Source of the DNA: Patescibacteria group bacterium
GTDB lineage: Bacteria > Patescibacteriota > Minisyncoccia > Phycocordibacterales > SBAW01
Length of the DNA: 30,523 nucleotides
Assembly: GCA_038056365.1 (NCBI GenBank)
Contig: JBBUFU010000045.1
Location: forward strand, 1 to 30,523
Direction of reading: 5' to 3'
Below the pieces are notes generated by a model. It did no database searches and had not been told where the DNA came from. It saw nothing but the letters and a program-made list of their open reading frames with translations. The position numbers and the translations under genes are program-made. This document shows positions 1 through 30,523 of this stretch, piece by piece (positions within the stretch are counted from its first letter, which is position 1; each line of letters starts with the position of its first letter).

Positions 1-362
1 AGGAAAAGGTCTACCCCGGCTATGTGCTGGTGGATATGATAGTGGACGACCAGTCGTGGTATGTCGTGCGCAACACGCCGCGCGTGACCGGCTTTGTCGG
101 CTCGGGCGTCAACCCGGTACCGCTTAAAGACAACGAGGTGGCGGTTTTGCTCGGCCGCATGCAGGCGACCGAGGGTAGCGTCAAACACGCCATCGACCTG
201 TCGGTCGGCGACCAGGTTACCATCGTCGACGGGCCGTTTAAAGAGCTCGACGGCAAGGTGGGCGAGGTGGACGAGTCGCGCGGCAAGGTTAAGGTGCTCG
301 TGGCGATGTTCGGCCGCGAAACGCCGGTAGAGTTGGACTTTTTGCAAGTTAAACGAATATAA
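1..362 (+). CDS. nusG: Transcription termination/antitermination factor NusG (5'-truncated by window edge)
   Basis: Frame from nt 3 reads EKVYPGYVLVDM...VRNTPRVTGFVG; C-terminal KOW domain (VTIVDGPF...VLVAMFGRETPVELDFLQV); lies upstream of rplK. Confidence 0.97.
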   Translation, partial: EKVYPGYVLVDMIVDDQSWYVVRNTPRVTGFVGSGVNPVPLKDNEVAVLLGRMQATEGSVKHAIDLSVGDQVTIVDGPFKELDGKVGEVDESRGKVKVLVAMFGRETPVELDFLQVKRI

Positions 363-380
363 GTTACTCTCTAAATCTCT

Positions 381-803
381 ATGGCAAAAAAGATAGTCAA
401 AAGAATAAAAATCATCGCAATGGGAGGCGCCGCCGCCATGACCCCGGCCATGGGCCAGGTCTTGGGCCCTGCGGGCATCAACATCGGCGAGTTTTTGAAG
501 AAGTTTAACGACGCGTCCAAAGAGATGCGCGGCGACATGGTGCCGGCCGTCATCTCGGTCTACGAGGACCGCTCGTACGACTTTATCCTCAAGACCCCGC
601 CCGCCTCGAGCCTTATCCTCAAGGCCCTCGGCAAAGAAAAGGGGAGCGGCAAGCCCAACACAAGCAAAATCGGCACGCTTACCCGCGCGCAGGTTAAAGA
701 AATCGCCGAGCGCAAAATGAAGGACCTCAACGCGCACACCATAGACGAGGCGGTCAAAATAATCGCCGGCTCCGCCCGGAGTATGGGGGTCGACGTTAAG
801 TAA
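381..803 (+). CDS. rplK: 50S ribosomal protein L11
   Basis: PAMGQVLGPAGINIGEF...KTPPAS...IIAGSARSMGV, typical of L11; follows nusG. Confidence 0.97.
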   Translation: MAKKIVKRIKIIAMGGAAAMTPAMGQVLGPAGINIGEFLKKFNDASKEMRGDMVPAVISVYEDRSYDFILKTPPASSLILKALGKEKGSGKPNTSKIGTLTRAQVKEIAERKMKDLNAHTIDEAVKIIAGSARSMGVDVK

Positions 804-1337
804 CTACTTCTCCAAAGTAACCCAAGAATATTTTAAGCCACTATGCTCCCGGAGTTCCTCCGAGAGCTTTTTGGTAAACAACTGTTCGTACGCGGGAAAG
901 TAGGCGTCGGCCTCTTTGGTGTCGTCAATCAGCGTCAGGTACAGCCGGTCGGCGTAGGGGAGCATCAGTTTATAAATTTGCGCTCCGCCGCCGATAAAAA
1001 TTTCTTCGCTGTCCAGCGCGCCCGCCTTTTTCAGCGCCTCTTCCGGGGAGTGTGCGACCAGCACCTGTTCGTACTTCAGTGCCGGGTCGCCGGGGTTAAA
1101 CTCCGCTTCGCGCATTAGCACGATGCTGGTGCGCCCGGGGAAGGGTTTGCCCAGCGCCGCCAAAATAGAGTCGTATGTCTTGCGCCCCATAATCACCGGA
1201 TGCCCCAGTGTAAGCTGTTTAAAGCGCTTTAAATCATCGGGGATAGGCCACAGGAGCTCGTTGCCGCGCCCCAACTCGCGGTTTTTGCCGAGTGCGGCGA
1301 TAAGGCTTACGCGCGGGGAGTGGGGTGTGGGCATCAT
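804..1337 (-). CDS. folA: Dihydrofolate reductase
   Basis: SLIAALGKNRELG...LLWPIPDDLKRFKQLTLGHPVIMGRKTYDS...IFIGGGAQIY...DAYFP. True start taken as ATG at 1337; the upstream part of ORF 804..1838 is antisense to the next gene. Confidence 0.95.
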   Translation of the reverse strand: MMPTPHSPRVSLIAALGKNRELGRGNELLWPIPDDLKRFKQLTLGHPVIMGRKTYDSILAALGKPFPGRTSIVLMREAEFNPGDPALKYEQVLVAHSPEEALKKAGALDSEEIFIGGGAQIYKLMLPYADRLYLTLIDDTKEADAYFPAYEQLFTKKLSEELREHSGLKYSWVTLEK

Positions 1338-1391
1338 GGGGATAACGCCCCCACTATACCATCGGGGCCGCCGCAGGCTATAATGCGCGAC

Positions 1392-1925
1392 ATGCAAACG
1401 TCCAACAAAAAAGTCGTTACCAACCTCCGGGAGCTGAAGGAGAAGCTTGCCGCCCACAAAACACTCGGGCACAAAATCGTCTGCACCATCGGCTCGTGGG
1501 ACATGCTCCACATCGGCCACTTGCGCTACCTCAACGCCGCAAAAAAACAGGGGGACATACTGGTGGTCGGCGTCGACAGCGACCGCGGCATTAAGGCGTA
1601 TAAAGGTCCCCTGCGGCCGATTATCCCGCAAGAGGAGCGCATGGAGATGCTTTCGTACCAGGACTGCGTCGACTACGTTACGCTCACCGACGATATAGAC
1701 AAACAAGGCAGGTGGCAATACGAGATACTTAAAAAGCTCCCCGTCGATATTTTTGTCGCGGTGTCCGGGAACAGTTACACCGCGGAGCAAAAAAGAACCA
1801 TAAAAAAGTTCTGCAAGCTCCAAGTGCTCCCGCGGCAAGCCGAAAAGACTTCTTCAACGGATATCATCCAAAACGTGCTCAAGAACCACCTGATAGACAT
1901 GGTGGGGCACTACAAATCTCACTAA
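1392..1925 (+). CDS. HIGH-motif cytidylyltransferase-like nucleotidyltransferase (RfaE domain II/TagD-like)
   Basis: GSWDMLHIGHLRYL, LVVGVDSD, KGPLRPII...ERMEML, TSSTDII. Start at 1392 (alternative 1383), 7 nt after TATAAT. Confidence 0.85.
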   Translation: MQTSNKKVVTNLRELKEKLAAHKTLGHKIVCTIGSWDMLHIGHLRYLNAAKKQGDILVVGVDSDRGIKAYKGPLRPIIPQEERMEMLSYQDCVDYVTLTDDIDKQGRWQYEILKKLPVDIFVAVSGNSYTAEQKRTIKKFCKLQVLPRQAEKTSSTDIIQNVLKNHLIDMVGHYKSH

Positions 1926-2746
1926 TGCGCCGCACCCTTATCCTCCACACTCCCGTAATTCACAAAGGGTATTTGGATTTTCTGAACAAATTCGCCGGCT
2001 CCGTTGAAAAAGTTTACCTTGTCCCGGAGTCGATGGTTGAGGGGCTCTCGACTATAAAGCCCGACATAGCTTCGCTCCCCGCGAAAGAGGTGGCCCGGCT
2101 GCTGAAAAGCATGGGGTACGGGGAGGTAGAAGTTTTTTTAAAAACGAAGGCGGCCGCATTGGCAAAAAAACCGCTGCTCTTCGTCGACGACCGCGTATCC
2201 CGCGCGCTGCGCGATAAGTACTTCGCCAAAAGCAATGTGCGCATGTCCCCGGTGTTCCTCCGCTGGGACGTTGACTCGGTTTTTAGGGAAGAGAGTCTGA
2301 CTGTCGCCAAAACAAAAGCGCCGTTCGACCGCCGCATGATGGGGGAGGCAAGAAAAGAGGCGCAAAAAAGCAGCGACTGGTGGCGCCAAGTAGGGGCGGT
2401 CCTGGTAAAAGGAAAAAAGGTGCTCTCGAAGGCCTTCAATGAAGCGATGCCGAGCGACCACACACCCTACCAACTTGGTGCCGTGCGGGACTTTTTAAAA
2501 CCGGGGGAAAAGCCCGAAATGGTCGACGTCATTCATGCCGAACAGAAAATAATCGCGAACGCGGCAAAAAACGGCCTCTCTCTGCGGGGCACCGCTTTGT
2601 ATGTCACTCACTTCCCGTGCCCGGTATGCGCCAAACTTATAGCGTCCTCGGGCATCGCGCGCTGCTATTTCGCCGAGGGTTCGTCGTCTCTGGCGGGCGG
2701 CCGTCTGCTGGAGCGCGCGGGGGTTAAGCTGATGCGGGTCGTCTGA
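1925..2746 (+). CDS. Deoxycytidylate (dCMP) deaminase family protein with an extra ~130-aa N-terminal domain
   Basis: C-terminal zinc-deaminase motifs HAEQ and PCPVCAK, plus SSDWWRQVGAV; start overlaps the upstream stop codon. Confidence 0.85.
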   Translation: MRRTLILHTPVIHKGYLDFLNKFAGSVEKVYLVPESMVEGLSTIKPDIASLPAKEVARLLKSMGYGEVEVFLKTKAAALAKKPLLFVDDRVSRALRDKYFAKSNVRMSPVFLRWDVDSVFREESLTVAKTKAPFDRRMMGEARKEAQKSSDWWRQVGAVLVKGKKVLSKAFNEAMPSDHTPYQLGAVRDFLKPGEKPEMVDVIHAEQKIIANAAKNGLSLRGTALYVTHFPCPVCAKLIASSGIARCYFAEGSSSLAGGRLLERAGVKLMRVV

Positions 2747-2758
2747 TACTATACAGCG

Positions 2759-3592
2759 ATGAAACACCCTGAAGAACAATATCTGGACCTCCTGCGCGAC
2801 GTACTTGAGAACGGCCAGGGCAAGAGCGACCCGCATGGGGTCGGGAGTATTGCGGTCTGCGGCAGGATGTCGCGCTACAACCTGGAGGACGGATTTCCGC
2901 TCCTAACTACAAAAAAACTTTCTTTTAAATTTATCGTCCACGAATTGCTGTGGTTCCTCAGCGGAGAGAGCCGGATAGACTATTTGCACAAGCACGGCGT
3001 TACTATATGGGATGAGTGGGCCACTAAAGAAAATGCCGCGAAGTACGGTTTAGAGGAGGGGGACCTCGGCCCCATATACGGCCCGCAGTGGAGGCATTGG
3101 AAGACAACGACCGGCGGCGAGATAGACCAGATACAAAAACTGATAGACGGACTCAAAGAGCATCCGGACTGGCGCCGCCACATGGTAACGGCCTGGAACC
3201 CGGAGTTTGTCGACCGTGTGTTTGTCGCCCCCTGCCACGGCATTTTTAAGTGCTTTGCGGTTAACGGCGAGCTGTCGCTGCACATGTTTCAGCGCAGTGC
3301 GGACGTTTTTTTGGGCGTGCCGTACAATATCGCGTCATACTCGCTTCTGCTTATGATGATTGCACAGGTGGTCGGCATGAAACCGAAGGAATTCGTCCAC
3401 ACCACGTCCGACACCCACATCTATAACAACCACTTTAACGAAGCGCGCGAACAACTAACCCGCACGCCGCTGCCGTTCCCGACTGTGACGCTCAACCCCG
3501 ACGTTAAAAACATCTTCGACTTTAAGTTCGAAGATTTTAAGCTGAACAACTATCAGGCACACGGAAGCATAAAGGCCCCTATTGCCATCTAG
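2759..3592 (+). CDS. thyA: Thymidylate synthase
   Basis: GFPLLTTKK, ELLWFLSG, IWDEWA, LGPIYGPQWR, catalytic PCH, QRSADVFLGVPYNIASY, DTHIYNNH. Confidence 0.97.
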   Translation: MKHPEEQYLDLLRDVLENGQGKSDPHGVGSIAVCGRMSRYNLEDGFPLLTTKKLSFKFIVHELLWFLSGESRIDYLHKHGVTIWDEWATKENAAKYGLEEGDLGPIYGPQWRHWKTTTGGEIDQIQKLIDGLKEHPDWRRHMVTAWNPEFVDRVFVAPCHGIFKCFAVNGELSLHMFQRSADVFLGVPYNIASYSLLLMMIAQVVGMKPKEFVHTTSDTHIYNNHFNEAREQLTRTPLPFPTVTLNPDVKNIFDFKFEDFKLNNYQAHGSIKAPIAI

Positions 3593-4038
3593 CCGATAGG
3601 AAAGTTTACGGTCTTGCCTATGCCCGCCTTGGTTTCTTGCGGGTAAATAAGGTGCGCATGCAGGTGCGAAACGGTTGCACCGGTAAAGTCGCTGTCGCCG
3701 AAGCGCATGGTGAGTCCGCCACCTTTTATTTTGTAGCGTTTGACCGCCCACGTCGCAAGCGAAAGAATTGTCCGCATGTCCGCGGCTTTTAGCTCCCCAA
3801 GCGTCTCGTGGTGCTTGGTCGAGATAATAAGAAAATGTTTTTGGCTGTTTTTGTACGGCCACCGGCTTTCGGTGATAAACCAGCCGCCCATTTTTTTGAG
3901 GGCAGGTTTTTTGTGGTACTTAAAGTTCTCGGGGCAAAACGGGCAATGTCCGATGGACGCGATGGAGTTGATGATTTCGCCGTACCCGCCGCCTTTGGCG
4001 AATCGGGGGTTTACCAATTTTTTGCCTTTTTTCTTCAT
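3589..4038 (-). CDS. HIT (histidine triad) family nucleotide hydrolase
   Basis: CPFC near the N-terminus and HLHAH triad; start at 4038 or 4044. Confidence 0.85.
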   Translation of the reverse strand: MKKKGKKLVNPRFAKGGGYGEIINSIASIGHCPFCPENFKYHKKPALKKMGGWFITESRWPYKNSQKHFLIISTKHHETLGELKAADMRTILSLATWAVKRYKIKGGGLTMRFGDSDFTGATVSHLHAHLIYPQETKAGIGKTVNFPIG

Positions 4039-4084
4039 CGCCATCCATCATAGCGCATTGGGGCGGGGGTGGTACAATCCGCCT

Positions 4085-4420
4085 ATGGATTTTGACGAGT
4101 ATCAAAAACTGGCCGGCCGTACGGCCATGTACGCCAAGCAAGACAAGGAGTTTATTCTGATGTATCTGTGCATGGGTATCGCGGGCGAGGGCGGCGAGGT
4201 TATTGAAAAGATAAAAAAAGTCATTCGCAATGACGGTGGGGCGATCTCCAACGAGAAACGCCAGGACCTTAAAAAAGAAATTGGCGACGTGCTGTGGTAC
4301 CTTTCGCAACTCTCGGGGGAGCTCGACGTGCCGTTCGGCGACGTCGCGGAAGCAAACATAAAAAAGCTCGCCGACCGCCAAGTGCGCGGCGTGATTAAAA
4401 GCGAAGGCGACACCCGATAA
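4085..4420 (+). CDS. MazG-like (all-alpha) nucleoside triphosphate pyrophosphohydrolase
   Basis: MDFDEYQ...GIAGEGGEVIEKIKK...KEIGDVLWYLSQL...VAEANIKKLADR (EXXE...EXXD metal motif). ATG 4085 is 6 nt after TGGTACAAT. Confidence 0.88.
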   Translation: MDFDEYQKLAGRTAMYAKQDKEFILMYLCMGIAGEGGEVIEKIKKVIRNDGGAISNEKRQDLKKEIGDVLWYLSQLSGELDVPFGDVAEANIKKLADRQVRGVIKSEGDTR

Positions 4421-4425
4421 CTACT

Positions 4426-5760
4426 ATGAATCTCTACAACCATATACGCAAAGAAGACAAAGACCTTTACAAACTACTCATCGCCGAAGAAAAGCGCCAG
4501 AGGGAAGGTTTAGAGTTGATACCGTCGGAAAACATTGTCTCGCAAGCGGTCCGCGAAGCGATGGGCTCGTGCCTCACCAACAAATACTCCGAAGGATATC
4601 CGCATGCGCGCTACTACGGCGGCAACGAAGTTATCGACGACATCGAGACGCTCGCGCGCGAGCGGGCCAAAAAAATATTCGGCGTGCCGTACGTCAACGT
4701 CCAGCCCTACTCCGGCTCGCCGGCGAACTTGGCGGTCTACCTGGCCACCTGCCAGCCGGGCGAGAAGATTATGGGCCAGTTGCTTACCGCCGGCGGCCAC
4801 CTGACCCACGGGTGGAAGGCGAGCGCCACGAGCATGTTCTACGACGCGGTGCAGTACGGTGTGCGCCCCGACGGCTACCTCGACCTCAAAGAAATAGCGC
4901 GTCTGGCCAAAAAGCACAAACCAAAACTCATTTGGGTCGGCGCGACCGCGTACGTGCGCGAGTTCCCGTTTAAAGAGCTGGCCAAAATCGCTGACAGCGT
5001 CGGCGCCTTTTTGGCGGCTGACATCGCGCACATTGCCGGCCTGGTGGTCGCCGGCGCGCACACAAGCCCGGTACCCTACGCGCACATCGTCACGACCACC
5101 ACGCACAAGACGCTTCGCGGCCCACGCGGCGGCATGATTATGGTCACCAAAAAAGGCCTTGCCAAAGACCCCGAGCTGGGGACAAAAATAGACCGCGCCA
5201 TATTCCCCAACCTGCAGGGCGGTCCGCACAACCACACAACCGCCGGCATTGCGGTGGCGCTTAAGGAGGCAAGTACGCCGGCGTTCCGCGCCTACGGCAA
5301 GCAAATCGTCAAAAACGCCAAAGCATTGGCCCGCACATTGGTGCGCGAGCGGGTCGAGGTGGTGAGCGGCGGTACCGACAACCACATGGTATTGGTCAAA
5401 TGCGGCACGGGCCGCGGCGCCATTGTCGAGATAGCGCTCGACGCTATCGGGCTTACCACCAACAAAAACACCATACCCGACGAACCTTCGTCGCCGTTTT
5501 ATCCGAGCGGTATCCGCATCGGCACTCCGTCTATCACCACCCGCAAGATGAAGGAGCGCGAGATGAAGCTAATAGGGGTGTGGATCGCCGAAGTCATGCG
5601 GCTCACGCAAAGAGAAGAATTGCCGGCCGACAAAACCGCGCGCAAGGCCTACCTCGCCGCGTTTAAAAAACGTGCGCATGCCGACCCCAAACTCGCCAAA
5701 CTCCATAAACAAGTCAAAGCGCTCTGCAAAAAGTTTTCCATCCCCGACTCGTTCGTATAG
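4426..5760 (+). CDS. glyA: Serine hydroxymethyltransferase
   Basis: ELIPSEN, NKYSEGYP..RYYGG, VQPYSGSPAN, GGHLTHG, PLP-lysine motif TTTTHKTLRGPRGG, GGTDNH. Confidence 0.97.
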   Translation: MNLYNHIRKEDKDLYKLLIAEEKRQREGLELIPSENIVSQAVREAMGSCLTNKYSEGYPHARYYGGNEVIDDIETLARERAKKIFGVPYVNVQPYSGSPANLAVYLATCQPGEKIMGQLLTAGGHLTHGWKASATSMFYDAVQYGVRPDGYLDLKEIARLAKKHKPKLIWVGATAYVREFPFKELAKIADSVGAFLAADIAHIAGLVVAGAHTSPVPYAHIVTTTTHKTLRGPRGGMIMVTKKGLAKDPELGTKIDRAIFPNLQGGPHNHTTAGIAVALKEASTPAFRAYGKQIVKNAKALARTLVRERVEVVSGGTDNHMVLVKCGTGRGAIVEIALDAIGLTTNKNTIPDEPSSPFYPSGIRIGTPSITTRKMKEREMKLIGVWIAEVMRLTQREELPADKTARKAYLAAFKKRAHADPKLAKLHKQVKALCKKFSIPDSFV

Positions 5761-5768
5761 AGAAGGAG

Positions 5769-5808
5769 CCCCGACGCCTTGGTCGGGGTCCCGACTGTAA
5801 CGTCGGGA
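5769..5808. repeat. Two tandem perfect 7-bp hairpins (CCCCGAC-n6-GTCGGGG and TCCCGAC-n6-GTCGGGA), REP-like
   Basis: Read directly from the sequence between glyA and the next gene. Confidence 0.75.
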
Positions 5809-5820
5809 TACAATAGCCGT

Positions 5821-6912
5821 ATGCGGCGGCTGTGGCAGAAAGTGTTTAAGTTTTGGCAGAGGTACGAGCACCACTTCGGGGTGGTGGCTCTGCTCGCGGG
5901 CTTCCTTTTTGACTTATGGATAGCCGACCGGCCCGACAGCGTCGCCAACAACTTGTTTTTGCTTTCATATTTATTCGTGGCCGGCGCGCTCATCATCGTC
6001 CTCAACCTGCGAGAAACGCGGCGCAAAGAGGGCACCAGCGCGGAGCCGCTCTTTTTGCTCCTTATTTTGCAGTTTTGTTTCGGCGGTTTGGCGAGCAACC
6101 TGTTGGTGCTCTATGGCCACAGCGGCACGTTTGCGAGCTCGGCACTCTTTTTGGGGATTCTGGTGGCACTCATCTTCGGCAACGAATATATGCGTAGCCG
6201 CTACGTGCGTCTGCACTTCAACGTTGCGGTGTACTACTTTTTGCTACTGACCTACTGCATCATCGCAGTGCCGACCTTTATCTTCCACTCCGTGGGCACG
6301 TTGGTGTTTGTCATGAGCGGGCTGGTAAGCCTCGGCGTTATCGCCACCTTTTTGTTTTTGCTGTACGGCGCGGTCCTGCGCAGGACGGCGCACGGGCTCC
6401 ACGACGTTTCTATTTTAGTCGCGACTATTTTTTTTCTGTTCAACGGGCTCTACTTTCTTGATGTTATACCGCCGGTGCCGCTGTCGCTAAAAAACATCGG
6501 CGTGTACCACACGGTGCTCAAACAATCCGGCGGCGGGTACCTTGCCGCCTACGAGGTACCCGAGTGGTATGCGTTTTGGCGCGACACGAGCGCGGTCTAC
6601 ACCGTCGCGCCGGCCGAGGGGGCCGCCACGGCCTCATGTTTTTCGTCCGTGTTTGCGCCGACCGGGCTCACCACCTCGGTGTACCACCGGTGGGAGGCGT
6701 TTGACCCCCAAAGCGGGGAGTGGCAGAGCATGGCGCAGATATCCTACCCGATATCCGGCGGGCGCGACGGCGGCTACAAGGGTTACAGCATCAAGACGGT
6801 GACGCCGGGGCGGTGGCGCTGTGACGTAGAGACCGCAAGCGGCGCACTCATCGGCCGCGTATCCTTTGATGTGGTCGCGGGCCAACCCGCACTTTCTCAA
6901 ACCGTGCTTTAA
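5821..6912 (+). CDS. Multi-pass membrane protein with C-terminal DUF2914-like domain
   Basis: About 8 hydrophobic segments followed by CFSSVFAP...YHRW...GGRDGGYKGYS...PGRWRCDVET. ATG 5821 is 6 nt after TACAAT. Confidence 0.7.
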   Translation: MRRLWQKVFKFWQRYEHHFGVVALLAGFLFDLWIADRPDSVANNLFLLSYLFVAGALIIVLNLRETRRKEGTSAEPLFLLLILQFCFGGLASNLLVLYGHSGTFASSALFLGILVALIFGNEYMRSRYVRLHFNVAVYYFLLLTYCIIAVPTFIFHSVGTLVFVMSGLVSLGVIATFLFLLYGAVLRRTAHGLHDVSILVATIFFLFNGLYFLDVIPPVPLSLKNIGVYHTVLKQSGGGYLAAYEVPEWYAFWRDTSAVYTVAPAEGAATASCFSSVFAPTGLTTSVYHRWEAFDPQSGEWQSMAQISYPISGGRDGGYKGYSIKTVTPGRWRCDVETASGALIGRVSFDVVAGQPALSQTVL

Positions 6913-6929
6913 GTGATAGGCTACAAATC

Positions 6930-8489
6930 ATGATTCGCGAACGAATAGAGCAGGCCATACGCGCAGCAGTGGGGGAGAATGTTCCTTTTGTCGTCGAGCG
7001 GCCGCGGGCGCTTGCTCATGGCGACTACGCCACCAACGCCGCGCTTGTCGCCAAGGTAGACCCCGGCGAGCTGGCGGCAAAATTAAAGATAGAGGGAGTC
7101 GAAAAGGTTGAGGTCGCGGGCAAGTTCATCAATTTTTATCTCTCCCGCGCGGCGCTGGTGCCGAAAGAAGAAAAGGTTCCCCAGCTTAACGCGGGCAAGA
7201 CCATTTTGGTCGAGTACACGAGCCCGAACCTTTTTAAGCCGCTCCACATCGGCAACTTGGTAAGCAATATTTTGGGCGAGTCGGTCGCGCGCCTTCTTGA
7301 GCGCACCGGCGCCAGGGTTATGAGAATTAACTTTCCCTCCGATATCGGGCTGACGGTCGCCAAAGGTGTGTGGGGGCTTCAAAAGCTCAGCCTCGACCCG
7401 GGCGACATTGCCCAGCTTGGTCGCGCCTACGTAGCGGGTACCGAAGCGTACGAAGGCGCCGCAAAGAAAGAAATAGAGGCGGTCAACAAGGCGCTGTACG
7501 AAAACTCCGACCCGGCACTAAGTAGCCTGCGCGCCCAAGGCATCGAAACATCGCGCAAACACTTGGACGGGTTGTGCGCGCGGCTCGGCTCAAAGTTCGA
7601 CAAAGAGTTTTTTGAGAGCGAGTCGGGCCCCATCGGCCGCGAGCTGGTGCGCGCAAACATGGGTACGGTCTTCGAGGAGAGCGACGGGGCGGTGGTGTAT
7701 CGCGGCGAGCAAGACGGCCTGCATACCCGAGTGTTCCTCAACTCGGTGGGGCTGCCGACGTATGAGGCGAAAGACCTCGGGCTTCTTAAACTCAAACTCG
7801 ACACGTATCCGGATTTTGATATCACCATAACCGACACAGGCCCCGAACAGACGGAATATTTTAAAGTGCTGTACGCCGCGGCACGTAAGGTGTTTCCGCA
7901 ACTAAAAAATAAAACGCTCGGGCATATTGCGCACGGCTACCTCAAACTTAGCAGCGGCAAGATGTCCTCGCGGCTCGGCAACGTCATCACCGGCGAGTCC
8001 CTGCTTGACGATGTTACCCTAGCCGCCCGCGGCAAGGAGGAGGTTGCGGTCGGCGCGCTCAAATATATGGTGCTCAAGTCGGGCAATGGCAGAGATATTA
8101 TTTTTGACCCGGAGAAATCGCTTTCGCTCGAGGGCGACTCGGGGCCATACTTGCAGTACGCGCGGGTACGCGCAGGGTCGTTGCTCACAAAAATAAAAGA
8201 GGCGGGGCTCTCGGCGGGCACCGAAGACATGCCCACAGAGGCAAGCGCGCTTGAGCGTGTGCTCGTCCATTACACCGATGCAGTGGCTCGCGCGGCCAAA
8301 GAGCTCGAGCCGCATTACCTCACGACCTTTTTGACCGAGTTGGCGGCGGCATTTAACAGTTGGTACGCGAGCGAGCGCGTCATCGGCGGAAAGTATCCCG
8401 AGTACGGCGCATTCCTAACCGCCGCCGTCGAGCGCACCTTGCGCGAGGGGCTCGAGACGCTCGGCATTCCCGTCCCCGAGGAGATGTAA
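6930..8489 (+). CDS. argS: Arginine--tRNA ligase
   Basis: HGDYATN, VEYTSPNLFKPLHIGNL, GKMSSRLGNV, GDSGPYLQYA, DALR-type C-terminus. Confidence 0.96.
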   Translation: MIRERIEQAIRAAVGENVPFVVERPRALAHGDYATNAALVAKVDPGELAAKLKIEGVEKVEVAGKFINFYLSRAALVPKEEKVPQLNAGKTILVEYTSPNLFKPLHIGNLVSNILGESVARLLERTGARVMRINFPSDIGLTVAKGVWGLQKLSLDPGDIAQLGRAYVAGTEAYEGAAKKEIEAVNKALYENSDPALSSLRAQGIETSRKHLDGLCARLGSKFDKEFFESESGPIGRELVRANMGTVFEESDGAVVYRGEQDGLHTRVFLNSVGLPTYEAKDLGLLKLKLDTYPDFDITITDTGPEQTEYFKVLYAAARKVFPQLKNKTLGHIAHGYLKLSSGKMSSRLGNVITGESLLDDVTLAARGKEEVAVGALKYMVLKSGNGRDIIFDPEKSLSLEGDSGPYLQYARVRAGSLLTKIKEAGLSAGTEDMPTEASALERVLVHYTDAVARAAKELEPHYLTTFLTELAAAFNSWYASERVIGGKYPEYGAFLTAAVERTLREGLETLGIPVPEEM

Positions 8490-8509
8490 TTTTTGTTATA
8501 GTTCTTGGT

Positions 8510-11500
8510 ATGTCTGAACTCGCCAAACGGGAAGAGAAAATCCTTGAATTTTGGAATAAAGAGAAGATTTTTGAGAAGTCGTTGCAAAAGCCCGCGCCGA
8601 AGGGCGAATTTATCTTTTATGACGGGCCGCCGTTCGCCAACGGCCTGCCGCACTATGGCCACATCCTCGCGAGCGCCATCAAAGACGCCATCCCGCGCTA
8701 CCGCACCATGACGGGCTACCGCGTGCCGCGGCAATGGGGCTGGGACTGCCACGGCCTGCCGGTCGAAAACTTGGTAGAGAAAGAGCTTGGGCTTAAGGCC
8801 AAGCGCGACATCGAGGCGTACGGGGTAGAAAAGTTTAACGCCGCGGCTCGTACCTCTATCATGAAGGATGTTGCGGATTGGAAGCGCATTATCCCGCGCA
8901 TCGGGCGCTGGGCCGACATGGAGGCGGACTACAAAACCATGGACGCGAGCTACACGCAGAGCGTGTGGTGGGCGTTTAAAAACTTGTACGACCGCGGTTT
9001 GGTGTACGAAGGGTTTAAGGCGATGCACTTGTGCCCCCGTTGTGGTACGACGCTCAGCAACTTTGAGGTCGCGCAGGGCTACCTGGACATCGAGGACTTT
9101 GCGGTCACGGTTAAACTGCCGCTGGTGGACGACCCCGATACTTCGCTGTTGATTTGGACCACGACGCCGTGGACGCTCCCCGGCAACCCAGCCGCGGCGG
9201 TTAAGGCCGATGCGGAATATGTAAAAGTAAAAGTAGGAGGCGAATATTTAATCACGGCGGAGGGAAAGCTAGAGGGAGAAGTCGTAAAAAAATATAAAGG
9301 GAGCGAGTTGGTCGGCAAAAAGTATCTGCCGCCGTTCGATTACTTTGCGACCGAGTTGCACAAGCACAAGACCCATTTGTGGAAGGTGTACGCCGCCGAC
9401 TACGTCACCATGGAGGACGGCACCGGCATCGTACACCTGGCGCCGGCCTACGGCGCCGACGACCTTGCGCTCGCGCAAAAAAATAAAATACCGCTCATCC
9501 ATCATGTGACCGACGAGGGTAAGTTTATCGCGACTGTGCGCGACTTTGCGGGCATGCCCGTTAAGCCCAAAGGCCGCCATCTCGAGACCGACGCCAAAAT
9601 TGTTGAATATTTACGCGAGAAGGGATTGTTGTTTAAAGACGAAAAGATAAAGCACAGCTATCCGCATTGCTGGCGTTGCGACACGCCGCTCTTAAACTGG
9701 GCGGCCACCTCGTGGTTTGTAAACGTACAAAAAATAAAAGGCAACTTGCTTAAGCAAAATGCGACCGTCGGCTGGGTGCCCGCGCATGTGGGGGAGGGAC
9801 GCTTCGGCAAATGGCTCGAAGGCGCGCGCGACTGGGCCGTCTCGCGCGGCCGCTACTGGGGCGCACCCGTGCCGGTATGGCGCAACGAAAAAACGAAGGA
9901 AGTAAAAATAGTAGGCTCGGTTACCGAACTTTTGTCGATAGCCAAGCGCTCGGGTAACCGCTATTTTGTAATGCGCCACGGCGAGGCCTTGAGTAATGTA
10001 CGGGATGTTGACGACCTCTCCGGCGACCCGGAAAATCATCTGACCGAAAAAGGTATCAACGCGGTTAAACACGCGGCACTTGATTTAAAAAAAGAGCAGA
10101 TAGACTTTATTGTCGTCTCTCCATTTATACGCACGCGGGAAACCGCAGCCATTGTGCAGGGCGAGCTTGGCCTGCCCGACAAGGCTGTCGTAGTGGATGA
10201 GCGGATGCGCGAAGGCGGGAGCCATGACTCCGCCGGGGTCCGTCAACGTGTCGGCCAGTTTATATTTGAAGTTGAGCAACGGTATGTAAATAAAAATATA
10301 CTATTCGTTAGCCACGGCTATCCGCTTTGGGTTCTCAATAATATAGCCGGGCACAAAATGTCGGACTTATACACGAGGTTAGATTTGCCGGAGCTTGCGA
10401 GCGTGTGCGAGCTACTGTTTACCCCGTTTCCGCACAACGCAGACTACGAGCTCGACCTGCACCGGCCGTATATCGACGATTTTGCGACGGGGGAGTGGCG
10501 CCGCGACAAAGATGTTTTTGACTGCTGGTTCGAGTCGGGCTCGATGCCGTTTGCCGGCAAAGGGTACCCGCTTAATAAAACAACTTTCGACCCGAAGAAA
10601 TTCTTCGGCTACGCGCCAAGGGGCTACCCGGCCGACTTTATCGCCGAGGGGACCGACCAGACGCGCGGATGGTTTTATTCGCTGATTGTCCTTGGCACCG
10701 CGCTCTTCGGCCGCACGCCGTATAAAAACGTCATCGTCAACGGCATCATCACCGCCTCGGACGGGCAAAAGATGAGCAAGCGGCTGAGGAACTATCCCGA
10801 CCCGATGGAGGTGGTCGAGAAGTACGGCGCCGATTCTTTGCGGTACTTCCTGCTCTCTTCATCGGTGGTGCGCGCCGAAGACCTGCGCTTTAACGAGCGC
10901 GGGGTAGAGGAGGTGGGCAAAAAACTGCTGATGCGGCTGGACAACGTGCGGAGTTTTTATGATTTGTATGCAGGAGCGGGAAAAGGTCTGACCTTGGAGA
11001 GCCCTGAGCTAAGATCAGACCTTAAGGAGCACGTGCTTGATCGCTGGATTTTCTCGCGCCTCGGGCAGCTCGTTAAGGAAACAACTCAAGGTTTCGAGCG
11101 GTACGAACTGGACATTGCGGCGCGCCCGCTCGGCGCTTTCATCGACGACCTTTCGACCTGGTACCTGCGCCGCTCGCGCGACCGTTTTAAAACCGAAGGT
11201 CCAGATAAGGCGGCCGCACTCGCAACGTTGCGCGAAGTGCTTATGGTTACCTCAAAGGTTATGGCGCCACTCATGCCGTTTTTTGCCGACGACCTGTATC
11301 GTCGCCTGCGCGCCGAGGGCGAGCCGGAGAGCGTGCACTTGTGCGACTGGCCCGCGGCACCGGCGGTTGACGAAAAACTTATCGCCGACATGGCCGCAGT
11401 GCGGCAACTCGCCAGCAAAGGGCTCGAGCTGCGCGAAAAGGCGGGTATCAAGGTGCGCCAGCCGCTCGGCGCGTTTGAGACTGCCGTGCCGGTTGTCGAA

Positions 11501-11815
11501 GAGCTCGCGGCTATTCTTAAAGATGAGCTCAACGTAAAAGAAATTAAGTACAATCCCGACCTTAAAGAAAACAGATTAGCTACTGAGCTAACTGCAGAGT
11601 TGAAAGAAGAGGGGATGTACCGCGACTATGTGCGCACTATCCAGGAGTGGCGCAAGGAGCAAAAGTTTTCTATCGCCGACCGACCGGGCTTGCTGATTAA
11701 AACCAACATCGACCTGGAGTTTCTTAAAAAGTTTAAAGAGGTGCTTAAGGAGGCCACGGGCCTGCTGTCACTTGAGGTCAAAGAATCTGAATCGGTCCAG
11801 TTAGAAAGATTGTAG
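8510..11815 (+). CDS. ileS: Isoleucine--tRNA ligase (type 2) with an inserted histidine-phosphatase-like domain
   Basis: DGPPFANGLPHYGH, GWDCHGLPVE, WTTTPWTLP, HLAPAYG, DLHRPYID, AEGTDQTRGWF, KMSKR; extra RHG...SHG domain at ~9950-10400. True start ATG 8510. Confidence 0.95.
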   Translation: MSELAKREEKILEFWNKEKIFEKSLQKPAPKGEFIFYDGPPFANGLPHYGHILASAIKDAIPRYRTMTGYRVPRQWGWDCHGLPVENLVEKELGLKAKRDIEAYGVEKFNAAARTSIMKDVADWKRIIPRIGRWADMEADYKTMDASYTQSVWWAFKNLYDRGLVYEGFKAMHLCPRCGTTLSNFEVAQGYLDIEDFAVTVKLPLVDDPDTSLLIWTTTPWTLPGNPAAAVKADAEYVKVKVGGEYLITAEGKLEGEVVKKYKGSELVGKKYLPPFDYFATELHKHKTHLWKVYAADYVTMEDGTGIVHLAPAYGADDLALAQKNKIPLIHHVTDEGKFIATVRDFAGMPVKPKGRHLETDAKIVEYLREKGLLFKDEKIKHSYPHCWRCDTPLLNWAATSWFVNVQKIKGNLLKQNATVGWVPAHVGEGRFGKWLEGARDWAVSRGRYWGAPVPVWRNEKTKEVKIVGSVTELLSIAKRSGNRYFVMRHGEALSNVRDVDDLSGDPENHLTEKGINAVKHAALDLKKEQIDFIVVSPFIRTRETAAIVQGELGLPDKAVVVDERMREGGSHDSAGVRQRVGQFIFEVEQRYVNKNILFVSHGYPLWVLNNIAGHKMSDLYTRLDLPELASVCELLFTPFPHNADYELDLHRPYIDDFATGEWRRDKDVFDCWFESGSMPFAGKGYPLNKTTFDPKKFFGYAPRGYPADFIAEGTDQTRGWFYSLIVLGTALFGRTPYKNVIVNGIITASDGQKMSKRLRNYPDPMEVVEKYGADSLRYFLLSSSVVRAEDLRFNERGVEEVGKKLLMRLDNVRSFYDLYAGAGKGLTLESPELRSDLKEHVLDRWIFSRLGQLVKETTQGFERYELDIAARPLGAFIDDLSTWYLRRSRDRFKTEGPDKAAALATLREVLMVTSKVMAPLMPFFADDLYRRLRAEGEPESVHLCDWPAAPAVDEKLIADMAAVRQLASKGLELREKAGIKVRQPLGAFETAVPVVEELAAILKDELNVKEIKYNPDLKENRLATELTAELKEEGMYRDYVRTIQEWRKEQKFSIADRPGLLIKTNIDLEFLKKFKEVLKEATGLLSLEVKESESVQLERL

Positions 11816-11843
11816 TTCGATAAACTCACTATAAATAAGATAC

Positions 11844-12419
11844 ATGCACGAAAAGCACATAACCGAGGGGCTTGTGCTCGGCAAACGCGGAGTCGGCGAG
11901 GCGAATACGGTTGTCTTTATATTAACGCGGGAACTCGGGCTCGTGCGCGCCAAGGCAACCAGCTCGCGGCGCGAGCTCTCTAAGTTGCGCTACGGACTCG
12001 AGCCTCTTTCGCGCGGGCGCTATACGTTTGTACGCGGCAAGGCTCAATGGCTCCTTACCGGTGTTGACGAGGTTTCGCGGGAGTTTTTGGCCACCACGCC
12101 CGCGCAGGCCAAACGCTTGGGGCAGGTGGCGCGCCTGCTCATGCGGCTGGTGCTCGGCGCGGAGCACACGCCCGAGCTGTACAAAACGGTGCTCGGCGGA
12201 TTTGAGAGCCTCGCCCACACCACAGAGAACGCCGACAGTGTCGAGTGTGTGCTGGTGTTGCGCATTTTGGCGCACTTGGGCTACCTGCCCGAGCTCCCGG
12301 CACTCAAGCCGTTTGTCGAGGATGACCAGTTTTCTCCCGAGCTGGCGCTCCAAGCGGCCGCCTCTCGCAAGCTCCTTGTAAGGCTGATAAACGAGTCGCT
12401 CCAAGCCACGGGGCTTTAG
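11844..12419 (+). CDS. recO: DNA repair protein RecO
   Basis: EGLVLGKRGVGEAN..VFILTRELGLVRAKA...SKLRYGLEP (RecO OB-fold N-terminus) followed by a helical C-terminus. Confidence 0.8.
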   Translation: MHEKHITEGLVLGKRGVGEANTVVFILTRELGLVRAKATSSRRELSKLRYGLEPLSRGRYTFVRGKAQWLLTGVDEVSREFLATTPAQAKRLGQVARLLMRLVLGAEHTPELYKTVLGGFESLAHTTENADSVECVLVLRILAHLGYLPELPALKPFVEDDQFSPELALQAAASRKLLVRLINESLQATGL

Positions 12420-12434
12420 GCTATAATTAAGGCC

Positions 12435-14300
12435 ATGTCTAAAGACAAGGACTCCGTTGAGGGTCTTAAGGACAAGCTCTACTCGCGGCATAACCAGGGC
12501 GGGATGCAGGACGTGCGGGCGCCGCTGAGCCACGAAGATTCTGAATTGCCGCGCGCGTGGAGCGCGCTTGCGTCGCGCCGGCCCAACCCCGCTGTGGCGA
12601 CGCCGGAGTCGCGGATGAGCTTTGCCACGAAGTTTTTTATCGTATCGATCGGGTTCTTTTTGGTGGCGCTCGCGGTCGCGGGGGTTGCCTTTTTTTTGGG
12701 GCCCAACACCATCTCGCCGTCGAATATCGATATACAAATAGTCGCGCCATCGTTGGTTGACGGCGGCAAAGAGGCGCAGTTTCAAATAATTATCAACAAC
12801 AAAAATCCCGCGGAGCTCCAGGTCGCCGACCTGGTTATTGACTACCCAAGCGGGAGCCGCAACCCCAAAGACCCGACGGAGCCCCTGCTCCACGAGCGCC
12901 AGTCGCTTGGCACGGTAGGGGCCGACAGCCAGGTTAAGCGCACCGGTAGCGCGATATTGTACGGCGCCGAAGGCGCGCAACAGACAATCCGCGCCACCGT
13001 CGAGTACAGCGTGGCGGGCAGTAACGCCGTCTTTACCCGGAGCGGCCAGGTGACCGTCACCATCGGCTCTGCACCGGTGTCGGTGTCGGTTACTACGCCG
13101 CCGCAGACTATCGCGGGGCAGGCCTTTTCGATTGATGTGGTGGTGCGCAGCAACGCGACGAGCCCGGTGTCCAATGTCGTGGTACAAGGGCAACTGCCGT
13201 TCGGCTATTTGTTGACCGGCTCGGAGCCGCGCGCCGGCGCCGGCACGCTGTGGCGGCTCGGGGCGCTCGAGCCCGGCGAGAGCAAAACCATCCGCCTCAA
13301 CGGCACACTCGACGGACAGGACGGCGACCAGCGCGTGTTTAAGTTTTTAGTCGGGCAGGATGCCGACCCGAGCAACACGAGGGTTAAAGTGCCGTTCCTT
13401 ATCATGCCTGCCACCGTTACGGTGACGCGGCCGTTTATCAGCGGCTCCATAGCCGTCAACGGGCAGTTGTCGCGCACGGTCGCCGCCCCGGCCGGCGGTG
13501 TCGTGCAGGGGACCATCAGCCTCCAGAACAATCTCCAAACGGCGGTCCAAAACGTGCAGGTGACGCTCAAGTTGCAGGGGCCGATGATAGACAAGAGCTC
13601 TGTTGTTGCGGGCAACGGTTTTTATGACTCCGCAAAAAACAGCATTGTATGGACCTCCGACCAGGACCCAACTCTGGCGCAGATGTCCGCGGGGGGCACG
13701 GCGCAGCTGAACTTTTCGTTTGCGACGCTCCAGCCGGGGCAGGGGGGCGTGGTGTATACCAATCCCCAGGCAACGCTTAGCCTTTCGATAACCGGACAGC
13801 GCCCGGGCGAGGGCGGCGGCGAGCCGCAGGAGGTCACCGCCGCCGCGACCACCGAGGTGACCTTTGCGTCGCAGGTCGCCCTCGGTGTTGCCGCGCAATA
13901 CCAGGGCGGCCCCCGCCCGCCCATTGCCGAGTCGGCGACCTCATACAGCGTTTCGTGGACGGTTAAAAATGCCTCAAACACCATCGGGGGAGCCACGGTG
14001 TCGACTGTACTGCCGCCGTACATTACCTTTGTGTCGGGCCAGCAGGGTATCACCTACGACAGCGCGACCCGCACCGTGACGTGGGCGATAGGCGACCTGA
14101 AGCCCGGCGTCGGGTACACCAGCCCGGCGCAGACGGGGAGCTTCCAGATATCGTTTACCCCCTCTACCTCGCAGGTAAACACGGCGCCCGCGCTTGCCGG
14201 CTCTTCCTTACTTTCGGGCAACGACCGCTTTGCCGGCGTCGCCGTCAGCGCCTCCGCGCAAGCGCCGACCACCGTGGACAACGTGGCGCCAAAACAGTAA
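12435..14300 (+). CDS. Single-pass membrane-anchored protein with multiple Ig-like (DUF11-like) beta-sandwich domains
   Basis: One TM segment at ~aa 65-90; long beta-rich ectodomain; DUF11-like TVLPPYITFVSG...VTWAIGDLKPG. Confidence 0.65.
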   Translation: MSKDKDSVEGLKDKLYSRHNQGGMQDVRAPLSHEDSELPRAWSALASRRPNPAVATPESRMSFATKFFIVSIGFFLVALAVAGVAFFLGPNTISPSNIDIQIVAPSLVDGGKEAQFQIIINNKNPAELQVADLVIDYPSGSRNPKDPTEPLLHERQSLGTVGADSQVKRTGSAILYGAEGAQQTIRATVEYSVAGSNAVFTRSGQVTVTIGSAPVSVSVTTPPQTIAGQAFSIDVVVRSNATSPVSNVVVQGQLPFGYLLTGSEPRAGAGTLWRLGALEPGESKTIRLNGTLDGQDGDQRVFKFLVGQDADPSNTRVKVPFLIMPATVTVTRPFISGSIAVNGQLSRTVAAPAGGVVQGTISLQNNLQTAVQNVQVTLKLQGPMIDKSSVVAGNGFYDSAKNSIVWTSDQDPTLAQMSAGGTAQLNFSFATLQPGQGGVVYTNPQATLSLSITGQRPGEGGGEPQEVTAAATTEVTFASQVALGVAAQYQGGPRPPIAESATSYSVSWTVKNASNTIGGATVSTVLPPYITFVSGQQGITYDSATRTVTWAIGDLKPGVGYTSPAQTGSFQISFTPSTSQVNTAPALAGSSLLSGNDRFAGVAVSASAQAPTTVDNVAPKQ

Positions 14301-14309
14301 AACAAAGGT

Positions 14310-15653
14310 ATGGAAGAGAAATCCGCAAAAGAACCGGACCGGATGGAAAAGCTGGTGTCGCTGTGCAAGCGGCGCGGGTTTGTGTACCAGGGGTCCGAGA
14401 TTTACGGCGGGCTCGCTGGCACGTGGGACTACGGCCCCTTGGGCGTTGCGCTCAAGAAAAATATCGAAAATGCCTGGTGGCGGATGTTTGTCGACAGCAC
14501 GGATAACATATATGGCATCGACACGGCCATTTTGATGAACCCCAAAGTGTGGGAGGCGAGCGGCCACGTAAGCGGCTTTGCCGACCCGCTCGTTGAGTGT
14601 CAAAAGTGCAAGCGCCGCTTCCGTGCCGACCATTTGGACAATGTTGAAAAATGCCCGGAGTGCGGCGGCAAACTAGGGGGAATGAAGCAGTTCAACATGA
14701 TGTTTAAGACTACCGTCGGTTCGGTCGACGGCTCGGACACGACCGTGTACCTGCGGCCGGAGACCGCTCAGGGAATGTTTGTCAACTTTAAAAACATCAT
14801 CGACACCTTTCACCCCAAGCTGCCGTTCGGCATCGCGCAAATAGGGCGCAACTTCCGCAACGAAATCGCTCCGCGCGACTTTATCTTCCGCGTACGCGAG
14901 CTCGAGATCATGGAGCTCGAGTATTTTCTCGAAGAGAAGAGCTGGCAGGCGCAGTTTGAGTACTGGTTGGGACAAATGCGTGCGTGGTTTAGCTCGCTGG
15001 GGTTTGAGCCCGGTGATATTAAAGAGATAGAGATACCGGACGGCGAGCGCGCACACTACAGCAAGCGCACGGTCGACTTTCATTTTAACTATCCGCACAA
15101 GTTCGACGAAATCGGCGGCCTGGCGTACCGCACCGACTTCGACCTCAAAAATCACATCGAGCACAGTGGCGTCGACCTGCACTACCTGGACCCAAACACC
15201 AACAAAAAGTCCGTACCGCACGTGCTTGAGCCGACGTTCGGCTTGGGCCGCCACGTGCTTGCGGTGCTTGCCAAGGCGTACACCGAGGACGAGCTGGGGG
15301 GGGAGAAGCGTGTCGTCCTCAAACTCCCGCCGCACCTCGCGCCCATCAAGGCGGCCGTGTTTCCTCTGCTCAAAAACAAACCCGAACTTGTCGCTAAAGC
15401 GCGTGGGGTGTACGAAATGCTTAAAAAAGATATTCCGCAGATTATGTGGGACGACAACGGCAACGTCGGCAAGCGCTACCGCCGCCAAGACGAGGTCGGC
15501 ACGCCGTGGTGTATCACCATCGACTTTGACACGCTCGGCGAGACGCCCGAGATGAAAGATACGGTGACTGTGCGCGATCGCGACACGGGCGCGCAAGAGC
15601 GCGTCGCCCTGGCCGACCTGTCAAACCTCCTATGTGCTAAGATACGCGCATGA
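14310..15653 (+). CDS. glyQS: Glycine--tRNA ligase, homodimeric (alpha2) type
   Basis: SLCKRRGF, YGGLAGTWDYGPLG, YLRPETAQGMF, GRNFRNEIAPRDFIFRVRE, EPTFGLGR, GKRYRRQDEVGTP. Confidence 0.95.
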   Translation: MEEKSAKEPDRMEKLVSLCKRRGFVYQGSEIYGGLAGTWDYGPLGVALKKNIENAWWRMFVDSTDNIYGIDTAILMNPKVWEASGHVSGFADPLVECQKCKRRFRADHLDNVEKCPECGGKLGGMKQFNMMFKTTVGSVDGSDTTVYLRPETAQGMFVNFKNIIDTFHPKLPFGIAQIGRNFRNEIAPRDFIFRVRELEIMELEYFLEEKSWQAQFEYWLGQMRAWFSSLGFEPGDIKEIEIPDGERAHYSKRTVDFHFNYPHKFDEIGGLAYRTDFDLKNHIEHSGVDLHYLDPNTNKKSVPHVLEPTFGLGRHVLAVLAKAYTEDELGGEKRVVLKLPPHLAPIKAAVFPLLKNKPELVAKARGVYEMLKKDIPQIMWDDNGNVGKRYRRQDEVGTPWCITIDFDTLGETPEMKDTVTVRDRDTGAQERVALADLSNLLCAKIRA

Positions 15654-16711
15654 GCGAACAGGACCTCAAAGTCCACATTTCCTCGGGCTCCATCATCAAA
15701 GTAATCCTGTTTGTCCTGCTGGTGGGACTCGTGTGGTTTTTGCGCGAGCTGGTCTTGGTAGTGCTCACGGCGGTGGTTATCGCTTCGGCCATCGAGCCGG
15801 GCATCCGCTTTTTTGTACGGCACCGGCTCAACCGCATCTTTGCGGTGATACTCATGTATCTCATGATAGGCGGGGTGTTTTTTAGCGTCATTTTCTTCTT
15901 TATCCCGCCGATACTCAACGACGCGGCCGGCTTTTTGCAAAAACTGCCCGACACGCTCAGCAACCTCAACATCACCGACGTTACTCACGGGCTCCTGCCG
16001 TGGGGGCCGGTTTCGGATACGCTCTCGTCGGCCGACTTGCTGCGCAGTGTTTCGCAGACGTTGGCGGACACCACGGGCGGGGTCTTTACGACGCTTGCCG
16101 CGTTCTTCGGCGGACTCACCTCGTTTATACTCATCGTCGTCTTTGCGTTTTACTTTTCGGTACAGGAGACCGGCGTGGACGACTTTCTCCGCATCGTCTC
16201 GCCGGTCAAGCACCAGGCTTACGTGCTCGACCTTTGGAGGCGCTCACAAGACAAAATAGGCAAGTGGATGCAGGGGCAGTTGGTGCTCGCGGTCATTGTG
16301 GGAGTGTTGCTGTACCTCGGCCTGCTTATTTTGGGGATGCCGTTTGCCCTCCTGCTCGCGGTGCTGGCGGCGGTCTTTGAGCTTATCCCGGTCTTCGGGC
16401 AGATACTCGCGGCTATCCCCGCAGTCGCCATTGCCTTCGTCACCGGCGGCCCCACGGCGGCGCTTCTGGTCGCCGGCCTCTACCTGGTGGTACAGCAGTT
16501 CGAGGCGCACCTTATTTACCCCGTGGTCGTCAAAAAGGTGGTGGGTATCCCGCCGCTGTTGGTTATTCTTTCGCTACTGGTCGGATTTAAACTTATCGGA
16601 TTCCTCGGCGTCCTCTTGTCGGTCCCGATAGCGGGCGCTATCCAAGAGCTGGTCTCCGACCTCGAGAAGTCCAAAGCCCGCGCGCTTGCCCGCGGCAATG
16701 CCAATGACTGA
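15650..16711 (+). CDS. AI-2E (PerM/UPF0118) family transporter
   Basis: Multi-TM protein with FELIPVFGQI and QQFEAHLIYPVV...VGIPP...GFLGVLLSVP. Confidence 0.85.
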   Translation: MSEQDLKVHISSGSIIKVILFVLLVGLVWFLRELVLVVLTAVVIASAIEPGIRFFVRHRLNRIFAVILMYLMIGGVFFSVIFFFIPPILNDAAGFLQKLPDTLSNLNITDVTHGLLPWGPVSDTLSSADLLRSVSQTLADTTGGVFTTLAAFFGGLTSFILIVVFAFYFSVQETGVDDFLRIVSPVKHQAYVLDLWRRSQDKIGKWMQGQLVLAVIVGVLLYLGLLILGMPFALLLAVLAAVFELIPVFGQILAAIPAVAIAFVTGGPTAALLVAGLYLVVQQFEAHLIYPVVVKKVVGIPPLLVILSLLVGFKLIGFLGVLLSVPIAGAIQELVSDLEKSKARALARGNAND

Positions 16712-18149
16712 AAAAAAGTTTTATCTCACGACCACGTTGCCGTATGTTAACGCCGCTCCGCATATAGGCTTTGCTTTGGAAATGGTACAGGCGGATATCG
16801 TGGCCCGTTACCACGCGCTTATGGGCGAGGAAGTATTTTTTAATACCGGCACCGACGAGCATGGATTAAAGATTCATCGCAAGGCGTTAGAGACCGGGGT
16901 CACCCCGCAACAGTATGTAGACAAGTACGCGGCAAAATTTCGCGAGCTCACAAAAAAGCTCGACCTGTATCCGGATGTGCACTTTATCCGGACGACAAAC
17001 CCGCACCACAAAGCCGCTGCGCAGGAGTTTTGGAAACGCTGTTTTGCAAATGGTGATATTTATAAAAAAGATTATGCAATTAGTTATTGCGTCGGATGTG
17101 AGCTGGAAAAAACGGCTTCCGAGTTGGTGGACGGCAAGTGCCCGCTCCATCCAAACATGGAGATTGAGCATATTCAGGAAGAAAATTATTTCTTTAGGTG
17201 GTCTAAGTATCAAAAGCCGTTGTTGGATTTTTATGCTAAAAATCCGGATTTTGTCCTGCCGGACTTTCGTTTTAACGAAATACGAAAGTTTGTCGAGAGC
17301 GGTTTGGAGGACTTTAGCATCTCGCGGCTTAAGGAAAAAATGCCCTGGGGTATAGAGGTCCCGGACGACCCTGACCACGTTTTATATGTCTGGTTCGACG
17401 CGCTTATCAACTACATCTCAACGCTCGGCTGGCCGGAGGATACCAAAAACTTGGAGAAGTTTTGGGGCACGCTCGAAAAGCCGAACGGAATCCAGTTTGC
17501 GGGCAAAGACCAGATTCGCCAGCAGGCGGCCATGTGGCAGGCCATGCTTATGTCGGCTGGGCTTCCTCATACGAAACAAATTGTAATCCACGGGTTTATC
17601 ACCAGCGGCGGGCAAAAGATGAGTAAGTCGCTGGGGAACGTCGTTGACCCGGTTGCAATTATCGACGAATACGGCGTAGATGCCCTACGGTATTATCTTG
17701 CCCGGCACATTCATCCGTTTGAGGACAGCGACTTTACGATGGAAAAGTTTAAGGCTGCCTACAACGCCGACCTGGCCAACGGGCTGGGCAACTTGGCCTC
17801 GCGCATTATGCAACTGGCACAGACGCATCTTGAGCAGGGTACTCGACCTGAGGTTGCGGGTTTTCCGAAAGAATATACAGACGCGTTGGATAGCTTCGAA
17901 ATTAACAAAGCAATTGAATTCGTTTGGCTACAAATCCAGAAGCTCGACCAAAAAATAACCGAAACTGCGCCGTTTAAACTTATTAAAACCGATCCAGAGG
18001 CGGGCAAAAGGTTAATTACTAAGTTAACTCAGGAGTTATATAGTATCGCTCGTATGCTTAACCCGTTTATGCCCGCCACCAGTGTAAAAATAAAAGAGGC
18101 AGTTGTGGCCAACAAAAAGCCCGAAAATCTCTTCCCGCGCAAAGACTGA
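16704..18149 (+). CDS. metG: Methionine--tRNA ligase (short form, no C-terminal tRNA-binding domain)
   Basis: FYLTTTLPYVNAAPHIG, GTDEHGLKI, zinc knuckle CVGCE...CPLH, YVWFDALINY, KMSKSLGNV. Start ATG 16704. Confidence 0.96.
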   Translation: MTEKKFYLTTTLPYVNAAPHIGFALEMVQADIVARYHALMGEEVFFNTGTDEHGLKIHRKALETGVTPQQYVDKYAAKFRELTKKLDLYPDVHFIRTTNPHHKAAAQEFWKRCFANGDIYKKDYAISYCVGCELEKTASELVDGKCPLHPNMEIEHIQEENYFFRWSKYQKPLLDFYAKNPDFVLPDFRFNEIRKFVESGLEDFSISRLKEKMPWGIEVPDDPDHVLYVWFDALINYISTLGWPEDTKNLEKFWGTLEKPNGIQFAGKDQIRQQAAMWQAMLMSAGLPHTKQIVIHGFITSGGQKMSKSLGNVVDPVAIIDEYGVDALRYYLARHIHPFEDSDFTMEKFKAAYNADLANGLGNLASRIMQLAQTHLEQGTRPEVAGFPKEYTDALDSFEINKAIEFVWLQIQKLDQKITETAPFKLIKTDPEAGKRLITKLTQELYSIARMLNPFMPATSVKIKEAVVANKKPENLFPRKD

Positions 18150-18913
18150 TGAAGCTCTTTGACGCCCACTGCCACCTGCAATTGCCGCAGTACGACGCCG
18201 ACCGCGAGGCGGTTTTGGCGCGTATGCAAGAGCAGGGGATGGGCGCGATGATTATCGGTACCGATTTTGAAACATCAAAGGCGGGGCTTGAGCTGGCAAA
18301 ACAATATGACTTTTTGTGGGCCAGCGTTGGGCTCCACCCGAATGATAATAAAGACGAGCACTATGATATATCAAAGTACGAGGAGTTGGCGCAGAATCCG
18401 AAAGTAGTCGCGATAGGGGAATGCGGCTTGGATTATTTTCGCTCAGAAAAATCAGAAGGACAGAAAGAGCGTTTTGAGGCACAGATTAAACTCGCGCAAA
18501 AAATAAACAAAGCCTTGGTGGTGCACTGCCGCAACGCCCACGACGATTGTTACAGCATTTTGCAAAAAGCTAGAATGAACGGATTAACAGTGCCGGTGGT
18601 TATGCACTTTTTTACCGGTTCGGGGGAGTTGGCGCAAAAATATCTTGATTTGGGGTGTTACCTCTCGTTTCCCGGGCCTGTTACCTACACCGATATGTAC
18701 GACGAAAGTATTCGCCTATGCCCGCTTGAAAAAATGCTGGTAGAAACCGACGCGCCGTTTGCCGCGCCGGTGCCCAACCGCGGCAAGCGCAACGAGCCCG
18801 CGTATGTTGCCGAAGTCGCCAAAAAAATCGCCGCGGTAAAGGGTTTAACAGAGGAGGAGGTTGCGGCCCAAACGGTCCTTAATTCGCAACGTATTTTTGG
18901 GCTTGCAAACTAG
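18149..18913 (+). CDS. tatD: TatD family deoxyribonuclease
   Basis: FDAHCHL, VGLHP, AIGECGLDY, VVHCR, MHFF, ETDAPF...RGKRNEPA. Confidence 0.93.
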   Translation: MKLFDAHCHLQLPQYDADREAVLARMQEQGMGAMIIGTDFETSKAGLELAKQYDFLWASVGLHPNDNKDEHYDISKYEELAQNPKVVAIGECGLDYFRSEKSEGQKERFEAQIKLAQKINKALVVHCRNAHDDCYSILQKARMNGLTVPVVMHFFTGSGELAQKYLDLGCYLSFPGPVTYTDMYDESIRLCPLEKMLVETDAPFAAPVPNRGKRNEPAYVAEVAKKIAAVKGLTEEEVAAQTVLNSQRIFGLAN

Positions 18914-18931
18914 TACAGTTTGTGCTATAAT
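18903..18931 (+). promoter_or_regulatory. Near-consensus sigma70 promoter for the DGR target gene
   Basis: TTGCAA (18903-18908), 17-bp spacer, extended -10 TG-C-TATAAT (18923-18931). Confidence 0.75.
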
Positions 18932-19008
18932 TGCACGGTACGCTCTTTCTTATGAGCAGAAGAACCTGGGGCCTGCTCCATGACGGAGTGGGTGAGGGGT
19001 TCTAGCAA

Positions 19009-19713
19009 ATGGAGGCCATCGTGGCCAAAACCGAAGCTATCATCAGTATGGCAGGAAGTTACCAGACCACCGCTTCTGCGCTTAGTGACGAAGTAACCAA
19101 GCAGGGTGGCAGTCTCAGTCAGGCGGTCGTACTGCTGGGTACGTCCGAATATGCCAACGAACTCGGTAGCGTTGCTTCGATACTCGCCCAGATGTGCAAA
19201 CAACACCAGGCAAAGCTCGAAGCCGCCGAACGCGTCAAGGTGGTCAACAAGACGACCCTCCTGGTCAACCTGGCTTCCGAGCCCAAACTGCCGTTCGACG
19301 GCGCCACCGTCAAGCATAATGCGGGCGGCGGCTGGGTGAAGGTCGAAAAGCGGAAAGACGGCCACCTCTACGTCAACGGCAAGAGGGTCGTCCTCCACCT
19401 CGAGGAAGGCCAGAAGGCCGGCGTCGTCGGGGGTCACGAGCTCCGCAAGGCGCTTGTCGGCAAGGACACCTTGCACCCCAACATCATGGACGCGCTGTGC
19501 GACTATGCTCCGCACATGATTCCCGAGTACTGCAAGCAGGACAGCCAAGGTCGCACCCTCTACATCTGCTTCTGGGAGGTCGTCTATGGCGACGCCGACG
19601 GCAGCCTGTGCGTCCGCTTTCTGTTCTGGCGCGGCGGCGCGTGGCGGCGGGATTACCGCTGGCTCGGCCGTGGCTTCGACGTCCAGGACCCCGCCGCGGT
19701 GTCCGTCAAGTAA
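19009..19713 (+). CDS. DGR target (variable) protein; helical N-terminus, probable C-type-lectin-like variable C-terminus
   Basis: The last ~43 codons are the VR. No signal peptide is apparent. The CLec fold is inferred from other DGR targets. Confidence 0.88.
   Translation: MEAIVAKTEAIISMAGSYQTTASALSDEVTKQGGSLSQAVVLLGTSEYANELGSVASILAQMCKQHQAKLEAAERVKVVNKTTLLVNLASEPKLPFDGATVKHNAGGGWVKVEKRKDGHLYVNGKRVVLHLEEGQKAGVVGGHELRKALVGKDTLHPNIMDALCDYAPHMIPEYCKQDSQGRTLYICFWEVVYGDADGSLCVRFLFWRGGAWRRDYRWLGRGFDVQDPAAVSVK
19586..19705 (+). repeat. DGR variable region (VR), ending in a GC-rich element (19689-19705)
   Basis: Ungapped 120-bp match to 20028-20147; 17 mismatches, each opposite a TR adenine. Confidence 0.96.
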
Positions 19714-19761
19714 CCCTTAGAACTTGGGCGCTTAAACCTAACCCTCGTTCCCTCAACCCTC

Positions 19762-19785
19762 GGCCTCGCGTGAAAACGCGGGGCC
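19762..19785 (+). other. GAAA-loop hairpin downstream of VR (DGR target-recognition hairpin and/or terminator)
   Basis: GGCCTCGCGT-GAAA-ACGCGGGGCC: 10-bp stem with one G.T pair, followed by TTTTCCTTT. Confidence 0.8.
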
Positions 19786-20027
19786 TTTTCCTTTGCTAAA
19801 ATACCAAATGGTAGTAGGCGAGTACGCGGGCGGCAAGGACTGCCCGCTGCCGAATCCAGCAAACTTGCGCCGAGAGTTTCTTTGTCTGCGGATTAAGAAA
19901 GAGTGGTGCCTGCGAGCTTAAAAAAATAGAAGATACTTGGTGCGGAGAGCTAGGGCATTATGATGCCAAATTCGATACAGCCCGGAGAGTACTCGATGGG
20001 CAGTGGCACAGGCGGCTCCCCGCACAA

Positions 20028-20147
20028 ATGGCAACGCCGACGGCAACCTGTACGTCCGCTATCTGTACTGGAACGACGGCGCGTGGCAGCGGAATTACAA
20101 CTGGCTCGACAATGACTTCGACGTCCAGAACCCCGCCGCGGTGTCCG
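20028..20147 (+). ncRNA. DGR template repeat (TR)
   Basis: Adenine-rich copy of the VR (AAY/TAY/GAY/CAG codons in target frame), lying between target and RT. The full RNA ends cannot be determined from sequence. Confidence 0.95.
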
Positions 20148-20156
20148 CAACTCTCT

Positions 20157-20579
20157 TCATTTCTCCTCCGCCCGCGCGGGGGAGTTTTGCTGGTCCTGAG
20201 CTTGTCGAAGGATTTGTCCTTGCCATCCGCCGAGCATTTTGCCGACGTCATCTACCTGGGCGGAGAGGGCGATGTATCTTTTGTCGCGCAAAGACTTTGT
20301 TTCCCACAAAACCATGAGTAATAGTTGGACGGTGTTCAACTTTCTTATGGCACTGCTTACAAAAGGCAATTTCTTATCCCGCGGCAAAAATTCCGCCCCC
20401 GATATCGCTTCCATGGTCTCGATAAACAAACAGTCTACTCTTTCGCCGACGGTATAGCGGTGAATCTTCGGCAGAGTAGAATAATATTCATGCCACAACA
20501 AGTAAGCCTGTTTGACCCGCTCCAAAACCGGCAACAAACTCCTGCGGGGGGGGGTCGTCAAAGAAGTATTTTCGCTCAT
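20157..20579 (-). CDS. avd: DGR accessory variability determinant Avd (four-helix-bundle protein)
   Basis: LPVLERVKQAYLLW...LPKIHRYTVGERVD...DDVGKMLGGW (the ..GxMLGGW signature of Avd/bAvd); adjacent to TR and RT. Start ATG 20579 is likely. Confidence 0.85.
   Translation of the reverse strand: MSENTSLTTPPRRSLLPVLERVKQAYLLWHEYYSTLPKIHRYTVGERVDCLFIETMEAISGAEFLPRDKKLPFVSSAIRKLNTVQLLLMVLWETKSLRDKRYIALSAQVDDVGKMLGGWQGQILRQAQDQQNSPARAEEK
20163..20188 (+). terminator. Hairpin plus T-run just 3' of TR (candidate TR-RNA 3' stem or terminator)
   Basis: CTCCTCCGC-CCGC-GCGGGGGAG (one G.T pair) followed by TTTT. Confidence 0.5.
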
Positions 20580-21554
20580 ACGTATGAAGATATCATTTCT
20601 GTCGAAAATTTGCTCGAAGCGTGGAAGGAGTTCCGCCGTGGCAAGCGCAAAAAGCTGGATGTCCTCGAATTTCAGCATGACTTGATATATCAAGTCACAG
20701 AGCTCCACCACGACCTAGTGAGTCAGACTTACAGGCATGGTGGGTATAAACACTTCCGCATCAGTGACCCCAAGCCCCGCGACATCCACAAGGCATCCGT
20801 GCGCGACCGGCTTTTGCACCACGCCATATACCGCAAACTCTACCCATTCTTCGACCGCACTTTCATATCCGACTCCTACTCCTGCCGCCTAGGGAAGGGC
20901 ACGCACAAAGCAATGAATCAGTTTAGAGATTTTGCCTACCAAGTATCCAAAAACCACACCCGCACCTGCTGGGTACTCAAATGCGATATCCGCAAGTTCT
21001 TTGCGAGCATAGACCACCAAACCCTCTTTGCAATTCTTGAGAAATATATACCCGACCAAAATATACTTTGGTTGTTGCGCGAAGTGGTCTCCAGCTTCCA
21101 GACCAAAACTTGGACACCCCGTGTCCAAGTTTTGGCCAAGGGCTTGCCGCTCGGCAACTTGACCAGCCAGCTGTTAGTAAATATCTATATGAACGAGTTC
21201 GACCGGTTTGTTAAGCACAAACTCAAAGCAAAATACTACATACGGTATGCCGATGACTTCGTACTTCTTTCTGATAACAAAACCGAGTTAGAGAAAAGAC
21301 TGGCGATTATCGTAGTCTTATTGCGTGATGAATTAAAATTACAACTACACCCAAATAAAGTATCAATACAAACTTTTGCTTCGGGCGTCGACTTTTTGGG
21401 CTGGGTGCATTTTATCGGCTACCGGGTGTTGCGGACAGCGAGTAAGCGGCGGATTTTTAAAAAACTGCAAGAAAACAACAAAAAAGAAGTCATCGAATCG
21501 TATCGCGGGCTGTTAGGCCACGGCAACGCGCATAAGTTGCGGCAAAAATTGTGA
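20490..21554 (+). CDS. DGR-type reverse transcriptase
   Basis: YEDIISVENLLEAW, KPRDI...VRDRLLHHA, GKGTH, CDIRKFFASIDH, GLPLGNLTSQ (SQ form typical of DGR RTs), catalytic YADD, GVDFLGW. Start 20490 is the likely ATG but is not certain. Confidence 0.95.
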   Translation: MPQQVSLFDPLQNRQQTPAGGGRQRSIFAHTYEDIISVENLLEAWKEFRRGKRKKLDVLEFQHDLIYQVTELHHDLVSQTYRHGGYKHFRISDPKPRDIHKASVRDRLLHHAIYRKLYPFFDRTFISDSYSCRLGKGTHKAMNQFRDFAYQVSKNHTRTCWVLKCDIRKFFASIDHQTLFAILEKYIPDQNILWLLREVVSSFQTKTWTPRVQVLAKGLPLGNLTSQLLVNIYMNEFDRFVKHKLKAKYYIRYADDFVLLSDNKTELEKRLAIIVVLLRDELKLQLHPNKVSIQTFASGVDFLGWVHFIGYRVLRTASKRRIFKKLQENNKKEVIESYRGLLGHGNAHKLRQKL

Positions 21555-21571
21555 TGTGGTAAGGTACCTCC

Positions 21572-22084
21572 ATGGCAGAAACAGCGCAGGCCCCCGCGGC
21601 CTCCACCCAAGCGCCGCCGAAAGACTCCCGCCCCGTGTATGAGGTGGGCTTTCACCTTATACCCTCTATTACCGAAGAGGGTCTTGGCGCCGCAGTAGAA
21701 AAAGTCCGTGCGCTCCTCGGTGACGCGGAGATTATCGCGCAGGGCTTCCCCCAAAAGATGACACTCTCGTACACTATCGAGCGTGCCAACGCCGGCAAGC
21801 GCGACAAGTTTACCCAGAGCTACTTCGGCTGGGTTAAATTCGCGGTCCTTGAGCGCGGCGGCATCCCCGCGCTCGAAAAAGCGCTCACCGCCGAAACGGA
21901 AGTCCTGCGCTTTTTGATTATCGAGACGGTCCGCGAGGACATCAAAGAGGCGCCGCGCCGGGCGGTCTTTAGCTCCGACCGTCTGGAGGGCAAGACTATC
22001 GAGAAGCCCGCGGGAGCCGCAGAAAAGCCCTCTGAGGTTTCGGACGCGGAGCTTGATAAATCAATAGAGGCTCTTACTGGGTAA
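21572..22084 (+). CDS. rpsF: 30S ribosomal protein S6 with acidic extensions
   Basis: VYEVGFHLIP...LSYTI...YFGWVKF...EVLRFLII; first gene of rpsF-ssb-rpsR. Confidence 0.88.
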   Translation: MAETAQAPAASTQAPPKDSRPVYEVGFHLIPSITEEGLGAAVEKVRALLGDAEIIAQGFPQKMTLSYTIERANAGKRDKFTQSYFGWVKFAVLERGGIPALEKALTAETEVLRFLIIETVREDIKEAPRRAVFSSDRLEGKTIEKPAGAAEKPSEVSDAELDKSIEALTG

Positions 22085-22197
22085 GTAGCAAGTATCAGGT
22101 ATCAAGTATCAAACAAGTAACAAGTAATTAAAACTTAAAAATATGAACCTGATACTTAATAACTTGTTTGACATTTGTTACTTGTAATTTGATACTT
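22083..22197. repeat. AT-rich inverted array of heptamer repeats (AAGTATC-like units facing GATACTT-like units)
   Basis: Left arm: AAGTAGC AAGTATC AGGTATC AAGTATC ... AAGTAAC AAGTAAT. Right arm: CCTGATACTT (22148-57), GTTACTT (22177-83), GATACTT (22191-97). Confidence 0.75.
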
Positions 22198-22204
22198 AAT
22201 TTAT

Positions 22205-22666
22205 ATGTATTTAAACAAAGCAATGGTGTTCGGCAACCTGACCCGCGACCCGGAGGTCCGCGCGCTCCCCAACGGCGGCAATGTCTGCTCGTTCGGTGTT
22301 GCTACCAACCGCGTCTACAAAAAGGCCGACGGAAGCAAGCAGGAGGAGGTTGAGTTCCACAACGTGGTTACCTTCGGCAAGCTTGCCGACCTCTGCGGGC
22401 AGTACCTTAAAAAGGGGAGCTCGGCCTACATTGAGGGGCGGCTCAAGACCCGCAACTGGGATGACAAGGACAGCGGCAAAAAGCAGTACAAGACCGAGAT
22501 AATCGCCGAGACGGTGCAATTCGGCCCCCGCGGAGCCTCAACTGGCGGCGGCGCGCCGCGTAGCAACGCGCCGGTAACCGACGCCGAGGCTCCTCAGAAA
22601 TCACCGAAAGACGACGCTATCGATTATCCGACCGAAGACATTAACCCCGACGACATACCGTTTTAA
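22205..22666 (+). CDS. ssb: Single-stranded DNA-binding protein
   Basis: LNKAMVFGNLTRDPE, EFHNVV.FGKLAD, YIEGRLKTRNW, acidic C-terminal DDIPF. Confidence 0.97.
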   Translation: MYLNKAMVFGNLTRDPEVRALPNGGNVCSFGVATNRVYKKADGSKQEEVEFHNVVTFGKLADLCGQYLKKGSSAYIEGRLKTRNWDDKDSGKKQYKTEIIAETVQFGPRGASTGGGAPRSNAPVTDAEAPQKSPKDDAIDYPTEDINPDDIPF

Positions 22667-22701
22667 GTTTACTTAAAACAAATTAAAGAGAAAATAAAAC
22701 T

Positions 22702-22896
22702 ATGGCCAAAGAATACGTACCCCAATTTCAACGCATCGACTACAAGGACACGGAGACTATAAAGAAGTTTCTCAATCCGCACGGTAAAATCATGCCGCGC
22801 CGCCGTACGGGCCTTAGCGCCAACGGCCAGCGCACGCTCGCGCAAGCGGTCAAACGCGCCCGCTTCATGGCACTCCTGCCATACATCGTCCGGTAA
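22702..22896 (+). CDS. rpsR: 30S ribosomal protein S18
   Basis: IDYKD...KIMPRRRTG...[19 protein letters not shown]. Confidence 0.96.
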
Positions 22897-23013
22897 AAGC
22901 TCCGCGAAAGCAGGCCGGCGGGAGTACGGATAATTTTTTGCTAAAAATTTCCTCAAGTCTCGTGCCGTCGCACTTGCGAAGCCTCCCGCCAACCTCTTTC
23001 GCTCCGCCCTGTG

Positions 23014-23039
23014 GCGCTTGCGGAAGCAGGCGCTTTTTT
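23014..23039 (+). terminator. Intrinsic terminator after rpsF-ssb-rpsR
   Basis: GCGCTTGC-GGAA-GCAGGCGC followed by T6. Confidence 0.7.
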
Positions 23040-23077
23040 GTATGGTTGGCGCAGAAGAAAAAAGTAGGAGGTTGTTC

Positions 23078-23725
23078 ATGAAGCGCTACTGGAAAGCGTT
23101 CGTCCGCCGCCTCCCGATTTCCTGGGGTAAGCGGCGTATCGTTTTTACGATCGTATCTCTTGGAGTTGTAGTCAAGGTACCTCGCTTGCGGCTCCATCGC
23201 CTTTGGGAGTTTTGGAGAGCCGACGTTGTACTGATGAAGATGGAAATGCTTTCGAGCCCGCTTCCTGAGCCCAAAACCAAGGAACTGTACTGGGAAGGAG
23301 TACGTCTGGCGCTTCGCCGCACTCTTCGGCAGACATTTGGTGGGATAGGTGACAACTGGCGGGAGCGCAGCTTCTATAAATACTCCGACGCCACAACTCG
23401 CCAGTTGTTGAAGCCCACCCTGTTCTCTTTCTTCGGGCTTCTGAACATCCAACTTCTGGGGGAACCTTGTAAGGATACTGCGGCCTGTGGCGCCTTCCGC
23501 CTAATCGCGGGGAGTGAACTGAGCAACGACGGTCATCATTGGGACCACCCGTCCAACTTTGACCTGTCGAGCGGTCGTCCGCAGCTGCTCGACTATGGAA
23601 GCAAGGCCACCCAGACGATTATCAAGAAATTTGGGGCCAGGTTTCTGACCGAGTTTGACTTAGAGGCCGGGCGGGCACAAGAAGCTAGAGAACAGGCCTA
23701 CTTCGATTCTATTACAGAAGGCTAA
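23078..23725 (+). CDS. Hypothetical protein with a minimal protein-kinase-like fold
   Basis: AGGAGG 6 nt before ATG 23078; motifs GKRRIVF, VVVKVP, NWRE, DGH..DHPSNF and LLDYG in kinase order. Confidence 0.55.
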   Translation: MKRYWKAFVRRLPISWGKRRIVFTIVSLGVVVKVPRLRLHRLWEFWRADVVLMKMEMLSSPLPEPKTKELYWEGVRLALRRTLRQTFGGIGDNWRERSFYKYSDATTRQLLKPTLFSFFGLLNIQLLGEPCKDTAACGAFRLIAGSELSNDGHHWDHPSNFDLSSGRPQLLDYGSKATQTIIKKFGARFLTEFDLEAGRAQEAREQAYFDSITEG

Positions 23726-23749
23726 ACCTCCCGGTTGGGAGGTTTTTTT
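23724..23749 (+). terminator. Intrinsic terminator between convergent genes
   Basis: AAACCTCCC-GGTT-GGGAGGTTT followed by further Ts. Confidence 0.8.
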
Positions 23750-25310
23750 ATATCTCCTGAAATACCGGAATTAGGTTGACGGTTATCGAGACAGACCCCG
23801 CGCCGGTGCAGGAGAGCGTAAACCGGGTCGCGCCCGTAACGGGATTGGTGGCGACACCGGTGCCGCTCCAGGTACCTGATGTGCCCGCCGGCATTGTCAC
23901 CAAGAAGACGCTCGCGGGCAAAGAGCGCACCAAGCATGTTACGGCCGGGTCTCCAACAAGGCCGGCGGCGCTCCACGAAAGGACTGCAGGGTTTCCCTTG
24001 CTCACTCTGTATTGCGCGGCGCTTAGCGAGAGCGTTGGGGGGATCGGGGTGCAAGAGCCATTGGTGAGCGTATAGCCGTTTGCGCACGAACACAGCGGAG
24101 GTACGGCATGCGGGTCGGAGCAGGTTGTGGGGAGGACGCACGCGCCATTTTGCAAGATGTAGCCGACGTCGCAATTGCACGTGGGGTAGTTTATCTGGTG
24201 TGCGCCGGGGCAGGTGCGCTCATTGGGCACACACCGGCCGCTACCGGAGCCGTACAAACTTGTGTTGCCCGGAGACCCCGGCTCCCAGTGCGTGCCGGCA
24301 GGACATACCGGATGTGCAATCACTCTCAGTGATTTACCGTAATTGTTCCAGTTGGAGTACTGCCCGGTTTGGGCGGCCGGATAAAAAATATACTGTCCGG
24401 CCGCTGTCGGAATAAACGTGTAACTCTTTGACCCCAGCGGGGCGGCCGTCCACATCGAAGCGTTGCATATATTGCCGGTGCCGCACCATAAATTGTTTTG
24501 GTAGTTATTGATTGCGGTCTTGAACAGCGTGTCTCCCGCCGCCGGTATAAATGTGGCCGAGACCGTCACTGCCTCGCCGACCGCGACCGTGATCGAACCG
24601 GTTTGGCCGTTGCCTACGATGGTAAGCATCGGTGGCGGTGTAAGGTATATTGCTACGTAGCCGTTTGCGCCGTTTTGCCCGGAGTGGCCGCTGGCGCCGC
24701 CGGAGCCTTGTCCACTCCCGTTGGTGCCCCCGGCATTACTGCCCGCATAATACAAAGCTCCGCTCTGGCCCTTGCCGCCGCCGGGCGTGCCTCCCGCACC
24801 GCCGGCCCAGCTGGAGTTGCCGATGCCGCCCGTTGCGATTACCGAACCGCCAAACGATGAACCGCCGCCGGCCGCCCCGGAAGAGGGATTGTCCCGGCCG
24901 CAAACAAACGGGCCGCCGGTGCCGCCGGTGCCGACCACCACTGTATATTGAGCGCCCGGTGTCACCGGCACCTCTTGGCCGGTGATATAGCCGCCCGAGC
25001 CGCCCCCGCCGCCGGTATCGGCGTCGCCGCCACATCCGTCACTCCACCGAAGGCCGCCTCCGCCGCCGCCCGCGCCGACGACCGTGACCCACACTCGTGT
25101 CACGTAGCCGGGGGCTGTCCAAGTGTAGGTGCCGTTGCTCGCATAGGTTGCCACGGCCGCCGGCTGGGAAGACAAACTTTTTTGCAACGATAATTTGCCC
25201 GTGCTCGAAAAAAAGGGCGCGTTGCCCGAGAGTACGAGCGCTACGCCGACAAGCAAGGCAAATCCCGCACACAAAACAACAAGTTCCCACGGCTTTTTGT
25301 CTGGGCTCAT
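23748..25310 (-). CDS. Membrane-anchored/secreted surface protein with a glycine-rich domain and Cys-rich EGF-like repeats
   Basis: N-terminal hydrophobic helix; YTWTAP..VTVVGAGGGGGG...GGSGGY...YTVVVGTGG Gly-rich module; CxC-x-GY-x4-G-x-C repeats; C-terminal beta domain. Start 25310 lies 12 nt after a minus-strand TATAAT. Confidence 0.65.
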   Translation of the reverse strand: MSPDKKPWELVVLCAGFALLVGVALVLSGNAPFFSSTGKLSLQKSLSSQPAAVATYASNGTYTWTAPGYVTRVWVTVVGAGGGGGGLRWSDGCGGDADTGGGGGSGGYITGQEVPVTPGAQYTVVVGTGGTGGPFVCGRDNPSSGAAGGGSSFGGSVIATGGIGNSSWAGGAGGTPGGGKGQSGALYYAGSNAGGTNGSGQGSGGASGHSGQNGANGYVAIYLTPPPMLTIVGNGQTGSITVAVGEAVTVSATFIPAAGDTLFKTAINNYQNNLWCGTGNICNASMWTAAPLGSKSYTFIPTAAGQYIFYPAAQTGQYSNWNNYGKSLRVIAHPVCPAGTHWEPGSPGNTSLYGSGSGRCVPNERTCPGAHQINYPTCNCDVGYILQNGACVLPTTCSDPHAVPPLCSCANGYTLTNGSCTPIPPTLSLSAAQYRVSKGNPAVLSWSAAGLVGDPAVTCLVRSLPASVFLVTMPAGTSGTWSGTGVATNPVTGATRFTLSCTGAGSVSITVNLIPVFQEI

Positions 25311-25346
25311 ACGTATGAGCCTATTATACAACCCGTGCGGGCGGCC

Positions 25347-25937
25347 CTATTTCTTATCTACGCGCTCGACGTACTCTCCCAGTTCGGTATTGACCCGGAC
25401 GAGGTCGCCCTCGTTGATAAAGAGGGGGGCGGTCACGGTGGCGCCGGTTTCGAGCGTCACGACCTTACTGCCGCCCTGGGCGGTGTTGCCGCGCACGGCG
25501 GGCGGCGCGTCTGTTACTTTAAGCTCCATTTTGATGGGGATTTTGATGCCGATTATTTTTTCGTCAAAAACCAGCGCCTCGACCAGCATGTCGGGCTTCA
25601 TAAACTGCGCCCCCGTACCGATGGTTGATTCGGAGAGCATAAAGCGGTCGGCCGGATTCTTTTCGTCGCAAAACCACCGCTCGCCCTGCCTACCGGCAGG
25701 CAGGCCTTGTTTGGTGTAGAGGTATTTGACCGACTTGGTGGAGAGGTCGGCCTCGGAAGCCTTTTCCGAGACGTGGAAGGCCATCTCGGTCACCTTGCCG
25801 GTGACAAGGTGGCGCAGTTTGGTTTGGTTGACCGGCTTGCGCTGCTGTTTGCGGAAGACGTGCGCGTCGAGCACCTCGTAGGGTTCGTCGCCCACGAGTA
25901 TTACTTTGCCTTTGAGAATTTCATTGTATTCGAGCAT
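25347..25937 (-). CDS. efp: Elongation factor P
   Basis: KLRHLVTGKV, YLY, VTDAPPAVRGNTAQGGSKVVTLETGATVTAPLFINEGDLVRVNTELGEYVER. Start ATG 25937. Confidence 0.93.
   Translation of the reverse strand: MLEYNEILKGKVILVGDEPYEVLDAHVFRKQQRKPVNQTKLRHLVTGKVTEMAFHVSEKASEADLSTKSVKYLYTKQGLPAGRQGERWFCDEKNPADRFMLSESTIGTGAQFMKPDMLVEALVFDEKIIGIKIPIKMELKVTDAPPAVRGNTAQGGSKVVTLETGATVTAPLFINEGDLVRVNTELGEYVERVDKK
25685..25704. repeat. Short palindromic element CCTGCCT-ACCGGC-AGGCAGG inside efp
   Basis: Perfect 7-bp stem; the 21-bp unit is flanked by a GCC direct repeat (25683-85 and 25704-06) and encodes LPAGRQG. Confidence 0.7.
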
Positions 25938-25943
25938 TGAGAG

Positions 25944-25953
25944 ACTATATACT
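25944..25953. promoter_or_regulatory. Overlapping divergent -10 boxes for efp and the ligase operon
   Basis: Plus-strand TATACT (25948-53) is 6 nt before ATG 25960; minus-strand TATAGT (25949-44) is 6 nt before ATG 25937. Confidence 0.65.
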
Positions 25954-25959
25954 AGCGGT

Positions 25960-27186
25960 ATGCAGTGGGTCAATCGCGCGGCACTCCAAACCTTGCTTGA
26001 TTTTGTTGTGGACAGCCCGCACTCTTCGCTGTATCGCGACAAATACACGCGCGCAGGGTTGGCCGAGCCGGCGGTCGACGATTTTTCAAAATTGCCGACG
26101 CTGTCGCGCCGCGAGTTGGTCGACCTGCCGGTAGCAAAGCGTACGTTTGTGCCGTCCGGCGAAGTGCGCTTTGTCGCGTTTACCTCCGGTACGTCGGCGC
26201 GCGCGCCGCTTATCGTGCCCTTTAGCGACGTCGAGAACTACTTTTTTGAGCCCTCGCTCGGTCTCCCGGTCCTCCGGCCGCTCATTATTTATCCGCCGCT
26301 CAACAAAAACTTCGGCGCGAGTTTTATCCAACAGTGCCGGCAAGCCAAGGCCCCCGTCTCGCCGATGTTTGCCGACTTTCAAAACTTGGCCAACAGCGCG
26401 CTTCTCGCCAGAGAAATGCAGTGCGACTCGCTGTATGCCACCCCCACCATCGCGAGCCTCTTTGCCGGACAGGCGCGTGCGCAGGGTATCGAGCGGAATT
26501 TTAAACTACTGGCGCTTTCTTCCGAAACGCTGACGGCGGCGCGGCGCGCGGAGCTTGGCCGCGCGTACCCAGGTGCAAAAATCGCCAACTTGTATGCCAG
26601 CTCCGAAATAGGGCAGTTTGTCATGGCGCCCTGCCCCCGCATGATCGAGCGCGGAGTGAGCGAGTTTCATATCATCGCCGACGCGCTCGCGGCGGTCGAA
26701 ATCATAGACGGCGAACTGGTGGTGTCTTATGGGCAGAACCGCGCCATGCCGCTGGTGCGCTACCGCACCGGCGATTTTTTTGAGGAGGGAGAGCCGTGCG
26801 CCTGCGGCCTGCCGGGGCCGACCCTGCGCTGGTCGCATCGCGACGCAGACCGCGTGCGCATCAACGGCCTGGAGTTTACGGTCGAGGAGGCCGATCGCGT
26901 GATGGGGGAGTTGCCGCACATGCCTGCGCCCGACTACCAAATACACTTCGAGCCGGGCGAGGGCGCCGCCGTAATGATGCGTATCGAGATAGTCGGCGGC
27001 CCCGAGACTCATGCGCAGGCCGCCGGCATTGCGCGCGACCTCCCCGCGCGCTGGCGGCTGTCCTCGACCGCAACGCTCCGCGATGCCCTCGATCGCGGAC
27101 TGTTGTCGGGCATCAGCGTCGAAATAGTGCCTGTGGTGTCCGACCGCACCGCCAAAGCAAAACGCTTTGTCACCCATGTACGCTAA
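25960..27186 (+). CDS. Phenylacetate--CoA ligase (PaaK)-family adenylate-forming enzyme
   Basis: P-loop FTSGTS, YASSEIG, LVRYRTGD, C-terminal KAKR catalytic lysine motif. Confidence 0.8.
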   Translation: MQWVNRAALQTLLDFVVDSPHSSLYRDKYTRAGLAEPAVDDFSKLPTLSRRELVDLPVAKRTFVPSGEVRFVAFTSGTSARAPLIVPFSDVENYFFEPSLGLPVLRPLIIYPPLNKNFGASFIQQCRQAKAPVSPMFADFQNLANSALLAREMQCDSLYATPTIASLFAGQARAQGIERNFKLLALSSETLTAARRAELGRAYPGAKIANLYASSEIGQFVMAPCPRMIERGVSEFHIIADALAAVEIIDGELVVSYGQNRAMPLVRYRTGDFFEEGEPCACGLPGPTLRWSHRDADRVRINGLEFTVEEADRVMGELPHMPAPDYQIHFEPGEGAAVMMRIEIVGGPETHAQAAGIARDLPARWRLSSTATLRDALDRGLLSGISVEIVPVVSDRTAKAKRFVTHVR

Positions 27187-28741
27187 GCTCGAACAATACG
27201 GGTACGTCCTGCCGGCCCTCTCGGGAGTCCTTTTGGTGCTGACTTTTCATCCCTTTGATTTTTGGCCGCTGGGGTTTGTCGCGCTGATGCCGCTCTTTTA
27301 TTTTATTACCGCTTTCCCCGGCCGGCCGGCATGGCGTACTTTTTGGGGCGGCTTTATCACCGGCGGACTGTTTGCCTTTGCACTGTCGTACTTTACGCTC
27401 ATCCAGTTCCACTGGTTGCCCGGCGCGTATTTGTTTGCCGGTGCGGTGCGTTTGCTGGTCGTACCTATCACGCTATTGTCGGGCGCACTGGTGGGCTTGC
27501 TCTCGGTCGTCGTGTACCGGGCTTTCTACTCGCGTTCCATATTTCTTAATGCGCTCCTGGCCGCGGCCGTCTACACCGCCGCCGAGTTACTGCTCCAACG
27601 TCTCTTTGGCGGGTACTATCTTGCAACGTTGGCATACGCGGCCGTGCCGCTTCCGCCCCTGCTTAGCCTGGCGGCGCTCGGCGGCGCCCCCCTCCTGTCG
27701 TTTTTTGTCGCCTGGATAAACGGTTTTTTAACCGAGGCCCTGATAGCCTGGCGTACCCGGCCGCAGGCGCTCGCCCGTGCGGCGGCCGCATCGGCGGCGC
27801 TTTTTCTGGTCGTGTTTCTGCCGAATTATATCTACTTGCACCGGCCGCTCGCGGCGCAAAAGACGCTCTCGGTTGCGGTACTACAGGCGGCCTCGCGCGG
27901 GACAATAGCCTTTGGCACGCAAAAAAACGGCGTATTTTTTTGGTCGATGGGACAGCGCCTTGCGCAGGCCGCCGCGACCGCGCCTGACCTTTTGATATAT
28001 CCGTTCTCGCCGGTCGAGGGTGCGCTGTACCGCTCGCAGGCTCCCGCGTTCAACAAAGAGGTGTTGGTGGCGAGCGAGCAGTCGGTCGCGCGGTTTCTGG
28101 CCGGGACTCTGCCCGCAAGCACGACGCTCATGACCTGGAACAATCTCTACGCCGACGGCAGTTTTTATAACGAGTACGAGTTGTGGCGCGGCGGCCGTGT
28201 TGTGTCTGAGTATCAAAAGCGCGAGCTGTTTGCCTTTATGGATTACACGCCGCGGTGGGCGCAAAAGTTTGGTCTTTTTTCGACGCCGTTCGACGTCACG
28301 CCCGGCACTCCCGACAATCGTTTGGTGCTCGATGGGGTGCCGCTCGGAGACCTCATGTGCTCGGAGCTCCACCATACTTCGCTCGCGCGTAGCGAGGCGC
28401 GCCGCGCGCCGCTTATTATCGCGGTCGGCTCAGAGGCGATGTTTGAGGACGATGTGGCGAGCGCCTTTAGCCTCAAGGCGGCGCAATTGCGCGCGGCCGA
28501 AAACGACCTGCCGGTCGTCCGCGGCAATATTTTGGGGCCCTCGGGCATCATCGACCGCTTCGGCGTTTTGACCGCGTACGCGCCCGCCGGCACGGCGGGC
28601 GCTATCGCGGGGGAGGTGGCGCTTACGGCCCCGCGCCAAACGCTCTACAACCGCCTCGGCGACTCTATAATATGGGTCGTTTTGTGTGGCATACTAGCCA
28701 GCGCATGGTACACACGCTCACGGGCAAAAACCTTACGATAG
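27176..28741 (+). CDS. Apolipoprotein N-acyltransferase (Lnt)-like membrane protein with a CN-hydrolase domain
   Basis: Lnt-like multi-TM N-terminus (LTFHPFDFWPLGFVALMPL); nitrilase-fold motifs YQKRELFAFMDY, LMCSE and LRAAENDLPVVR...GPSGIID; C-terminal TLYNRLGD. Confidence 0.8.
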   Translation: MYAKLEQYGYVLPALSGVLLVLTFHPFDFWPLGFVALMPLFYFITAFPGRPAWRTFWGGFITGGLFAFALSYFTLIQFHWLPGAYLFAGAVRLLVVPITLLSGALVGLLSVVVYRAFYSRSIFLNALLAAAVYTAAELLLQRLFGGYYLATLAYAAVPLPPLLSLAALGGAPLLSFFVAWINGFLTEALIAWRTRPQALARAAAASAALFLVVFLPNYIYLHRPLAAQKTLSVAVLQAASRGTIAFGTQKNGVFFWSMGQRLAQAAATAPDLLIYPFSPVEGALYRSQAPAFNKEVLVASEQSVARFLAGTLPASTTLMTWNNLYADGSFYNEYELWRGGRVVSEYQKRELFAFMDYTPRWAQKFGLFSTPFDVTPGTPDNRLVLDGVPLGDLMCSELHHTSLARSEARRAPLIIAVGSEAMFEDDVASAFSLKAAQLRAAENDLPVVRGNILGPSGIIDRFGVLTAYAPAGTAGAIAGEVALTAPRQTLYNRLGDSIIWVVLCGILASAWYTRSRAKTLR

Positions 28742-30258
28742 CGGCGCTCAACGCCATTGCGCGCGGGGCCAAGGTAAAGATTTCGCAGGCGGCTTTGCGC
28801 CGCGCCGGCCGCTCAAAGGAGTTTCTTGACCGCGAGGCGCGCAAGCGTATCATCTACGGCGTCAATACCGGTTTTGGGCCTATGGCCTCGCGCCTCATAG
28901 GCAAAGATGACCTCGGGGCCCTGCAGTACAACCTGGTGCGCAGTCATGCCTGCGGCGCGGGCGAACCGGTCGCGGACGAGTACGTGCTTGCGGCGATGGT
29001 AGTGCGGCTCAATACGCTTTTGCGCGGCGACTCCGGCGTCACGGCCAGCCTCTTGCATCTGCTCGCCAAGCTTATTAACGCAAGGTTCGCTCCGGTAGTC
29101 CCCGAACACGGCGGGGTAGGAGCCTCGGGCGACCTTATCCAGCTCTCGCATATCGCGCTCGGGCTTATCGGCGAGGGCGAGGTGCGCCTGCGCGGCAGGC
29201 GCATGAGCGCAAAGCGGGCTCTGCAAAAACTCAACCTTAAACCCCACCGTTTGGGGCAAAAAGAAGGCTTGGCGCTCATCAACGGCACGTCCTTTATGGC
29301 CGGCGTCGCAGCGCTGGTTGCGCACGAAGGGCGGCAGATACTTGCTATCGCCGTGCGCGCGAGTGCCTTGGCGCTCGAGGCCGTAGGCGCGTTTGACGAC
29401 AGTCTCGCGCCGTACCTCCATGCCGCCCGGCCGCACCCGGGGCAGGGCGAGGTGGCCCGGTTGTTGCGCGCGCTCACCAAAGGCTCAAAACTTTTGCGCC
29501 CGCGCCAAGCGTTTGAACACTCCCAAGCGCTTGAAGAGGGAACCGTCGACCTTGAGCGCAAAGCGCAGGATGTCTACTCGCTCCGTTGTGCGCCTCAGAT
29601 ACTCGGGCCCATGCTCGAGACGCTCCGCATGGTTGAGCATACGATTGAAGTTGAGATTAATTCGGCGACCGACAACCCGCTTATCGACGCGGGGGCCGGC
29701 CGGGTGCTCCACGGGGGCAACTTTCACGGCGAATATATTGCGGCGGCGATGGACAACCTCAAGCTTTCGCTCGCCAAGCTGTCGGTGCTGTGCGAGCGGC
29801 GGCTGAACTTCTTTTTGCACGACAAGGTCAACGGCATCTTCCCGCCGTTTCTTAACACGGGTACGCCGGGGCTCACCCTCGGCCTGCAGGGCCTGCAGTT
29901 TGTTGCGACGTCGACCGCGGCACAAAACCAGACCCTGGCTTATCCGCATTCGCTCCACTCGATACCGAGCAACGCCGACAATCAGGACGTCGTTTCGATG
30001 GGCGCGGACGCGGCGCTGTTTGCCGCGTGCACCGCCGCCAATACCGCTTTGGTGGTGGCAATCGAGCTCGCAGCGCTTTCGCAGGCGTTTGCCATAACCA
30101 AAGGCGAGCGCAGGGCGAGCCCGCAGGGCAGGGGGCTCATCGGGGCGATACGCAACAGAGTGAAGACGGTAGCGGAAGACCGCCCTCTGTGGCGCGACAT
30201 GCAAAACCTCGCCGGGGCGGTGCGCCGCGGCGAGGTGTGCGAGCCCCTTTTTGATTAA
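28705..30258 (+). CDS. MIO-dependent aromatic amino acid ammonia-lyase (HAL/PAL/TAL family; TAL/PAL-like motifs)
   Basis: IYGVNTGFG, MIO tripeptide ASG (GVGASGDL), EGLALINGT, YSLRCAPQILG, DNPLI, GGNFHG, NQDVVSMG. Start ATG 28705. Confidence 0.9.
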   Translation: MVHTLTGKNLTIAALNAIARGAKVKISQAALRRAGRSKEFLDREARKRIIYGVNTGFGPMASRLIGKDDLGALQYNLVRSHACGAGEPVADEYVLAAMVVRLNTLLRGDSGVTASLLHLLAKLINARFAPVVPEHGGVGASGDLIQLSHIALGLIGEGEVRLRGRRMSAKRALQKLNLKPHRLGQKEGLALINGTSFMAGVAALVAHEGRQILAIAVRASALALEAVGAFDDSLAPYLHAARPHPGQGEVARLLRALTKGSKLLRPRQAFEHSQALEEGTVDLERKAQDVYSLRCAPQILGPMLETLRMVEHTIEVEINSATDNPLIDAGAGRVLHGGNFHGEYIAAAMDNLKLSLAKLSVLCERRLNFFLHDKVNGIFPPFLNTGTPGLTLGLQGLQFVATSTAAQNQTLAYPHSLHSIPSNADNQDVVSMGADAALFAACTAANTALVVAIELAALSQAFAITKGERRASPQGRGLIGAIRNRVKTVAEDRPLWRDMQNLAGAVRRGEVCEPLFD

Positions 30259-30261
30259 TGT

Positions 30262-30492
30262 TTAGAGTATCGAACTGCAGCCGGTAAAGTGCGTGCCGTC
30301 GCTGCTCAGTTGGCAGGCGGTCGCGGGGGCGACACGCAGGGCTTTGCTGTCACCGAGTGCCTTGACGATAAAGGCGGTGACCGCTTGGGCGGCTACGGTT
30401 GCGGCGACAAGCGCGGCGACCATGAACAGAAGCATCGATGCTAGGAGGTTAGTAGTAAGGGTCATGGCTTTATTATGTTCCTGATTATTCAA
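30262..30492 (-). CDS. Small hypothetical membrane/secreted protein with a C-terminal Cys pair
   Basis: One long Ala-rich hydrophobic helix then CQLSSDGTHFTGC; alternative start 30465. Confidence 0.45.
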   Translation of the reverse strand: MNNQEHNKAMTLTTNLLASMLLFMVAALVAATVAAQAVTAFIVKALGDSKALRVAPATACQLSSDGTHFTGCSSIL

Positions 30493-30523
30493 AGCCTTCT
30501 ACTTGCACAGGAGAATCTGATGG

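Follow-up and report, generated by a model that had tools for sequence, protein, structure and literature searches.

A gene cassette whose invariant core consists of a ligase, an Lnt-like protein and a small secreted peptide with two cysteines, with a MIO lyase as a frequent fourth gene, is found in the window analysed here, a 30,523-nucleotide stretch of DNA from an ultra-small groundwater bacterium (Patescibacteria). We tentatively interpret this cassette as a Patescibacteria-specific module for the aryl-acylation of a peptide or of the envelope, an explanation that could well be correct.

Three of the genes are co-oriented and overlap on the forward strand, as a sequence-only reading of this DNA had proposed. 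The first (P0003, positions 25960–27186, ATG at 25960, stop at 27184–27186) encodes a PaaK-like adenylate-forming ligase of 408 aa. It overlaps by 11 nt the gene of an Lnt-like membrane acyltransferase of 521 aa (P0004, 27176–28741, stop at 28739–28741), assigned from its fold and from family alignments, which starts at ATG 27176 or at TTG 27167. The third gene (P0005, 28705–30258) encodes a MIO-dependent aromatic amino acid ammonia-lyase or aminomutase of 517 aa (PF00221). Its start at ATG 28705, which gives the 37-nt overlap already described, is preferred over the upstream ATG 28672, which would give a 70-nt overlap, because its homologues are 516–518 aa long. The family assignments of the three genes also hold, with LNT_N, Lyase_aromatic and PaaK-like ligase matches. 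A single -10 box had been proposed for the three genes. A TATACT hexamer can indeed be read at 25948–25953 (forward strand), 6 nt upstream of the ligase ATG in a leaderless-type layout, and a consensus scan gave no full sigma-70 site there. However, a second promoter-like site, TCTACA-16-TATAAT (10 of 12 consensus matches), is predicted at 28644–28671 on the same strand, within the 3′ end of the Lnt-like gene. The lyase may therefore also have its own transcription, with this site as a possible separate start. A fourth gene had been overlooked: just after the lyase, on the opposite strand (30262–30465), lies the gene of a small secreted or membrane-anchored peptide of 67 aa.

The sequence-only reading had made its case depend on co-conservation of the genes. 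In 23 loci from a diverse range of Patescibacteria, with several gene orders represented, the ligase gene always has an Lnt-like gene as its neighbour; these loci comprise 20 of the 33 Lnt-like loci and all three further contexts seeded from the ligase, and many of them come from related genomes and are hence not independent. Across these loci, the ligases share as little as 37% identity and the Lnt-like proteins as little as 28%. Of the 23, 15 also have the lyase, in at least three arrangements, and SAM methyltransferases take its place in some loci. Since the lyase is missing from the other eight, the ligase is not dependent on it everywhere. The peptide model, in turn, gave 20 strong matches and one weak match in the 23 ligase loci (17 strong and one weak in the first 20, then three out of three) and none in 11 Lnt-like loci devoid of the ligase. 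At the genome level, among 101 related genomes, the peptide was detected in G000, G004, G015 and G056 alone, and these are also the four genomes with the close ligase. In the tree of Lnt-like proteins, the ligase-linked state forms a basal grade and the copies without ligase form one derived clade. The unit is therefore not the trio first proposed, because its core includes the cysteine peptide and the lyase is optional.

The Lnt-like protein is no ordinary Lnt, even though its Lnt fold is complete. It combines an eight-helix membrane domain with an extracytoplasmic nitrilase-type domain that faces outward, as in the Lnt proteins of E. coli and P. aeruginosa (PDB 5N6M, 5N6H, 8B0P, 6NWR). The top 24 PDB matches of its predicted structure (pLDDT 91.7) are all Lnt, with a TM of about 0.7. 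In contrast to this shared fold, its sequence is only about 20% identical to Lnt, branches in a separate clade (support 100/99) and scores 114.5 bits against TIGR00546, under the family cut-off of 132.9. Pfam LNT_N is matched at 2e-17 and CN_hydrolase remains under its cut-off. The nucleophile Cys395, Lys348 and the Glu after the cysteine (C-S-E) are kept, whereas Phe277 occupies the position of the catalytic Glu: in the alignment to P. aeruginosa Lnt, a Phe takes the place of the WPE-motif Glu, and family alignments concur. The position of Glu267 is Phe throughout the sampled clade, with Gln in one paralogue, and the Lys and Cys are invariant. E. coli Lnt is inactivated by Glu267Gln (PMC5500888), and the loss of this residue could mean that the nitrilase domain has no transacylase function whatsoever. 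The canonical lipoprotein pathway was not found: Lgt and LspA gave no match in six carrier genomes that are 92–96% complete (10 of 14 control genomes gave matches in this search), so that no diacylglyceryl-cysteine substrate is expected. Together with its ancestrally constant pairing with an adenylating ligase and a small peptide, these features distinguish the protein from Lnt, and the earlier suggestion that it had been repurposed agrees with the missing Glu, the separate clade and the Lgt/LspA result.

The ligase has no Pfam family match, and its NCBIfam and PDB sequence matches are weak and exclusively to PaaK-type ligases. Its core motifs TSGTS, SSE and YRTGD, as well as the C-terminal Lys399, are invariant in 25 homologues, and the folds closest to its model (pLDDT 88.7) are PaaK1, BT_0428, AjiA1, ClxA and NatL2. 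From these conserved motifs and the predicted fold it follows that the ligase should form an acyl-adenylate. It shares the fold, the adenylation motifs and a C-x-C-G motif with the PaaK-family ligases (PDB 2Y27, 6WUQ, 6TM4, 9S45), among which AjiA1, NatL2 and ClxA are CoA-independent, but is only 17–20% identical to them and differs in its constant association with an Lnt-like gene. Its family is a small separate group of 17 full-length clusters at 50% identity, beyond which scores of full-length proteins fall from 397 to about 240 bits. A coumaroyl-, cinnamoyl- or urocanoyl-CoA had been suggested as its product. Such a CoA ester is doubtful because neither CoaE nor PP-binding carrier proteins were found in the genome and because the nearest solved relatives include CoA-independent enzymes; activation probably proceeds without CoA.

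The lyase matches PF00221 (Lyase_aromatic) with 529 bits (8.8e-159) and carries the MIO-forming GASGD motif. Against NCBIfam models it scores 555 bits for FlxA-TAL (cut-off 700) and 463 for hutH (cut-off 539). Its selectivity switch is Arg-Ser-His, as in P. putida HAL, and its second motif, NQDVVSM, is that of tyrosine aminomutase and TAL. This mixture of a HAL-type Ser-His switch with a TAL/TAM-type Gln motif means that the substrate is not assignable from the sequence. No urocanase was detected in the genome, hence the enzyme is not considered catabolic. A MIO lyase next to an acid-activating ligase is also encountered in the photoactive-yellow-protein chromophore genes. There, the final form of the acyl group is a thioester with a cysteine of the protein. 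Flexirubin synthesis in Chitinophaga pinensis (FlxA/FlxY, PMC3992019) has a similar pair, and FlxA provides the best-scoring NCBIfam model for the cassette lyase. Unlike TAL and 4-coumarate ligase pairs, however, the cassette has Ser-His instead of His at the first selectivity position, and its ligase is PaaK-type rather than 4CL-type, with a match to FlxY over 36 residues only. It also lacks a polyketide synthase, a carrier protein and a PAS-domain photoreceptor, and has the Lnt-like enzyme in addition. In agreement with the sequence-only reading, no PKS/ACP, PYP or hut genes account for the lyase-ligase pair.

Could an ordinary Lnt, a histidine-catabolic HutH and a phenylacetate ligase simply lie side by side by chance in a compact genome? 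Patescibacterial genomes are gene-dense, overlapping genes are common in them, and each protein taken singly receives a routine automatic name. This is nevertheless hardly credible: all three proteins are under their equivalog cut-offs, Lgt, LspA and urocanase were not found, the Lnt-type catalytic Glu is lost, and co-conservation with rearrangement in the 23 loci contradicts such a reading.

The peptide, which has no Pfam or NCBIfam family match, consists of an N-terminal signal or anchor, a conserved G-L-x-D-S-x-x-I-R-V segment and a C-terminus containing both cysteines (C-x(8-14)-H-F-T-G-C-S-S-I-L). Arg44, Cys51, Phe60, Gly62, Cys63 and Ser65 are invariant in the 21-member alignment. A DsbB gene adjoins one of the cassettes. 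A complex of the Lnt-like protein with the peptide was predicted with an ipSAE of 0.57, against 0.00 for the best of three controls (graded 'weak support' by the tool); at this value, most passes would be wrong unless the pair is likely beforehand. Of 80 solved complexes, 58 reached the pass mark, as did 2 of 110 mismatched pairs; scores of 0.60 or less were contributed by only 7 of the 80 solved complexes and by both passing mismatches. In the model, peptide residues 33 and 36–49, in the conserved segment, would contact residues 81–87, 290–296 and 365–372 of the Lnt-like protein, of which 81–87 belong to the H3-H4 extension. In Lnt, this extension forms one side of the substrate portal (PMC5500888). 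The likeliest target or partner is this peptide.

That the predicted contact falls at the portal would also suit a lipopeptide, in which the Lnt-like protein N-acylates the new N-terminus of the peptide after signal cleavage with a phospholipid fatty acyl group, producing a membrane anchor. The ligase, with lyase or methyltransferase, would then serve a separate decoration, or lipid recycling like Aas beside E. coli Lnt. The retained fold and membrane domain, the invariant Lys and Cys, and the typical cleavable Sec signals of several peptide homologues (SASA/AD in L031, for example) are consistent with this proposal, and it is free of the topology problem discussed below. We nonetheless consider it unlikely, since it leaves unexplained the strict coupling of the ligase to the Lnt-like clade, the translational overlap and the aromatic amino acid lyase in so many loci, and since the Lnt-like protein lacks the general base required to attack an oxygen ester. 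The peptide C-terminus, G-C-[SN]-S-[IL]-[LI] with its free carboxylate and invariant Cys63 and Ser65, suggests a pheromone- or bacteriocin-like maturation instead: the ligase would adenylate the C-terminal carboxylate, the cysteine four residues upstream would close a five-residue thiolactone, and the Lnt-like protein would be a membrane peptidase or processing enzyme acting on the conserved I-R-V site. The C-S-S-I-L sequence is reminiscent of the ring found in staphylococcal autoinducing peptides, which have the same Cys+4 spacing. Peptide and ligase strictly co-occur, and nitrilase-superfamily enzymes cleave C-N bonds. However, known PaaK-type ligases act on small aromatic or short acids rather than on peptide C-termini, this proposal gives the lyase and methyltransferase partners no role, and the loci contain no conserved receptor kinase or exporter, all of which makes this maturation improbable.

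In the aryl-acylation scheme that we favour, with substrates of both enzymes and an acceptor that we infer, the lyase would deaminate an aromatic amino acid (Tyr- or His-type) to an aryl-acrylate. The ligase would convert the aryl acid, a substrate suggested by the lyase linkage, into an acyl-adenylate. The acyl group would then have to reach the outer face of the membrane, perhaps as a lipid ester or on the peptide's own cysteine loaded before export. Finally, Cys395 of the Lnt-like protein may accept it as a thioester, as in Lnt, and pass it to an amine or thiol of the peptide; alternatively, Cys395 may take it from the peptide for delivery to another envelope acceptor. Aryl transfer through a repurposed Lnt, as first imagined, thus keeps its enzyme but meets a topology problem: the ligase needs cytoplasmic ATP, whereas the Lnt-type active site and the conserved part of the peptide are outside the membrane.

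A possibly associated Gly-rich secreted protein of 527 aa (23748–25331, reverse strand, Pfam Gly_rich_2 6e-10), linked to the cassette by neighbourhood only, clusters with f1 proteins from 13 other loci and has their common C-terminal domain (ending in P-V-F-Q-E-I); f1 proteins flank nearly all Lnt-like loci. The topology problem would be solved if the peptide itself were a shuttle: the ligase would load the aryl acid on a cysteine of the pre-peptide, the thioester would leave through Sec, and the Glu-less Lnt-like protein would take it over by thiol exchange for an envelope acceptor, f1 surface proteins or lipid. This accords with the two invariant cysteines, with a genome in which neither CoaE nor ACP was detectable, with the f1 neighbours, and with the lost general base, which thioester exchange should tolerate better than attack on an oxygen ester. 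A parallel is found in DltX of D-alanylation, likewise a small peptide that spans the membrane once and has a conserved motif in its outer C-terminal part. On the other hand, an exported S-acylated pre-protein has no precedent as a shuttle, one peptide would be spent per transfer unless recycled, and the two cysteines may merely form a disulfide, as the DsbB neighbour recalls; we regard such a shuttle as rather doubtful.

The cassette and the Dlt system (DltA ligase, DltC carrier, DltB membrane acyltransferase, DltX and DltD) are alike in logic, not homologous. Dlt likewise combines an adenylating enzyme of the cytoplasm with a polytopic acyltransferase of the membrane and a tiny peptide. In the cassette, by contrast, the membrane enzyme is Lnt-type and not MBOAT, no carrier protein was found, and the acid is probably aromatic and not D-alanine. 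Our literature search retrieved no paper on this cassette. Patescibacteria harbour a conserved, previously undescribed gene cassette that probably attaches an aromatic acyl group to its peptide or to the cell surface.

The three genes that the sequence-only reading described as overlapping and co-oriented were found at the reported place on the forward strand: a PaaK-like ligase (25960-27186), an Lnt-like membrane acyltransferase (27176-28741) that overlaps the ligase gene by 11 nt, and a MIO lyase (28705-30258) whose 37-nt overlap with the Lnt-like gene is also present in the gene calls. A promoter-like TATACT hexamer is located 6 nt before the ligase ATG and a second promoter-like site (28644-28671) lies within the 3' end of the Lnt-like gene. 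The neighbour upstream of the cassette, on the opposite strand, encodes EF-P (25347-25937). On the minus strand, a 67-aa ORF (30262-30465) located three bases past the lyase stop encodes a small peptide. The observation is confirmed, and the interpretation attached to it, an aromatic-acylation operon, is partly supported: the linkage of the genes is conserved, whereas the trio is not the complete unit, since this fourth gene had been missed.

The window belongs to a 658 kb genome assembly (94 contigs, 92% complete) and its content is typical of Patescibacteria: genes for tRNA synthetases, ThyA, DHFR, SHMT and a reverse transcriptase are packed densely. A histidine-phosphatase domain (PF00300, E 2e-19) is inserted at residues 536-618 of the isoleucyl-tRNA synthetase (8360-11815, +), and the reverse transcriptase (20325-21554, +; RVT_1, 2e-28) lies in a region earlier described as a diversity-generating retroelement. 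Window DNA was found in groundwater metagenomes, and only groundwater DNA runs match it. Related contigs bear the names of Nomura-, Adler- and Kaiserbacteria and of Paceibacteria.

Conservation of the cassette was analysed in 100 related genomes, in species representatives together with three metagenome contexts, and in three contexts seeded from distant ligases. Within the genus, 13 of 60 genomes contain Lnt-like genes. Among the 100 related genomes, close homologues of the ligase are restricted to G004 (two copies), G015 and G056, in every case adjoining an Lnt-like gene, and the lyase to G004 and G056, beside the ligase-Lnt-like pair, with a different gene order in G056. Using tblastn on the 33 Lnt-like loci of the species representatives and metagenome contexts, the gene-neighbourhood check called for by the sequence-only reading detected an adjacent ligase in 20 and a lyase in 13. 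The three contexts recovered from distant ligases (40-45% identity) contain a ligase, an Lnt-like gene and a small ORF, and two of them a lyase as well. Gene arrangements include ligase-Lnt-like-lyase, Lnt-like-peptide-ligase-lyase, and ligase-Lnt-like followed by peptide and lyase on the opposite strand; this variability is better explained by selection to keep the genes linked than by inherited synteny alone. In one locus (L042, 9989-13134), the ligase is followed by a tandem pair of Lnt-like genes. A literature search yielded no paper that deals with these genes in combination or with Lnt in Patescibacteria.

The small peptide consists of a signal or anchor sequence, a conserved G-L-x-D-S-x-x-I-R-V motif and a C-terminus with two cysteines ending in H-F-T-G-C-S-S-I-L. 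Arg44, Cys51, Phe60, Gly62, Cys63 and Ser65 are invariant in 21 homologues, and no Pfam or NCBIfam family matches the peptide. A Hidden Markov Model built for it gave 17 strong matches and one weak match in the 20 loci with a ligase; both loci that it missed are at contig ends. It also matched all three additional ligase-seeded loci and none of the 11 ligase-less ones; across 101 genomes, the peptide occurs only in the four that encode the ligase. Positive charges precede the hydrophobic segment and some homologues display a classic A-x-A cleavage site, from which we infer that the conserved part of the peptide should be located outside the cell.

The ligase has no Pfam match, but its structural model (pLDDT 88.7) shows the two-domain PaaK fold, with PaaK1 (2Y27, E 3e-23), BT_0428, AjiA1, ClxA and NatL2 as the best PDB matches. 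The adenylation motifs T-S-G-T, S-S-E and Y-R-T-G-D are kept, together with the C-terminal Lys, and there is no variation among 25 homologues at Thr75, Ser76, Gly77, Glu216, Arg267, Tyr268, Thr270, Asp272 and Lys399. The protein is nevertheless not a PaaK equivalog, with only 18.9 bits against TIGR02155 (cut-off 646) and 41 bits against NF041878 (cut-off 700). Some of its nearest solved relatives are CoA-independent ligases, and a search of the source genome (92% complete) detected no CoaE (PF01121). The family is small: a search of 1.84 billion cluster representatives yielded 17 full-length clusters at 397 bits or more; the next full-length scores, at about 240 bits, mark the start of a sister family. 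In 390 genomes drawn evenly from the phylum, the ligase profile obtained five matches, all to this sister PaaK-like family (24-26% identity), with neither an Lnt-like gene nor a peptide beside the ligase, and these loci were therefore rejected as members of the cassette. As no further copy was found in this sample, the cassette is uncommon among species representatives. The sister family itself (L084-L088, in G137, G250, G268, G301 and G316) is common in another family of Patescibacteria.

The lyase is a MIO enzyme (PF00221, 529 bits over residues 21-494) with the G-A-S-G-D motif, and it falls under every equivalog cut-off, scoring 555 of 700 for FlxA-type TAL (NF053541) and 463 of 539 for HutH (TIGR01225). 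Its selectivity switch is Arg-Ser-His, as in the P. putida HAL, whereas its second specificity motif, N-Q-D-V-V-S-M, is that of tyrosine aminomutase and TAL; at this second motif, Glu indicates HAL and Gln indicates TAL or PAL (PMC3992019). Among 120 lyase homologues from Patescibacteria, 119 carry the Gln motif and 116 an x-[S/G/N]-His switch; the first selectivity position is Ser, or Gly in some homologues. This combination of a HAL-like switch with a TAL- or aminomutase-like second motif means that the substrate of the lyase cannot be read from its sequence. A role in histidine catabolism as HutH was ruled out despite the Ser-His residues, on the grounds of the Gln at the site of Glu414, which in HAL is part of the N-Q-E-D motif, the sub-cut-off HutH score and the lack of a detectable urocanase in the 92%-complete genome. 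Assignment to TAL of the FlxA or RsTAL type, to which the Gln would correspond, was also rejected, because the first switch residue is Ser and not His and because the score is 555 against 700. In the control genomes, no FlxA reference sequence was found above the cut-off. The sequence-only reading had seen no PKS/ACP or PYP gene that would explain a lyase-ligase pair, and this holds on a larger scale: no carrier protein was found genome-wide and no such partners in the Pfam-scanned loci. Membership of a flexirubin, aryl-polyene or yellow-protein pathway was rejected on these grounds, and the FlxY match of the ligase, which spans 36 residues only, also counts against flexirubin.

The Lnt-like protein matches LNT_N in Pfam (2e-17), misses the CN_hydrolase cut-off, and scores 114.5 bits against the Lnt equivalog TIGR00546, under the cut-off of 132.9. 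Its AlphaFold model (pLDDT 91.7) displays the architecture of Lnt, an eight-helix membrane domain and a periplasmic nitrilase-type domain, and Lnt proteins account for each of its 24 best PDB matches, aligned over the full length of the model (TM 0.68-0.74, E about 1e-22 to 1e-24). The catalytic Glu267-Lys335-Cys387 triad of Lnt is incomplete. In alignments with the P. aeruginosa and Streptomyces Lnts, the Glu position is occupied by Phe277 (Y-P-F-S-P versus W-P-E); Phe is found there across the clade, and Gln in a paralogue encoded on another contig of the same genome. A nearby Glu, in P-V-E-G, can be N, A, R, V, D or S in other family members. Lys348, Cys395 and Glu397 are invariant. The Glu267Gln mutant of E. 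coli Lnt is inactive (PMC5500888). In a tree rooted on true Lnts, the proteins from Patescibacteria form one clade (100/99 support), in which the ligase-linked copies are a basal grade and the ligase-less ones, including the paralogue from the source genome, a single derived clade (92/89 support). That paralogue (L002/L027, contig C57, 3032-4543, -) is 37% identical to the cassette protein, has neither ligase nor peptide beside it, and adjoins a gene for an 827-aa protein of the f1 type, a family of neighbour proteins. Lgt (PF01790) and LspA (PF01252) were not found in the source genome (92% complete) or in G004, G025, G027, G045 and G056 (94-96% complete), while both were detected in 10 of 14 control genomes by the same search. 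An ordinary Lnt is ruled out by the missing catalytic Glu, the sub-cut-off score and the failure to find Lgt and LspA. The proposal that the Lnt-like protein has been repurposed is supported by the lost Glu, its separation from true Lnts in the tree and the same lack of detectable Lgt and LspA.

Folding of the Lnt-like protein with the peptide gave an ipSAE of 0.57, compared with 0.00 for the best of three controls, a result graded as weak support by the tool: of 80 solved complexes 58 pass, as do 2 of 110 mismatched pairs, and only 7 of the 80 solved complexes, together with both passing mismatches, score 0.60 or less. The predicted interface places peptide residues 33 and 36-49 on residues 81-87, 290-296 and 365-372 of the Lnt-like protein. 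Residues 81-87 belong to the H3-H4 extension, which in Lnt forms one side of the substrate portal, and residues 365-372 to the loop after the catalytic Lys.

The evidence shows that ligase, Lnt-like protein, lyase and peptide form a functional module and are not an ordinary Lnt, HutH and PaaK. This module would be a new form of Lnt-type membrane acyl transfer, with a defined four-gene core and a candidate peptide substrate. In the flow that we favour, the lyase would produce an aryl-acrylate, the ligase would adenylate it, probably without CoA, Cys395 of the Lnt-like protein would handle the acyl group on the membrane's outer side, and the co-encoded peptide would be its acceptor or donor. The weak point of this flow is that the acyl group would be activated in the cytoplasm, whereas the Lnt-like active site lies outside the membrane. 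Transit could occur by the flipping of a lipid ester, or through the peptide itself, if its own cysteine were loaded before export; by the latter route the loss of the general base would make sense. Readings of the peptide as a lipopeptide or as a thiolactone stand beside both routes. The most explicit form of the second route, which we regard as rather unlikely, is that in these bacteria, apparently devoid of CoA synthesis and ACP, the 67-aa peptide would be an acyl shuttle: the ligase would load an aryl acid onto its Cys, Sec would export the loaded peptide, and the Glu-less Lnt descendant would transfer the acyl group, through thiol exchange, onto proteins or lipids of the surface. Such a logic recalls the Dlt system, composed of an adenylating enzyme, a phosphopantetheinyl carrier, an MBOAT transferase and a small membrane peptide. 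The cassette likewise has a ligase and a small peptide, whereas its membrane enzyme is of the Lnt type and not an MBOAT. No phosphopantetheine carrier domain (PP-binding) was found in the source genome, which, as for CoaE, urocanase, Lgt and LspA, is not proof of absence in an assembly that is 92% complete. With neither PP-binding nor MBOAT proteins, Dlt-type envelope acylation was rejected, the likeness being one of logic only.

Many loci share further neighbours. The f1 proteins (window 23748-25331, -; L014-L060) are secreted, range from 197 to 1278 aa and flank nearly every Lnt-like locus, with or without a ligase. Behind a signal peptide they have another hydrophobic helix, a loop of the C-x-x-N-x-x-W-G-C type after the anchor, a Gly-rich linker and a conserved C-terminal domain ending in P-x-[YF]-[QK]-E-[IVF], and the Lnt-like paralogues without a ligase may use them as substrates. 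Many loci also encode a membrane protein with four helices, an anchored helical protein of 250 aa and an ICMT/PEMT-like methyltransferase; the f1, f3 and f14/f24 neighbour clusters match no Pfam or NCBIfam family. Another contig of the source genome, C47 (L090, 1-4654, 4.6 kb), carries f1, four-helix membrane, anchored helical and ICMT/PEMT-like methyltransferase genes, followed by a sigma factor and RecA. Since the cassette in L029 is followed by these genes in the same order, C47 probably continues the window beyond 30523. In lyase-less loci, a SAM methyltransferase follows the Lnt-like gene, of cluster f39 in L033 (5089-5910) and L034, and of cluster f65 in L056 (6226-6852) and L057 (6658-7284). 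One methyltransferase type weakly resembles the DVU_1556 family and the best NCBIfam match of the ligase is the DVU_1553 family, which hints at a distant link to a Desulfovibrio DVU gene cluster. UbiA and GT2 genes are present near several loci.

Patescibacteria, which are ultra-small, are believed to lead a mostly attached life on other cells, and their cell-surface chemistry is, to our knowledge, almost unknown. Lnt, until now tied to the Lgt-LspA lipoprotein pathway, is here rebuilt for a different task: the catalytic Glu is lost, no lipoprotein pathway is detectable beside it, and the protein is linked to an ATP-dependent ligase and to a small dedicated peptide. The system is small, with four genes and a 67-aa substrate candidate. 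Were the peptide to act as an acyl shuttle, it would provide a new way to move activated acyl groups across a membrane. If the product of the cassette were an aryl-acylated peptide or surface molecule, it would offer a natural experiment in nitrilase-type transacylases working without a general base, and would be a new envelope modification of these bacteria and a candidate signal or adhesion factor.
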